A stretch of DNA of 64,000 bases from Nitrospirota bacterium (GTDB lineage Bacteria > Nitrospirota > Thermodesulfovibrionia > Thermodesulfovibrionales > Dissulfurispiraceae). The position numbers and the translations under genes are program-made. Under the pieces are notes generated by a model. It made no database searches. It was given only the letters and a program-made list of their open reading frames with translations, and was not told where the DNA came from. Positions 1 to 64,000 of this stretch are shown piece after piece. Within the stretch, counting starts at the first letter, position 1, and each line of letters begins with the position of its first letter. The stretch is taken from contig CAVPZX010000008.1 in NCBI GenBank assembly GCA_963710375.1, positions 265,138 through 329,137 on the forward strand, given 5' to 3'.

Positions 1-2
1 CT

Positions 3-1406
3 CGTACACCGTTGTCCGACATCGATAGTGTTCCCTGGCCCGATTATGAAGGTGTCAATACCGAGGATTACCTTACACTACAGAAACCTTCAGACTGCTA
101 TTACCGTAGCATCGTTGACAATCCACGTGAACTGGCTCTTATAGCAAGCCGTTCCTGTCCCTACAAATGCACCTTCTGCTATCATCCTTTGGGGAATAAA
201 TACCGACAGCGGAGCCTTGACTCCATTTTCGAGGAAATAGAATTTCTTGTTCTGCGTTATAAAATAAATATACTGGCCATATATGACGAATTATTCTCTA
301 GCGATCTTAATAGACTAAGCGAATTCTGCACCAGGATTAAGAAATACGGCATCCACTGGTCTGCTCAACTAAGAGTGGACAAAGTAAACCGCGAGATACT
401 GTCCCTGATGAAAGACTCGGGATGTTATATCATCAGTTACGGGATAGAAAGCGCGCAAGATGAGATACTGAAGAGCCTCAAGAAGTACATTACTGTGGCC
501 CAAATCGAAAATGCCCTTCGGTTAACAAACGACTCGAAAATTTGTGTACAAGGGAATATTATTATCGGGGCTGAGGATGAAACAATCGAAACGGCCAACA
601 CCTCCTTGCGTTGGGCCCTTGATAACTGGACCTATCAGTTGGGCGTCAACCATATACAGGTTTATCCTGGCAGTGAACTATATGCCATAGCTCTTAAAAA
701 GGGAATTATTACCGACAAAGCTGCCTATATCGAGGCACGCTGTCCAGTCATAAATGTCACTAAAATGACAAGTGAAGAATTTTCCAGCGTATCAGCTTCC
801 ATCAAAAAAATGAGGTTCCCCAAAATTACAAGTGTCGCTGAAATTATCTCTTTGGAGAAAAAAACTGAGGATTCTTTCGGCCGGGACTCATACTATCTAA
901 AGTTGCGCTGTCAGTACTGCCGCCAGGAAGTTGAATACAACAATATGGCTGGACCAATGCCCCATGGAAATAGCCTCTTCTTCTGCAGGAAATGCTTTAT
1001 GCGTTACGAAATACCGCTTTATTTTAGCGGCCTGCTGAATTACGAGTCCTTTAAGGCCCTTAACTCGGCAATTGACTATATATTGAACAGGCTTAAGCAG
1101 GATACCAAAATCGCTCTGTGGGGCTTCAACGACGTTACCTACCTGGTTTTTGTCATCACAAGACTGTGCCAGAAAAAAATTGCATGCATTTTCGACAGCA
1201 GGAAAGAGGTACAAGGACAGGAAATGGACGGGGTTAAAGTAATACCACTGCCTGACAATGCCGCCGAAGCCCTTTCGTACGCAGATGCCATTATCATAAC
1301 TTCGAACAACAACCGTACCGAACTGCAGGCGCGGGAAGCTGATCTTCAAAAAGCCGGCATAATGATAGCCGATCTGCACATTAAAGTAGGGGCCAGTGAT
1401 CTTTAA
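3..1406 (+). CDS. Radical SAM protein, probably cobalamin-binding class (N-terminus cut by window edge)
   Basis: CxxxCxxC motif SRSCPYKCTFC, YDELF and YGIESA motifs; C-terminal CQYC/CRKC pairs and Rossmann-like tail (IALWGFN); frame is open to the window start. Confidence 0.85.
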   Translation, partial: RTPLSDIDSVPWPDYEGVNTEDYLTLQKPSDCYYRSIVDNPRELALIASRSCPYKCTFCYHPLGNKYRQRSLDSIFEEIEFLVLRYKINILAIYDELFSSDLNRLSEFCTRIKKYGIHWSAQLRVDKVNREILSLMKDSGCYIISYGIESAQDEILKSLKKYITVAQIENALRLTNDSKICVQGNIIIGAEDETIETANTSLRWALDNWTYQLGVNHIQVYPGSELYAIALKKGIITDKAAYIEARCPVINVTKMTSEEFSSVSASIKKMRFPKITSVAEIISLEKKTEDSFGRDSYYLKLRCQYCRQEVEYNNMAGPMPHGNSLFFCRKCFMRYEIPLYFSGLLNYESFKALNSAIDYILNRLKQDTKIALWGFNDVTYLVFVITRLCQKKIACIFDSRKEVQGQEMDGVKVIPLPDNAAEALSYADAIIITSNNNRTELQAREADLQKAGIMIADLHIKVGASDL

Positions 1407-3395
1407 ATCGGTAAATCCCTTGAGTGACGCAGAAAATCATCATCTTTTGGCAAAAAGCCTACCCATTTCGTAAAAAACCTGACCCTGTTCTTCCAATTCT
1501 CATCAGAGACATCTTCCAGAAAAAAAGTCTCCTTATAATTAAATGCAAGACAATCAGGCAGGTATCTTATTGGAATACTCAATTCTTTTGCCTTAAGGCA
1601 TATATCCGGCTCAATAAGATGATTTGCCAGCCCATCATCAAATCCTCCAACTGATTCGAATACGCTTCTATGCATACCAATCATTCCACCGCCCAGAGCA
1701 TCCCTATGTGTGTTGAGTATTATGTCCTCTTTTATAAGGTAAGGCGTAAAGTTAAAATCAAAGCCTATGCCGAGACAGTAAGGCGTCAAATCCGGGTTCT
1801 TTATCGGCACTCCGGCTATCCCGTCTTTCATGGCATTGGCCATGCCTTCATCTGTAGAGTACACAATGCCGGGTCTTATAAAAACCAGATATTCACCTGA
1901 TGATATTTCAGCGCCGGTATTGTAGAGATGAGCAAGATTTCCTTCAGCCGCGATAATGCTTACACCTCCTGTAATATGGGAAAGCGTTTCCTTTATGCCG
2001 CTGTCACTCACGACAATTACAACTTCCCAATCCTTATGTTTCACATTCCGGGGAAGAGACGCAAGAGTTGCCATCAATGCTTCGGAATCATGTCCTGAAG
2101 GAACAATAAAACTGACCTTACCCGCACTAATTTCCTTTTGCAAGGCTGCCGAGCCCCTTTGTCTACTCCCCCTCACATCTAAAATATAACTCATAACACC
2201 TATCGCCCTTTCCACAGACTTGCCATCGAGTTTATAATAATTGTCGGCTAAAAATTTGCCGAGGCGGGCCTGCAAGTCAGAAGGGACTCCTTTTTCCATT
2301 GTGCTGAATAGGCTTGCCCAGTTCCCAAGTGGATAAACAGACTGTGCAACGCCCTCATTAACAAGATAATCATTTGTTAAATCCGGATCCGGAACAGAAA
2401 AGAGCGGCTTGCCAAAGGCCAATGCTTCTATATTGAGTGTTGTCTTGCCCAGGGCCACGCAATAATCCGAGATAGCAATTAACTTGTAGGGGTCATAGGT
2501 ATCACAAATAATAGCAGCTGTATTAATCTCCCTGAATATCTCCTTAATTTGTTCAACAGGTTTCTTTAATACATTGGGGTGCCACTTGAATATTAAAACA
2601 GCGCTGTCTTCGACCCTTTCAAGTCCATGCAACAATGCCTCCCAAACGTCCTTTCTTATCATTCCCCCATATTTTACTCCTACCAGAAAGAGAACGATTT
2701 TTTTGTCTGGCCGGATGGCCAGTTCCTTCCTGATCGCATTTCTCACTTCATGACCTGAATATTCCTTAATAGCGCCCTCGATATGAGTATTTCCTACAGG
2801 AAACATTTTATCCACCGAGCATTTGTATCTCGACAGCCTCTCTTTTGTCACATTGCCCCATAGCAGGTTGGCGGTAGAATATTCTGTGTGCATAGCATTG
2901 CCGATCTGACCCGTATAATAATCCCCTTCCTGAAATGTCACAAGAGGTATTTTGTTCTTATAACAGAGATGGCCTATTATCTTGCCCCAGCGTCCGCATT
3001 CATGATGGACCAGAAACAGGTCAGGCCTCTCAACCTCCATAAACCTCTCCATACAAAAATACTCTTCTATAAATTCCTTGAAGATCCAGGTTTCCTTAAA
3101 CAGGGGCCAGCGCCGAAATCCTTTCCACCTGAAACAAATAGCTGACCAGCGTTCGAACAGACTCAGATAACCCGGTATTGATCTTATTCACAACATCGTC
3201 CGTCAAGTAATCGGTAAAATGCCTGTACCACAGGTTACGCTCAATCATGTCAAGCTCATAGGGATAATCCGACAACGGCGTGACAAAAAGGATGTCGCCT
3301 TTATGTTTTCTTATTTCCTCTCTGATAGGCATAAAAAACCTTGTATGATGAGGAAATGCCAGGAAACTCGCTATTTTCTTCCCTTTGAGGCTCAT
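1403..3395 (-). CDS. Polysaccharide/glycan biosynthesis protein (GT-B-like N-terminal region plus GT2-like C-terminal domain), split by a +1 frameshift near 3171-3173
   Basis: Removing one base of the CCC at 3171-3173 joins ORF 3096..3395 to 1403..3052 (NTGYLSLFERWSAICFRWK...EEYFCMERF); FKWHP motif; VSFIVP...WEVVIV and FESVGGFD GT2-like motifs. Confidence 0.65.
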
Positions 3396-4567
3396 CGTTT
3401 TCCCGCTGTCAGCTCGTTGATGATATCAATCATGCCGACTGTATCATTCTTTGTTTTATAGGCCCTTTTGAGGGACCGGGCAAGTGTAACGGGACTTTTT
3501 ATAAACATAACACCATCATTGTCAGGCATTGGGTCATTCATCGGATTATATATCCATGCACCCTTTCCATTCAGGGCCGAAAATTCAACCGGAGAGATAT
3601 AGGATGGAGATATTGCAACATCAGAAATCATGACAACGGGCACAATACTGTCTGGTCCAACCACATAAAATCTACCCTTGATTTTCTGCAGATATTTGAG
3701 AAAAACCCCCTCTATGATTTTATCTTCCGTAAATTCCCGTATAACAAAATTGCGCTTGACCAGGAATAACACGACCGGAATCCGGGTTTCTGTAATGACC
3801 CTGAAAATCTCCGTCAACTGGGGCCTGAACCTTGAATGGTTAAAAACCACTACGCCCAGCTCGGAACGGCTCACGGTTATCTGTGAATTATAGAGATGGT
3901 TTTTATAGACGTCTTCTATAGTAGATAAAGAATATATGTCTTTGATGTCCGTCAATACACTTATTTTTTCCGGAGCAATCCCTTTTTTAACATAAAATTG
4001 TTTTTCATATTCTTTTCTAACGATAATGGCATCCATTAGTCCGGCCATGAGCAGGCCGCTTTCGACTGCAGGGTAAACCTGGTATCCCGCCACCTTTATA
4101 CCTGCCTCTTTGGCGTCAAACAGCAAGGTGGTATAAAAGACATCGACGACATCAGAAATGGCTTCGTCATAATTCATTAACGGAAATAAAACCATATCAG
4201 CATCGATACCGCCAATTTCCGGGAAGGAGGATCCTGATAAATGCCCCCAGAAATCATCAAATGCAGTGGGCTTCCATAATTTCAGGTCTGTTCCCGGCAC
4301 AACCATATCATATGTATATTGAACAAAACCTTTTGCAAGGTCATCTCTAAAAGCATCGGTAACAGGCAGCGATTCCGCCTCGATGATCCTTGTAAGAATA
4401 TTGGAAGATGGACTGCCGAGTTTTTTATTTATGTCATCATATACCTCATTTGAAATAGTCAAAACCTCCACAATAAAATGCTTCGATAGTCCATTCAGCA
4501 AATGACAAATTCTCCCCGACGTCGCAAAATAATCGCGTTCGCTGACAGGAAAGAGCAGTTTCTTCAT
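3392..4567 (-). CDS. Hypothetical protein, possibly GT-B-like, in glycosylation locus
   Basis: 391-aa ORF with 4-bp overlaps to both neighbours; no motif recognised with confidence. Confidence 0.6.
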   Translation of the reverse strand: MKKLLFPVSERDYFATSGRICHLLNGLSKHFIVEVLTISNEVYDDINKKLGSPSSNILTRIIEAESLPVTDAFRDDLAKGFVQYTYDMVVPGTDLKLWKPTAFDDFWGHLSGSSFPEIGGIDADMVLFPLMNYDEAISDVVDVFYTTLLFDAKEAGIKVAGYQVYPAVESGLLMAGLMDAIIVRKEYEKQFYVKKGIAPEKISVLTDIKDIYSLSTIEDVYKNHLYNSQITVSRSELGVVVFNHSRFRPQLTEIFRVITETRIPVVLFLVKRNFVIREFTEDKIIEGVFLKYLQKIKGRFYVVGPDSIVPVVMISDVAISPSYISPVEFSALNGKGAWIYNPMNDPMPDNDGVMFIKSPVTLARSLKRAYKTKNDTVGMIDIINELTAGKR

Positions 4568-6690
4568 GAATTCTCCTCGTCGCTCCTGATGGCTGTTACC
4601 GACTGAAAAAATCGCTCAAGTTCTCTCACCGCATCAATGTTATCATAAAATATATTATTCCTTTCGAGTATCTTTATACTTATTTTCTCTCTCCAATCTG
4701 CATCGTTGGCCAGTCGCAACGCTAACTGAATGTATTGTTCGCTGTTATTGCTGATGAGATCCATGATATCCATTTTCTTATAGTAGGCGTATGTAAAACG
4801 GCTTGCCATCCTGCTTGAAGGCCATGTTACTATCGGACAGCCGACTGAAAATAACTCCAGGCTGGTTGTGCCGCCACAAAAATAAGGTGTATCCAATACA
4901 GCATCCGCACTTCTCAAAAGACTGAGAAAATCATCGATAGGAAGACGGGGCAAAAAAATTATCCTGTCCGAAACATCAGGCATTGATCGCAAGAACCGCT
5001 CCATAAGCAAGGTGCTCCAATGCTTGTTCGCATCATCAAATAAAATGAGCAGGCCCTTATTGTCGCGTCGTAAAATCTCACCTAAGACAGCATCAAAATC
5101 CGGGTGGAATTTGATTAAGCTTTGAGGCGCAACATATAATCTGCTGTCTGCCGGCAACCCCACCCTTCTCCTGATCTCCAGCGAGCCTGTTAATTCAACA
5201 ACAGCAGGTCGATAAAAATAATTTGGCACATTTTTCATTCTGACAAGACATTCCGAGTATTGAGTTTCAGAACCCTCCGGCTCGAAGTCTTCACAGGATA
5301 TAAAGTAATCCAAATTGGGTATCCCGGTTGTGTCAGGATGCCCCCATGTGACACACTGCACAGGAGCCAACCTGGAGAAAGCAAGGAAATAAGTAAAGGG
5401 GTCCATTCCGATATCAGTATAAAACAGGATATCCAGCTCACATTCGGCTATCTGCTCCCGAGCCGTTTCCAAAGCAGGAGCGAGCGACACTGATTTACCG
5501 GCATTTCGTTCTATGAATTGCGATATTTCATCGGATCTCTTTTTGCCAAAGAAAACATTGACATTAAAAAGCTCACGGGACAGGTTCGCAATGACCCCCC
5601 GGAAATGTTTACCCATAGTATGTTCGCAAAAATAGCTCGAAATAAAACCGATCTTTATTTTTCCTGTCCTCTCAATATTCCCTCCATTTTTGCAATGCGG
5701 CGCCGTATAAAGCAGCGAAGGGCAGGCATCTGCATAAAGCTTTGCTATCTTAATCTGCAATTCCCGATTGTTGAGCCCATGATATGCCAAAAAAAAGTTT
5801 GTTTGACCAATATCCTTAAGAGGATTATTCAGGACAACACCCGATTGTAGGAAGTCATCTATGGCATGGTCAAACTGCCGGCGAAAATGCAGAACACTTT
5901 CTTTGGACGGCATGATTATCGGCGGCAGTGCTGCCAATTTTATTTTCACGCCGGCACTGTGTGTTAACTCAAATACTTTTCGGTAATGGGCCTTAGCTTC
6001 CTCAATCTTGCCCTGGTCCGCAAGCGCATTACCCAGATTGTAATGCGCCTCATGAAAATCAGGTTTTGAGGACACAGCCCTGCGGAAAAAGGGTATTGCT
6101 TCATCTATCTTCCACTGCTCTGCAAGCGCATTGCCCAGATTGAAATTAGCCATGTGCGAATCGGGTTTTAGGGACACAGCCACGTAGTAACAGGCTGTCG
6201 CTTCTACCAGCTTACCTTGCTCTTTAAACGCATTGCCCAGATTGTATTGGGCCTCGAAAGAACGAGGGTCCAAAGACACGGCCCGGTGATAACAGGCTAT
6301 CGCTTCATCCAGTTTACCCTGCTCCGCAAGCACGGAGCCCAGATTATTGAGCGCCTCGAAATAATCCGGATTTAAAGATAATGCACGGCGGTAACAGGCA
6401 ATTGCTTCATCAGGTTTAATCAAAGCTCGATACACATTGCCGGCATTATTATGATACAAAGGAATCGCCTGATTTACATTTATCGCTTTTTCAATTAAAC
6501 CGATCGCAGTTTCGTTCTGCCCAAGTTGATTGGCAATAACGCCGAGTAAGTGTAATGCGTCAGCATTGTCGGGTTGAGTCTGCAATACTTGATGATAAAT
6601 AGCTTCTGCTTGTTGCAGCTCACCTTTCTGGTGGTGCTTTAACGCCAGTTGCAGTGCATCAGTAACAGCTAAGTGCTCCGGTTTGTTCAT
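4564..6690 (-). CDS. TPR-containing O-GlcNAc transferase-like protein (GT41/SPINDLY family)
   Basis: About 7 TPRs (ALNNLGSVLAEQGKLDEAIACY) followed by KIKIGFIS, LAPVQCVTWGHPDTTG and LDTPYFCGGTTSLE motifs. Confidence 0.9.
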   Translation of the reverse strand: MNKPEHLAVTDALQLALKHHQKGELQQAEAIYHQVLQTQPDNADALHLLGVIANQLGQNETAIGLIEKAINVNQAIPLYHNNAGNVYRALIKPDEAIACYRRALSLNPDYFEALNNLGSVLAEQGKLDEAIACYHRAVSLDPRSFEAQYNLGNAFKEQGKLVEATACYYVAVSLKPDSHMANFNLGNALAEQWKIDEAIPFFRRAVSSKPDFHEAHYNLGNALADQGKIEEAKAHYRKVFELTHSAGVKIKLAALPPIIMPSKESVLHFRRQFDHAIDDFLQSGVVLNNPLKDIGQTNFFLAYHGLNNRELQIKIAKLYADACPSLLYTAPHCKNGGNIERTGKIKIGFISSYFCEHTMGKHFRGVIANLSRELFNVNVFFGKKRSDEISQFIERNAGKSVSLAPALETAREQIAECELDILFYTDIGMDPFTYFLAFSRLAPVQCVTWGHPDTTGIPNLDYFISCEDFEPEGSETQYSECLVRMKNVPNYFYRPAVVELTGSLEIRRRVGLPADSRLYVAPQSLIKFHPDFDAVLGEILRRDNKGLLILFDDANKHWSTLLMERFLRSMPDVSDRIIFLPRLPIDDFLSLLRSADAVLDTPYFCGGTTSLELFSVGCPIVTWPSSRMASRFTYAYYKKMDIMDLISNNSEQYIQLALRLANDADWREKISIKILERNNIFYDNIDAVRELERFFQSVTAIRSDEENS

Positions 6691-6890
6691 TTCTTAGCCC
6701 ACAACTTGCGTCAAAACGTGATTCATGTTGTATTTTAGCAAATATTGCACCCCTATTGCCGGGCGAAGGCTTCTAACGGTAGCAGACTCCGCTTCACTTC
6801 CCCGCACAGTTCTGGCATGTTGAATGAATGAATAGAAACTCATAAGAAAAAATGTTATGATTGAGTAATTTCCCCAAAAGGAGGCGAACT

Positions 6891-7112
6891 ATGCGAGTAA
6901 TGGATATTCCACAAATTAAAAAATTAAGTGTACCCGAAAAGATTCTTCTTGCCGAGGATCTGTGGGATAGCATATCTTCTGAAGAATCTACTATCCCTGT
7001 TCCAGAGAGCCACATGACAGAGTTGGACAGACGGCTTGCTAGACATGCCTCCAGTCCGGGAGGACTTTTATCTCTGGATGAGCTTCGGAAAAGAATAGAA
7101 GCAAGCAAATGA
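6891..7112 (+). CDS. Putative addiction-module antitoxin
   Basis: LSVPEKILLAEDLWDSI...ELDRRL pattern typical of this antitoxin family; GGAGG RBS upstream; overlaps the toxin by ATGA. Confidence 0.8.
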   Translation: MRVMDIPQIKKLSVPEKILLAEDLWDSISSEESTIPVPESHMTELDRRLARHASSPGGLLSLDELRKRIEASK

Positions 7113-7420
7113 CTTATGACCTGCGGTTTCTTCCCGAAGTTGAAGAAGATATCGTCAACGGTTATGTTTGGTATGAAACAAAATCCAGAGGGCTCGGTGA
7201 AGACTTTCTTCGCATGTTCTATGTTTGTGCAAATGAAATTCTCTGCAATCCGCTGCTTTACCGGAAAGTTCATCTGAACTTTCGGAGGCGTCTGCTTCGT
7301 CGATTTCCCTACGCTATCTATTTTATGATAGAGAACGACCAGATCGTTGTATTTGGGCTTTTTCATTGTGCGCGCTACCCACAAGCTATAAATGCAGAAC
7401 TCCAAAATAGAGAAAAATAG
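7109..7420 (+). CDS. RelE/ParE family toxin
   Basis: 103 aa; WYE...GLGEDF...RRFPYAIYF...FHCAR pattern; directly downstream of the antitoxin. Confidence 0.85.
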   Translation: MTYDLRFLPEVEEDIVNGYVWYETKSRGLGEDFLRMFYVCANEILCNPLLYRKVHLNFRRRLLRRFPYAIYFMIENDQIVVFGLFHCARYPQAINAELQNREK

Positions 7421-7491
7421 AGGCCATTCCGCAGGATGCGGTACGACCGCCGCACCTGTGACCTCAGTCGATGGATTAGATTTCAGAAGAT

Positions 7492-9544
<2,053 letters not shown>

Positions 9545-9568
9545 TAAGGAGCACTGAGTAATAATTTT

Positions 9569-10333
9569 TCAATCTCCCTTAACCTTGCCGACAGGTGCGA
9601 GGTAGATCGCAAACTCGTCACTCCCATCAACACCCAAAAGTTTGTCTAACAACTCTTGATGATATGCAGCAACTGCACAGGTGGCAGCGCGGATCGCCTC
9701 ACAGGCGATATAGAGGTTTTGGCAGACATGACCCGCATCAATGGCAATGACCTTGTGTGCGGCTATGTCATATCGCCACTCCATCCGATAGGGTATGGCA
9801 GTCCAAATGAAAGTAACAGCAGACTTCCCTACGAAAACCTGTCCCAGGGCTGCCTCAGAGATCCTGGAGGATAAGTGCGCCGGCTGAGAAACCGGCAGCA
9901 GCTGATGTTCCACCGGCAGATAGCGATATATCCCCTCTTCAAGCCCTGCAACATTAAAGACACAGAGATAGGTCTCAAGTGCATGCCTGCATCCTGCAGA
10001 CGGAACCACTCTGAAGGCGTTGCCCGGCGAAGCGGGCTTCCGGACCCCCTGAGTTGCCCAGAGCAGAAAGGAAAGCTCTTTCATTGAAAGCGGTACTGCA
10101 TTGAAAACCCGGCGGCTCCTTCTGTGGTCAATCGCGGTAAAGACATCAATAACCGGGATATCGCGAAGTTTTTCAGCCGGGACGAGATCGATACATTGAG
10201 TTCCGCTGGGGATAGGTTTTTCGAGAGGCGGAGGGGCTATCCCTCTGTTCTGATCGGTATTGCTGAAATCAACCTCCTGCCTCACTGTATCCTTCAGAAA
10301 ATCCCTGAACCTGTCACGCGATAATCTATCCAT
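9569..10333 (-). CDS. SagB/ThcOx-type nitroreductase-family protein
   Basis: RRSRRVF, LSFLLWATQG, RVVPSAG, DAGHVCQNLY motifs. Confidence 0.85.
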   Translation of the reverse strand: MDRLSRDRFRDFLKDTVRQEVDFSNTDQNRGIAPPPLEKPIPSGTQCIDLVPAEKLRDIPVIDVFTAIDHRRSRRVFNAVPLSMKELSFLLWATQGVRKPASPGNAFRVVPSAGCRHALETYLCVFNVAGLEEGIYRYLPVEHQLLPVSQPAHLSSRISEAALGQVFVGKSAVTFIWTAIPYRMEWRYDIAAHKVIAIDAGHVCQNLYIACEAIRAATCAVAAYHQELLDKLLGVDGSDEFAIYLAPVGKVKGD

Positions 10334-10346
10334 TTTTGTTCTTCCC

Positions 10347-10844
10347 TTAAGACCGTATGTCTTCTCCGGCGGCTTCAAGAAGGAATTTCATTGCAAAATA
10401 AGAAGCCTTTTCCTTATTTGCAGCCCTGTCGCCCGACAACAACAGCTCTTTGACAATAGTTTTCCCCTCGCTGCTTACTGCGATATATACAAGCCCTCTT
10501 TCCTTACCTTCAAGCACGTCCGGGCCGAGATTGCCTGTGGTAGCAAGGGCGTAGTCTGTCTTAAGCAATGCCCTCACCCTCTCCGCCATTTCACGCGCAA
10601 CAGTTTCGCTTATTACGCCGTATGTTTCGATAGTATCCGGAGCAAGGCCGAGAATGCTCAGCTTTGAAGTATTTGAGTAGGTCACAAGGCCTGCCTGAAA
10701 AAAAACGCTCGAGCCGGGCAGCATTGTCATGAAGTGGCTGATCAGGCCGCCCGTGCACGATTCAGCAACCGCAAGGGTCAACCCTTTCCCGGTGAACAGT
10801 TTATGCACACGCCTGATGCTGCCCTGCACATCTTCATCCATCAC
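10347..10844 (-). CDS. pncC: Nicotinamide-nucleotide amidohydrolase (CinA C-terminal family)
   Basis: LAVAESCTGGLI, TYSN..K, ATTG..GP motifs. Confidence 0.9.
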   Translation of the reverse strand: MMDEDVQGSIRRVHKLFTGKGLTLAVAESCTGGLISHFMTMLPGSSVFFQAGLVTYSNTSKLSILGLAPDTIETYGVISETVAREMAERVRALLKTDYALATTGNLGPDVLEGKERGLVYIAVSSEGKTIVKELLLSGDRAANKEKASYFAMKFLLEAAGEDIRS

Positions 10845-10906
10845 TATAAACTATAATGAAAAAACCTGCGTGTCAAGAATTTTATTTTCTGAAGTATAAT
10901 AGAGTC

Positions 10907-12148
10907 ATGGGCACTCAATACCGGAAGATTGAAGAACCAGATGAGCTTGTCCTTGTAAGGCAGCTCATCAATGGTACCATGCTTCCCTGTGATATGTTTA
11001 TAAAAGAGAACGACACTTTCAAGTTGCTCTTTAACAGGGAGGTCCTCTATACGAAAATTTCAGAGGACATCTTGAAAGAAAAAGGCATATCCGAAGTCTA
11101 CATTTTTAAGAGAGATGTCCCCAACTTCGACTCTTACATCTCCAGGAACCGTTCGCTAAATCGGAACAGAGATGTCAACAGCAGTGGGATATTCAAAGAA
11201 TATGCGTTCCAGAAAGAAAAGCACTATCAGATCGATGCCGCAGTTCTGACGCCTGGCACAAATATACATTTTAGCCTCTTTGTCGTGAATAAACTGAATT
11301 TTTCTCCGCTTGTTGAAGCGACCGACCAGCATCCGGCTGTTGTCAACGACAGCGTGTTGAACATCGCTGGTGACGTCGTCATAAAGAAATCCGACGTGCC
11401 CCTCTACCTTGAATATATCTCTTCCCTGGGGCAATACTCTAAGCAGCTCGAAAACACTGACACAAAAATAAAAGCGATTGCCCTGAGAGAGACCTCAAAG
11501 GCCGTATTGCAGAATTTCCTTGACGACCCGAAGAGCGGTGAGAAAATAAAAGAGGTAAACACGCTGGTCAACAGCATGATCGACTTTATCCTGCAGGACA
11601 AGGATGCAATATATATGCTTTTGTCCATGAAAGGATACGATTATTATACCTATACCCATTCGGTCAATGTCGCCGCACTATCCATCAGCATGGGGATTTT
11701 AACAGGTATGAAGCAGGATGACATGGAAAAACTCGGCATGGGGGCCATGCTTCATGACATCGGAAAAAGTCAGATCTCGCACGAAATATTGGGCAAGCAG
11801 GGCAAGCTTAGTAATGTCGAATACAATATGATTAAAAGCCATGTCCTCGAAGGCGAGAAAATCATGCGCAACCATAAGGACTTTTCAGCAGAGTCTTTAT
11901 ATGCTGTATTACAGCACCACGAAAAGCTGTCCGGCAAGGGATATCCACTAGGCCTTGCCGGGAAAGAGATAAGCCTTTTCGGCAGAATTTCCGCTATCGC
12001 CGACTGCTATGACGCATTGACAACACGGCGGCCCTACAAAGCGGCCTTTACACCGTTTAATGCCCTTTTGATGATTTCCAAAGATACAGGAGACTACGAT
12101 GCCGAACTTTTAGCGGTCTTCATAAGAATGTTAGGCAAGATAAAGTAA
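10907..12148 (+). CDS. HD-GYP domain cyclic dinucleotide phosphodiesterase
   Basis: YTYTHSVNV, LHDIGK, HHEKLSGKGYP, IADCYDALTTRRPYK. Confidence 0.9.
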   Translation: MGTQYRKIEEPDELVLVRQLINGTMLPCDMFIKENDTFKLLFNREVLYTKISEDILKEKGISEVYIFKRDVPNFDSYISRNRSLNRNRDVNSSGIFKEYAFQKEKHYQIDAAVLTPGTNIHFSLFVVNKLNFSPLVEATDQHPAVVNDSVLNIAGDVVIKKSDVPLYLEYISSLGQYSKQLENTDTKIKAIALRETSKAVLQNFLDDPKSGEKIKEVNTLVNSMIDFILQDKDAIYMLLSMKGYDYYTYTHSVNVAALSISMGILTGMKQDDMEKLGMGAMLHDIGKSQISHEILGKQGKLSNVEYNMIKSHVLEGEKIMRNHKDFSAESLYAVLQHHEKLSGKGYPLGLAGKEISLFGRISAIADCYDALTTRRPYKAAFTPFNALLMISKDTGDYDAELLAVFIRMLGKIK

Positions 12149-13410
12149 TGGATTTATTTGACCACGAAGAGAAATCTCCCGAGAAACCCGGCCTGTCCGC
12201 TGCAGCTGCACCGCTCGCGTACCGCATGGCTCCTGCTACACTCGATGAATACGCAGGACAGGACCATATTATTGGCAAGGGGAAGCTTTTGAGGCGTGCC
12301 ATTGAAGCCGACAGGATCTCCTCGTTAATCCTTTACGGCCCTCCCGGCACCGGTAAAACAGCACTCGCCAGGGTAATCGCAAACCGGACGCAGGCACATT
12401 TCGAATGGCTCAACGCGGCGGTTGCCGGTATCGAGGACCTCAGAAAAATTATACAGTCGGCAAAGGCGCGCAGAGCAAACGGCATACGCACCGTGCTTTT
12501 CCTCGACGAAATTCACCGGTTTAACAAACTGCAGCAAGATGTGCTGCTGCCGGATGTTGAGGAAGGCATTATTACGCTGATTGCTGCAACTGTCGAAAAC
12601 CCTTTTTTCTATGTCAATTCCGCGCTTATCTCGAGAAGCCAGGTTTTTGAGTTGAAGCCGCTAAGCACTGAGTCTCTTCTTAAAATTCTTGATGCAGCGC
12701 TGCAGGACAGAGAACACGGGTTGGGGAACATGAAAATTCAGGCCGACAGCGACGCGATGCGCCATATTGCCAAAATGTCTGACGGAGACGCCAGAAAGGC
12801 ACTTTCCGCCCTGGAACTCGCCGTGCTCACCACCACGCCCGATGAGGACGGCCTCTTGCACATCACGCTTGCCACAGCAGAAGAATCGATTCAGAAAAAG
12901 GCGGTTTTATACGATAAAAAGGGTGACCAGCACTATGACACTATTTCGGCGTTCATAAAAAGCATGCGCGGCTCCGACCCCGATGCAGCTGTCTATTATC
13001 TTGCCAAAATGCTTTATGCCGGAGAAGATCCCCGTTTCGTGGCACGAAGGATTGTCATATGCGCTTCAGAGGATGTAGGTAATGCAGACCCTATGGCTTT
13101 AGTTCTCGCAACTTCGGCGCTGAGAGCAGTTGAATTTGTAGGCATGCCCGAGGCCAGGATACCCCTTGCCCAGGCAGCCATCTATATTGCTGCCGCTCCG
13201 AAAAACAACGCCTGTTACCGTGCGATCGAAGCTGCAATGGCTGATATGGAAAATGAAGAGACTATGGAAGTGCCCGACCATTTGAAAAGCAGCAGCTATT
13301 CCGGTGCAAAAAAACTGGGCCACGGTGAAGGCTACAAGTATCCACACGACTACGGCGGACACGTGGAGCAGGAATATCTCAAAAAAAAGCGCAGCTACTA
13401 TAAACCTTAA
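12148..13410 (+). CDS. rarA: Replication-associated recombination protein A (AAA+)
   Basis: PLAYRM, GPPGTGKT, DEIHRFNK, SAFIKSMRGSDPDAA, ASEDVGNADP. Confidence 0.95.
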   Translation: MDLFDHEEKSPEKPGLSAAAAPLAYRMAPATLDEYAGQDHIIGKGKLLRRAIEADRISSLILYGPPGTGKTALARVIANRTQAHFEWLNAAVAGIEDLRKIIQSAKARRANGIRTVLFLDEIHRFNKLQQDVLLPDVEEGIITLIAATVENPFFYVNSALISRSQVFELKPLSTESLLKILDAALQDREHGLGNMKIQADSDAMRHIAKMSDGDARKALSALELAVLTTTPDEDGLLHITLATAEESIQKKAVLYDKKGDQHYDTISAFIKSMRGSDPDAAVYYLAKMLYAGEDPRFVARRIVICASEDVGNADPMALVLATSALRAVEFVGMPEARIPLAQAAIYIAAAPKNNACYRAIEAAMADMENEETMEVPDHLKSSSYSGAKKLGHGEGYKYPHDYGGHVEQEYLKKKRSYYKP

Positions 13411-13434
13411 AACAGGAATGTGAGTATATGAGTA

Positions 13435-14418
13435 GTGGATAACAAATTTAACATTTATTTTTATTGTTATGACCTGAATATTCCGTCAGGGGGAATCAGA
13501 GTATTATATAAACATGCCGATATCCTGAACAGGAACGGCTTTCCAGCTTTTATACTCCACCAAAAACCTGGCTTTCGCTGCACGTGGTTTGAAAATCGTA
13601 CGCCCGTTACGAATACTGTCAACACCAAAATCATGCCAAATGATTACCTTGTAATTCCCGAAGAAATATTTGCGGAAATCATTAAACTGGCAAGAGGTAT
13701 CAGGAAGATAGTTTTCAATCAAAATTGCTATTATACCTTTTCACATGGATATTCACTGGATAAAAATGAAAAAATTATAAGTTATCAGGATAAAGAAGTT
13801 ATTGCAGCTCTTGTGGTTTCCGATGACAGCGAACGGTATCTGTCTTATGCGTTTCCGGAGTTAAAAGTCATTAAAATTCATAACTCCATTGATCCGCATC
13901 TTTTTTTCTATAATAAGGCCAAGAAGCCTCTTATTTCCTTTATGCCCAGAAAACATTTGGAAGACTCATTGCAGGTGATAAATATTTTAAAATCCAGGGT
14001 TGCATTCGGCGATTTTGAAATCATGCCTATTGCCGATAAAACCGAAACCGAAGTTGCGCAGATACTAAGAGAATCCCTTATTTTTCTGAGTTTCGGATAT
14101 CCGGAGGGGTTTTCTCTGCCGCCTGCTGAAGCAATGGCTTGTGGATGCATCGTTATCGGATATCACGGCATGGGGGGCCTCGAATTTTTCAGGCCGGAGT
14201 TTTCCTACCCCGTCACTAACGGGGATATCATCACCTTTGCACAGACAATCGAAAAGGTCATAGACCTGTATAAGCGTGATAAAAGCATTCTGGACGAAAA
14301 GGGGGAGTCGGCTTCTCAGTACATATTAAATAATTATTCCCCTGAACAACAGGAAACAGATATCATACAATTCTGGAAGCATATTACAGAAAACCATAAT
14401 ATTGCCGGAAATCCCTAA
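13435..14418 (+). CDS. Glycosyltransferase (GT4-like)
   Basis: PSGGIRV N-terminus and EGFSLPPAEAMACG (Ex7E) motif; GTG start. Confidence 0.85.
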   Translation: MDNKFNIYFYCYDLNIPSGGIRVLYKHADILNRNGFPAFILHQKPGFRCTWFENRTPVTNTVNTKIMPNDYLVIPEEIFAEIIKLARGIRKIVFNQNCYYTFSHGYSLDKNEKIISYQDKEVIAALVVSDDSERYLSYAFPELKVIKIHNSIDPHLFFYNKAKKPLISFMPRKHLEDSLQVINILKSRVAFGDFEIMPIADKTETEVAQILRESLIFLSFGYPEGFSLPPAEAMACGCIVIGYHGMGGLEFFRPEFSYPVTNGDIITFAQTIEKVIDLYKRDKSILDEKGESASQYILNNYSPEQQETDIIQFWKHITENHNIAGNP

Positions 14419-14462
14419 TGAAAAAATACAGTACAAACCCCGAAGGTGTCGGGTCGCCTGCC

Positions 14463-15308
14463 ATGAAAAAATTCACGCAGTTACTGTTTTCCGTTTTAGT
14501 GTTTTTATTTATTTTTGGTCCGGTGCAAAGCTACGGTGTTGAGAGAGTTGTCAGGATAAGTGACGGGAAAGTTATCACCTTTATGCAGATGATTCAGGAA
14601 ATCAGGGACTCGAATATTATCTTTGTCGGCGAAGCACACAATAATACTGAACACCACGCTGCGCAGCTGCAGGTCATCAAATCACTTGAGGCATTGCCGG
14701 TTACTATCGCAGTCGGGCTTGAGATGTTCAAGGCCGATAGCCAGAACGTGTTGAACCATTGGCTGGCAGGCAGATTGGGAGATGAGGCTTTCATCGAAAC
14801 CTACCTGGATAACTGGGGCTACCCATGGCAGTACTACAGGGATATCTTCCTTTATGCAAAACAACGCCGGATTTCGATGATAGGGCTGAATGTTTCCCCT
14901 GAAATTACTCAAAAGGTTTCACAGAACGGTTTCTCTTCGCTCACACCCGGCGAGCTCAAACAACTGCCGCCTCAAATAGGCTGTGATATTGATGAAAGGT
15001 ATATGGATTACATTAAGAAGGCTTACGAATTCCATGGAATGCAAAGCAAATCCTTTATACATTTCTGCGAGGCGCAAATGATATGGGACAAAGTCATGGC
15101 ATGGAACCTCGCAAAATACCTGACTCACAATCCCGGCACAACCGTGGTGGTACTCGCTGGAACAGGTCACGCATGGAAAAGGGGCATTCCGGAGCAACTG
15201 AGAAGGCAGTATGAGTTCCGTTATAAAGTAGTGCTGCCTGAAATACCTGACCGCATAAACACAAGCACCATAACAACCGAAGACGCGGATTATATTTTAT
15301 TGCAATGA
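14463..15308 (+). CDS. ChaN-family (haem-uptake/Tiki-like) exported protein
   Basis: Signal peptide; IFVGEAH, HHAAQL, GLEMF, AQMIWDKVMA, LAGTGH motifs. Confidence 0.8.
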   Translation: MKKFTQLLFSVLVFLFIFGPVQSYGVERVVRISDGKVITFMQMIQEIRDSNIIFVGEAHNNTEHHAAQLQVIKSLEALPVTIAVGLEMFKADSQNVLNHWLAGRLGDEAFIETYLDNWGYPWQYYRDIFLYAKQRRISMIGLNVSPEITQKVSQNGFSSLTPGELKQLPPQIGCDIDERYMDYIKKAYEFHGMQSKSFIHFCEAQMIWDKVMAWNLAKYLTHNPGTTVVVLAGTGHAWKRGIPEQLRRQYEFRYKVVLPEIPDRINTSTITTEDADYILLQ

Positions 15309-15413
15309 AAACAAAACAACTTCTCCTGTCTTCCGCCGATCCATTGCATTTTCGCCGCTTTTTCTGTTTTAATTTTTAGGTACATAGAAAATACAGTATG
15401 GGAAAGGAGTTAC

Positions 15414-16175
15414 ATGATAAAACTGGTTCTACTCAGACACGGCGAAAGCATATGGAATGAAGAAAACAGGTTTACCGGCTGGACAGATGTTGACCTGTCC
15501 CCTAAGGGAACTGAAGAAGCTAAGAAAGCAGGTCTCGTTCTGTTAAACTCAGGGTTTGAGTTCGATACCGCCTTTACATCGGTACTCAAAAGGGCAATAA
15601 GGACCTTGTGGATTGTCCTGGACAAGATGGACCTGATGTGGATTCCTGTATACCATTCATGGCGTTTAAATGAGCGGCATTACGGAGCTTTACAGGGATT
15701 GAACAAAGCTGAGACGGCAGGCTGCTATGGAGAAGAACAGGTGCGCATATGGCGGCGGAGCTTTGACATCCCACCGCCGGCTCTTGACAGCAATGATCCC
15801 CGTTACCCAAGAAATGACCCACGTTATAAAGAACTCAGCACCACAGACCTGCCGTTGACGGAAAGTCTAAAAGATACCATAGCGCGGTTTCTGCCCCACT
15901 GGCATGAAACTATCGCTCCAGCTATACGTGCAGGCAAGAAGGTAATAATCGCCGCTCACGGCAATTCCCTCAGGGCCCTTGTAAAATATCTCGACGCCAT
16001 CCCCGACGACGAAATTGTGGCACTTAATATTCCTACCGGCATCCCCCTGGTATATGAGCTTGACGAAAACCTGAAGCCGCTCAGGCACTATTACCTCGGC
16101 GATGCCGCAGAAATTGAAAAAGCAGTCCAAAAGGTGGCCGCCCAGGGCAAGGCGGTCGATGCTCCAGGTCAGTAA
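15414..16175 (+). CDS. gpmA: 2,3-bisphosphoglycerate-dependent phosphoglycerate mutase
   Basis: [29 protein letters not shown]. Confidence 0.97.
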
Positions 16176-18027
16176 CCTATCAAAAGCATATGGTCAACAG
16201 GTGATCTTTGATGCGGTCAGCTTCACGGTCAATCCCGGAGAGCGCGTAGGGCTGGTTGGCAGAAACGGGCACGGCAAAACCACCCTCTTCCGCATGATTC
16301 TCGGTGAGGAGAAGCCCGATGATGGAGTAATCAGCGTGCCCGCAGGTTATACCGTGGGCCACCTTTCACAGCATATCCGCTTCACCCGGCCGACAGTACT
16401 GGAAGAAGGAAGCGTCGGTCTCCCGGAATCAGAGGACGGCAGGGACGAATCCTACAAAGTAAAAACCGTTCTGACCGGACTCGGCGTATCGCCCGGTGCT
16501 TTCGACCGGGACCCCTACGAACTCTCGGGCGGATACCAGATTCGCCTGAACCTCGCAAAGGTGCTGGTGGAGTCGCCCGACCTCCTCCTCCTCGATGAAC
16601 CTACAAATTATCTCGACATCGTATCTATACGCTGGCTTACACAATTTTTACGCACCTGGAAAAACGAACTGATTTTAATTACCCACGACAGGGACTTTAT
16701 GGACAGCGTAACAACCCATACTATGGGTATTCACCGCTGCAAGATCCGAAAAACAGCAGGCCCTACCCAAAAGCTTTACGACCAACTGCTGCAGGAAGAA
16801 GAGGTCTACGAGCAGACAAGAATCAACGAGGGTAAAAAACGTAAAGAGGTGGAACAATTCATCAACCGTTTCAGGGCACAGGCTACACGTGCCAGGGCCG
16901 TGCAATCAAAGATTAAAGCACTTCAAAAAAAAGAGACGCTGGAGAAAATCGCCGCAATAAAAAACCTTGATTTCGAATTCAGTGCCGCGCCATTTACAGG
17001 AAAATTTCTCGTTGAGGCAAGCAACATTTCATTTGCATTTGCCGCTGAAGAACCCCTCTTAAACGGCTTCAGCATAGCTGTCGGGAAAAATGACGTCATT
17101 GCCGTCATAGGAAAAAACGGCAAGGGGAAAACAACGCTCCTGAACCTGCTGGCCGGAGAATTACATCCTTCGAAAGGGACAGTTATCCGCCATCCGAAAT
17201 TAAAACTTGCCTACTTCGGACAGACCAATATAAACCGCCTCAACACCGACAAGACCGTTGAGGATGAAATCCTGGATGCCCTGCCCGAATACAACAGAAA
17301 ATTTGCGCGCACAATCTGCGGCATTATGATGTTTGATGGAGATAAGGCGCTGAAAAAAATAGAGGTCCTTTCCGGTGGAGAGAAAAGCCGCGTGCTGCTG
17401 GGGAAGCTCCTTGTAAGCCCCGCCAACCTGCTCCTGCTGGATGAGCCGACCAACCATCTGGACATGGAATCGATCGATTCTCTTCTGGAGGCGCTGACAG
17501 CCTTTATGGGAGCGGTTATAATAGTTACCCACAGCGAAATGATCCTCCATGCGCTTGCTACAAGACTTGTAGTATTCGATGATGACCGGGTGAGCGTATT
17601 CGACGGCACTTATCAGGATTTCCTCGACAGGGTTGGGTGGGCAGATGAAACATCAGATGCTGGAAGCTCCGTTCCATCTAACGGCTCCCGTTGCGCTAAC
17701 CTAAGCAAAAAAGATATGCGAAGATTCAGGGCCGATCTAATCAGCGAAAGGGGAAGAGTGCTGGGAGCGCTCAAAAACAGAATTGCCGAAATCGAAGGGA
17801 ACATAATAGGATTGGAGCAGAAAGTGAATAACGACACAGAGGTACTGCTGGATGTTTCGGTAAAAGGGGACGGTGCGGCAATAAAAAGCCTGTTAAAGTC
17901 ACTGCATGCAGCAAAAGGACAGATCGATGCCCTTTTTGACGAGATGGCAGTTCTCACCGCCGAACTCGAAAGCAAAACAAAAGAATTAGACCAAAAAATA
18001 AATCAGGCAATAGGCCAGGGGCTATAG
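16159..18027 (+). CDS. ABC-F family ATPase with C-terminal coiled coil
   Basis: Two ABC cassettes ([19 protein letters not shown] and [20 protein letters not shown]); no TM segments. Confidence 0.92.
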
Positions 18028-18028
18028 G

Positions 18029-19561
18029 CTACAACCTATAACCTGTCTTTTTCAGGAGTTCTCCCAGGCTGCCAAGAGCGCCGGTAGACTTTCCTTCAGC
18101 CTTGATGGAATCCTTGTAACGCTTGAAGTCTTCCCGCTCCTCCATCTCCTTGAGCGCCTTGCGGCTAAGGAGCACTTTGCCGCGCCGGGTGTCCACTTCA
18201 CGCACGGCAACCTGCATGGCCGAACCAGAGGGAAACATGCGGCTATGATCTGAACCATTCGGCGTGTCCATCTCAGAATTTGGGACGAGTCCGGTCAGCT
18301 CATCGCCTATTTTAACAAAAACTCCGAAAGGCATTACCTTATCCACTACCCCATCGATAATGTCACCTTCGGAAGGCAGGACAATCTTTTTCACTTCACG
18401 CTTTGGCTGCATCGAAAGGGAAAGCTTCCTGTTCGGCGGATCAACAGCGAGTACATATGCTTCAACCTGCTGGCCCACCGCAACAACTTCTTTCGGATGC
18501 TGTATACGCCGGCCGGCCCCAAGATTCGATATGTGCACTAACCCGTCTATTCCATGTTCCAGCGTGACAAAAGCACCAAAAGGCGCCACTCTGACAATGG
18601 TACCGGTTACTTTTTCGCCCACAGGATACTTCTCCGCCACAATGCACCATGGATCAGGCTGTATCGCTTTCATGCTGACCGTCAGACGCTCTTTGTCCCA
18701 GTCGAGAGATAAAACCCTGACCCTAACTTCCTGTCCGATGGACAGTACCTCATCAGGCTTCTCTATTCGTCCCCAGGATATTTCGCTGAAGGGGATCAGA
18801 CCGTCAACGCCGCCGAGGTCAACAAAAGCACCGAAACTCTGGAGAGATACTACTTTCGCGGTGATGTCCATCCCGATTGAAATAGTCTCCTTAAGAAGGT
18901 CGATACGGGCACGTCGCTCCTGCTCAAGCGCGGCCCGCCTCGAGATCACTACGGTGCGCCCGCCTTCCTTATAATCCAGGACCTTGAACGAGAAGGTCTT
19001 GCCAATATATTCGGCGCCCGTTCTTCCACCTCTAATGTCAATATGAGACCAGGGACAGAAGCATACTACGCCGCCTATAGAAACCTCGAACCCTCCCTTT
19101 ATCTCACGTTTGACCTCTCCGTTTATTGCAATTCCCGCGCTGAAGGCATCGCGGACTGCGTTAAGCCGCAATGAAGAATAACCATTTAAAAGCGTGGTAA
19201 GATTTCTGATCCCGTCCTGCACAGACAGGAAAAAAGCATCGACAACATCTCCCTCTCTCACCCCGCATATTCCGTTTTCGTCGATAAATTCGCTTAGCGT
19301 TATCATGCCCTCGCTCTTTCCGCCAAGGTCGATATAAACAGCATCGCCGGAAATACTGATCACTCTGGCCCTGACCTTCTGGCCGGGCGTGAGTCTTACA
19401 GAAACAGCGCCGTTCTTCTCAAGCAGGGCGGCAAAACTCTCTTCTTCAGGAGCACCCACGGTATCTAAAAAGTCTGTGGCTTCTCGTGGAAAGCCGACTG
19501 GGGGAATCGTTTCCTGCCCTGCAATATTCAGAGCAGCATCTTTTACAGAATCATCAGACAT
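18029..19561 (-). CDS. Multi-S1-domain protein (30S ribosomal protein S1 homologue)
   Basis: About 5 S1 repeats (FGAFVDLGGVDGLIP.SEISW; FGAFV...GLVHIS); C-terminal GSLGELLK. Confidence 0.85.
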   Translation of the reverse strand: MSDDSVKDAALNIAGQETIPPVGFPREATDFLDTVGAPEEESFAALLEKNGAVSVRLTPGQKVRARVISISGDAVYIDLGGKSEGMITLSEFIDENGICGVREGDVVDAFFLSVQDGIRNLTTLLNGYSSLRLNAVRDAFSAGIAINGEVKREIKGGFEVSIGGVVCFCPWSHIDIRGGRTGAEYIGKTFSFKVLDYKEGGRTVVISRRAALEQERRARIDLLKETISIGMDITAKVVSLQSFGAFVDLGGVDGLIPFSEISWGRIEKPDEVLSIGQEVRVRVLSLDWDKERLTVSMKAIQPDPWCIVAEKYPVGEKVTGTIVRVAPFGAFVTLEHGIDGLVHISNLGAGRRIQHPKEVVAVGQQVEAYVLAVDPPNRKLSLSMQPKREVKKIVLPSEGDIIDGVVDKVMPFGVFVKIGDELTGLVPNSEMDTPNGSDHSRMFPSGSAMQVAVREVDTRRGKVLLSRKALKEMEEREDFKRYKDSIKAEGKSTGALGSLGELLKKTGYRL

Positions 19562-19751
19562 ATTGTGTACCTCTCACTTTATCTCCCGCAGCAAGCTTCG
19601 GGGTATTCTAAAATCTTCCCTCCCATGACGGGAGGAGATGCAGGAAAAAGCATATCAATGTAATACGCTTAATTAGATCAACCGTTAGTCTAAAGGATTT
19701 GAGCAATTTGAGTCAATTTATGTTACAGAGGGGTAGCGGGTCAGTTTGTGC

Positions 19752-19780
19752 TTTACCTTCCAGAACCGGCATAGTATAAT
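19752..19780 (+). promoter_or_regulatory. Putative sigma70 promoter for the small Cys-rich ORF
   Basis: TTTACC (19752-57), 17-bp spacer, TATAAT (19775-80). Confidence 0.45.
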
Positions 19781-19799
19781 TTAGAAAAGGGTGGAAAAA

Positions 19800-19952
19800 A
19801 TGGAGCAGGCTAAGAAAAATCCTTGTCCGGATTGTACGTTTTGTCAGTGTTGCAGTGAAACTCGTTGCAGCATGTGCAGGCCTTCTGTAAACAAAAAACC
19901 GAAAAAGGAAAATAAATTAAAGGCACACAAACCGCTTTTCAGGCCATACTAA
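19800..19952 (+). CDS. Small cysteine-rich protein, 50 aa (below the ORF-track cutoff)
   Basis: Hand translation MEQAKKNPCPDCTFCQCCSETRCSMCRPSVNKKPKKENKLKAHKPLFRPY*; purine-rich RBS region and promoter upstream. Confidence 0.65.
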   Translation: MEQAKKNPCPDCTFCQCCSETRCSMCRPSVNKKPKKENKLKAHKPLFRPY

Positions 19953-19975
19953 TTCAAAATTCAACATTGCTTTTC

Positions 19976-20656
19976 TCAGCCGCCTCTCATCATAAGCAAT
20001 CTCGCCTTCCATGCCCACTTCCTTTCTATTTTGCGCTTATAACGCGGCGCCTCTTTGAATACGGCTACCGCTTTCTTAAGGTACTCCCTTCCCTCGTCTG
20101 CCTTCGCGGTCTTCATTTTGACTAGACCCATCTGATAGAGCCCTTCAGTGCTCGAAATACGCACCTTCAGGAACCGCTCAAGAAACGGCTCCGCTCTGTC
20201 ATATGCACCCGTATCAATATACACTTCTGCCATTGCCAGATAAGGATCGCCATATTTCAACCCGGGAGCGGCAAGAAGGGCATTATCCACAAGCTCTCGT
20301 CCCTTGTCAACAGCGCCGGTTCTGGCTAGCGCGATGCCGTAATAATAATTGAATTCCGGCTCGTCGGACATTTTTGATGAGGCCAAAGTGAAATACTCGA
20401 GTGCTTTCTGATAATTTTTCCTTTCGACCATAAAAATGCCGAGTTCTTTCATTGACCGGGCATCATGAGGATTAATTGCAATAATCCTCTGAAGTTCCCT
20501 GATTCTGCCGGCAGACCTGAATGCCCGAAAAGGGTCCGGAACAAAGCCATAATATCTCCTGTCTATCGCCAGGTAAACAACGAGCAGAATAACCACTGCT
20601 ATGATCGGATTTCCCGTGAGCCATGAGAGAAAGAAAAACAGCATCAGCTTGCCCAC
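19976..20656 (-). CDS. Membrane-anchored TPR protein
   Basis: N-terminal hydrophobic segment (WLTGNPIIAVVILLVVY) then TPR-like helices; GTG start after GGAGG (exact start uncertain). Confidence 0.75.
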   Translation of the reverse strand: MGKLMLFFFLSWLTGNPIIAVVILLVVYLAIDRRYYGFVPDPFRAFRSAGRIRELQRIIAINPHDARSMKELGIFMVERKNYQKALEYFTLASSKMSDEPEFNYYYGIALARTGAVDKGRELVDNALLAAPGLKYGDPYLAMAEVYIDTGAYDRAEPFLERFLKVRISSTEGLYQMGLVKMKTAKADEGREYLKKAVAVFKEAPRYKRKIERKWAWKARLLMMRGG

Positions 20657-20671
20657 TAAAACCTCCAAGAA

Positions 20672-20797
20672 AAAACGAGTGAAAAGTGAATGGTGAAAGG
20701 TGAAAAAAAACTAATACAGATTGCTTCTATTGTTAAGTTTGCTTTTAGTCTTTGCTGTTAACTTTTCACTTTTCACCTTTCACTTTTTACTTGTCTT
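20672..20797. repeat. Foldback element with inverted heptamer arrays (GTGAAAR...YTTTCAC), copy 1
   Basis: Left GTGAAAA-GTGAATG-GTGAAAG-GTGAAAA, right TTTTCAC-TTTTCAC-CTTTCAC; core aligns to the reverse complement of 33257..33383. Confidence 0.8.
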
Positions 20798-21401
20798 ATG
20801 TATAGGCGGACTTGTCACCAATATCATAGTGCAAGGGCATAAACACCTTTCTTAAAGTGAAAACAACGAGCATGGCTGCTATCAAAATAAGACCATAGGA
20901 GACCCCTTTAGCTGTCAAGCCCCGCCCAGCCAGCACGACAAGATACACGGGCATCGTCAGGGCAAGGAGATACCCTTCGATCAGCCTGAAACAGAAAGCC
21001 TCTTTTACAGTAATAAAACCAAGGCAGCCTGACAGGGGAAGAAGCAGAATCGGCCCGTAAGTCTTGCTGACAAGGACTCCCAGTACATCTCCCCTGCCGA
21101 TGATAAACAAAAGGATTAACGAGATAACCGCAATATAATAAAGTTTCTTAAGAGCCCGGTGAAACTTGCCGACATAAAGATGTATAAAAAACACACTAAT
21201 GCCAACCGCTACATACAATTTTATCAGGAGCACATTGGTCAAGAACGCATATGATATATACTCCTGATAACGAGAGGCATTTGATGAAAAAAAAGCACCG
21301 GCGAGGATAAACAATGTTGACAGCACAATGCCCGCCCGGTATAAAATTACAGAAATTTTGTCCCCCGGCGTCAGCGGCTGAAAGTATCCCTGTTCACCCA
21401 T
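20796..21401 (-). CDS. Integral membrane protein (DUF2301-like)
   Basis: Multiple TM helices; FIHLY, KEAFCF and C-terminal DIGDKS motifs. Confidence 0.75.
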   Translation of the reverse strand: MGEQGYFQPLTPGDKISVILYRAGIVLSTLFILAGAFFSSNASRYQEYISYAFLTNVLLIKLYVAVGISVFFIHLYVGKFHRALKKLYYIAVISLILLFIIGRGDVLGVLVSKTYGPILLLPLSGCLGFITVKEAFCFRLIEGYLLALTMPVYLVVLAGRGLTAKGVSYGLILIAAMLVVFTLRKVFMPLHYDIGDKSAYT

Positions 21402-21587
21402 ATTTCATATCATAGCAAATCCTCATTTTTTTGAGGAGAAAAAAGACGCAGTGAGAAGCTTTTAAGGCTGGTGTATCAAAAGGGTTCTCACAGTGGGCTT
21501 AACAATATGTGCTGCTGTCTTGGTTGCGTTATTTTCTTTCTCAATGATATTCTTTACTAAAAATTGCGTCAGAGCGGGTGATCTTGT

Positions 21588-24500
21588 ATGAAACCACTAA
21601 TGCCTCCGGGAGCAAGGCTTTTCGGACGTCATCCTGATCTTCTGCATTTATTGAATAGGGTCACTGGAAGTGGGCTGACCGTTGTCTCCGGACGCCCAAG
21701 GATCGGTAAGACCTGGCTGATCAGGACTCTCTGCGACAATCTCGCCTCCACAAAAAACTGTCTCATAGGATATTGTGCAACCACTAGCGAGTCTGATGTT
21801 ATGGGCCAATCCCTCTCAAATCTCTATTTCCGCTGGCTGGAGGATGCCACCTACCGGGAGCAGGCCCGAAGCCTGTACGAGAGGCACAAGGGAAAACTGA
21901 CCGAAAAGGTAGGAACTTTCATTGGCGGGCTTTTCTCAAAGGCAGTACCTATTGTAGGAGATGCCGTAGAAAAGGGGATGCTGGCGCTCAAAAGCCTATC
22001 CGAAGACATGCGGATTGGAGGTATGCAGTTTGCCACTGTTCCCTATGAGACTGTGCATGACCTTGTCACCTCCCTGAGCACGATCATGGAAGGTCGCCCC
22101 ATTCTCCTTGTCCTGGACGCCTGGGAGCAGGGACAAAACCCTAAAAGTGATTTCGGGACACTAAGAAAGTTCCTGAGCAACCTCTGGGACTGGCCGGATA
22201 ATTTTCACGTGATCGTCATCATCCGCGATGAACCTAAATATACGCCATATCGTGAATTGGCTGGGGAGCTGTGCATGTCCCCTGCCGCTGAACTATTCGA
22301 TCTGACTCCGATGCACCTCGATAACGATCCGGAAGAGGCTGACAGGGTTGTGAGATATATCCGTGAGCTAGCTCCTGGTGCGCAAAATATTGACGCCCGG
22401 GGGCTTCTGGAGATGGTGAACGAGAACCCGGCTGTTCTTGAGAACTGGGTAAATGCTGCGCCACAGACAGAGGCGGCGCTAAGAAATACCGCCGCCAATG
22501 CCCATAGCAATTCATATCCTGAACTGGAGGCGATACTGTTTGGATTGTTCAAGGAGAACAAGGACTATTTTACCGTTGCCGTCCGTCTGGCGGTTCTTTA
22601 TGAGTTTACTGCTGAATCTGGATGGGAGCCATTAGCTCCTATTGTTCTAAGCAATGCGCCTCAATATGGGCTTACTGAGCTGGAGAGCCAGGGCCTGTTG
22701 AAGGGACAGTCTCCACCGTCTTTTGGCCACACCACCCGGTATGAGGCAGCGCGGCGTTGTCTTTTTAATAATCAAAGCCTGAGGCCCTATGCCAGGGATA
22801 TTACATTTGACCTGATACGCATGATTTCCGGGCAGATAAGGCAGGTCATTGAAGACAATAGAGCCTTTGCATCGGCCTTGACAGTAATTCTTTCTCCGGC
22901 GGAAAAACTAGGGCTTACTGATTTTCAGTATTACCCCTGTGTCACGGCCCGCACATTGTTTGGATTGACCTTGAGCGAATCACACAAAAAACTCATACGA
23001 GAAAAAGCCATACTGACTGCCCAAAAAGTGCCGGAAACACGCACCCTTGTTGCCGTGGGGCTGTTCAACACTCTCAATGAAGCCAAAGAGGAGAATGATC
23101 TTCCGCGCAGGGACGCACTGCTTGATGAGCTCGACAGACTGCACACTGCCTATCCTGATGACAGCACTGTTAGAGAAAATCTCGCCAAGGGGCTTTACAA
23201 CACCCTCTTTGACGCCAAGGCGGAGAATGACTTTCCTCGCAGGAACACACTGCTTGATGAACTGAGACTACTGCAAGCTGCGTATCCTGATGACGCCGCT
23301 GTAAGGGAAAATCTCGCCACGGGGCTATACAAAACCCTCATTGACGCCAAGGCGGAGGATGACCTTCCGCACAGGGACGCACTGCTTGATGAGCTGAGAC
23401 AGCTGCACACTGCCTATCCTGACGACGCCGCTGTAAGGGAAAATCTCGCCACGGGGCTATACAAAACCCTCATTGACGCCAAGGCAGAGGATGACCTTCC
23501 TCGCAGGAACGCACTGCTTGACGAGCTGAGAGCTGCACACCGCCTATCCTGATGACACCGCTGTCAGTAAATACCTCGCCAAGGGGTTGTACAACACCCT
23601 CTTTGACGCCAAGGCGGAGAACGACTTTCCTCGCAGGAACACACTGCTTGATGAAATGAGACTACTGCACACTGCCTCTGATGATGCCGCTGTCAGGGAA
23701 AATCTCGCCAGGGAGCTATACAACGCCCTCATTGACGCCAAGGCAGAGGATGACCTTCCTCGCAGGAACGCACTGCTTGACGAGCTGAGACGGCTGCACA
23801 CCGCCTATCGTGATGACACCACTGTTAGAGAAAGACTCGCTAAGGGGCTTTACAACACCCTCAATGACGCCAAGGCAGAGGATGACCTTCCTCGCAGGAA
23901 CACTCTACTTGATGAGCTAAGACGGCTGCACTCAGCCTATCCTGATGACGCTGCTATCAGGGAAAATCTCGCCAGGGGGCTGTACAACACCCACATTGAC
24001 GCCAAGGCGGAGGACGACCTTCCTCACAGGAATATACTGCTTGACGAACTGAGACGGCTGCACACCGCCTATACTGATGACAGCACTGTTAGAGAAAATC
24101 TCGCCAAGGGGCTTTACAACACCCTCAACGATGCCAAGGCAGAGGATGACCTTCCTCGCAGGAACACACTGCTTGACGAGCTGAGGCGGCTGCACTCCGC
24201 CTATCCTGATGACGCCGCTGTCAAGGAATGCCTCGCCATGGGACTGTACAACACCCTCAATTACGCCAAGGCACAGGACGGCCTTCCTCGCAGGAACGCA
24301 CTGCTCGATGTGCTGAGGCAGACTGCACACCGCCTATCCTGATGACGCCGCTGTCAAGGAATGCCTCGCCATGGGACTGTACAACACCCTCAATTACGCC
24401 AAGACGGAGAACGACCTTCCTTGCAGGAATGCACTGCTTGATGAACTGAGACAGACTGCACACCGCCTATACTGATGACGCCGCTGTCAGAGAAAGACTC

Positions 24501-24911
24501 GCCAGGGGGCTGTACAACACCCTCAATTACGCCAAGGCGGAGGATGACCTTCCTCGCAGGAACGCACTGCTTTATGAGCTGAGGCAGCTGCACACCGCCT
24601 ATACTGATGACGCCGCTGTCAAGGAATGCCTCGCCAGGGGGCTGTACAACACCCTCGTTGACACCAAGGCGGAGGATGACCTTTTTCGCAGGAACGCACT
24701 GCTTGATGAGCTGAGACAGCTGCACACCGCTTATCCTGATGACGCCGCTGTCAAGGAATACCTCGCCAGGGGGCTGTACAACATCCTCGTTGACGCCAAG
24801 GCGGAGGATGACTTTCCTCGCAGGAACGCACTGCTTTATGAGCCGAGACGACTGCATGCCGCCTATCCTGATGACGACGCTGTCAGGGAATACCTCGCCA
24901 AGGCTGGTTAA
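21588..24911 (+). CDS. STAND-like P-loop ATPase with a C-terminal array of 44-aa helical repeats; interrupted by frameshifts (about 1107 aa if repaired)
   Basis: LFGR lead-in, Walker A GRPRIGKT, Walker B ILLVLDAWE, wHTH-like LTELESQGLL; the repeats continue past the 23552 stop in shifted frames to the TAA at 24909-24911. Confidence 0.75.
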
Positions 24912-24920
24912 CACCCTCTT
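23058..24920 (+). repeat. Coding tandem repeat: 14 full units of ~132 bp plus a partial 15th
   Basis: Unit starts counted at 23058, 23190, 23322, 23454, 23584, 23713, 23845, 23977, 24109, 24241, 24374, 24507, 24639, 24771; consensus GLYNTLxDAKAEDDLPRRNALLDELRxLHTAYPDDAAVRExLAx. Confidence 0.95.
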
Positions 24921-25053
24921 TGTCCTCGGACAGAAGACAACGGCAAGTGGATGAAAAAAAATATCAGGAGATTAAAAGGTTACAGGATGCCTCGGGGATA
25001 TTCTTTCATTTCCTTAGTGCGGCACTTCCTGCTATCAGCCGGGCGCTTGCTCT

Positions 25054-25431
25054 TTATTTCATCTTTAGTATTGCCCCGATCTTCTGACACAGGACCTCAG
25101 GTGTGAACGGCTTTACGATATAACCCGTTACTTTTTCACTGATGCACTCCTCCACGCTCCCTTTTGCCGTTGTCCCCGTCACCATGATAAACGGAAGTGT
25201 TGCAAGCGAAGGCGTGCTGCGCACCCATTTCAGAAGGTCAAGGCCGCTCAGTTCAGGCATTTCCCAATCGCAGAGCACAATATCAAAATGCTCGTTCTCG
25301 AGCTTCCTTTGTGCCTCCTTCCCGGTAGCGGCTTCGCGCACGATAATGCCAGGAAAGGCCTCGATAAGGCTGTCCTTGATAATGTCCCGCATCAGCACAG
25401 AGTCATCAGCAATAAGCAGCTTTGTCGTCAT
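25054..25431 (-). CDS. Single-domain response regulator (CheY-like)
   Basis: LLIADD, LCDWEMP, MVT, YIVKPF. Confidence 0.92.
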   Translation of the reverse strand: MTTKLLIADDSVLMRDIIKDSLIEAFPGIIVREAATGKEAQRKLENEHFDIVLCDWEMPELSGLDLLKWVRSTPSLATLPFIMVTGTTAKGSVEECISEKVTGYIVKPFTPEVLCQKIGAILKMK

Positions 25432-25625
25432 GTCCGTCTCTCCTCCTTCACGCTCTGGCGGTTGACCTATTGAATACTAAACACCCTCTAAGGAAATATT
25501 AGCATACTGATGTTGTTTTTACAGAAAAAATGCTGCTCTGCTAACTGTATAGCACGCGGGAACTAACGCTCGATCTAATATTGGAGGAAAAATGGATGAA
25601 ACAGTGGTGCATTTACGGGTGCTTG

Positions 25626-27164
25626 TCATCTCTTCTTCTGCCCCATCACTAACAGCGGTGCATGGTTAGAGGTAAAAAAGGGCGGCTCCCGTCTTATAAT
25701 CGGTGCAATTGCCGGATGCCGTTTAAAAGTACCATCCAGGAACTGTTTTACCCGCTTCCTGGACCATCCCTTCGGATGCCTGTAATCTGTATAAAGGGAC
25801 AGGTCTCCTTCATAAAATGTGCTTGTGCCGAATAACGCGGCATCGGGACTGCTTATCGGCATATTAAATAGAGCGATATTCAGGAAGCCGATATCCCTGC
25901 TGTGAGCAACTGTAAAATCCAATGTCTTTCGCGCCTCATCTTCAGACTCATACGGAGTACCGAATAGCAAATAGATGTAAGTCGCAATCCCGGATTCCGC
26001 AAGCGTTTTCAGCACGCGGGATACTGTTCCCAAATTAATGCCCTTCTGCATGTGGTCGAGCACTCCCTGATCCCCTGACTCAATCCCGAGCTTGAGCATG
26101 ACACAGCCTGAGCGTCTCAGAGACTCGCAAAAAGAGCGGTCAGCCAATTCCTCTCCAATTCTGGCAAAGCCGTACCACGGCATATCAGGCGGATTCTCGG
26201 ATAATGATTTCATGAGAGACAGGCTTACAGCATTATCAAGCAAATGGAGGAGCACCGGCTTCGTCTCCACATCCCGTCCAGTCATGTCCGCAATCTGACT
26301 TAGGGCCTGTTCGGCAGGTATAGGCCTGTATAAGTTTCCTTCAGAGCTCTCAGGGCAGAATGAGCACCTGCACCAGTAACAACCTTCCGAAGCGCTGTAA
26401 GGAAGGACCAAGCCAGGAGCAATGTAATCATTTCCGCTCACGAAACTGTAATCGGGCTTATAGTGCTCTTGCGGAACATCCACCCCGAACAAAGAAAGCA
26501 AAGGTCGTTCGCCAGGTCCGGCAATGATGTGATCTACTAATCCTGCAAAGGGATTCCGCCGATTCCAGCCCGGACTCTTCATCCAGGAGGTCACCAGACC
26601 TCCTCCAAGGCAGACGGTTATCCCCGGATATTCCTTTTTCAAAAAACCGATCATTGCAAAGGTACACAGGGCCTGGCTCAAAAAGGTGAGTGAAAATCCA
26701 ACGGTATCATCCCGGGCAGATTCCAGTGCTGTGCCGAGGCGGCCCTTAAAATAAGGGTAGAATGGATTTTCTTCCGGACTCTCCGCAGCCCTGAGGAGAT
26801 CGCTGCTTTTTACCGGAGAGAGTCCATAATGCCGGTAATTTGAAAGACTCAGTGTTACTTCTTTCTTGTCCAGGGATGATTCCAGAATACGGTTAATATC
26901 TGAGACTGCCCTCCGATAGCGTTCGGGATGGCTATAGATGTCCAGCGCCCTGAGAGAAGCAAGATGGTCCGAACGGTTCCTTAATGCACGGTGAGTCCAT
27001 GTATCAATCGATGTCTCAGGCCGGTGCAATAGATGCAGGATTCCCTCCAGGTTGGCATCCAGGACACTGCTTTGTATACCGTGTCCATTAAGGGCGCCCA
27101 AAAGTCTTGCTACGCCTGCAGGCGGTTCACAGGGTTTTGCAACCGGAGGATATATAAGAATCAT
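25626..27164 (-). CDS. Radical SAM protein with cobalamin-binding-like N-terminus
   Basis: ILIYPP...PPAG N-terminus; [23 protein letters not shown]. Confidence 0.85.
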
Positions 27165-27475
27165 TTGATGAAAGAACAGCAGTAATCAGTCAGAGACGTT
27201 ACCCTGAGTTTGAATTTTGCGTTAGATGCAGCCTCAAACGACTCTCCCCCTTTGATCGTCTTCCATGTTTCTTCTCCGGGCAGCAACACCGCAAGTTCAC
27301 CAGAAAATATTTCCATCGACTCTTTATCCGCGGTTCCGAATTCATATTCGCCAGGCAGCATTATGCCTAGCGTTTTCTTTGATCCGTCACCAAAAACCAC
27401 TGTCCTGCTCGTGACCTTGCCGTCAAAATAGACATTCGCCTTTTTTACTACGGTTACGTTTTTGAATTCCGACAT
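27161..27475 (-). CDS. ppnP: Pyrimidine/purine nucleoside phosphorylase (DUF1255/YaiE)
   Basis: [33 protein letters not shown]. Confidence 0.9.
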
Positions 27476-27647
27476 ATCAATTCTCCTTCGTGCTTTTCAG
27501 TTCATGAATGAAGCGCTTATTAATCTTAATTTATGACCCGGCATGTCATTACACTCTATCAGACGCGCATAGGAGCATTCAAGGGGGCCTTTCGGGCGCC
27601 GCTTTTTTGTGTTACAATTATACGGACAACTGAAAGGACATGCCAGA

Positions 27648-29441
27648 ATGAAACAGATACAATGGAATCTCAGACAACTCTTCGAGGGCGACAATGACCC
27701 TGAGATCGAAAAAGAAAGACAGCGCACAGAAGAGAAAAGCTACCGCTTTATAAACAAATGGAAAGACCGCACCGATTATCTTGAAGACCCGGCTGTTCTC
27801 AAACAGGCACTCGATGAATATGAAGTGTGGTCAGGAGATTGCGGGACCGATGGAAATGAGGGGTACTATTTCTGGCTGAGGACACAGCAGGACCAGAATG
27901 ACCCTGTGCTCAAAGCCAGGTTCAATCGGGTCGAAAACTTCAGCAGGACCATCCAGAACGACATACAATTTTTCCAGCTCCGCATAGCCAAAATCCCTTC
28001 CGGACAACAGAAAAAATTTCTCGACTACAACCGGTTAAGTGAGTATAAGCACTTTCTTGAGCGCATATTCGCCGAATCAAAGTACCTGCTGAGCGAGCCC
28101 GAGGAAAAGATTATGAACATGAAGTCATCGACCTCGTACTCAAACTGGATAAAAATGACTTCCGGTTTCCTTGCAAAAGAGCAAAGGACCGTCCTGCTTG
28201 AGGATAGCTCAAAAGGCAGCAAAAACATTTCAGAACTGTCAAGCCTTCTGGACAGCAAGATCAAAAAAGTGAGGGACTCTGCGGCAAAAGCTCTAAACGG
28301 CATTTTTGACAAATACATCGAGGTAGCGGAGGCGGAACTCAATTCTGTCCTCGCTAACAAAAAAACGGATGATGAACTGCGCGGCATTCTGCGTCCCGAT
28401 CTTTCGCGGCATATCAGCGACGACATCGGAAGCGAAATTGTAGACGCCCTCATCGACGCTGTATCGGGCAGGTTTGCTATAGCGCACCGTTTTTACGAAC
28501 TCAAGGCAAAGCTGCTGGGGCTTAAGAAACTGAAGTACCACGAGAGAAATATCGAGTACGGGGATATCGTAAAAAAGTATCCTTATAAAACCTCACTTAT
28601 GCTGGTCGAGAAGGTTTTTAAGGGCCTGGACCCGGAATTTTCCGAAATCCTGTCCATGTTTATAGAGAACGGCCGTTTCGACGTGTATCCTAGAAAGGGC
28701 AAGGGAAGTGGCGCCTTTTGCGCCCACCACCTTATTTCGCAGCCTACATATATTCTGGTCAACCATACAGATAAGCTGAATGATGTCCTTACACTGGCCC
28801 ATGAACTCGGGCACGGAATCAATAACGAGCTGATCAGAAAAAATCAAAATGCCCTGAATTTTGGCACTTCCACCGCAACTGCCGAAGTTGCAAGCACATT
28901 CATGGAGGATTTTGTACTACAGGAAGTGCTAAGAAAAGCCGATAACGAACTTAAGCTCGCCATGATGGTAAAAAAACTCAACGATGATGTCTCGACAATA
29001 TTCCGTCAGGTTGCCTGCTACTGTTTTGAGCAGGAACTCCATCGTGATTTCAGGAGCAAAGGCTATCTTTCAAAGGAAGATATAGGGGGTCTTTTCGTAA
29101 AGCACATGGCTGCCTACATGGGGTCTTTCGTAGAACAGTCCAAGGGATCGGAGAACTGGTGGATATACTGGAGTCATATCAGGTATTTCTTTTATGTGTA
29201 CTCCTATGCAAGCGGCCTGCTCATCTCCAAGTCACTTCAGCACTCAGTAAAGGAAAATCCCGCCTTCATCAGCCGTGTGAAGGGATTCCTCGCAGCCGGC
29301 CTCTCTGATTCACCGCAGAATATATTTAAACGGCTCGGCGTAGATATAACCGACAGCGGCTTCTGGAATAAGGGTCTTGATGAGGTGGAAGGATTGCTGG
29401 AAGAAACAACCGCTCTTGCGCGAAGACTGGGCAAAATATAG
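27648..29441 (+). CDS. Oligoendopeptidase F (peptidase M3B)
   Basis: WNL N-terminus, GKGSGAFC, TLAHELGHG (HExxH), AEVASTF, FYVYSYA. Confidence 0.92.
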   Translation: MKQIQWNLRQLFEGDNDPEIEKERQRTEEKSYRFINKWKDRTDYLEDPAVLKQALDEYEVWSGDCGTDGNEGYYFWLRTQQDQNDPVLKARFNRVENFSRTIQNDIQFFQLRIAKIPSGQQKKFLDYNRLSEYKHFLERIFAESKYLLSEPEEKIMNMKSSTSYSNWIKMTSGFLAKEQRTVLLEDSSKGSKNISELSSLLDSKIKKVRDSAAKALNGIFDKYIEVAEAELNSVLANKKTDDELRGILRPDLSRHISDDIGSEIVDALIDAVSGRFAIAHRFYELKAKLLGLKKLKYHERNIEYGDIVKKYPYKTSLMLVEKVFKGLDPEFSEILSMFIENGRFDVYPRKGKGSGAFCAHHLISQPTYILVNHTDKLNDVLTLAHELGHGINNELIRKNQNALNFGTSTATAEVASTFMEDFVLQEVLRKADNELKLAMMVKKLNDDVSTIFRQVACYCFEQELHRDFRSKGYLSKEDIGGLFVKHMAAYMGSFVEQSKGSENWWIYWSHIRYFFYVYSYASGLLISKSLQHSVKENPAFISRVKGFLAAGLSDSPQNIFKRLGVDITDSGFWNKGLDEVEGLLEETTALARRLGKI

Positions 29442-29517
29442 CCTTGTGGGAAATAAGGTTTTGATGTCGCACAGCCATCATCTTTAAAGAAGTCGAAACT
29501 GAGGAAAGGAAACGGAA

Positions 29518-30906
29518 ATGGAAGCTTCCCGGATCTTAAAAGACGGAAATATGGCCAGTGTGCTGGTAGTCGACGATGAGGCGATAATCAGAAAGGACTT
29601 TTGCAGCTTCCTGAGTGCAAACGGATTTGACACTCATGAGGCGTCGGCCGGCAAATCAGCCATAGAAAAGTTCAGCAAGGTAAATCCCATGTTGGTGCTG
29701 CTCGACCTCAACATGCCTGATATGGGCGGGATAGAAGTCCTGCAGGAGCTGAAGAAAAGAGATCCGGACGTTCCTGTGATAATAGTAACGGCATACGGCG
29801 ATATCCCGTCTGCGGTCAATGCAATAAAGCAAGGGGCCTATGATTTCCTGTCAAAACCGGTAGATTTCGAAAAGCTTTTGATGATAGTCAACAGGGCGAC
29901 TGAGAAAGCCATGCTTGCAAAGAGGGTGGACGAACTGAATAACGCCCTGCACTCATCCCTCGAATCCATTTTCGGCCGAAGCATTACCATTAAAGCTATA
30001 ATCGACAGTTTGTGCCAGATTGCCGCAACGGACTTCTCGGTAGTCATTCTTGGAGAGACAGGTACAGGAAAAACTTTTCTTGCCAATACGATTCACCACT
30101 TAAGCAAAAGAGCTCAGATGCCGTATGTAAAGGTGTCGATTGGAAGCATCCCTGATACGCTCATCGAAAGTGAACTTTTCGGCCATGAAAAGGGGGCCTT
30201 TACAGGAGCGGAAAAAATGAAGAACGGCTACTTCGAAGCTGCCAACACTGGAACGCTTTTTATAGATGACATAGATAACATCCCATCCCACGTCCAGGGA
30301 AAACTGCTTAGCTCAATTGAAGACAGAAAAATATTCCGTTTAGGCAGCACCGTCCCAATAGACCTTGATTTCAGGGTTATATGTGCAACCAATGTGGATT
30401 TATTGCAGGCTGTAAAGGAGGGAAAATTCAGGCAGGACCTTTACTATCGTCTAAGTGAGTTAGTTATACATATTCCGCCCCTGAGGGAAAGGAAAGACGA
30501 CATAGCATTTTTTGCCCAAAAGTTCATCGGGGATACGTGTTTGGAATTGAACAGACCTGAATATAAAATTCTCGAAAGCGCTATGAAAACTCTGCTGGAT
30601 TATTCCTGGCCCGGCAATTTAAGGCAACTTAAGAACGTGATAAGAAGGTCAGTGCTGCTGACTGCCGATGGTATGATAAAACCCGAAGATGTCAGTTTTT
30701 TAATGGAAAATAGAAATGAACCTGTAAAGGAATGGGGGGGCATTGACACTAAGGAAGGCCCTGTCCTCAGTGTCAAAGAGGCTGAGAAGATCGCCATTAA
30801 AAGAGCTCTTCTCCATACAGGAGGGCAGAAGCTCAAAGCGGCTTCCATTCTGCAAATAACCTATAAGACACTCGTAAAAAAAATGCAGGAATACAATATA
30901 CTGTAA
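29518..30906 (+). CDS. Sigma54-dependent response regulator (NtrC family)
   Basis: REC domain, GETGTGKT, ELFGHEKGAFTGA, WPGNLRQL, C-terminal Fis-type HTH. Confidence 0.95.
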   Translation: MEASRILKDGNMASVLVVDDEAIIRKDFCSFLSANGFDTHEASAGKSAIEKFSKVNPMLVLLDLNMPDMGGIEVLQELKKRDPDVPVIIVTAYGDIPSAVNAIKQGAYDFLSKPVDFEKLLMIVNRATEKAMLAKRVDELNNALHSSLESIFGRSITIKAIIDSLCQIAATDFSVVILGETGTGKTFLANTIHHLSKRAQMPYVKVSIGSIPDTLIESELFGHEKGAFTGAEKMKNGYFEAANTGTLFIDDIDNIPSHVQGKLLSSIEDRKIFRLGSTVPIDLDFRVICATNVDLLQAVKEGKFRQDLYYRLSELVIHIPPLRERKDDIAFFAQKFIGDTCLELNRPEYKILESAMKTLLDYSWPGNLRQLKNVIRRSVLLTADGMIKPEDVSFLMENRNEPVKEWGGIDTKEGPVLSVKEAEKIAIKRALLHTGGQKLKAASILQITYKTLVKKMQEYNIL

Positions 30907-31027
30907 TGAGTACGTATATTCCCATATACAATGGTAATATCTCCAACTTACAGGATTAATATAATAAATAACCTTAAAAATCATTTGGTATTTTCAGGTA
31001 TAAATATTGCAGAAGCATATTTTAACT

Positions 31028-31396
31028 ATGCCTGCGAGCGTTCAAAAAAGCATTCTTGTTGTAGACAGCGACCCTTATTATGGCAGCTTGATGATTTCAG
31101 CTCTCAGGTCGGTAGGCTTTTGCGCCCTGGCCTGCAACGAGAAGGAAGCTCTTATTACTATAAAAAAATCACTTTTCGATTTGGTGATTCTGGATATGGG
31201 CATGTTCTCTATTTCTGCTAGACAGTTATTAATGACAATACGGCGAAAAGAGACAGCCATACCTGTTTTTACGGTGGCCGACCCTGCAGACAAGATGTTT
31301 GTAATCGATTTGCTTAGAAACGGACACAAAGACTTTTTAGAAAACTATATGGCTGTAGAGCAGGAAGAACGAAAGCAGCTGGACATATTTAATTGA
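31028..31396 (+). CDS. Atypical receiver-domain protein
   Basis: ILVVDSD and LVILD present, but the conserved Lys-Pro is apparently replaced (DFLEN). Confidence 0.65.
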   Translation: MPASVQKSILVVDSDPYYGSLMISALRSVGFCALACNEKEALITIKKSLFDLVILDMGMFSISARQLLMTIRRKETAIPVFTVADPADKMFVIDLLRNGHKDFLENYMAVEQEERKQLDIFN

Positions 31397-31508
31397 GTCG
31401 ACCAATAGCCGGTATGACGGTCGAATTCAATAATAATATTGTCCGGAAGATTACGGGCTCGCAAACCCTACCGGACAACACGGCGTGAATTAAAAAGAGA
31501 TATTGGTT

Positions 31509-32732
31509 ATGCAACTGCTGCCACTTGGGAAAAGAGAGCTTTTTAATAAGCTGATATCGTTAAAACCATCCGGTCTCCTCTGGTTAGCAGTGGTATTCTC
31601 CATAATCTCCACTGAGATTATAGTTATCCCGCTGAGTATATTCTTTAACGGGAGAGTTACTTACGATTTTTTTGTTACTGGTCTCGTCTGTGCCTCTTTG
31701 GTCTCTCTGGTCGTTTCTTATCTCCTTATTCACCTGATCAATAAAGTGCGGGACAGCGAAAAAGAATTCCGGACCATTTTTGAATCAGCCACTGACGCAC
31801 TCTTTATCATCGACATGGAGGGGAACATAATAGATATCAACAGAACCGCCTATTCGCGTCTGGGCTACACCAAAGAAGAAATGTTGTCCATGAGCATATC
31901 AGAGTTGGATATGCAAGAGGCTGCAAATACAGCACCCACGCGTTTAGAGCACGTTAAGAGATATGGCAGCGGTGTATTTGAATCGGCACATCGGAAAAAA
32001 GACGGTACAAGCATGCCTGTTGAGGTAAATGGCATGGCTATTGATTTCGGTGGGAAGAGCGTCATTTTCAGTATCGTGCGCGACATCACCGAACGCAAAA
32101 AAGCGGAAAAAGATAAAGATACATTGCTTCAGGAAATCCATCACCGGGTAAAAAACAACATGCAGATAATTTCGAGCCTTCTAAATATCCAGGCCCGTAA
32201 TATTGAGGATAAACAGCTGCTTGCCATATTTCAGGACTGCCAAAACCGTATAAGGGCAATGGCCCTTGTCCATGAGGAGCTGTATCATTCCAGGAACCTG
32301 TCTAAAATCAATGTTAAGCATTACCTTGATGCGTTGCTGCAGGGGCTGTTGTCTTCTCTCGTAAAAAAAGCAGATGTCAGGTTAAAAGTAACAATTGACG
32401 ACATATTCTTTAATATTGATACGGCAATCCCTTGCGGCCTGATAGTCACTGAACTGGTAACAAACTCCTTCAAGCACGCATTCCGTGAACAGAGAGAGGG
32501 TGAAATATCAGTGGCTATCCTGCAGGAAGACGGCACTTTCACTCTCAGCGTAAAAGACAACGGAGCTGGATTGCCGGAAGGGTTGGATACCGAAAAGACC
32601 ACATCTTTAGGGTTTCAGCTGGTACGCGGGCTCACAGTTCAACTCGGTGGAACCATAAAGATCGGATCCGATCACGGCACAGAAACAATTATCGTATTCA
32701 AAGAAATTAAACCGGCAGGTATGGGACAGTAA
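31509..32732 (+). CDS. Membrane PAS histidine kinase (HisKA_2 type)
   Basis: Two TM helices, PAS-PAC, EIHHRVKNN, ELVTNSFKHAF, DNGAG. Confidence 0.92.
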   Translation: MQLLPLGKRELFNKLISLKPSGLLWLAVVFSIISTEIIVIPLSIFFNGRVTYDFFVTGLVCASLVSLVVSYLLIHLINKVRDSEKEFRTIFESATDALFIIDMEGNIIDINRTAYSRLGYTKEEMLSMSISELDMQEAANTAPTRLEHVKRYGSGVFESAHRKKDGTSMPVEVNGMAIDFGGKSVIFSIVRDITERKKAEKDKDTLLQEIHHRVKNNMQIISSLLNIQARNIEDKQLLAIFQDCQNRIRAMALVHEELYHSRNLSKINVKHYLDALLQGLLSSLVKKADVRLKVTIDDIFFNIDTAIPCGLIVTELVTNSFKHAFREQREGEISVAILQEDGTFTLSVKDNGAGLPEGLDTEKTTSLGFQLVRGLTVQLGGTIKIGSDHGTETIIVFKEIKPAGMGQ

Positions 32733-32745
32733 CCGACCCACTATC

Positions 32746-33243
32746 CTACTCTACCAGATCTCCAATTACCCTGAACTTGTCCTTCAATGCCTTTTCTACC
32801 ACTTCGGGCACCAGCCCGCTAATATCTCCGCCCAACGACGCAGCCTCTCTTACAATCGTCGATGTAAGGTAGGAGAACTCTTGCGAGGGCATCATAAAAA
32901 CGGTTTCCAGATTGCCCGCAAGCCGTCTGTTCATTAGTGCCATCTGCAGTTCATATTCGAAATCCGACACTGCCCGCAAACCCCTTATAATCGCTATACC
33001 GCCTTTTTCTTCAACATAATCGACGAGCAGCCCGGCGAATGCCTCCACTCTCACACCGCGGTACTCCCTGACTGACTCTTCAACAAGCGCAAGGCGTTCC
33101 GCCACGCTGAACATAGGCTTTTTCTTAGGGTTATGCGAAACAGCAATAATCAGCTCATCGAATATCATCAGCCCGCGTTTAACAAGGTCGAGATGCCCGT
33201 TTGTTATTGGATCAAATGTGCCCGGATAAATTGCCAGCTTCAT
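32746..33243 (-). CDS. coaD: Phosphopantetheine adenylyltransferase
   Basis: AIYPGTFDPITNGH, IRGLRAVSDFEYE; start chosen at MKLAIYP after GGAGG. Confidence 0.96.
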   Translation of the reverse strand: MKLAIYPGTFDPITNGHLDLVKRGLMIFDELIIAVSHNPKKKPMFSVAERLALVEESVREYRGVRVEAFAGLLVDYVEEKGGIAIIRGLRAVSDFEYELQMALMNRRLAGNLETVFMMPSQEFSYLTSTIVREAASLGGDISGLVPEVVEKALKDKFRVIGDLVE

Positions 33244-33256
33244 CGGTCTTCCTCCG

Positions 33257-33383
33257 AAAGACAAGTGAAACGTGAATAGTGAAACGTGAATAGCAAAGAC
33301 TGAAAGCAAACTAAAAAAAGAAGTAATTTGTTTTAGGTTTTTTTCACCTTTCACCTTTCACTTTTAACTTTTCACTTGTCTTT
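33257..33383. repeat. Foldback element with inverted heptamer arrays, copy 2
   Basis: Perfect 14-bp terminal inverted repeat AAAGACAAGTGAAA/TTTCACTTGTCTTT; (GTGAAAC-GTGAATA)x2 on the left and TTCACCT/TTCACTT runs on the right. Confidence 0.85.
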
Positions 33384-33936
33384 TATATAGGCTTAACGCT
33401 GTATCGCCATATTTATATCTCTTCTTTAATACCAATTCGCCGGCCTGCTCCCCCAACTCTCTTTTTGAGGAATGTTCGGCGATAACGATTCCATCTTCAT
33501 CAGATGTCCCGAGTTCGTCGATCAGTGATATTATCTGCATTGTTTCTTCCGATGCATAAGGGGGGTCAAGAAAAATAACACTAAACCGCTCTTCATTTTT
33601 CCTCAGAAAATCCTGGACCCGCGCCCTCACGATAAGTGCTTTTTCCCTGAAGCCGAAACGGTCCACAAACTCCTTCATTATATTGACCCTCAGATGATTC
33701 TCTTCTACAAACACGACCCTCCCTGCGCCCCTGCTCAGTGCCTCGAGGCCCACAGCGCCGGTCCCGGCATAAAGATCGAGAAATGCAGAGCCTTCTATTC
33801 TGCCGCTCAGGATATTAAAGACCGCCTCTCTCACTTTTGCAGGCGTCGGCCGCAGTTCGTCGCCATCCTCCCGCCGCAAAAAGGCTTTTTTTATGCCGAC
33901 CTTCCTGCCTTTTGCCGTGCCGCCTGAAATCCTCAT
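33364..33936 (-). CDS. rsmD: 16S rRNA m2G966 methyltransferase
   Basis: MRISGG, LRPT, LDLYAGTGAVGLEALSRGA, FLDPPY, KYGDT. Confidence 0.93.
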   Translation of the reverse strand: MRISGGTAKGRKVGIKKAFLRREDGDELRPTPAKVREAVFNILSGRIEGSAFLDLYAGTGAVGLEALSRGAGRVVFVEENHLRVNIMKEFVDRFGFREKALIVRARVQDFLRKNEERFSVIFLDPPYASEETMQIISLIDELGTSDEDGIVIAEHSSKRELGEQAGELVLKKRYKYGDTALSLYKRQVKS

Positions 33937-33942
33937 AAAATC

Positions 33943-34025
33943 AGGTTAAGGCTAAGGTTAAGGTCAAGGCTAAAGCAATATTTTCTTTTTCTTTTTTTCT
34001 TAACCTCAACCTTAACCTCAACCTT
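33943..34025. repeat. Foldback element with inverted hexamer arrays
   Basis: AGGTTA-AGGCTA-AGGTTA-AGGTCA-AGGCTA, T-rich spacer, CTTAAC-CTCAAC-CTTAAC-CTCAAC. Confidence 0.8.
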
Positions 34026-34671
34026 TTCTTAAAGGCGGATTCACAATATACCCGTCTTGCATTTCATAACCGGAAATCCTTACCGCCCTGCCCTCAACGC
34101 GCAGCCTGCCCTCCGCATATAGCCGCAGAGCCTCTGGATATAACATATGCTCCAGTTTCAGTATTCGTGAGGAAAGCGTGTCCTCGGTGTCGTCCGGAGA
34201 GACAGGTACAGCGGCCTGAATTATGACAGGTCCGGTATCCATTCCACCGTCAACAAAATGCACTGTACAGCCGCTTATCCTCACCCCATACTCCGCGGCC
34301 TGCTTCTGTCCGTGGAGGCCTGGAAAGGCTGGGAGAAGGGCTGGATGTATATTCATGATCCTGGTTGGAAACGCATCGATCAGGGGTTTTCCGACAATGC
34401 GCATAAACCCGGCAAGCGCCACCAGTTCCACATCGCGCTTTTGAAGCTCACGTGCAATGGATGCAAAATAATCGACCCTGGATAGTGAGGCTTTAGGGTC
34501 TATATGGAGGTAGTCTATCGAATGTTTTTTCGCCCTCTCGATAGCATAGGCTCCGGCATTATCAACAACGAGCAGTTTGATTGCAGCAGGAAGCCTCCCT
34601 GCCTCTATCTCATCAATGATCGCCTGAAAGTTTGAGCCCCTGCCGGATGCAAGGATACCGAGATTGAGCAT
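34018..34671 (-). CDS. purN: Phosphoribosylglycinamide formyltransferase
   Basis: LASGRGSNFQAI, LAGFMRI, NIHPALLPAFPG, GCTVHFVD. Confidence 0.96.
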   Translation of the reverse strand: MLNLGILASGRGSNFQAIIDEIEAGRLPAAIKLLVVDNAGAYAIERAKKHSIDYLHIDPKASLSRVDYFASIARELQKRDVELVALAGFMRIVGKPLIDAFPTRIMNIHPALLPAFPGLHGQKQAAEYGVRISGCTVHFVDGGMDTGPVIIQAAVPVSPDDTEDTLSSRILKLEHMLYPEALRLYAEGRLRVEGRAVRISGYEMQDGYIVNPPLRKG

Positions 34672-34724
34672 ACATGCCTCCCTGCCAACCTGCGTACTGA
34701 ATAGATTTGATTGAAACAGTCAAT

Positions 34725-34997
34725 CTATTTTATTTCTGATTTCAGCGTCGCCCCTGCGCTAAATTTGGGGACTTTCCTAGCCGGTATCTTGATAACCTCG
34801 CCGCTCCTGGGATTCCTGCCTTTCCTGGCCTTCCTCTTTGAAACGGAAAAAGTGCCAAACCCTACAAGAGTAACTTTCTTTCCCTTCTTTAACGAACCAG
34901 CAACTGAAGACATAAAAGACTTGAGCGCTGTTTCCGCCTGCTTCCTGGAAATGTCCGCATCCTTGGCCATCTTTAAAACAAGTTCAACCTTTGTCAT
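34725..34997 (-). CDS. hup: HU family DNA-binding protein
   Basis: MTKVELV, LVGFGTF, RKGRNPRSG, PKFSAG. Confidence 0.95.
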   Translation of the reverse strand: MTKVELVLKMAKDADISRKQAETALKSFMSSVAGSLKKGKKVTLVGFGTFSVSKRKARKGRNPRSGEVIKIPARKVPKFSAGATLKSEIK

Positions 34998-35076
34998 AGT
35001 GTCCCCCCCTGTAAATTTATGTTGAATTATTGTACTTTAACTACAGCGTCTTTACAACAACAAAAAACATACCGGC

Positions 35077-36951
35077 TCAGAGTTCTTCTTTTATTTCGTC
35101 CAGATATCTTGACTCCAGCATAGGTGAAATATTACCGAATTTCATCCTCGACCCCGCCGATGAAAGGTATAGTCTCTCTTTCGCCCTCGTGCATCCGACA
35201 TAAAACAGCCTTCGTTCTTCCTCAAGACTTGATAAATTGTCGAGCGATTTTGCGGAAGGGAAAATCCCCTCCTCAAGTGCAGGTATAAAAACTACCGGGA
35301 ATTCGAGCCCTTTAGCAGCGTGGAGAGTCATAATTTTTACCGATTGATCACTGCCGATCCTGTCCTGCTCCGAACTCAAAAGATTATCTTCCATGAATTC
35401 CGAGAAAGTCTTCCCCTCGGTCTCAAGATTTTTAAAAACGTTGGCAAGTTCCGATATGTTTTCGATGCGATCATCATAATCATCCTTGTACTCATTTTTC
35501 AAGTAATCAAAGTAGCCTATCTCCTTTATGAGTTCCATCAGGACCGAAAATGGAGCATCTTCGATCATATCCGAGTATTTTTCTACAACATTTATAAATA
35601 TATCTGCGTTTATGCGCTGCCTGGGAGACAGTTTTGCTTCCCTCAGCGCCTGTACCCAATCTGTTTTGTGATGTTCTCTTATCATCGACAAGGCTTTGCT
35701 GCCTATGTATCTGGAAGGTATATTAATGATCCTTTCAAACGCGGCTTTATCTTTTCGATTTGCTATGAATCTCAGGTATGCGACCAAATCCCTTATTTCC
35801 GCATGCTCATAAAATGCAAGTCCTCTGACCACCTGGTATGGAATGTTATTTTTCATTAAAGCGCTTTCCAACCCTCGTGACAGAAAGCTCATTCTTATTA
35901 AGATTGCTATATCGGAATAAGAATAGCCATGGATATTCAAAAGTGACCTTATTTTATTCGCTATGTAGTTTGTTTCTTCAATGTCATTTTCATTCTCTTT
36001 ATTTTCAATCTCTCCGTCGAGCTCGCTGTCCGTATGCAGTTTCAGGATTTTATCTCCCCACATATCACCTGCACCACAAAGTATCTTATTGGCCAGCTTA
36101 AGAATTTTTTTTGTGGATCTATAGTTCTTTTCGAGCTTCATTTCAACTGCACCGAAATCCTCTACAAAACGGAACATATTTGAGGGTTTTGAGCCTCGCC
36201 AGGAATATATGGATTGAAAAGGATCGCCAACTGCAAAAAGGCCCTTTTTGTTTCCGGCGAGGAGTTGAATAATCTGATATTGGACATCATTTGTATCCTG
36301 AAACTCATCTATCAAAATGTAATCAAATCTCTCTTGCCATTTGTGTCTTGTGAAAGAATCTTTTAAAAGCACCTCAGTAGTAAAAAGCAGAAGATCATCA
36401 TAATCAAGTGCATTAGATTTCTCCAGGTCTTTCCTGTATTCATCGGCTACAACCGAATATGACGACGCGGGAAAGGGAAGACTTTTAATGTAATCGACCA
36501 TATCAGCCCTATGTTCTTGCTTTGCTTTCGATATAATATCTTTTGCCATGGCAGCCTCTTTTGGCTTCATGTTCAGCCTTTTCATTATGTCTTTAATTAT
36601 TTTGAGACTGTCATCAGCGTCGTAGATAATGAACTTTCTGTCGAAATTCTTGCCCAGGACAGCTATATCCTCCCTCAATACCCTGACCCCAAATGCATGA
36701 AAGGTGCTGATCCAGTGCGGGCTGACAGATAAAGCTTTCCTGACTCTCTCTGCCATCTCATTTGCAGCTTTTTTCGTAAACGTTATCGCAAGAATCCTGT
36801 TTGCCCTGGTCCCTCTCTCTTTAATAAGATAAGCGATCTTTGAAGTCAGGACCTTCGTTTTCCCGCTGCCGGCTCCGGCAATCAAGAGCAAAGGCGAATC
36901 AAAATATTTTACTGCTTCTTTTTGCTGAGGGTTGAGGCCGTCGAGCAACAT
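35077..36951 (-). CDS. UvrD/PcrA/Rep family SF1 helicase
   Basis: LNPQQ, AGAGSGKT, IDEFQD, VGDPFQSIYSWRG, NYRS, TLHAAKGLEF, EERRLFYVGCTRA. Confidence 0.95.
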   Translation of the reverse strand: MLLDGLNPQQKEAVKYFDSPLLLIAGAGSGKTKVLTSKIAYLIKERGTRANRILAITFTKKAANEMAERVRKALSVSPHWISTFHAFGVRVLREDIAVLGKNFDRKFIIYDADDSLKIIKDIMKRLNMKPKEAAMAKDIISKAKQEHRADMVDYIKSLPFPASSYSVVADEYRKDLEKSNALDYDDLLLFTTEVLLKDSFTRHKWQERFDYILIDEFQDTNDVQYQIIQLLAGNKKGLFAVGDPFQSIYSWRGSKPSNMFRFVEDFGAVEMKLEKNYRSTKKILKLANKILCGAGDMWGDKILKLHTDSELDGEIENKENENDIEETNYIANKIRSLLNIHGYSYSDIAILIRMSFLSRGLESALMKNNIPYQVVRGLAFYEHAEIRDLVAYLRFIANRKDKAAFERIINIPSRYIGSKALSMIREHHKTDWVQALREAKLSPRQRINADIFINVVEKYSDMIEDAPFSVLMELIKEIGYFDYLKNEYKDDYDDRIENISELANVFKNLETEGKTFSEFMEDNLLSSEQDRIGSDQSVKIMTLHAAKGLEFPVVFIPALEEGIFPSAKSLDNLSSLEEERRLFYVGCTRAKERLYLSSAGSRMKFGNISPMLESRYLDEIKEEL

Positions 36952-37229
36952 CACTTCTCCTTTAACCATACTATCAGTAATTGAGTTTTGAGGTAGTGGG
37001 ACAGGCTGGATTTACCATTATGATCTTACCTCTTATTTTACCATAATCGTGCGGCAGCGGAAATCAAAATTCATCAAGTTGTAACATAAGCTTAATACTA
37101 AAGTAATTTTGATATGCTATTATTAAAGGTGCTGGTAAACTATATGCAACCGCCCTTGAATGTCATTGCCGGCCCCTGCATTGTGGTTTCACATATTTCT
37201 GAAATAATCACTTTCCAAGGAGGATCGTT

Positions 37230-37796
37230 ATGAACACTAAAAAGCAGTCTACAAAGAAAACAGTCACTAAAACCAAAAATAACGGGGGAAACGTCACTGA
37301 AAAAACTCAGGTCGATGAGAAACCTTCAGTGCCGGAGAAACTATTAACAGAGAAGAACACAACTGCGAGGTCAGGGGCGGCAAAGAAACCCGTTGCTGAT
37401 AAACTCGATGTTGCCATAGCGCCGGCTGTCGCACAAAAAGCCGGCCCGAAAACAAAATCACCTGCCCCGCAAAAATCCAAAGCAGAACCTCATGGGATCA
37501 TGAAAGAGTATACTAAGTCGCGGAACCTCTGCAAAGTCACATTCATATTGCCTGGAGAGGCCGCACCAAAGGCTCAACAGGTTGCTATAGTTGGAGATTT
37601 TAATAACTGGAACATGACATCCACTTACTTAGGCAAAACAGAAAACGGTGATTTTAGTGTCACACTTGAGCTTGAAGCAGGAAAGGAATACCGTTTCCGC
37701 TATCTTATCGATAACCATCGGTGGGAAAATGACTGGTTCGCTGATAAGTATCTTGCGGGCCCATACGGCGTTGAGGATTCCGTCGTGAGCCTTTAG
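37230..37796 (+). CDS. Isoamylase early-set/CBM48-like glycogen-binding domain protein with Lys/Thr/Pro-rich N-terminus
   Basis: CKVTF, IVGDFNNW, EYRFRYLID..WEND..AD motifs. Confidence 0.85.
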   Translation: MNTKKQSTKKTVTKTKNNGGNVTEKTQVDEKPSVPEKLLTEKNTTARSGAAKKPVADKLDVAIAPAVAQKAGPKTKSPAPQKSKAEPHGIMKEYTKSRNLCKVTFILPGEAAPKAQQVAIVGDFNNWNMTSTYLGKTENGDFSVTLELEAGKEYRFRYLIDNHRWENDWFADKYLAGPYGVEDSVVSL

Positions 37797-37829
37797 GGTG
37801 GGCACTTTGTTGATTGACTCATTGCCCCG

Positions 37830-38051
37830 TCATTTATCAACTCCGTGATCCTCTAAACATTCTTGATATGTACGCATTCTCTTCTTATTCTGGTCCCAGG
37901 GCGGTCGCGGTCGTGCGTTCACTTTCTCTTCTTCCGCACACAATGCTCTTATATCGGATGGTCTATATTTATACCAGTAGATCAAACCAAGAGCGGTTAG
38001 AGTTATAAGTACACATAAAAGTAATATGACTCCCCGCGAATGCTGTTTCAT
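37830..38051 (-). CDS. Small hypothetical membrane protein
   Basis: 73 aa; one TM helix followed by YRPSDIRALC...YQECL..HG. Confidence 0.55.
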   Translation of the reverse strand: MKQHSRGVILLLCVLITLTALGLIYWYKYRPSDIRALCAEEEKVNARPRPPWDQNKKRMRTYQECLEDHGVDK

Positions 38052-38267
38052 TTCTGACCCGCTCTCTATTTATTATTCTACCACAGTGAAATTACTATCC
38101 GTGAAAGATTTGGCAGGGATCAGTTTGTTTTACCTCTGGATCACTGGGTTGTCAGATGCAATTTCGATCCGTTGCAATCATAAACTTCAATAGGTTATGA
38201 TAATGTTTGCATGGTTTTTTGTGCTCTGGTAAAGACGAAATGCAGGGTGGAGGCTACGGAAGCGGTG

Positions 38268-38480
38268 ATGCCTGTTCGGATATTAGTCGTCGATTATATG
38301 ATGCCCATGAGGGCGTTTATCAAGGCTGGTATTATAGCAAATGTTTCTAAAGAAATCGAGATCCACGAAGCAAGCAGCGGCGAAGCAGCGAAAGCGAAGC
38401 TGGAAAGTAAAGGCTGTATTGAGCGAGTCCATGGCCGACGGAACCAGGAAAGCGGAAGGTTAGAAAAACATGGACGCTGA
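38268..38480 (+). pseudogene. Truncated receiver-domain fragment
   Basis: MPVRILVVD...IHEASSGEAAKAKLES resembles the N-terminal half of a REC domain (compare 25054..25431) and diverges before the phospho-Asp. Confidence 0.55.
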
Positions 38481-38988
38481 AAAAACAAAGAGCGACCGTA
38501 TTCTGGAACAGTTAAGGAAACGCAGTGCACGCGAAAAGGTAGTGGATGTAGAGGAGGAGAAGGTCAAGCTCGTCATCTTCTCCCTTGCGGATGACTATTA
38601 CGCCTTTAACGGCAACGAAGTAAGAGAGATTATGCTGCCTCCCGGCGATATTTCTTATGTTCCAGGCACCCCTGACTATGTCCTCGGAGTAATCAACGTG
38701 AGGGGAGATATAGAATCAGTGGTAGCCATCAATACCTTCCTGGCTCTGCCCGAAAGCAAAAGGACCTCCCGAAGCAGAATTGCAATTGCTGTCAAAGGCG
38801 GCGTCCGGTCCGGCATTATGGTGGACTCCATAGAGGACGTGCTCGACGTGCCTGTGAGCAGCATCAAGCCTCCCCTTTCGACACTCGATGCATTTAAGAA
38901 AGAGTGCGTCACGGGCGAACTGACATTTAAAGGCAGAAACGTTACCATCCTTGATACCGGAAAAATCTTCGGGAAGCTGGCGGTTTGA
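38470..38988 (+). CDS. cheW: CheW adaptor
   Basis: LVIFSL, VPGTPDYVLGVINVRGDI, GIMVDSI. Confidence 0.92.
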   Translation: MDAEKTKSDRILEQLRKRSAREKVVDVEEEKVKLVIFSLADDYYAFNGNEVREIMLPPGDISYVPGTPDYVLGVINVRGDIESVVAINTFLALPESKRTSRSRIAIAVKGGVRSGIMVDSIEDVLDVPVSSIKPPLSTLDAFKKECVTGELTFKGRNVTILDTGKIFGKLAV

Positions 38989-39440
38989 TGGAAGAAGGGT
39001 GCTGCCCTGTCTGCCCGGAAGAACTTACTCTCCTCGTGTTTAACGTAGGTGGTGTCAGAATGGCGGTTGATACCGCCCAGGTAGATGGTATGGCGCATCC
39101 CGATGATGTCGAAATGCAGGGCAGGGAGACGCTGGGTTTCGATCAGATCATTTCATTTCGTAATCCCGTATGCTACAAGGCCCCGTGGGTACTACAGGTG
39201 AAAGACGAAACAATGCCCTACGGTGTTATGATAGACCAGCCGGATGAGATTGTCCCTGTAAACCTCGATGTCCTTCAGCCTCTCCCCTACCTCATTGAGG
39301 CCGGCAGAGGCTCTGAGGCGATTTGGGGCGCCATGGTCCGGGCAGACGGTACTATTCTTTTAATTGTTGATCTGTACAAACTGCCGAGAAGCGTTCCGGC
39401 AATGGAGGGCAGCAACCCGGCAAATTCAAGGGTTACTTGA
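38988..39440 (+). CDS. Divergent second CheW-like protein
   Basis: LLVFNVGG..AVDT, YGVMID, ILLIVDL; translationally coupled to cheW. Confidence 0.75.
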   Translation: MEEGCCPVCPEELTLLVFNVGGVRMAVDTAQVDGMAHPDDVEMQGRETLGFDQIISFRNPVCYKAPWVLQVKDETMPYGVMIDQPDEIVPVNLDVLQPLPYLIEAGRGSEAIWGAMVRADGTILLIVDLYKLPRSVPAMEGSNPANSRVT

Positions 39441-39502
39441 TTGGACTCCGAAACGAAAGGCTCATTTAGATATTTGTTTAAATAAAATTGGCGAGGTCGA
39501 AT

Positions 39503-41185
39503 ATGAAACTTTCAGTGAAAAAGAAAATATTAGCTTTTACCACTATTCCTTTGATTCTGGGTTCGTTTGTTTTTTCTTATATCGGAGTGGCAACTATTAC
39601 CTCTGCAGGTGAAAAAAGGTTGAAAGAATACAGGGAAACGCTAATGGCTGAACGAAAAGAGAAAACATTGAACCTTATTGAAATTGCGATTAAATCACTA
39701 GAAGATTTGCCTGAAAAAAAGGCTGCAATTGCCCTTAAAAAGCTTCGGTATGGCAAAAACGGTTATTTCTTTCTCTTAGATTTTAATGGTTTTATGATCT
39801 CACACCCTGATCCAAAACTGGAAGGTAAAAATGACAACGACCTGAAAGACCCTAACGGAGTATACATTGTGAGAGGAATCATCAAGACAGCAAGGGAAAA
39901 CCCGGATGAGGGAGGATACACTTCATACATGTGGAAAACTCCCGGCAGCGATCAAATGCAGCCCAAGCTCACTTACTCAAGGGTCATAAAAAAGTGGAAC
40001 CTGGTAATCGGGACCGGTATTTATATAGACAATATCGAGGTCCTGGTTGCCAAAGAAAGGGGGAAGGTCAACAGCGAAATTTCGTCCCTGGTCGTCAATA
40101 ATACGATTATCACCGTAATTATTGTGATGGTATTATTGGCAATTGTAACTTTCTTCGTGAACAAATACATTAACAAACCAATCGGTGATATCAGCAACGG
40201 CATAAAGAATTTCGACAATGACCTCACAAAGAAAGTCACCGTAACCACCGATGACGAAATTGGAGAATTGGCAAAATGGTTTAATAGCTATATCGACAAT
40301 TTGCACGATGTTATCAAGAAAGTTTCCGATGCCACTACGGATATTAATTCAGGTCTTAGCGAGTGCTCAACGGCTGTTGAACAGCAGGCTACAATTTCGA
40401 CGGAGCAGTCTGCGGCGGTCTCCGAAATCACGTCTACAATGGAAGAACTTTCAGCATCATCCAGCCAGATCGCCGACCATTCCAACGCTGTGGTGGATAT
40501 CGCCACGAAGACCTGGGATGACACAAAGAAAGGCACCAGCGCCCTGGAATCATTGATAATGAAGATGGGCGACATTAAGAACGACAACCTCAACAGTATC
40601 CAGGAAATAGTTGAACTGGGACGGAAATCCAAGGAGATATCAAAGGTGATGGAGATCATTAATTCCATAGCCGACCAGACCAAACTCATCGCGTTCAACG
40701 CTGCATTAGAGGCCTCCAGTGCTGGTGAAGCCGGCAAGAGATTCGGCGTAGTTGCGGTAGAAATCCGGAGACTCGCGGACAGCGTCATGGAATCCACCGG
40801 AGAGATCGAGGGCAAGATCAACGAAATCCAGGAGGCGATCAACCGGCTGGTCATCGCGTCCGAGAAGGGGTCTAAAGGTATCCAGGATGGCATGGAATAC
40901 TCGACCCAGACCGCAGACCTTCTCTTCGGGATCGTGGATGCTGCCCAGACCACCACAGACGCGGCAAAACAAATATCCCTCTCCACACAGCAGCAGAAGA
41001 CAGCCAGTGGCCAGGTGGTGGCTGCCCTACGCGAGATAGTGGCAGGCTCCAGCGAGACCACTGATGCCATAAACCAGATCAGCACTATCACCAAGCAGCT
41101 TTCCCGGCTCTCGAACAACCTGCAAGAGATGGTCGCAACATTCAAGGTGGAAAGTCACGGCGCGAAAGAAGGGAAAGAGGTCTAA
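39503..41185 (+). CDS. Methyl-accepting chemotaxis protein with single-Cache sensor
   Basis: TM, Cache (LRYGKNGYFF, DPNG, WNLVIGTGIYID), TM, HAMP, IADQTKLIAFNAALEASSAGEAGKRFGVVA. Confidence 0.95.
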   Translation: MKLSVKKKILAFTTIPLILGSFVFSYIGVATITSAGEKRLKEYRETLMAERKEKTLNLIEIAIKSLEDLPEKKAAIALKKLRYGKNGYFFLLDFNGFMISHPDPKLEGKNDNDLKDPNGVYIVRGIIKTARENPDEGGYTSYMWKTPGSDQMQPKLTYSRVIKKWNLVIGTGIYIDNIEVLVAKERGKVNSEISSLVVNNTIITVIIVMVLLAIVTFFVNKYINKPIGDISNGIKNFDNDLTKKVTVTTDDEIGELAKWFNSYIDNLHDVIKKVSDATTDINSGLSECSTAVEQQATISTEQSAAVSEITSTMEELSASSSQIADHSNAVVDIATKTWDDTKKGTSALESLIMKMGDIKNDNLNSIQEIVELGRKSKEISKVMEIINSIADQTKLIAFNAALEASSAGEAGKRFGVVAVEIRRLADSVMESTGEIEGKINEIQEAINRLVIASEKGSKGIQDGMEYSTQTADLLFGIVDAAQTTTDAAKQISLSTQQQKTASGQVVAALREIVAGSSETTDAINQISTITKQLSRLSNNLQEMVATFKVESHGAKEGKEV

Positions 41186-41199
41186 AAGGACTACTCCTA

Positions 41200-42243
41200 A
41201 TGAAAGAGATCAGGACCCTGGTGGTTGACGACAGTCCCTTTGCGCGGGAGCTGATCATGGATATTCTATCCACCGACAAGGAGATAAGGGTGGTGGGGGA
41301 GGCGGCAAACGGCCTGGAGGCGACGCAGAAGGTCAGAGATTTAAAACCTGACATTGTGACTATCGACATCGAGATGCCGGTAATGAACGGCATTGACGCT
41401 ATTGAAGAGATCATGGCCAACAATGCGGTCCCCATACTGGTCGTCACAACCAGCGGAGACGCCAAGACTGCCTATGATGCCATTTCCCATGGAGCGTTAG
41501 ACCTGGTGATGAAACCCGACGTAAGCAGGGAGGGGGCCAGGGAATTTATCGACAAGATTAAACTCCTTTCAAGGATTAAGGTCATTACCCATATCAGCAA
41601 GAGAGCCATGAGGGAAGCAAAGCACGTAAAGAAGTTCTCATTTGCGGGCGGAGAAATGGACAGGACAGTGGCTATCGCTGCTTCCACCGGAGGGCCGGAA
41701 GCTCTTTCACTTATTCTTTCTTCCCTGCCCGCAGGTTTCCCCTGTCCGGTAGTTATTGCCCAGCACATATCTGACGGTTTTGTTGACGGAATGGCTAAAT
41801 GGCTCGGTAAACTGTCGAAGCTCAATGTCAAGTCCCCTGCCGACGGAGAACCGTTGCTCCCCGGCACTGTCTATATAGCCCCGTCAGAGAAGCACATGGA
41901 AATAACCGTCGCAAAAACCATTACATTGGCGGAAAGACAGGATAAGGACATCTACCATCCTTCCTGCGACAGATTGCTATTCTCTGTGGCCCGGGTCTTT
42001 GGCTCCAGAGGTATAGGAGTGATTCTCACCGGCATGGGCAGCGACGGTGTGCGCGGCATGGAGAAAATCAAGAAAGCTGGAGGGATCACCATAGCGCAGG
42101 ACCAAAAAACCTCTGTTGTCTTTGGGATGCCGAAGATAGCCATCGAAAGCGGCTGCATTGACAAGGTGCTGCCCATCGAGAGAATAAGCAGCGAGATCGT
42201 AAACATCTTGAGCGGGGCTGCAGAGGAGTGGAAGAGACGATGA
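41200..42243 (+). CDS. cheB: Chemotaxis methylesterase with REC domain
   Basis: REC domain; ASTGGP, AQHI and LTGMGSDG catalytic motifs. Confidence 0.95.
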   Translation: MKEIRTLVVDDSPFARELIMDILSTDKEIRVVGEAANGLEATQKVRDLKPDIVTIDIEMPVMNGIDAIEEIMANNAVPILVVTTSGDAKTAYDAISHGALDLVMKPDVSREGAREFIDKIKLLSRIKVITHISKRAMREAKHVKKFSFAGGEMDRTVAIAASTGGPEALSLILSSLPAGFPCPVVIAQHISDGFVDGMAKWLGKLSKLNVKSPADGEPLLPGTVYIAPSEKHMEITVAKTITLAERQDKDIYHPSCDRLLFSVARVFGSRGIGVILTGMGSDGVRGMEKIKKAGGITIAQDQKTSVVFGMPKIAIESGCIDKVLPIERISSEIVNILSGAAEEWKRR

Positions 42244-43730
42244 GTATGAACCTGATCCCCTTCAAGAACCTTATCAGGGACAGATGCGGCCTGCACTTTG
42301 AAGATGTGCGGACAGCGTCCCTTTCCGAGGGCATCAGGAATAGGATGGAACAAAAGGGGATGAGCTCATACCCGAACTATTTGGATTGCCTGGTGTATGA
42401 CCAGGACGAGTTCCAATGCCTTGTGAACCTCCTAACCGTGAACGAGACATATTTTTTCAGGGAGCCGGGCCACCTGCAACTTTTAACCGATCGTGTAATC
42501 CCGGAGTTGTTAGCCACAAAAAAAACCGGGGATAAGATTCGGATCATCAGCGCCGGATGCTCCACAGGTGAAGAACCCTATTCCCTGGTCATTGCGGTCA
42601 TGGAGAAGTACGGTGCAGCCGCGAATGCATTCTGTACAGTCATCGGAGCGGACATCGATGGCGATGCCGTGTGCAAGGCTGAAAAAGGAGTCTACAATAC
42701 ACTTTCCTTTCGGGGTCTTAGTGATGACCTCCGGGAGCGGTATTTTGAACCTATGCCAGGCAACCAACACCGTATCAAAGACTTTATAAGAGAAAGAGTG
42801 GAATTCAGAAGGCTTAACCTGCTAAGTGACGACTACCCGTCTGAATTCAGTGGAGCAGATGTTATTTTCTACCGGAACGTTTCGATCTATTTCGAGCCTG
42901 ATGTGCAGAAACATATTTTTACCAAACTGGCGGGTATCCTTAATGAAAACGGTTATCTTTTCGTCAGTTCCACCGAGACACTTTCTCACAATATCGGGGT
43001 CCTTTCCCTGGTAGAGATCAACGGGATATTCCTCTACGAAAAACATATAGAGATATGTCTAGATGAAAGGCGAAGGCAACATGCGCCAAAAGAGAAGAAG
43101 GAAGTCGTGCGGGAGAGGCCGGAGCGGAAATCTCCCCCCGGCAACGCTGGTGCTGCAGAGCGAAAAAAGGCTTTGACCTCTGTCCTCACTAGAAGTGATG
43201 ACAGGAGAAAGGACAGTCCTTCGCTCTTTGACAATGTCTTGTCCCTTGCTAAGGAAAAAAGGTACGAAGAGGCCTTGGAGAAGACAGAATCCCTCATCGG
43301 TCAGGACCCGACCTTTGTAAAGGCTTATTCGCTGAAAGCAGGTATCCTTATCAATATGAAGCGCCTGGAAGAGGCAGAGGCTGTCTGTTTAATGGGTATC
43401 GCCAAGGACCTCTGGTGTCTGGAAGCATATCTTCTTTTGGGGCTCATCTCCAGGATACGGAACGATGAGGAAAGCGCTCTCAAGAGATTCAAGGAGGCCC
43501 TTTACATTCAGTCGTCCTGCTGGCTGGCCCATTTTTATCTGGCGGACATCCATGCCTCCCGCGGTGAAGTGGAGAAGGCATGCCGCGAATATGAGATTGT
43601 TATAAAGCTGCTGACAAAGGGGGACGTGGCAGACCACGGCCTCACTTTTTTCCCCCTGTCGTTTCCTGCAGAAAACATGGCGCATCTCTGCAGGCATAAC
43701 CTGACTGAACTGAGAAAAAGACTGCAGTAA
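42240..43730 (+). CDS. cheR: CheR methyltransferase with C-terminal TPR
   Basis: VNETYFFRE, SAGCSTGEEPYS, IFYRNVSIYF; TPR tail. Confidence 0.93.
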   Translation: MSMNLIPFKNLIRDRCGLHFEDVRTASLSEGIRNRMEQKGMSSYPNYLDCLVYDQDEFQCLVNLLTVNETYFFREPGHLQLLTDRVIPELLATKKTGDKIRIISAGCSTGEEPYSLVIAVMEKYGAAANAFCTVIGADIDGDAVCKAEKGVYNTLSFRGLSDDLRERYFEPMPGNQHRIKDFIRERVEFRRLNLLSDDYPSEFSGADVIFYRNVSIYFEPDVQKHIFTKLAGILNENGYLFVSSTETLSHNIGVLSLVEINGIFLYEKHIEICLDERRRQHAPKEKKEVVRERPERKSPPGNAGAAERKKALTSVLTRSDDRRKDSPSLFDNVLSLAKEKRYEEALEKTESLIGQDPTFVKAYSLKAGILINMKRLEEAEAVCLMGIAKDLWCLEAYLLLGLISRIRNDEESALKRFKEALYIQSSCWLAHFYLADIHASRGEVEKACREYEIVIKLLTKGDVADHGLTFFPLSFPAENMAHLCRHNLTELRKRLQ

Positions 43731-43742
43731 AGGGGAGCTTTC

Positions 43743-46025
43743 ATGGCTTTGGATATGGCTAAATTTCTCGCGCGTTTCGTTGAAGAGGCGCGAGACCACG
43801 TGACGAAGCTCAATGAAGGCCTTGTGCGTCTCGAAAAAGACCCGGAGGACGCGGAGACTACCAACGCCATCTTTCGCTCGGCCCACACCATAAAGGGGTC
43901 TGCCCGGATGATGAAGCTGGCCCCCATATCGGACGTGGCCCATAAGATAGAAGATTGCCTGGGTGCGGTGCGGGAAAAGAAAATTTCTTATTCGCAGGAA
44001 CTTGCGGACCTCCTTTTCAAAGGTATAGACACCATCTCGGAGATGATAGAGAAGACTGCTGCAGGGCAGGAACTTACCATGGACAATGCGACCCTTTGCG
44101 AGGAATTAATGAGAGCTGCAGAGGGTCAGCCTCTGTCAGGGGACGCGGTCGCTATGCCCGCGGAAAAAAAAGCAGAGACATTGACCGTCTCAACTCAGCC
44201 TTTTCAGGCAGCAGAAGCGGCCCCTCCTGTTCCTGGAACTCCTCCTTCGGGCACGTCAGCGACACCACCTCCTGCCAGTGCTCCTGAGACCGCAATTCAG
44301 CAGAAAACGAAGGAGATGACAGGTGAGAGCGTTCGAATCAATGCGGAGAAACTGGATGATCTCATCAAGCTCATGGGAGAAATCGTCTCCAACCAGAACC
44401 GTCTGAAGCAGCGACTGCGGGACGTGAAAGAGCTGGAAGCGGTTGCGCAGCGCCACGCGAAATTCGTCACGAAGCTTGAAAGTGATAATAATTCCGGTTC
44501 CGGGAAGGAGATAGTGTCGACGACCAACTCTCTTTTCAGCAAGATAAAACAGCTCGTATTTAATGTAAGGAACGATACCGTAATACAGGAGTTTCTTACA
44601 GAGGAGCTCCAGGAAAAGGCGCTGATGCTGAGAATGGTCCCCCTTTCCACGGTCTTTGATTCTTTCGGACGGATGATGAGGGACATCAGCCGGTCACTTG
44701 GAAAAGAGATCGATTTTCTTGTGGAGGGAGGAGATATCGAACTGGATAAAAAAATGGTGGAGAAGCTGGGTGACCCTCTCGTCCATATGCTCAGGAATTC
44801 TGTTGACCATGGTGTCGAGACCGGGGAGGAGAGGATCAGGGCCGGAAAGACCGCGAAAGGAATGGTAAGGCTTTCGGCATCTTACGATGCGGGAAGTGTC
44901 CTGATCGAATTGACCGATGATGGCCGGGGCATTTCTCTCGAAAAGATCAGGGAAAAGGCGCTCAAGAAAAATATGTCCACTCGCGAGGAGCTGGACGTCA
45001 TGCCGGAAGCGGATCTCATCGATTTTATCTTCCATCCGGGGTTCAGCACGAGTCCCATTATTACCGATATGTCCGGACGGGGCGTTGGTTTGGACGTGGT
45101 AAAACGTAATATTGTGGAGGAACTCCGGGGCACAGTCAACATCGAAACAAGGGATGGTTATGGCACTGCATTTTTCATCAGGCTTCCTTTGACACTAGCA
45201 GTCATGCGTATCCTCCTTGTCAATGCTTCGGGTATGCCTTTTGCCATCACCTCTCACTACGTCTCCGAGATCATAAGGGCCTCGCTGGAAGACGTTATTA
45301 CGGTAGTGGACAAGAAGGCGGTGCGTCTCCGTGAGGAACTCATACCTGTAACAAGGCTCGAAGATCTTCTGAAACTTCCGTCAAGTGAGAAGAAAGCGGA
45401 CCGGGACAAGGAAGGCGCGCTGATCATTATTGTGCGTGTAGGAAACGAGAAAGTCGGGCTCATAGTGGACAATATTTTGGACGAGGAGAACATGGTGATC
45501 AAGTCGCTGCCTACCCACATGCGGAACATCCCTCTGGTCTCAGGCCTTACCCTGTCAGGGAAGAACGAGATCATCAATGTACTGAATATCCCTGCCGTGA
45601 TCGATGCGGCCAGGGAAATCCGCGAGGCAAAGGTTTCCAAAGAGGCTGTGGGCAAGGAGCGCATCAGTATCCTTGTAGTGGACGATTCCATGAACACGCG
45701 GGAAATCGAGCAGAATATCCTTGAAGCATACGGGTACAAAGTCACTCTGGCCGGGGATGGCATAGAGGCACTAGAAAAGACAAAGGAGTTCGCCTACGAC
45801 CTCATCATCACCGATGTCGAGATGCCCCGTCTCGACGGTTTTTCCCTTACGGAAAGGCTGCGGGCCAGCGAGGAATACAAAAGCACCCCCATTATCATTG
45901 TCACATCAAGGGAGAAGGAAGAGGACAAACGGCGCGGCATAATGGTGGGCGCCGATGCATATATTGTAAAAGGCGCTTTCGACCAGTCCAATCTGCTGGA
46001 GACGGTACAGAACCTTGTGGGATAA
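43743..46025 (+). CDS. cheA: Hybrid CheA kinase with C-terminal REC
   Basis: FRSAHTIKG (Hpt), HMLRNSVDHG, SGRGVGLDVV, CheW domain, REC. Confidence 0.95.
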   Translation: MALDMAKFLARFVEEARDHVTKLNEGLVRLEKDPEDAETTNAIFRSAHTIKGSARMMKLAPISDVAHKIEDCLGAVREKKISYSQELADLLFKGIDTISEMIEKTAAGQELTMDNATLCEELMRAAEGQPLSGDAVAMPAEKKAETLTVSTQPFQAAEAAPPVPGTPPSGTSATPPPASAPETAIQQKTKEMTGESVRINAEKLDDLIKLMGEIVSNQNRLKQRLRDVKELEAVAQRHAKFVTKLESDNNSGSGKEIVSTTNSLFSKIKQLVFNVRNDTVIQEFLTEELQEKALMLRMVPLSTVFDSFGRMMRDISRSLGKEIDFLVEGGDIELDKKMVEKLGDPLVHMLRNSVDHGVETGEERIRAGKTAKGMVRLSASYDAGSVLIELTDDGRGISLEKIREKALKKNMSTREELDVMPEADLIDFIFHPGFSTSPIITDMSGRGVGLDVVKRNIVEELRGTVNIETRDGYGTAFFIRLPLTLAVMRILLVNASGMPFAITSHYVSEIIRASLEDVITVVDKKAVRLREELIPVTRLEDLLKLPSSEKKADRDKEGALIIIVRVGNEKVGLIVDNILDEENMVIKSLPTHMRNIPLVSGLTLSGKNEIINVLNIPAVIDAAREIREAKVSKEAVGKERISILVVDDSMNTREIEQNILEAYGYKVTLAGDGIEALEKTKEFAYDLIITDVEMPRLDGFSLTERLRASEEYKSTPIIIVTSREKEEDKRRGIMVGADAYIVKGAFDQSNLLETVQNLVG

Positions 46026-46054
46026 AAAATATTTTTGAGCATACGGGAGAGACT

Positions 46055-47230
46055 ATGGGACCGGAAAAAACAACGATTCTTGTGGTGGATGACGATTCCT
46101 TTGTGAGAGAGATGCTGTGCATGATTCTCGAGACCAGCGGCTATGCCGTTGCAACTGCCGAAAACGGTGCTGCCGCCTTTCACCAATGTGTCGGAGGGCA
46201 GAGGACCGACCTCATCGTCTCTGACATGAACATGCCGCAGATGAATGGTCTTGAGCTTATCCGCAAGCTTCGCGAAAACAACATAGACACGCCGCTTATT
46301 ATTCTTACCGGCAATAACGAGATATCGGTGGCGGTGGAGGCACTTAACAGCGGCGCCACCGATTATCTTCTGAAGGACGAGAACATCCAGGACACAGTTA
46401 TCCTCTCGGTGGAGAAGTCCCTGGAGAAATACAGGCTCAAAAAGCAGAACATCCAGTTGCTGGAAGACCTGGCCGCCAAGAACTGCGAACTTGAGGCTTC
46501 AAACAAACAACTCATTTACCTGGACAACCTGAAAAACAAGTTTTTGGGCATCGCGGCCCACGACCTGCGCAACCCGCTGACCTCTATCAGAGGCCTCAGC
46601 GAAATCCTTATCGGCGAAGCCTTCGGTCCGCTGACTGCGGACCAGAAAGAATATCTAACCGTCATCAACACAACATCGGACGAGATGCTTTCGCTGGTGA
46701 ATGACTTGCTGGATGTTTCGGTCATCGAGAGCGGAAAGCTCGAACTGCACACCACCCCCGGTTCTCTAAAAGATACGCTGGAAGCGAGAGTGAAGATAAT
46801 TACGGTGATTGCTGACAGAAAAGGGATTTTGATCGAAGCAAACCTTGCTCCTGTTCCTGACGTTGTCTTCGACAGCAACCGCATCAGTCAGGTCATCGAC
46901 AACCTGGTGAGCAATGCAATCAAATTCTCGCCGGCAAACTCCACAATCCGTATCACCCTGGCAGAGGCCGGAAACGGCGTAAGGGTGAGCGTTAGAGATG
47001 AGGGTCCCGGAATACCTCCTGAAGACCGCGCCAGGCTCTTCAAAGAGTTTCAGCGACTGAGCGCTCAGCCAACCGCGGGTGAGAAAACCACCGGCCTGGG
47101 GCTGGCCATTGTCAAGAAGATTGTTGACGCACACGGTGGCAGCCTGGAGGTGGAAAGCGAAGTGGGCAGGGGTTCGATCTTCAGTTTTACAATACCGCTG
47201 AAGCGCAGCGGAGGAGATTTGAAACTTTGA
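46055..47230 (+). CDS. REC-histidine kinase hybrid
   Basis: N-terminal REC, AAHDLRNPL, NLVSNAIKF, GLGLAI. Confidence 0.92.
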   Translation: MGPEKTTILVVDDDSFVREMLCMILETSGYAVATAENGAAAFHQCVGGQRTDLIVSDMNMPQMNGLELIRKLRENNIDTPLIILTGNNEISVAVEALNSGATDYLLKDENIQDTVILSVEKSLEKYRLKKQNIQLLEDLAAKNCELEASNKQLIYLDNLKNKFLGIAAHDLRNPLTSIRGLSEILIGEAFGPLTADQKEYLTVINTTSDEMLSLVNDLLDVSVIESGKLELHTTPGSLKDTLEARVKIITVIADRKGILIEANLAPVPDVVFDSNRISQVIDNLVSNAIKFSPANSTIRITLAEAGNGVRVSVRDEGPGIPPEDRARLFKEFQRLSAQPTAGEKTTGLGLAIVKKIVDAHGGSLEVESEVGRGSIFSFTIPLKRSGGDLKL

Positions 47231-48900
47231 GCAGACCATCCATAAAGGACCAACTGAACAAACTGCGCGAAGCATACGCTTCGCAGCTTCCTGAAAAAAT
47301 CAGCAGGATCGAGAAGGACTGGGTTGCTTTGCAAGAGCACACGGACAATGCTGAAGGGACCAGGGCGCTGCTCCTTGCAGTTCATACGCTCAACGGATCT
47401 GCCGCTTCTTTCGGTTTTAAGGAAGTGAGCATTGCGGCCCGTGAACTCGAATCGGAACTGAAGACCGTGGTGGAGAAGGGCTGCCTGGCCCGGGACATTC
47501 TCGATCTTCCGTTGGCAACGTATATAGAGAAAATGCGCTCTGCCTGTTCCGCCAAAGTAGACGCTGCGGCCCAGGATATGACGGTAATATACGAGGATGC
47601 TGAAACTCAGCCCCTTGACGAAGACGACGATAATATCCGGGAGCCGAAGATAGTATTTCTCGTAGAAGACGATCTCTCTGTTCTGGAAAGCCTGAGCATG
47701 CAGATAGGCCATTTCGGCTATGAGGTGAAGACTTTTTCCGACCTCGCTCCGTTAAAGAAGGAACTGCAACAAACCGAACCTTCTGCCATAATCATGGATA
47801 TGGTCTTTCCGGAAGGCAGCCTGGCAGGCGCCGAGACTATAACAACCATACAGGAAGGCAGGGAAACCAAAGTCCCGGTAGTCTTCATCTCGGTGCGTAA
47901 TGATTTCGATGCCCGCCTGCAGGCGGTGCGGGCCGGTGGGGACGCTTATTTCCTCAAGCCGGTCAGCGTCGGTTCCCTTATCGACAAACTGGATGCAATC
48001 ACCAGGAAAGAAGTGATAGAGCCCTACCGCATCCTGATTATTGACGATGACGTTGACCTCACCTCCTTCTATTCCCTGATTCTCCAGGAAGCAGGAATGG
48101 CGACCTGCGAGGTGAATAATCCGAGGGAGGCGCTCGCCGCTATCACAAAATTCAACCCGGACCTCATTTTGATGGATGTATATATGCCGGAGTGCAGCGG
48201 ACAGGAGCTGGCAACAATGATCCGGGCCATGGACACATATGTGAGTATTCCCATAGTCTACCTTTCGGGAGAGACTGACCTTGAGAAGCAGATGTCCGCC
48301 ATGAGAATGGGAGGTGACGACTTCCTTACCAAGCCAATCGAGCCTGCGCATCTCATCTCGTCAGTGTGCACGCGGGCTGAGCGCATGCGCATCATCCGCT
48401 CGCACATGGACAGGGACAGCCTCACCTCTCTTTTGAACCACACGAAGACCAGGGAGCAACTGGACATAGCCATGGACAGGGCCCGCAGACATGGCGGCAG
48501 CCTTTCCTTTGCCATGATCGACATCGATCATTTCAAGGAAGTGAATGACGCGTATGGACATCCGACCGGGGACAGGGTCATCATGAGCCTTGCCAGGCTG
48601 CTCCAGCAGCGTCTGCGCAAGACAGACGTGGTAGGCCGCTACGGCGGCGAGGAATTCGCTGTGATAATGAACGATACCGGGGCATCCAACGCGGCCAAAG
48701 TTCTGGATGCCATCCGCATCAGCTTTTCCCGGATCAGGAACATGGCTGATGGCCGGGAGTTCTCGGTCACCTTTAGTTGCGGCATCGCATCTTTCTCAGG
48801 CCATGGCGACGCCGCTGTCCTCACAAGCGCTGCAGACAACGCACTCTACGAGGCAAAACGCGGAGGCAGAAACCGCATTGTTCTAAGGGGTTCCGAATAA
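47227..48900 (+). CDS. Hpt-REC-REC-GGDEF diguanylate cyclase
   Basis: VHTLNGSAASFG (Hpt), two REC domains, RKTD I-site, RYGGEEF; TTG start. Confidence 0.92.
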   Translation: MSRPSIKDQLNKLREAYASQLPEKISRIEKDWVALQEHTDNAEGTRALLLAVHTLNGSAASFGFKEVSIAARELESELKTVVEKGCLARDILDLPLATYIEKMRSACSAKVDAAAQDMTVIYEDAETQPLDEDDDNIREPKIVFLVEDDLSVLESLSMQIGHFGYEVKTFSDLAPLKKELQQTEPSAIIMDMVFPEGSLAGAETITTIQEGRETKVPVVFISVRNDFDARLQAVRAGGDAYFLKPVSVGSLIDKLDAITRKEVIEPYRILIIDDDVDLTSFYSLILQEAGMATCEVNNPREALAAITKFNPDLILMDVYMPECSGQELATMIRAMDTYVSIPIVYLSGETDLEKQMSAMRMGGDDFLTKPIEPAHLISSVCTRAERMRIIRSHMDRDSLTSLLNHTKTREQLDIAMDRARRHGGSLSFAMIDIDHFKEVNDAYGHPTGDRVIMSLARLLQQRLRKTDVVGRYGGEEFAVIMNDTGASNAAKVLDAIRISFSRIRNMADGREFSVTFSCGIASFSGHGDAAVLTSAADNALYEAKRGGRNRIVLRGSE

Positions 48901-49084
48901 ATAAATGGCACATTGATGCTTACAGCTCTGCCCTTTTGGGGCAAACGGTTCTTGATTGCTCAATGACAAAAAGGTGATAATATAACATTCTATTTAATTA
49001 GCGGCATTAGGTATAACAGGAAGGAACAAAATTTGATCTCACATATTTTCTCTCTCCAGGCGTCAAAAAAAGAAGAAGGTTGTC

Positions 49085-50074
49085 ATGCCGGATAAACCAA
49101 AGTTAAGCATGTACTGGGCAGCATCGTGCGGTGGTTGTGAGATCGCCCTTGTAAACATCAACGAAAAAATACTGGACGTGGCCGCAGCCTTTGATTTCAT
49201 GTTCTGCCCCTGCCTCATTGATACCAAGAAAAAAGACATTGAGGCAATGCCCGACAAGAGCATAGCCATTACCCTTTTCAATGGGGCTATACGAACAGAG
49301 GAAAACCTGGAGATGGCGTGTCTCTTGAGGAAGAAATCCCGCTTCCTCATTGCATTCGGCTCCTGCTCCTATGAAGGGTGCATTCCAGGTCTCGGAAATC
49401 TCTCGACGAAAGCCGACGTTATGAAGACCGTTTACCTGGACAACGCCAGCATCGACAACCCTTCCGGGATCGTCCCCCAGCCGGTGACTCAGGTCCCCGA
49501 AGGCACTCTGCACCTGCCTGTTTTTTTTGATGTGGTTAAGACCCTCGCTCAGGTGACGGACGTCGATTATTTCATTCCGGGATGTCCTCCCGAGCCGCAC
49601 CAGATATGGAACGTGGTGGAGGCGGTGGTCTCAGGCGATCCCCTGCCGCCCAAGGGGAGCGTTATCGGAGCGGGTAAATCGTCAGTATGCGAGGAATGCG
49701 ACCGGATTAAAGAGGACAAGAATATTGGAGGGTTGCGGAGGACTTACGAGTTCATCCCGGACTCGAAGCAGTGTCTCCTTGAGCAGGGATTGATCTGCAT
49801 GGGCATCGCCACGCGGAACGGATGCGGCGCTCTCTGCCCCAAAGTTAATATGCCTTGCACGGGCTGCTACGGCCCGCCCGAAGGCGTGCCGGACCAGGGA
49901 GCAAAGATGATTGGGGCGCTGGGTTCCATCCTTGACATCGGTGACTTGAAGGGCCTCCAGGAAGAAGAAATTGATAAAAGGACCGACGCTATCATCGACG
50001 CGATCCCAGATTTAGCCGGGACATTCTACAAATATACTCTGCCCGGGTCGATTCTAAGAGGCAAGGTTTCATGA
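49085..50074 (+). CDS. mvhG: [NiFe]-hydrogenase small subunit (MvhG-like, group 3c)
   Basis: SCGGCE, FGSC, PGCPP, CEEC, CLLEQGLICMG, CTGCYGP; no Tat signal. Confidence 0.85.
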   Translation: MPDKPKLSMYWAASCGGCEIALVNINEKILDVAAAFDFMFCPCLIDTKKKDIEAMPDKSIAITLFNGAIRTEENLEMACLLRKKSRFLIAFGSCSYEGCIPGLGNLSTKADVMKTVYLDNASIDNPSGIVPQPVTQVPEGTLHLPVFFDVVKTLAQVTDVDYFIPGCPPEPHQIWNVVEAVVSGDPLPPKGSVIGAGKSSVCEECDRIKEDKNIGGLRRTYEFIPDSKQCLLEQGLICMGIATRNGCGALCPKVNMPCTGCYGPPEGVPDQGAKMIGALGSILDIGDLKGLQEEEIDKRTDAIIDAIPDLAGTFYKYTLPGSILRGKVS

Positions 50075-51564
50075 AAAAAATCAGTATAGACCCCATTACA
50101 AGACTCGAGGGACATGGGAAGATCGAGATATTCCTGAACGACGAAGGGGATGTGGCAAATACCTACTTTCAGGTGCCTGAACTCAGAGGGTTTGAACAAT
50201 TCTCTGTCGGAAGGATGGCAGAGGACATGCCGGTGATCACCAACAGGATATGCGGTGTCTGTCCCGAAGCCCACCATATGGCGTCTGTTAAGGCTTTGGA
50301 CATGCTCTTCGATGTGGAGCCGCCGTCGGCTGCGAAAAAGATCAGAGAACTAGTCTACATGGCTTTTTATGTCACTGACCATACAACTCATTTCTATGCC
50401 CTGGGCGGACCGGACTTTATCGTCGGCCCCGATGCTCCCCCTTCGGAGAGGAACATCCTCGGCGTGATAAAAAAAGTCGGTATCGATATTGCGAGACAGG
50501 TTATCGATTGCAGGGCGAGGAACCATCATGTCATAGAGAAGCTGGGCGGCAGAGGAGTCCATCTCGTAGCCGGTGTTCCCGGAGGATGGAGCAAGCCGGT
50601 TTCCGAGGAGGAGCGGAAAGAGATTGAAGAGATCGCGAAAAAAAACATCGACTTCGCTCTCTTCTCTCTTAAAGCCTTCGATGACATAGTCCTGAAGAAC
50701 CCGACCTACCTGGATCTGGTGACCTCAGACATTTATATGCACAAAACATATTACATGGGAACGGTCGATGAGAAGAACAGGGTCAATTTTTATGACGGTA
50801 TGATACGAATTATAGATCCCGAAGGCAAGGAACTTGTTAAGTATCACCCTAAGGATTATGCGTCGCACATTGCGGAACACGTCGAGACCTGGACGTATCT
50901 CAAATACCCTTATATAAGGAAAATCGGCTGGAAGGGTTTTGTGGACGGCATGGACAGCGGCGTCTACGCTGCGAGTCCGCTGTCAAGGCTCAATGTTGCG
51001 GACCGTATGTCAACGCCAAAGGCTCAGGAGCATTTTGAGAGGATGTACGAGACATTCGGTTCCAGGAAGGTCAATGGCAGATACCAGCCGATACATCATC
51101 GTCTGGCAACGCATTGGGCAAGGCTGGTAGAGCTTCTTTATGCTGCCGAACACATGCTCGAACTTGCAACAGACCCTGAGATCACCTCCCCAAATGTACG
51201 GACTATTCCAGGAAAGATCAAGGGTAAGGGCATAGGTTCAGTGGAGGCCCCGCGGGGGACACTGACTCACGATTATGAGTCGGACGAAAGGGGAGTTCTG
51301 ACAAAAGTCAACTTGATTGTGGGCACGACCAATAATTATGCGCCTATGACAATGTCCATCAAAAGGGCTGCTGAAAAGCTTATCACCAAAGGAAGGGTAG
51401 TTGAAGAATCCCTCTTGAACAAGATCGAGATGGCCTTCAGGCTCTATGATCCCTGTCTTTCCTGCGCTACCCATTCCATGCCCGGAAAGATGCCCATGAC
51501 GGTGAACTTGAGAAACCCGGATGGCCAAATTATCAGGACGTTCAAAAGAGAGGGACGCAGTTGA
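50071..51564 (+). CDS. mvhA: [NiFe]-hydrogenase large subunit (MvhA-like)
   Basis: TRLEGHG, RICGVC (L1), EAPRG, DPCLSCATH (L2) plus a cleavable C-terminal extension. Confidence 0.88.
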   Translation: MKKISIDPITRLEGHGKIEIFLNDEGDVANTYFQVPELRGFEQFSVGRMAEDMPVITNRICGVCPEAHHMASVKALDMLFDVEPPSAAKKIRELVYMAFYVTDHTTHFYALGGPDFIVGPDAPPSERNILGVIKKVGIDIARQVIDCRARNHHVIEKLGGRGVHLVAGVPGGWSKPVSEEERKEIEEIAKKNIDFALFSLKAFDDIVLKNPTYLDLVTSDIYMHKTYYMGTVDEKNRVNFYDGMIRIIDPEGKELVKYHPKDYASHIAEHVETWTYLKYPYIRKIGWKGFVDGMDSGVYAASPLSRLNVADRMSTPKAQEHFERMYETFGSRKVNGRYQPIHHRLATHWARLVELLYAAEHMLELATDPEITSPNVRTIPGKIKGKGIGSVEAPRGTLTHDYESDERGVLTKVNLIVGTTNNYAPMTMSIKRAAEKLITKGRVVEESLLNKIEMAFRLYDPCLSCATHSMPGKMPMTVNLRNPDGQIIRTFKREGRS

Positions 51565-52046
51565 AGACGATCGTCATCGGTCTCGGCAATCCCATCTTGT
51601 CTGATGATTCAGTGGGGGTGAGGATTGCGCGGGAGTTGAAGGAAAGAATTGAAAGCGCCGGACAAAGCGATGTGGAAGTCATAGAAATGTATGCGGGAGG
51701 TATCCGTCTAATGGACGCGATGGCGGGTTACGATAGGGCCGTAATAATCGACTCCATGGTAACGGGTGTGGAGAGGCCGGGGACTCTGCTGCGACTTTCG
51801 CTTTCCGATCTGGTAACCACTCGGAATACCCTGTCGGTGCACGACATGGATCTGCCCACAGCACTCGAGATGGGGAGGATGCTGGGTATGCCCATTCCCT
51901 CTGAGGTTGTCATCTGGGGGATTGAGGCAAAAGACGTGGAAAACTTTGGTGAGGAACTTACAGCAGAGGTTGAGGCATCATTGTCCAGTACCATCGAGAT
52001 CATCGAAGAAGATTTGAATTTTTCTGTACGGCAGGGAGCATTTTAA
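51561..52046 (+). CDS. Hydrogenase maturation protease
   Basis: VIGLGNPILSDDSVG, IIDS, SVH motifs; TTG start. Confidence 0.92.
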   Translation: MKTIVIGLGNPILSDDSVGVRIARELKERIESAGQSDVEVIEMYAGGIRLMDAMAGYDRAVIIDSMVTGVERPGTLLRLSLSDLVTTRNTLSVHDMDLPTALEMGRMLGMPIPSEVVIWGIEAKDVENFGEELTAEVEASLSSTIEIIEEDLNFSVRQGAF

Positions 52047-54007
52047 TGAAGATCGGCATATATTTCTGCAAGTGCGGCACTAATATCACCGACAGAGTGG
52101 ACGCTGACAAGGTGAAGGAAAACATCAGCGTCTCTTCTGGTGAGATACATTTCAAGGCCGTTGATTTCCTCTGCTCAGAAGAGAGCAAGGGATTTCTCGA
52201 ACAGGACATTCGTGAAAACGGTGTAGAGCGTGTAGTCATTTCCGCCTGCTCGCCCCGGGAGCACGAGAGCACTTTTATGCGTGTGCTCTCAAAGGCTGGG
52301 ATCAATCCATATCTGATGCAGATGGTAAATATCCGGGAACAGGTGGCCTGGGTGACAACTGACAGCGAAAAGGCAACCGAGAAGACGTCGCGCTATATCA
52401 ACGCGGCCATCAAGAGGGTCGTGCTGCACGATGCGCTGGAGAACAAAGAAATCGATGCAAGTCCCGATGCCCTGATCATTGGAGCAGGTCCCGCAGGACT
52501 CAAGATTGCACTAAGCCTGGCTGAAGCGGGACGTAAAGTGGTTATTGTGGAGAAGACCCCTGTTATCGGCGGTATGCCGGTGAGGTACGAGGAGATCTTC
52601 CCCAACATGGAATGCGGACCCTGCATGCTCGAACCGGTGATGGGAGATATTCTGCACGGTGAGCATGCAGAGAACATTGAACTGCTCACCATGGCCGAAG
52701 TAAAGGATGTGGTGGGCTCATACGGCAACTTCACAGTTAAGATACGCCAGGCAGCACGCTACTCGGACCCTCATAAATGCATCGGCTGCTACGAATGCAT
52801 CGGGCCCTGTCCGGTCTATGCGAAAAACAGCTTCAATTGCGACCTGAGCGAGCGGAAGGCAATTTCTTTCCCCTTCGCAGGCGCACTGCCCAATGCTCCT
52901 TACATCGACAATGCCCTCTGTCTGCGGATGAAGGGACAGGATTGCCGGCTCTGCAAGGACGCATGCCCGGTGGACGACGCCATTGTTTTTGACGAACAGG
53001 AAAAAATCATCGACAGGACAGTGGGTGCTATTGTTATCGCCATAGGCTCCGACATCTACGACTGCACAAAGATCCCGAACCTGGGCTATGCCGATGTTCC
53101 GGATGTATATACGGGGATTGAGTTCGAGAGGATCATGGCGTCCAATGGTCCCACCGAAGGTGAAATACGGACATCAAAAGGCGTTGCGCCCCGGTCCGTG
53201 GCAATCGTGCACTGCGTGGGAAGTCTCGACAAAAACCACAAAGAGTATTGCTCCGGCATATGCTGCCAGTACGCGTTCAAATTCAGTCATATAATAGAAA
53301 CCAGGCTGCCAGGAACAAAGATATATCATTTTTACAAAGAACTTTCCATTCCCGGCAAGGATGATTTCAGCCTCTATCACCATGCAAAGAACAATCCCGA
53401 CGCCGTTTTCATCCGATACTCGGACATCAGGGACCTGACGGTGAAGGGAAAGAACGGGGAGAACGTTATCGAGTTCAGTGACTCCTCCGGGGAGAAGGGC
53501 CTGGCGACGGCAGACATGGTGGTTCTCTGTCCTGCGGTTGTGCCTTCAAAGGGATCTGACAAACTTGGCCATCTGCTGGAAACGTCCCAGGACAAGGCGG
53601 GTTTCTTCGAAGAGCTTCACGACAGGATGGATTCCGCCCGGAGCAAGATAAAAGGCATTTACCTTGCGGGTTCCTGCCAGTCGCCCATGGACATCCAGAA
53701 GACCATAAACCAGAGCATGGCTGTGGCAGGATATATATTGTCCGGCCTAGTGATGGGAAGGAAGCTTGAGATCAAACCAATCACCGCCGTCATTAATTCC
53801 GATGCGTGTTCCGGCTGCCGTGTATGTTTATCGGTATGCCCGTACAAGGCGATTTCCTTTGATCCATGCAAAAAGGTTTCAGTAATAAACGAAGTCCTTT
53901 GTCAGGGCTGTGGCACCTGTGTGGCAGCCTGCCCGTGTGGAGCTGTCAATGGCAACCACTTCACCAATGAGGAGATTATGGCTGAAATTGAAGGAGTCCT
54001 GGCATAA
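52046..54007 (+). CDS. hdrA: Heterodisulfide reductase subunit A-like flavoprotein
   Basis: CKCGTNI, ACSP, NIREQ, GAGPAG, ECGPC, inserted ferredoxin, HCVGS..YCSGICC, C-terminal 2x[4Fe-4S]. Confidence 0.93.
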   Translation: MKIGIYFCKCGTNITDRVDADKVKENISVSSGEIHFKAVDFLCSEESKGFLEQDIRENGVERVVISACSPREHESTFMRVLSKAGINPYLMQMVNIREQVAWVTTDSEKATEKTSRYINAAIKRVVLHDALENKEIDASPDALIIGAGPAGLKIALSLAEAGRKVVIVEKTPVIGGMPVRYEEIFPNMECGPCMLEPVMGDILHGEHAENIELLTMAEVKDVVGSYGNFTVKIRQAARYSDPHKCIGCYECIGPCPVYAKNSFNCDLSERKAISFPFAGALPNAPYIDNALCLRMKGQDCRLCKDACPVDDAIVFDEQEKIIDRTVGAIVIAIGSDIYDCTKIPNLGYADVPDVYTGIEFERIMASNGPTEGEIRTSKGVAPRSVAIVHCVGSLDKNHKEYCSGICCQYAFKFSHIIETRLPGTKIYHFYKELSIPGKDDFSLYHHAKNNPDAVFIRYSDIRDLTVKGKNGENVIEFSDSSGEKGLATADMVVLCPAVVPSKGSDKLGHLLETSQDKAGFFEELHDRMDSARSKIKGIYLAGSCQSPMDIQKTINQSMAVAGYILSGLVMGRKLEIKPITAVINSDACSGCRVCLSVCPYKAISFDPCKKVSVINEVLCQGCGTCVAACPCGAVNGNHFTNEEIMAEIEGVLA

Positions 54008-54076
54008 CCTCAAAATAGAGAAGCAATAAAGCTGATATAGCTGTGGAACCAATTTTTTTAAAACAGGTGTGCATGC

Positions 54077-54514
54077 ATGGCAATGGATTTTGAGCCGAAA
54101 ATAGTTGGATTTCTCTGCAATTGGTGCTCCTATGCCGGGGCAGATAAAGCAGGAACAGCACAAAACGTTTATCCGCCGAACATCAATGTGGTGAGGGTAA
54201 TGTGCAGTGGCAGGGTCGATCCGCAGTTTGTAATGAAAGCATTCGAAAAAGGTGCGGATGGTGTCTTAATACTGGCATGCCATCCGGGTGACTGCCACTA
54301 TAAGGAAGGCAATTACCGGGCAGCCCGGCGATACCGTATGCTCGGCAGACTGCTGGCCCAGCTAGGGATCGAAGAGGGAAGATACCGGTTTGATTATGTT
54401 TCAGCGGGTGAAGGCGACAAATTCGTTTCAGTGATAACGGATATGGTCAATACGGTGAAAAAATTGGGTCCCCTACGCATGGCGCTTGCTGATACAACAG
54501 CATGCAGCAAATAG
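54077..54514 (+). CDS. mvhD: Hydrogenase iron-sulfur subunit delta
   Basis: FLCNWCSYAGAD, RVMCSGRVDP, CHPGDCHY..GN. Confidence 0.93.
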   Translation: MAMDFEPKIVGFLCNWCSYAGADKAGTAQNVYPPNINVVRVMCSGRVDPQFVMKAFEKGADGVLILACHPGDCHYKEGNYRAARRYRMLGRLLAQLGIEEGRYRFDYVSAGEGDKFVSVITDMVNTVKKLGPLRMALADTTACSK

Positions 54515-54562
54515 TGGTAGGGAAGTTTGCTTGGCATAAATTTTCTCGCAAGGAGGTTCAAG

Positions 54563-54787
54563 ATGGCTGTTCAGGTTCTCGAAGCGAAGGGTCTTAAATG
54601 CCCCCAGCCGACATTGAAGATTACGGCAATGGCGGTAAAGATGAAGCCGGGCGATGTGTTGGAGGCGATTGCAGACTGCCCTACCTTTGAAAAGGATGTG
54701 AGGGACTGGTGCACCCGCACCAAGAAAATCTTGCTCTGGATCAAGGAAGAAGACGGAGGCTCCAAAAGGTGCAGGATCCAGCTCTAG
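54563..54787 (+). CDS. TusA/SirA-family sulfur carrier
   Basis: AKGLKCPQP motif, GDVLE, DVRDWC; AGGAGG RBS. Confidence 0.85.
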   Translation: MAVQVLEAKGLKCPQPTLKITAMAVKMKPGDVLEAIADCPTFEKDVRDWCTRTKKILLWIKEEDGGSKRCRIQL

Positions 54788-54799
54788 CGGTATAGCACA

Positions 54800-55153
54800 G
54801 TGACTGGTCCCGAAGATACCGATAGCGCGGAAACAGAGAAAGGCCTCGAATGGCTGGAGGGAGACAGGAAGCTCCTAAAGGGGATTCAGGTTATTTTTGT
54901 GAAGAACGTGCCGCGGCAAATTGAGAAACTCCGTGATGCCATAGCAACGAAAGACGCCTCTCAGATCGAGTTGCTTTCCCATTCCATAAAGGGCGCAGCA
55001 TCTATGGTGGGGGCTCTTCCGCTCAGGGATAAAGCCGGCAAGGTTGAACGGGCTGCGATGGGAGGAGACTTGGAGATGGTGCGCTTCCATTTCGAAGAGA
55101 TGTCTGAAGAATTAACAAAGGTGCTCACCTCATTGACCGGTACCGGCGCATAG
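54800..55153 (+). CDS. Stand-alone Hpt domain protein
   Basis: SHSIKGAASMVGA motif; GTG start. Confidence 0.8.
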   Translation: MTGPEDTDSAETEKGLEWLEGDRKLLKGIQVIFVKNVPRQIEKLRDAIATKDASQIELLSHSIKGAASMVGALPLRDKAGKVERAAMGGDLEMVRFHFEEMSEELTKVLTSLTGTGA

Positions 55154-55166
55154 TTTTCTTATCGAC

Positions 55167-56396
55167 TCAAGACTGCCTGCGCCCTAGGTCTGGCAGAAAC
55201 GCGGTAAAAATGCCGAGCAACGGCAGATAAGAGCATAAATGATAAACGAATTCGATCCCGGAATTATCGGCGAGTTTGCCGAGTACTGCAGCGCCGATCC
55301 CGGCCATGCCGAAAGCGAGGCCAAAAAAGAGACCTGAAACAGTACCCACCTTGCCCGGAATAAGCTCCTGCGCAAAGACGAGGATGGCCGGGAAGGCAGA
55401 AGAGAGAGTAAACCCGATAACAAAAGCGAGGATGCCGGTCCAGGCCAGGTTTGCATAGGGCAGAGCCAAAGCGAAAGGAGCAGCGCCCAGGATCGATATC
55501 CATATCACCAGCTTTCTTCCGATGCGGTCGCCGATGGGGCCGCCCAAAAGAGTGCCTGTTGCAACTGCGAACAAGAAAGTGAAAAGGTGAATCTGAGCAG
55601 ATTTCACAGGCAGGTGGAAGTGGTGCATCAGGTAAAAAATATAATAGCTGTTAAGACTGGCCAGGTAAAAAAACTTGGAGAACATCAGAACCAACAGAAT
55701 TACCATGCACATAAAAACCTTCCGCGCAGACAAAACCGTCCGGCCTGGCAGAACCGGGAGCTCCGGCGATACCGGGCGCAAGCCTTTATCAGCTGCAACA
55801 ATGTGTGAAGTCAGCTCCTGACGACACTTATACCAGCCGGCCACCTTCCAGAGCACTGCGATAGCGAGCAGAGCAGCGAGTGAGAACCATGCAACGCTGC
55901 CCCGCCCATAGGGGATAACAATCCATGCTGCCATCAGGGGACCCATAGAGGCGCCCATATTGCCTCCTACCTGAAAGATCGACTGCGCCAGCCCGTGCCG
56001 TCCGCCTGATGCCATACGGGCAATGCGCGAGGACTCCGGGTGGAAGATCGATGAACCTGTTCCGACAAGCGCAGCCGCAAGGAGAATTGTACTATAGTTG
56101 GACGCGGTCCCCAGGACCAGAAGCCCGACCAGTGTGCAACCCATTCCAAAGGCCAATGAGTACGGCTTCGGATGACGGTCGGTGTACAATCCGACCATTG
56201 GCTGGAGCATGGAAGCGGTCAGCTGGTAAGTCAGCGTAATCAGCCCGATCTGCGCGAAGCTGAGCTGGAACGCGCCCTTGAGAAGCGGATAGATGGCAAT
56301 GATCAATGACTGGATAGTGTCGTTCAGAAAATGTGAAAAGCTGATCGCGCCAAGCACCTTGAAGACAGTGCGCTGACTAGATTCCGTCACTGACAA
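55167..56396 (-). CDS. fsr: MFS transporter, fosmidomycin-resistance (Fsr) type
   Basis: SHFLND, QPMVGLYTD, FHPESSR, GLAQSIFQVGGN, GDRIGRK. Confidence 0.85.
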   Translation of the reverse strand: MSVTESSQRTVFKVLGAISFSHFLNDTIQSLIIAIYPLLKGAFQLSFAQIGLITLTYQLTASMLQPMVGLYTDRHPKPYSLAFGMGCTLVGLLVLGTASNYSTILLAAALVGTGSSIFHPESSRIARMASGGRHGLAQSIFQVGGNMGASMGPLMAAWIVIPYGRGSVAWFSLAALLAIAVLWKVAGWYKCRQELTSHIVAADKGLRPVSPELPVLPGRTVLSARKVFMCMVILLVLMFSKFFYLASLNSYYIFYLMHHFHLPVKSAQIHLFTFLFAVATGTLLGGPIGDRIGRKLVIWISILGAAPFALALPYANLAWTGILAFVIGFTLSSAFPAILVFAQELIPGKVGTVSGLFFGLAFGMAGIGAAVLGKLADNSGIEFVYHLCSYLPLLGIFTAFLPDLGRRQS

Positions 56397-58053
56397 CTAC
56401 CCGATTGCGGCCTTGATTCTTTGCCTTGTATAAAGCTTCGTCAGCATATTTGATTACGTCGGATGGATTCATCTTTTGGTGGGGTATTAATGCAACTACG
56501 CCGATACTAATTGTAACAAAGCTGCTTACTTTGGATTTCGCATGCAGAATCTTGAGCGCTTCTATATCCGTGCGTATCTTTTCTGCAATGGAAACTGCAT
56601 GCTGCTTATCCGTCATGGATAATACAACAACAAACTCCTCACCGCCAAAACGCGCAACTTTATCTCCGGGCCGTCGTGCCACGCTTTCCAAAACTTCGGC
56701 AACTAACTTAAGGCATGCGTCTCCCTTCAGGTGACCGTAAGTATCATTGTATTTTTTGAAAAAATCCACATCTATCATCATCAGAGAAAGTATATGGCCG
56801 GCCCTTTGCGCATGTCTCAATTGTTCGTCTAAAAATTCATCAAAAGCACGCCGGTTGGCAAGTCCGGTCAATTCATCTATTGTTGATAAACGCTGAAGCA
56901 GCTGTTCCGCTTTCTTGCGCTCGGTAATGTCCCGGGCAATGACAGAAGCCCCGGTAATCCGGCCGCCGTGTTTCACCGGAGATATTGTTAAAGCCACATC
57001 TATCTGGGTCCCATCCTTTTTTCTGCGCACAGTTTCATAGTGGTCTACGACCTGTCCGCTGGAGATGTGTGCACGAAGCGCCGGCCCCTCCTCGCTCCGT
57101 TCAGGCGGGATCAGGATAGAAGCGGGATGATTTATGGCTTCAGCTTTGGTGTAGCCGTAAAGTTTTTTCGCACCATTGTTCCAGCTCATAATGATGCCGT
57201 CCAAAGTTACCCCTATAATGGCGTCATCAGAGAATTCGACAATTGCTGCCAGGTAAGCAATAGTCTCCTCTGCCTTTTTACGCCCGGTCAGGTCGTTAAA
57301 TATGACTATATTGACATCCTGCATCGAAGCCATCCTGAACTCAATATCACGCACAGTCCCGTCTTTACATGTAACTTTCCATTCCTGGGTTTCCGTCTCT
57401 TTTTTATTCTTTATAGCCTTCATTGCGGCCGATTTCCAGCTGTGCATAACCGTTTCCCTATATTGACTGTCGGGGTAAGCTCGGGGCCACCAGTCGTCCA
57501 CAGTGGGAATGTCTTGTAAGGTATATCCGAACGTTTTGATGAACTTGTTGTTAAAGTAAACGAATTTGCCGCTTTTGTCCGCCACCACCATAGCAACAGG
57601 ATTGCGGTCCAGCAGGCGTCTGAAACTGTCTTCATTACTCCTCAAAATGCATTCAGCCTGCTTGCTCTCCGTGATTTCCCTCGAAATTGTCACAATCGTC
57701 TTCACTTTTCCCTCAGTATCAAATTCAGGATAAATGCGCCAGTCAAAGTAATTGCTTCCCTTTCCGGAATCAATTTCGAGCTCCAGGTTCTCCGATTCTC
57801 CTGTTTCAAATACTTTCCGGAAAGACTTCTCTAAGATATTCACTTTCTCCTCCGGAAAACCAACTTCCCCGCATTTTTTTCCGATGAAATCTTCCTGGTT
57901 CAGAGGAAAAGACCGATTGATGCTTTTGTTGACATATAAACAACGATAATCACGATCAAAACGAGCTATAACATCATGGCTGCTTTCCAATAAGGAGCGT
58001 AAATGGAGCCCTGCGATATCCGAATCTTCATATTTGTATTCATCCTGAGACAT
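56377..58053 (-). CDS. Triple-PAS diguanylate cyclase
   Basis: Three PAS domains, DELTGLANRR, RPGD I-site, RFGGEEF. Confidence 0.93.
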   Translation of the reverse strand: MSQDEYKYEDSDIAGLHLRSLLESSHDVIARFDRDYRCLYVNKSINRSFPLNQEDFIGKKCGEVGFPEEKVNILEKSFRKVFETGESENLELEIDSGKGSNYFDWRIYPEFDTEGKVKTIVTISREITESKQAECILRSNEDSFRRLLDRNPVAMVVADKSGKFVYFNNKFIKTFGYTLQDIPTVDDWWPRAYPDSQYRETVMHSWKSAAMKAIKNKKETETQEWKVTCKDGTVRDIEFRMASMQDVNIVIFNDLTGRKKAEETIAYLAAIVEFSDDAIIGVTLDGIIMSWNNGAKKLYGYTKAEAINHPASILIPPERSEEGPALRAHISSGQVVDHYETVRRKKDGTQIDVALTISPVKHGGRITGASVIARDITERKKAEQLLQRLSTIDELTGLANRRAFDEFLDEQLRHAQRAGHILSLMMIDVDFFKKYNDTYGHLKGDACLKLVAEVLESVARRPGDKVARFGGEEFVVVLSMTDKQHAVSIAEKIRTDIEALKILHAKSKVSSFVTISIGVVALIPHQKMNPSDVIKYADEALYKAKNQGRNRVVVSDGI

Positions 58054-58166
58054 TGTATTCTTTTACCCCACAGTGACAACACACTCTAATAATAACCGGT
58101 TTAAACCCTCTTATATTATACATATGCATCAGGTTTTAAAACACCTGATAGGGTATAATTACTCTG

Positions 58167-60155
58167 ATGGGTAAAGTTAAGGATAATGACCAAAAGCAAA
58201 GAGAACTTGAGGATAAATCCCCTGAAGCCGAACGCACGCAGATGAAAATACTTCACAGAGAGGAGAAGGATTTTTACACGAGTATAATCAACGGGACCCC
58301 CGCTATCATTTGCGGAATAGATCCGGACGGAACAACAACCTTCATTAATTCGGCGGGGCTGACAATCACCGGGTACAATGCAGAGGAATTGATCGGGGAA
58401 AACTGGTGGACGATCCTCTACCCCGGTGATGAATATCGGCAAGTAGAGCAATTGTTCCGCAATCTTAAGAACGGTAACATAAGGGATTATGAAATGACGC
58501 TTACAACCCGTGATGGGAAGAAACGGACAATTTCCTGGAATTCCCTGAACAGATTGGATAAGGACGGAAATATCATCCAGATCATCGGCTTCGGTAATGA
58601 CATCACTGACCGCAAACGGGCGGAAGAGGTCTTGCTCAAAAACGACCGACTGCTGCGCAGGGCTGAGGATGTGGCCAAGTTCGGCAACTGGGAATTTCTT
58701 CTGGACGAAAACAAGGTGCTCGCTTCCAAAGGAGCCAGGGATATTTATGGATTGGAGAACGAGGAGTTACGTATATCCGACGTGAAAAACATCCCGCTGC
58801 CGGGGTACCGGCCTATGCTTGACAGGGCGCTGAAAGATCTGATCGAGCTGGGAACGCCCTATAACGTCGAATTTGAGATCTGTCAACCTACCGACGGCAA
58901 AATAATCCATATCCATTCAATAGCAGAATATGATGCGACGGAAAAGGTGGTATTCGGCGTCATACAGGATATTACGGAACGCATGCGGACGGAAAAGGAA
59001 AGAGATGCGCTGCAGGCGCAACTGCTGCAGGCGCAGAAGATGGAATCAGTGGGGCGACTGGCCGGGGGCGTGGCGCATGACTTCAATAACATCCTCACGG
59101 CAATCATTGGCTACTGCAGCATGGCGCAAATCAATCTTAAAGACGATCCGACAACACGGGGCTATATACAAGAGGTGCTTGACGCGGCAACCCGTGCCGA
59201 GGACCTCACGAAAAGGCTGCTTGTCTTCAGCAGGAAACAGGTCATAGAACCTATGCTCGCGGACCTCAACGAGATAGTAAGGAACATCGAAAAAATGCTC
59301 CAAAGGATCATGACAGAGGATATAGAACTCAGTACCGTGCTTAGCGCCGGAGAACTTCCGGTTCTGGTCAACGTAGGTCAGATCGATCAGGTTCTGGTGA
59401 ACCTTGCCGCCAATGCCCGTGATGCCATGCCTGAAGGGGGGCATCTGGTTATACAGACGGATGCGGTTAATGTAAACAGCCGTTATGCTGAAGAACATTT
59501 TTTTGAGAACACTGGAATGTATGCGGTTCTAACGGTATCGGACACCGGAGTCGGCATGGACCAGTGGACGAAGGAAAACATGTTCGAGCCTTTCTTCACC
59601 ACAAAGGAAGTGGGCAAGGGCACGGGGCTGGGGCTTTCCATGGTCTACGGCATAATCGAACAGCACAACGGCAATATCAAAGTATGCAGCGATGCGGGAA
59701 GGGGAACGACATTCAAGATATACCTGCCACTGGCACAGACAAAGAGAAAGACAATACATGAGCCGGTTCAAACTTTGCCCGTAGGTAAAGGGGAGACGAT
59801 AATTCTTGCCGAGGACGAAAGTCAGGTCAGAAAGAGTATGACGTCCATCTTGCAGAAGAACGGTTATAGGATAATAGAGGCCGTAAATGGAGAGGACGCG
59901 GTAAGAAAATTCAAGGAAAATATAGGTGCTGTGTCCCTTGTTCTCCTTGACGTGATAATGCCGTTAAAGAACGGCAGGGAGGCACACGAAGAGATTAAGG
60001 GCATTGACCCTGGTATTAAGACAATATTCATGAGCGGTTACACGGACGATATCATTTCGAAAGATGGGATACTTGAAGAGGGTTTTGATTTTGTCTCAAA
60101 GCCGATCAATCCTGACGCATTGATGCGAAAGATAAGGGATGTATTGGACATGTAG
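58167..60155 (+). CDS. PAS hybrid histidine kinase (CckA-like architecture)
   Basis: Two PAS domains, AHDFNN, NARDAM, FFTTK..GKGTGLGL, C-terminal REC. Confidence 0.93.
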   Translation: MGKVKDNDQKQRELEDKSPEAERTQMKILHREEKDFYTSIINGTPAIICGIDPDGTTTFINSAGLTITGYNAEELIGENWWTILYPGDEYRQVEQLFRNLKNGNIRDYEMTLTTRDGKKRTISWNSLNRLDKDGNIIQIIGFGNDITDRKRAEEVLLKNDRLLRRAEDVAKFGNWEFLLDENKVLASKGARDIYGLENEELRISDVKNIPLPGYRPMLDRALKDLIELGTPYNVEFEICQPTDGKIIHIHSIAEYDATEKVVFGVIQDITERMRTEKERDALQAQLLQAQKMESVGRLAGGVAHDFNNILTAIIGYCSMAQINLKDDPTTRGYIQEVLDAATRAEDLTKRLLVFSRKQVIEPMLADLNEIVRNIEKMLQRIMTEDIELSTVLSAGELPVLVNVGQIDQVLVNLAANARDAMPEGGHLVIQTDAVNVNSRYAEEHFFENTGMYAVLTVSDTGVGMDQWTKENMFEPFFTTKEVGKGTGLGLSMVYGIIEQHNGNIKVCSDAGRGTTFKIYLPLAQTKRKTIHEPVQTLPVGKGETIILAEDESQVRKSMTSILQKNGYRIIEAVNGEDAVRKFKENIGAVSLVLLDVIMPLKNGREAHEEIKGIDPGIKTIFMSGYTDDIISKDGILEEGFDFVSKPINPDALMRKIRDVLDM

Positions 60156-60209
60156 CACAATCGGGTCAGGTCTATTTATTCTTTCCTGAAAATGACCATT
60201 CAACATTCA

Positions 60210-60548
60210 TCAATCACCTGTTATCAATACTCCTATGCTGAAGAATAGGCATCCAATTATTCCGCCACCATAAGAAATCAATAAAGGAGTCCAATTACTC
60301 CACATAATGCCCGCATACCATGGGGTCGCAATAAATGTGACCGGAGCTACTGCGAACCCTATGACAACCCCAGCAAAACCGGATACGTTGCCAATGGTTT
60401 TCAGTGAAAGGATAAAGCCCCAAAATCCAAAAATGGCAAAATCAAGACAACCACAAATCTTAAAAAAGCCGCCTAAAAATTTTCTCACATTTTTGTCCTT
60501 CATAGTCCGGAATACTATCCAGTAATATCTTACTCTCTTTTTTTTCAT
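60210..60548 (-). CDS. Hypothetical membrane protein
   Basis: About 3 Gly-rich hydrophobic segments; start uncertain; AT-rich. Confidence 0.55.
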   Translation of the reverse strand: MKKKRVRYYWIVFRTMKDKNVRKFLGGFFKICGCLDFAIFGFWGFILSLKTIGNVSGFAGVVIGFAVAPVTFIATPWYAGIMWSNWTPLLISYGGGIIGCLFFSIGVLITGD

Positions 60549-60730
60549 AAGGCATCAATTTTTATGTCACTCATTCCCCTGTGCAAAAAAACCTGAAAAC
60601 TCAAACACCTATGGGGTCACATCTATATATCCATGCTCGAATTGCAATGATAGAGTGTTACACTTTGAAGACTTCCTGCGAAAACACCGAAAGCTATGGA
60701 AGTATAAAAAATGGAGATAAGAAAACCGGG

Positions 60731-60739
60731 TGGTATAAT
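60731..60739 (+). promoter_or_regulatory. Extended -10 promoter element
   Basis: TGGTATAAT about 30 bp upstream of the oxidoreductase start. Confidence 0.4.
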
Positions 60740-60771
60740 TATATATAACACTGAAAAAAGGGGGGCGGTTT

Positions 60772-61735
60772 ATGAAGGCAATACGGGTTCATGCTTTTGG
60801 CGATCCTGAGGTCATGCAGAAAGAGGAGGTCCCCGACCCTGCGCCGGGTCCCTCCCAGGTTGTCGTTCGGATATACGCTGCCGGGGTTAATCCTGTTGAT
60901 GCGTATATAAGGGCCGGAATCTACCCTTTAAAACCGGAACTCCCTTACACCCCGGGCATGGACGCATCTGGAGTTATCGAATCAATAGGAGAAAAAGTTA
61001 CCAGGGTATCAGCCGGCGAACGGGTATACGTTGCCGGATCCATCAGCGGCACATATGCTGAAAAAGCGCTCTGTATGGAATCACAGGTACACCGGATTCC
61101 AGCCTCATGTATCGTTTTCCCAGGGTGCGGGAGTAGGTGTCCCGTATTCTACGGCATATTTCGCCCTTTTCTACCGGGCGCATGCAATGCCAGGCGAGAC
61201 AGTGCTTGTCCACGGCGCCAGCGGGGGTGTCGGTATAGCCGCAGTGCAGCTAGCACGCAACGCAGGAATAACTGTTATTGGAACGGGCGGCACCGAACAG
61301 GGACGGGCCCTGGCAGCAGAACAAGGGGCACATTACTCCATCGACCACAAGGCCCCGGACCACATGGAGCAGGTACGTAAAATAACAGGAGGCCGTGGCG
61401 TTGACGTCATTCTCGAAATGTTAGCCAATGTGAACCTCGGCAAGGACCTGGGCGTTTTGGCGTTCGGCGGGAGAGTCGTCATAATCGGCAGCCGCGGCAC
61501 AGTTGAGATAGATCCGCGCGATGCCATGAGGTCCAATGGAACAATATTGGGAATGTCCATCCTGAATGCCCATGAAAACCAGATGCTCAGTATTCATGCT
61601 GCAATCGCTGCCGGCCTCGAAAATAACACCCTGCGTCCGGTAACGGGAAAGGAGTTCTCCTTGTCTGATGCTTCCAAAGCACACCACGAGATCATGGAAA
61701 CGAGCGCCGGCGGTAAAATAGTGCTGATACCATGA
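60772..61735 (+). CDS. NADPH:quinone oxidoreductase (zeta-crystallin/MDR family), split by a +1 frameshift near 61101
   Basis: GVNPVD, PYTPGMD and GTYAE in the first ORF; VHGASGGVG and GKIVLIP in the second; removing one base joins them. Confidence 0.9.
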
Positions 61736-61836
61736 GACGCCAGGTTATGCAACTCACGGGCTCATGGGGATGCCGCATGATTGCCAGTGCTTGTTCGTTG
61801 AATTGCCCTACGTGGAATATGTAAAAAGGAAAGCTC

Positions 61837-62262
61837 TCAGAAAGTAGTGCTTAAAAAAGTGTCCATCACTGTTTTTCTCAGCTCTATTACTTTTTGGAAT
61901 TCTTTTATGAATTGCCTGTACTGTTTTGCGGCCCCATCCTCCATACTTTTCAGGAGCCCACCGCAGAAATACCAATTACATCTGAAAGGACGTAGGGATC
62001 TTTCAATCGCGCAGCCGGTTACTGAAAGAAATTGGCAGCAATCCGTATCGCGGACATCCTTTTTGTAAGCGGGCAGCTCCAGTCCAAGTGCTTGAATGTA
62101 GACGAGATCTGCATAATCGTAATAGCCGTGCCTATTAATACAGCACACATTCCGGCAGTTAGGACAGACTTCAGCCGTATGTTTCTGTATAAAGGCATCA
62201 ATTGTCTCAATAGAATTTTTAAGCAGCACTGCACTATTGAACAGTTTCGATGACTCCATCAT
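61837..62262 (-). CDS. Cysteine-cluster protein (YkgJ/CxxCxxCC-like)
   Basis: CPNCRNVCC, CQFL...GC, RPFRCNWYFC. Confidence 0.65.
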   Translation of the reverse strand: MMESSKLFNSAVLLKNSIETIDAFIQKHTAEVCPNCRNVCCINRHGYYDYADLVYIQALGLELPAYKKDVRDTDCCQFLSVTGCAIERSLRPFRCNWYFCGGLLKSMEDGAAKQYRQFIKEFQKVIELRKTVMDTFLSTTF

Positions 62263-62595
62263 ACATTTCCGCTCAAGAGAAAGTAGCATAATTATAGCAG
62301 AACATTACTAGAAGATTTCGGGCCGTACAACTCCCAGTCTGAGAACCACGGGACCCGTGCAAGTTTCGCCACTTATTCTTGCGGGAAAAAGCTTTAGGTC
62401 CTTTTGAGGTGAAACGGACTTTCGACTTCTCAGAAGTTCGCATTGTCGCTTTTCTGCCACAGGCGAGAGATTTCTTTGGAAAGGGAAAGATTCCCTGTCA
62501 GCTAAAATATTTATTTTTTCACAACGACCTTAAAAATCCAGAGGACTTCTCACCTCTTGACCCAAGAAATGGCCAAAGGGGCAATGAGTTCACAT

Positions 62596-64000
62596 TTATA
62601 CTCCACCCCCACCCAGTACCTTATAGAGTGTTACCGAATTGATCAGCCGAGAACGACGAACGGTAATTAGCCCCTGCTGCGCACTGTAAAGGGAGCGTTG
62701 CGAGTCTAGCACATTCAGGTAGCTTGCTATTCCATTGAGATAGAGCGCCTCCGATAAGTTGTAGCTTTTGGCGGTGGCATCTGTTAATGATTGCTGGGCC
62801 TCCATTTGATCGTCAAGGGTGCCATGTTGTGCCAGAGCATCGGATACTTCACTAAAAGCGCTCTGAATCGCCTTCTCATATTGGGAAAGGAATATCTCAC
62901 GATCGACTTCCGTCACCTTCAGATTGGCCCGGTTTCGCCCTGCATCGAAGATCGGCAGGGTAATTTGCGGTGCAAAGCTCCATGCTGTAGCAGCTCCTCC
63001 CTTAAAAAGCTGGGACAGCTGAGCGCTTGCAGCACCAATGCTTGTCGTGAGCGTAATGCTTGGAAAGAAAGCCGCACGTGCGGCGCCGATGTTAGCGTTG
63101 GCAGCTTTGAGGAGGTGTTCTGCCTGCACGATATCGGGACGGCGTTGCAACACATCTGACGGCAAGCCCGCGCTGAGTTCTTTCAGCGCGGTAATCGTAC
63201 CAAGCCCGGACGGCAGGAGATCAGTAGGCACTGGCGAGCCAATCACGAGCGCTAGTGCATTTTCGTCCTGGGCCACCTGGCTGGTAAAGCTGGCAATATC
63301 CACCCGGGCCGAATCGACACTTGTCTGGGCCTGGCGAACATCCAGTTCCGAGGAGACACCGGCTTCGAAACGGCGCTTGATAAGGTTATACGAGGCCTGC
63401 TGGCTCTCGAACGTGCCTTGTGCTATTTTCAGGTGCTCTTTATCGGCAGCAAGAGTCAGGTAGTCGCTTGCAACTTCGGCCACCAAGCTGATCTGCACAC
63501 TGCGGCGTGCCTCCTCAGTGGCGAAAAACTCCTCGATTGCCTGGTCTTTAAGGCTTCGCACGCGTCCGAAAAGATCGATCTCGTAGGCGCTGAACCCGAG
63601 GCTGACATTGTATACATGCCCTGTCACAGTCTGTCCCGTGGTAGATAGTACCGCAGGTACCCGCTCGTCGATCCCCGTGCCGGTGGCGTTCACCGTAGGG
63701 AAAAGATCGGCGCGCTGGATTCTATAAAGCGCCTGTGACCTTTCTATGTTGAGCGCCGCTATCCGCAAGTCGCGGTTGTTATCGAGCGCCAGGGCGATCA
63801 GCTGTTGTAGTTTCTTATCCGTAAAAAACTCCTGCCACTTGATCTCGTCGGCGCTGTGGCTGCCCTGCACGGCAGTGTTATCTCTGTAAGCCGGACCGCT
63901 CGGCCATTTAGCAGGAACAGGCGCTTCCGGGCGCGCATATTCCGGAGCCATACTCGCACAGCCTGACAACATGAGAAGCACCATCGAGAAAATTAACGAG
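62596..64000 (-). CDS. RND efflux outer-membrane lipoprotein (OprM/NodT family), N-terminus cut by window edge
   Basis: Lipobox [39 protein letters not shown]. Confidence 0.93.

What the first reader, a model, noticed from the sequence alone, without database searches (positions are those of the whole stretch)
23058..24902. Repeat variation is concentrated on one helix face, suggesting a recognition code
Hand translation of all 14 units shows a largely constant scaffold with hot spots at unit residue 41 (N,N,N,Y,N,R,N,N,C,C,R,C,Y,Y), residue 44 (K,T,T,K,R,K,R,K,M,M,R,R,R,K; codon ANG with all four middle bases) and residues 7-8 (NE,FD,ID,ID,FD,ID,ND,ID,ND,NY,NY,NY,VD,VD), plus N/K at residue 4. 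Read across the unit junction, these are positions i, i+3, i+7, i+10 and i+11, which form one face of an alpha-helix. Several changes are multi-nucleotide and non-synonymous (AAT/TAC/TGC/AGA). Inference: diversifying selection on a ligand-binding groove, analogous to the variable residues of TALE, PPR or HET-e repeats.
Basis: partly seen in the sequence, partly recalled or inferred. Interest (0 to 1): 0.75.

Follow-up and report, generated by a model that had tools for sequence, protein, structure and literature searches.

The report
Variable-groove repeat sensor on effector-less ATPase
This soil bacterium carries a gene built like an immune receptor, an ATP switch followed by 14 near-identical helical repeats whose differences pile up at a few positions predicted to line a protein-binding groove; the design is known from fungal receptors, but this repeat family is unnamed and has no attached killing domain.

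Summary
There are 14 units of 132 nt, and the most variable residues are 41, 44 and 7. Position 8 is moderate; position 4 is not a hot spot but a conserved Asn. The array is the C-terminal sensor of one ~1,107-aa STAND (NLR-like) ATPase gene (21588-24911) in a Dissulfurispiraceae-like Nitrospirota genome. Its three frameshifts are assembly errors. The repeat folds as a TPR-like solenoid and belongs to a widespread family with no Pfam or NCBIfam model (846 representatives). The same positions (41, 44, 3, 7, 8) vary within homologous arrays, and units cluster by gene (concerted evolution). Positive selection is well supported at position 41 across seven homologous arrays (omega about 4). In this array alone the hot sites evolve 3-4x faster than the scaffold but not clearly above neutral. 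The best reading is a diversifying protein-binding groove, as in fungal HET-e/TPR NLRs, not a TALE/PPR base code. No diversity-generating retroelement was found. Ligand, defence role and effector are unshown. Repeat homologues with another NTPase carry SIR2, protease or DUF4062 domains; this clade has none, only an amphipathic insert in the ATPase. The scan noted the same design on other DNA.

The parts
21588..24911 (+). Whole gene: STAND (NLR-like) NTPase with 14 TPR-like 44-aa repeats, about 1,107 aa once the three assembly errors are allowed for; no N-terminal effector domain; ends two codons after unit 14
   Evidence: ORFs; read support; folds
21615..22307 (+). Nucleotide-binding domain (Walker A at 21690-21713, Walker B at 22104-22127, conserved His207 and Arg213)
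   Evidence: weak AAA_16 hit E=4e-6, below cut-off; motif conservation in 77 aligned proteins; model
21840..22049 (+). About 70-aa glycine-rich amphipathic helical insert between Walker A and Walker B; low model confidence; not transmembrane by hydropathy
   Evidence: pLDDT <50 at residues 118-144; median 75 aa, 11% Gly, 1 of 76 above KD 1.6
22308..23057 (+). Helical domain, winged-helix domain (conserved GH at residues 380-381) and helical arm leading to the repeats; boundaries approximate
   Evidence: model; structural matches to MalT, PH0952, NRC2, Apaf-1; conservation
23058..24902 (+). Array of 14 units of 132 nt (44 aa): helix A = unit positions 36-44 plus 1-11 of the next unit, helix B = 15-31; variable sites 41, 44, 7 (8; family also 3), conserved Asn at 4
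23527..23531 (+). Assembly error in unit 4 (two bases missing in the window)
   Evidence: contigs of 4 of 4 runs and X5
24322..24322 (+). Assembly error in unit 10 (one extra base in the window)
24455..24455 (+). Assembly error in unit 11 (one extra base in the window)
21433..25622 (.). Segment (STAND gene plus a stand-alone response regulator) missing at the syntenic place in two congeners

Best explanation
The array is the C-terminal sensor of a STAND/NLR-like ATPase, and its near-identical repeats vary most at positions predicted to line a groove that likely binds a foreign protein, probably for anti-phage or anti-invader defence. Shown: the STAND architecture, homogenisation of units within each gene, recurrence of the same variable positions across the family, and excess amino-acid change at position 41 in homologues. 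Predicted: each 44-aa unit is a two-helix TPR-like hairpin; helix A, longer than in canonical TPR, lines the concave face, with a conserved Asn (4) ladder gripping a peptide backbone and positions 41/44/3/7/8 forming side-chain pockets. Inferred from known STANDs: the resting protein is an ADP-bound, sensor-inhibited monomer; ligand binding opens it for ATP-driven oligomerisation. Inferred: unequal recombination or gene conversion between units keeps the scaffold uniform and reshuffles pocket combinations, while selection keeps pocket residues diverse. The output is unknown: this clade has no fused effector, so it would act through the amphipathic insert in the ATPase or through a partner encoded elsewhere.
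For: STAND fold: MalT Z 17.0 (rmsd 4.8, 341 aligned), PH0952 STAND-TPR Z 14.6, NRC2 14.4, Apaf-1 14.3; Foldseek top hits 6MFV, MalT, Avs5, Avs3. Repeat model pLDDT 95.7, TPR-like. In 27 homologues with >=70% internal identity the most variable positions are 41 (top four in 21 of 27), 7, 3, 8, 44, then 40; window and family variability correlate (rho 0.50, p=0.0008). Codon model over 7 homologous arrays with sites chosen from the window: omega 1.66 vs 0.29, p=0.0012; site 41 omega about 4, LRT 31. Tree-free allele counts: 1.75x synonymous, p=1.6e-4; site 41 3.55x, p=2e-6 when each amino acid counts once; exposed helix-B control 1.24x. Units cluster by gene (window 14 of 14, support 0.997). Patchy distribution: 0 of 67 family relatives, 1 of 400 phylum genomes. 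The same repeat is fused to a second NTPase type carrying SIR2, trypsin-like or DUF4062 domains. TPR positions 2, 5, 6, 9, 12, 13 contact ligand (PMC1261162, passages), and by my register 40/41/44/3/4 correspond to TPR 5/6/9/12/13.
Against: In this array alone omega at the hot sites is not significantly above 1: 1.24 (p=0.22), 1.62 (p=0.052), 1.15 (p=0.31) by site set; allele counts give 1.2-1.3x, p about 0.3. Sites 7, 8, 3 fit omega about 1 and 44 about 1.6 (not significant) in the codon model; only 1 of 7 homologous arrays is significant on its own. No PADLOC or NCBIfam defence model matches the window protein convincingly. No defence-like neighbours were recognised in the flanking genes and no conserved neighbour among 9 loci read by eye. 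Only 3 of 40 scanned homologues have a recognised effector. No unit reshuffling was seen among contigs of four runs. The concave location is inferred by register, not measured on model coordinates.
Confidence: 0.68

Rival explanations
1. The hot spots are just exposed, unconstrained helix positions drifting neutrally in an array homogenised by gene conversion; there is no diversifying selection on a binding groove.
For: Window omega at hot sites is compatible with 1; sites 3, 7, 8 fit omega about 1 in homologues; helix B also has periodic variability; recombination and multi-base changes can inflate codon-model omega.
Against: Site 41 exceeds the synonymous rate in a tree-free test counting each amino acid once (3.55x, p=2e-6), while exposed helix-B sites give 1.24x; helix-A face variability is about twice that of helix B's exposed sites in 27 arrays.
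Confidence: 0.13
2. It is a non-defence STAND switch like MalT or PH0952, whose repeats bind a host protein or metabolite signal and regulate a cellular process.
For: Best structural matches are MalT and PH0952; no effector domain and no defence island; defence and non-defence STAND clades are interspersed (PMC13581612, section 5).
Against: No DNA-binding or catalytic output domain was found; the gene is missing from all 67 family relatives searched; a sensor for a constant host signal should not diversify; sister architectures carry SIR2 or protease domains.
Confidence: 0.13
3. The repeats read nucleic acid with a one-repeat-one-base code, as TALE or PPR proteins do.
For: Designed PPR structures are among the tied structural matches (Z 13-14.4); a few distant homologues hit PPR profiles; position 44 is often K/R.
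Against: Units have net charge 0 to -5, family mean -1.8; hot sites take 11-17 residue types, 28-86% hydrophobic, not a small polar alphabet; peptide-binding TPRs (NprR, KLC1, LGN) score equally or higher.
Confidence: 0.04
4. A diversity-generating retroelement mutates adenines in these codons (AAT, AAG, GAC).
For: Variants at 7, 41 and 44 mostly change adenine positions; such retroelements target putative sensors in multicellular bacteria (PMC10907252, search listing only).
Against: No RVT_1 match in this 98.8% complete genome; no separate template copy of the repeat; no variant letters among contigs of four runs.
Confidence: 0.02

Closest known systems
Fungal NLRs with highly internally conserved TPR/WD40/ANK repeats (Podospora HET-E/NWD, Pa_2_10340; PMC4986451)
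   Same: STAND NTPase plus near-identical repeats, concerted evolution, a few positively selected positions on the predicted concave face (passages read).
   Different: Bacterial; 44-aa repeat without a Pfam model; NTPase is not NACHT or NB-ARC by Pfam; no N-terminal effector; window units average 84% nucleotide identity, around or below that paper's 85% amino-acid threshold.
Bacterial NLR-like NB-ARC/TPR and NACHT/WD proteins with conserved repeats (bioRxiv 10.1101/2020.01.06.895854)
   Same: That paper notes bacterial NLR repeats of 80-90% identity and suggests, without a test in the passages read, the same diversifying regime.
   Different: Described as typical of multicellular lineages and rare in Proteobacteria; this family is found in Nitrospirota and Alphaproteobacteria records; no Bell/amyloid partner gene was recognised next to it.
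Avs/AVAST anti-phage STANDs (PMC13581612; Avs3, Avs5 structures)
   Same: STAND core with TPR-like helical sensor; patchy distribution; repeat homologues carry SIR2 or protease effectors.
   Different: Avs proteins have N-terminal effectors and recognise conserved phage folds through broad interfaces; near-identical, reshuffling units are not described in the sections read; no Avs model matches the window protein.
MalT and PH0952 (STAND with TPR sensor; PMC6468293)
   Same: Best structural matches for the NTPase, arm and sensor arrangement.
   Different: No output domain found here; sensor is a homogenised, variable array; 10-16% sequence identity.
Canonical 34-aa TPR and 42-aa KLC-like TPR (KLC1, LGN, Podospora 4Y6W)
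   Same: Two-helix solenoid; variable residues at positions equivalent to TPR 5, 6, 9, 12.
   Different: 44-aa unit with longer helices and an extra turn of variable residues (7, 8); conserved Asn falls at the equivalent of TPR 13 rather than 6; TPR Pfam scores below cut-off; best TM-score 0.63, rmsd about 5.

Membership tests
STAND NTPases | P-loop domain with intact Walker A/B followed by helical and winged-helix domains | tested here: met
   G40/K41 invariant, Walker B D177, R213, GH380-381 conserved in 77 proteins; structural match to MalT, PH0952, NRC2, Apaf-1. The window has E where 89% of homologues have G in the GxP motif.
STAND NTPases | C-terminal superstructure-forming sensor repeats | tested here: met
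STAND NTPases | Inducer-dependent ADP/ATP switch and oligomerisation | not testable with these tools
   inferred from PMC6468293 (abstract read)
Avs/AVAST and other tripartite NLR-like defence proteins | N-terminal effector domain | tested here: not met
   NTPase begins at about residue 10; none of 90 proteins matching this NTPase has an N-terminal extension over about 40 aa
Avs/AVAST and other tripartite NLR-like defence proteins | Match to a curated Avs or other defence profile | tested here: not met
   PADLOC: only a weak mad8 ATPase hit, E=7e-5; NCBIfam: none
Avs/AVAST and other tripartite NLR-like defence proteins | Phage-protein-triggered defence | not testable with these tools
   needs plaque and co-expression assays
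NLRs with highly conserved repeats (HET-E type regime) | High internal repeat identity with concerted evolution | tested here: met
   within-array nucleotide identity 0.84 vs 0.62 between arrays; units monophyletic by gene in 6 of 8 arrays, all but one or two units in the other two
NLRs with highly conserved repeats (HET-E type regime) | Positive selection at a few positions per repeat | tested here: inconclusive
   met for the family (site 41); not significant for this array's site sets; site 41 in the window LRT 7.2 by codon model but p=0.39 by allele count
NLRs with highly conserved repeats (HET-E type regime) | Repeat-number or order polymorphism among strains | tested here: inconclusive
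   near-identical homologues differ by whole units but all shorter forms are clean deletions, as assembly collapse would give; a related strain differs more in repeats than in the NTPase
NLRs with highly conserved repeats (HET-E type regime) | Variable sites on the concave ligand face | tested here: inconclusive
Canonical TPR (Pfam TPR families) | 34-aa unit scoring above the family cut-off | tested here: not met
   44-aa unit; TPR_14 23.2 bits vs cut-off 23.5; fold is TPR-like
TALE / PPR nucleic-acid-reading repeats | 33-35-aa unit with a small polar code alphabet on a nucleic-acid-binding groove | tested here: not met
   44-aa unit, no TALE or PPR Pfam hit for the window repeats, acidic units and broad hydrophobic alphabet
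Diversity-generating retroelement target | Reverse transcriptase and template repeat in the genome | tested here: not met
   genome 98.8% complete in 9 contigs

The most novel reading that the evidence does not exclude
An unnamed family of self-contained bacterial immune receptors in unicellular soil lineages: a recombination-programmed solenoid in which each 44-aa unit contributes one interchangeable pocket (41/44/3/7/8) along an Asn ladder, reading an extended foreign peptide residue by residue, and whose effector is an amphipathic helical hairpin built into the ATPase domain that attacks the membrane on oligomerisation. It would be a natural modular peptide-recognition code and a new NLR output mechanism.
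Probability: 0.12. Interest if true: 0.8.

Novelty: new variant of a known kind. Interest (0 to 1): 0.42.

Why it matters
It gives quantitative support that the fungal HET-e-type regime (homogenised repeats with a few positively selected groove residues) also operates in bacteria outside the multicellular lineages, an idea proposed but not tested in the passages I read. The family is compact, well modelled and has natural allele series, so the ligand can be sought with existing phage-gene co-expression libraries. The unit would be a scaffold for modular peptide binders if a per-repeat code exists. The missing effector in about 90 homologues is an open question. The general design is already known, which caps the surprise.

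Tried and rejected
DGR origin: no RVT_1 match and no template copy. Programmed frameshifting or pseudogene: the three shifts are absent from short-read contigs. Conserved partner gene: none seen by eye in 9 loci; the adjacent response regulator sits elsewhere in congener G041. Transmembrane effector in the insert: 1 of 76 above the hydropathy threshold. Viral copies: none found with a single-protein query. No RNA holder was listed, which says nothing about expression. Distance decay of four-gamete incompatibility among window units was not significant (133 of 253 pairs incompatible, p=0.18), so recombination is suggested by monophyly and shared tracts (84, 74, 62 nt), not proven by that test. 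A search for longer fused forms of the NTPase returned nothing but also missed known 894-936-aa relatives, so it is uninformative. The metagenome scan gave only 2 loci. ESM Atlas gave no result. PDB sequence search gave only weak archaeal ATPase hits (2FNA E=0.004). Literature searches found no paper on this 44-aa family; motif and taxon terms were absent from 7 readable supplements of PMC13581612, but its three largest files could not be read, so the clade may be catalogued there. No complex prediction was run because no candidate ligand exists.

Full report
OBSERVATION. The window holds 14.0 tandem copies of a 132-nt unit at 23057-24903. Entropy is highest at 41, 44 and 7 (1.84-1.88 bits), then 36 and 27; position 8 is moderate (1.09) and position 4 low (0.59).

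FRAMESHIFTS. As assembled, the array is split over three frames. Short-read contigs restore the frame at 23527, 24322 and 24455 in 4 of 4 runs from two studies and in a fifth run; one of these runs may be the source sample. All three errors, and a likely substitution at 24844, lie at or next to the same four-base motif, which suggests a systematic long-read error (inference). The 3-nt deletion in unit 5 and the stop two codons after unit 14 are bridged without gaps. The gene is therefore 21588-24911, about 1,107 aa. Another assembly of this organism reads unit 1 positions 26-27 differently (P0159), so a few scaffold differences may be errors; the contig pieces shown (32 of 132) cover most hot-spot codons of units 4-14 with 0-1 differences.

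WHAT THE GENE IS. The host is Nitrospirota, near Dissulfurispiraceae (PurN 90% identical to a record so named). The N-terminal 490 aa hit AAA_16 weakly. The AlphaFold model (pLDDT 91) matches MalT (Z 17.0), the archaeal STAND-TPR protein PH0952 (14.6), NRC2 and Apaf-1; Foldseek ranks PH0952, MalT, Avs5 and Avs3 first. Walker A and B, a sensor Arg and the winged-helix GH motif are conserved in 77 aligned proteins. There is no N-terminal effector. A glycine-rich amphipathic insert of about 70 aa lies between the Walker motifs; it is poorly predicted, present in 76 of 77 aligned proteins and not transmembrane.

THE REPEAT. The model of units 6-10 (pLDDT 95.7) is a two-helix solenoid: helix A covers positions 36-44 plus 1-11, helix B 15-31. 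Structural neighbours are TPR-like and tied (NprR, BtubC, LGN, KLC1, designed PPRs; Z 13-15, rmsd 4-7), so the fold alone does not name the ligand. On a helical wheel 37, 40, 41, 44, 3, 4, 7 and 8 fall on one side and the conserved L42, A43, L2, L6, A9 on the other. Aligning the helix-B proline and the LA pair to the canonical TPR (consensus recalled, not from a call) makes 40/41/44/3/4 equal TPR 5/6/9/12/13, which are the concave, ligand-contacting positions (PMC1261162, passages); 7 and 8 are one extra turn. I could not measure this on coordinates.

FAMILY. The repeat has 846 representatives at E<=0.001 among 1.84 billion; I examined the best 150 plus 5 others. No Pfam or NCBIfam family covers it. 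In 27 proteins with at least 4 full units and >=70% internal identity, within-protein variability is 41 (0.72), 7 (0.61), 3 (0.60), 8 (0.60), 44 (0.57), 40 (0.35), all others <=0.31; position 4 is Asn in 76% of 804 units (positions 33-34 lie at the profile edges and are poorly sampled). Ninety of 155 proteins share this NTPase, and none has an N-terminal extension over about 40 aa. Others join the same repeat to a different NTPase (nSTAND_NTPase5 hits in 9 of 40 scanned, 3 above cut-off) preceded by SIR2 (P0009), DUF4062 (P0021), trypsin-like (P0128; L007 by eye) or unnamed helical domains; the 40 were picked for length. Conversely, G358 joins this NTPase to ordinary short TPRs. The repeat is thus an exchangeable sensor module.

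EVOLUTION. Units cluster by gene in a tree of 8 arrays (window 14 of 14, support 0.997), the sign of concerted evolution. I used a codon model of my own with a shared synonymous rate. In the window, omega is 0.40 for the scaffold and 1.15-1.62 for the hot sets, none significantly above 1. For 7 homologous arrays (units with more than 6 gaps or a stop dropped, arrays under 5 units left out), with sites fixed beforehand from the window, joint omega is 1.66 vs 0.29, p=0.0012; site 41 gives omega about 4 (LRT 31; 7.2 in the window), site 44 1.6 (not significant), sites 3, 7, 8 about 1. Because recombination and multi-base changes inflate such tests, I also counted distinct alleles without a tree: 1.75x the synonymous rate in homologues (p=1.6e-4) and 1.26x in the window (p=0.29). 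Counting each amino acid once, site 41 gives 3.55x (p=2e-6), 44 2.07x, 7 1.93x, exposed helix-B sites 1.24x, scaffold 0.71x; this variant undercounts synonymous changes. Several of these arrays come from assemblies with their own frameshifts. Verdict: diversifying selection is well supported at 41, suggestive at 44 and 7, and not shown for this array alone.

STRAIN VARIATION AND DISTRIBUTION. Four runs of the same organism show no alternative letters or joints. Runs X7 and X8 hold a related strain: listed pieces differ by about 3.3% in the NTPase and about 7% in the repeats at best-fit placement (my sums over the 27 of 76 pieces shown), and one contig joins unit 1 to a unit-13-like sequence. 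Near-identical homologues differ by whole units (936/892/848 aa; 846/686/646/606 aa), but always as clean deletions, which assembly collapse could produce. The repeat was not found in 67 genomes of the family, including 9 congeners; the gene matched 1 of 400 phylum genomes. Two congeners lack 21433-25622 at the syntenic site. No reverse transcriptase or template repeat was found.

MECHANISM. Most likely the protein rests as an auto-inhibited monomer, binds a foreign polypeptide along the groove (Asn ladder for backbone, variable pockets for side chains), and oligomerises on ATP, as described for STANDs with TPR sensors (PMC6468293, abstract) and Avs proteins (PMC13581612, abstract and sections 5 and 13). 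These steps are inferred. Acidic units and a broad, partly hydrophobic alphabet argue against a base-reading code. The output is unresolved: the insert, an unlinked partner, or a non-defence role all remain open.

COMPARISON AND VERDICT. It works like fungal HET-e/TPR NLR sensors (PMC4986451, passages). Conserved repeats in bacterial NLRs have been noted (bioRxiv 2020.01.06.895854, passages). It fails membership of Avs (no effector, no profile match), canonical TPR, TALE/PPR and DGR targets. I found no paper on this family in the searches listed under Tried and rejected, with the caveat on unreadable supplements. Earlier notes of this scan describe the same design in other genomes; they are unchecked and were not used as support. 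Verdict: real feature, new variant of a known kind, interest 0.42.

Noticed in passing
window 23527, 24322, 24455, 24844; P0001, P0156, P0157, P0159, P0160: Indel and substitution errors cluster at one four-base motif in this assembly and in other assemblies of the same organism, suggesting an unmodelled DNA methylation at that motif; other broken genes in this genome may be artefacts.
   Followed up: partly
window 24903-24962: After the stop, a degenerate fifteenth unit continues in another frame; the shift is supported by short-read contigs, so the protein naturally lacks a C-terminal capping helix.
   Followed up: partly
window 21840-22049: Conserved glycine-rich amphipathic insert inside the NTPase domain of the effector-less clade; in the related strain (X7/X8) a 9-nt deletion falls near its end (about 22015-22029).
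   Followed up: partly
P0007, P0017, P0030, P0032, P0043, P0044, P0068, P0089, P0138 N-termini: An unnamed ~250-300-aa helical N-terminal domain starting with a hydrophobic Gly/Ala-rich stretch precedes the second NTPase type; candidate membrane-targeting effector.
   Followed up: no
L018 (G358:C39): Same NTPase clade fused to ordinary short TPRs instead of the 44-aa repeat, showing sensor exchange.
   Followed up: partly
P0009, P0024 and others: Family variants with 40-, 42- or 43-aa units keep high internal identity and the same variable positions.
   Followed up: partly
window 25054-25431: Stand-alone response regulator next to the gene; 93% identical copy lies in a different neighbourhood in congener G041.
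   Followed up: yes
G000:C2:86672-87238 and G000:C7:86900-87418: Two other large AAA_16 proteins (open frames of 2,300 and 1,414 aa) in this genome; not examined.
   Followed up: no
window 5996-6345: 3.4 copies of a 102-nt unit inside an ordinary TPR protein gene (4564-6690, minus strand).
   Followed up: no
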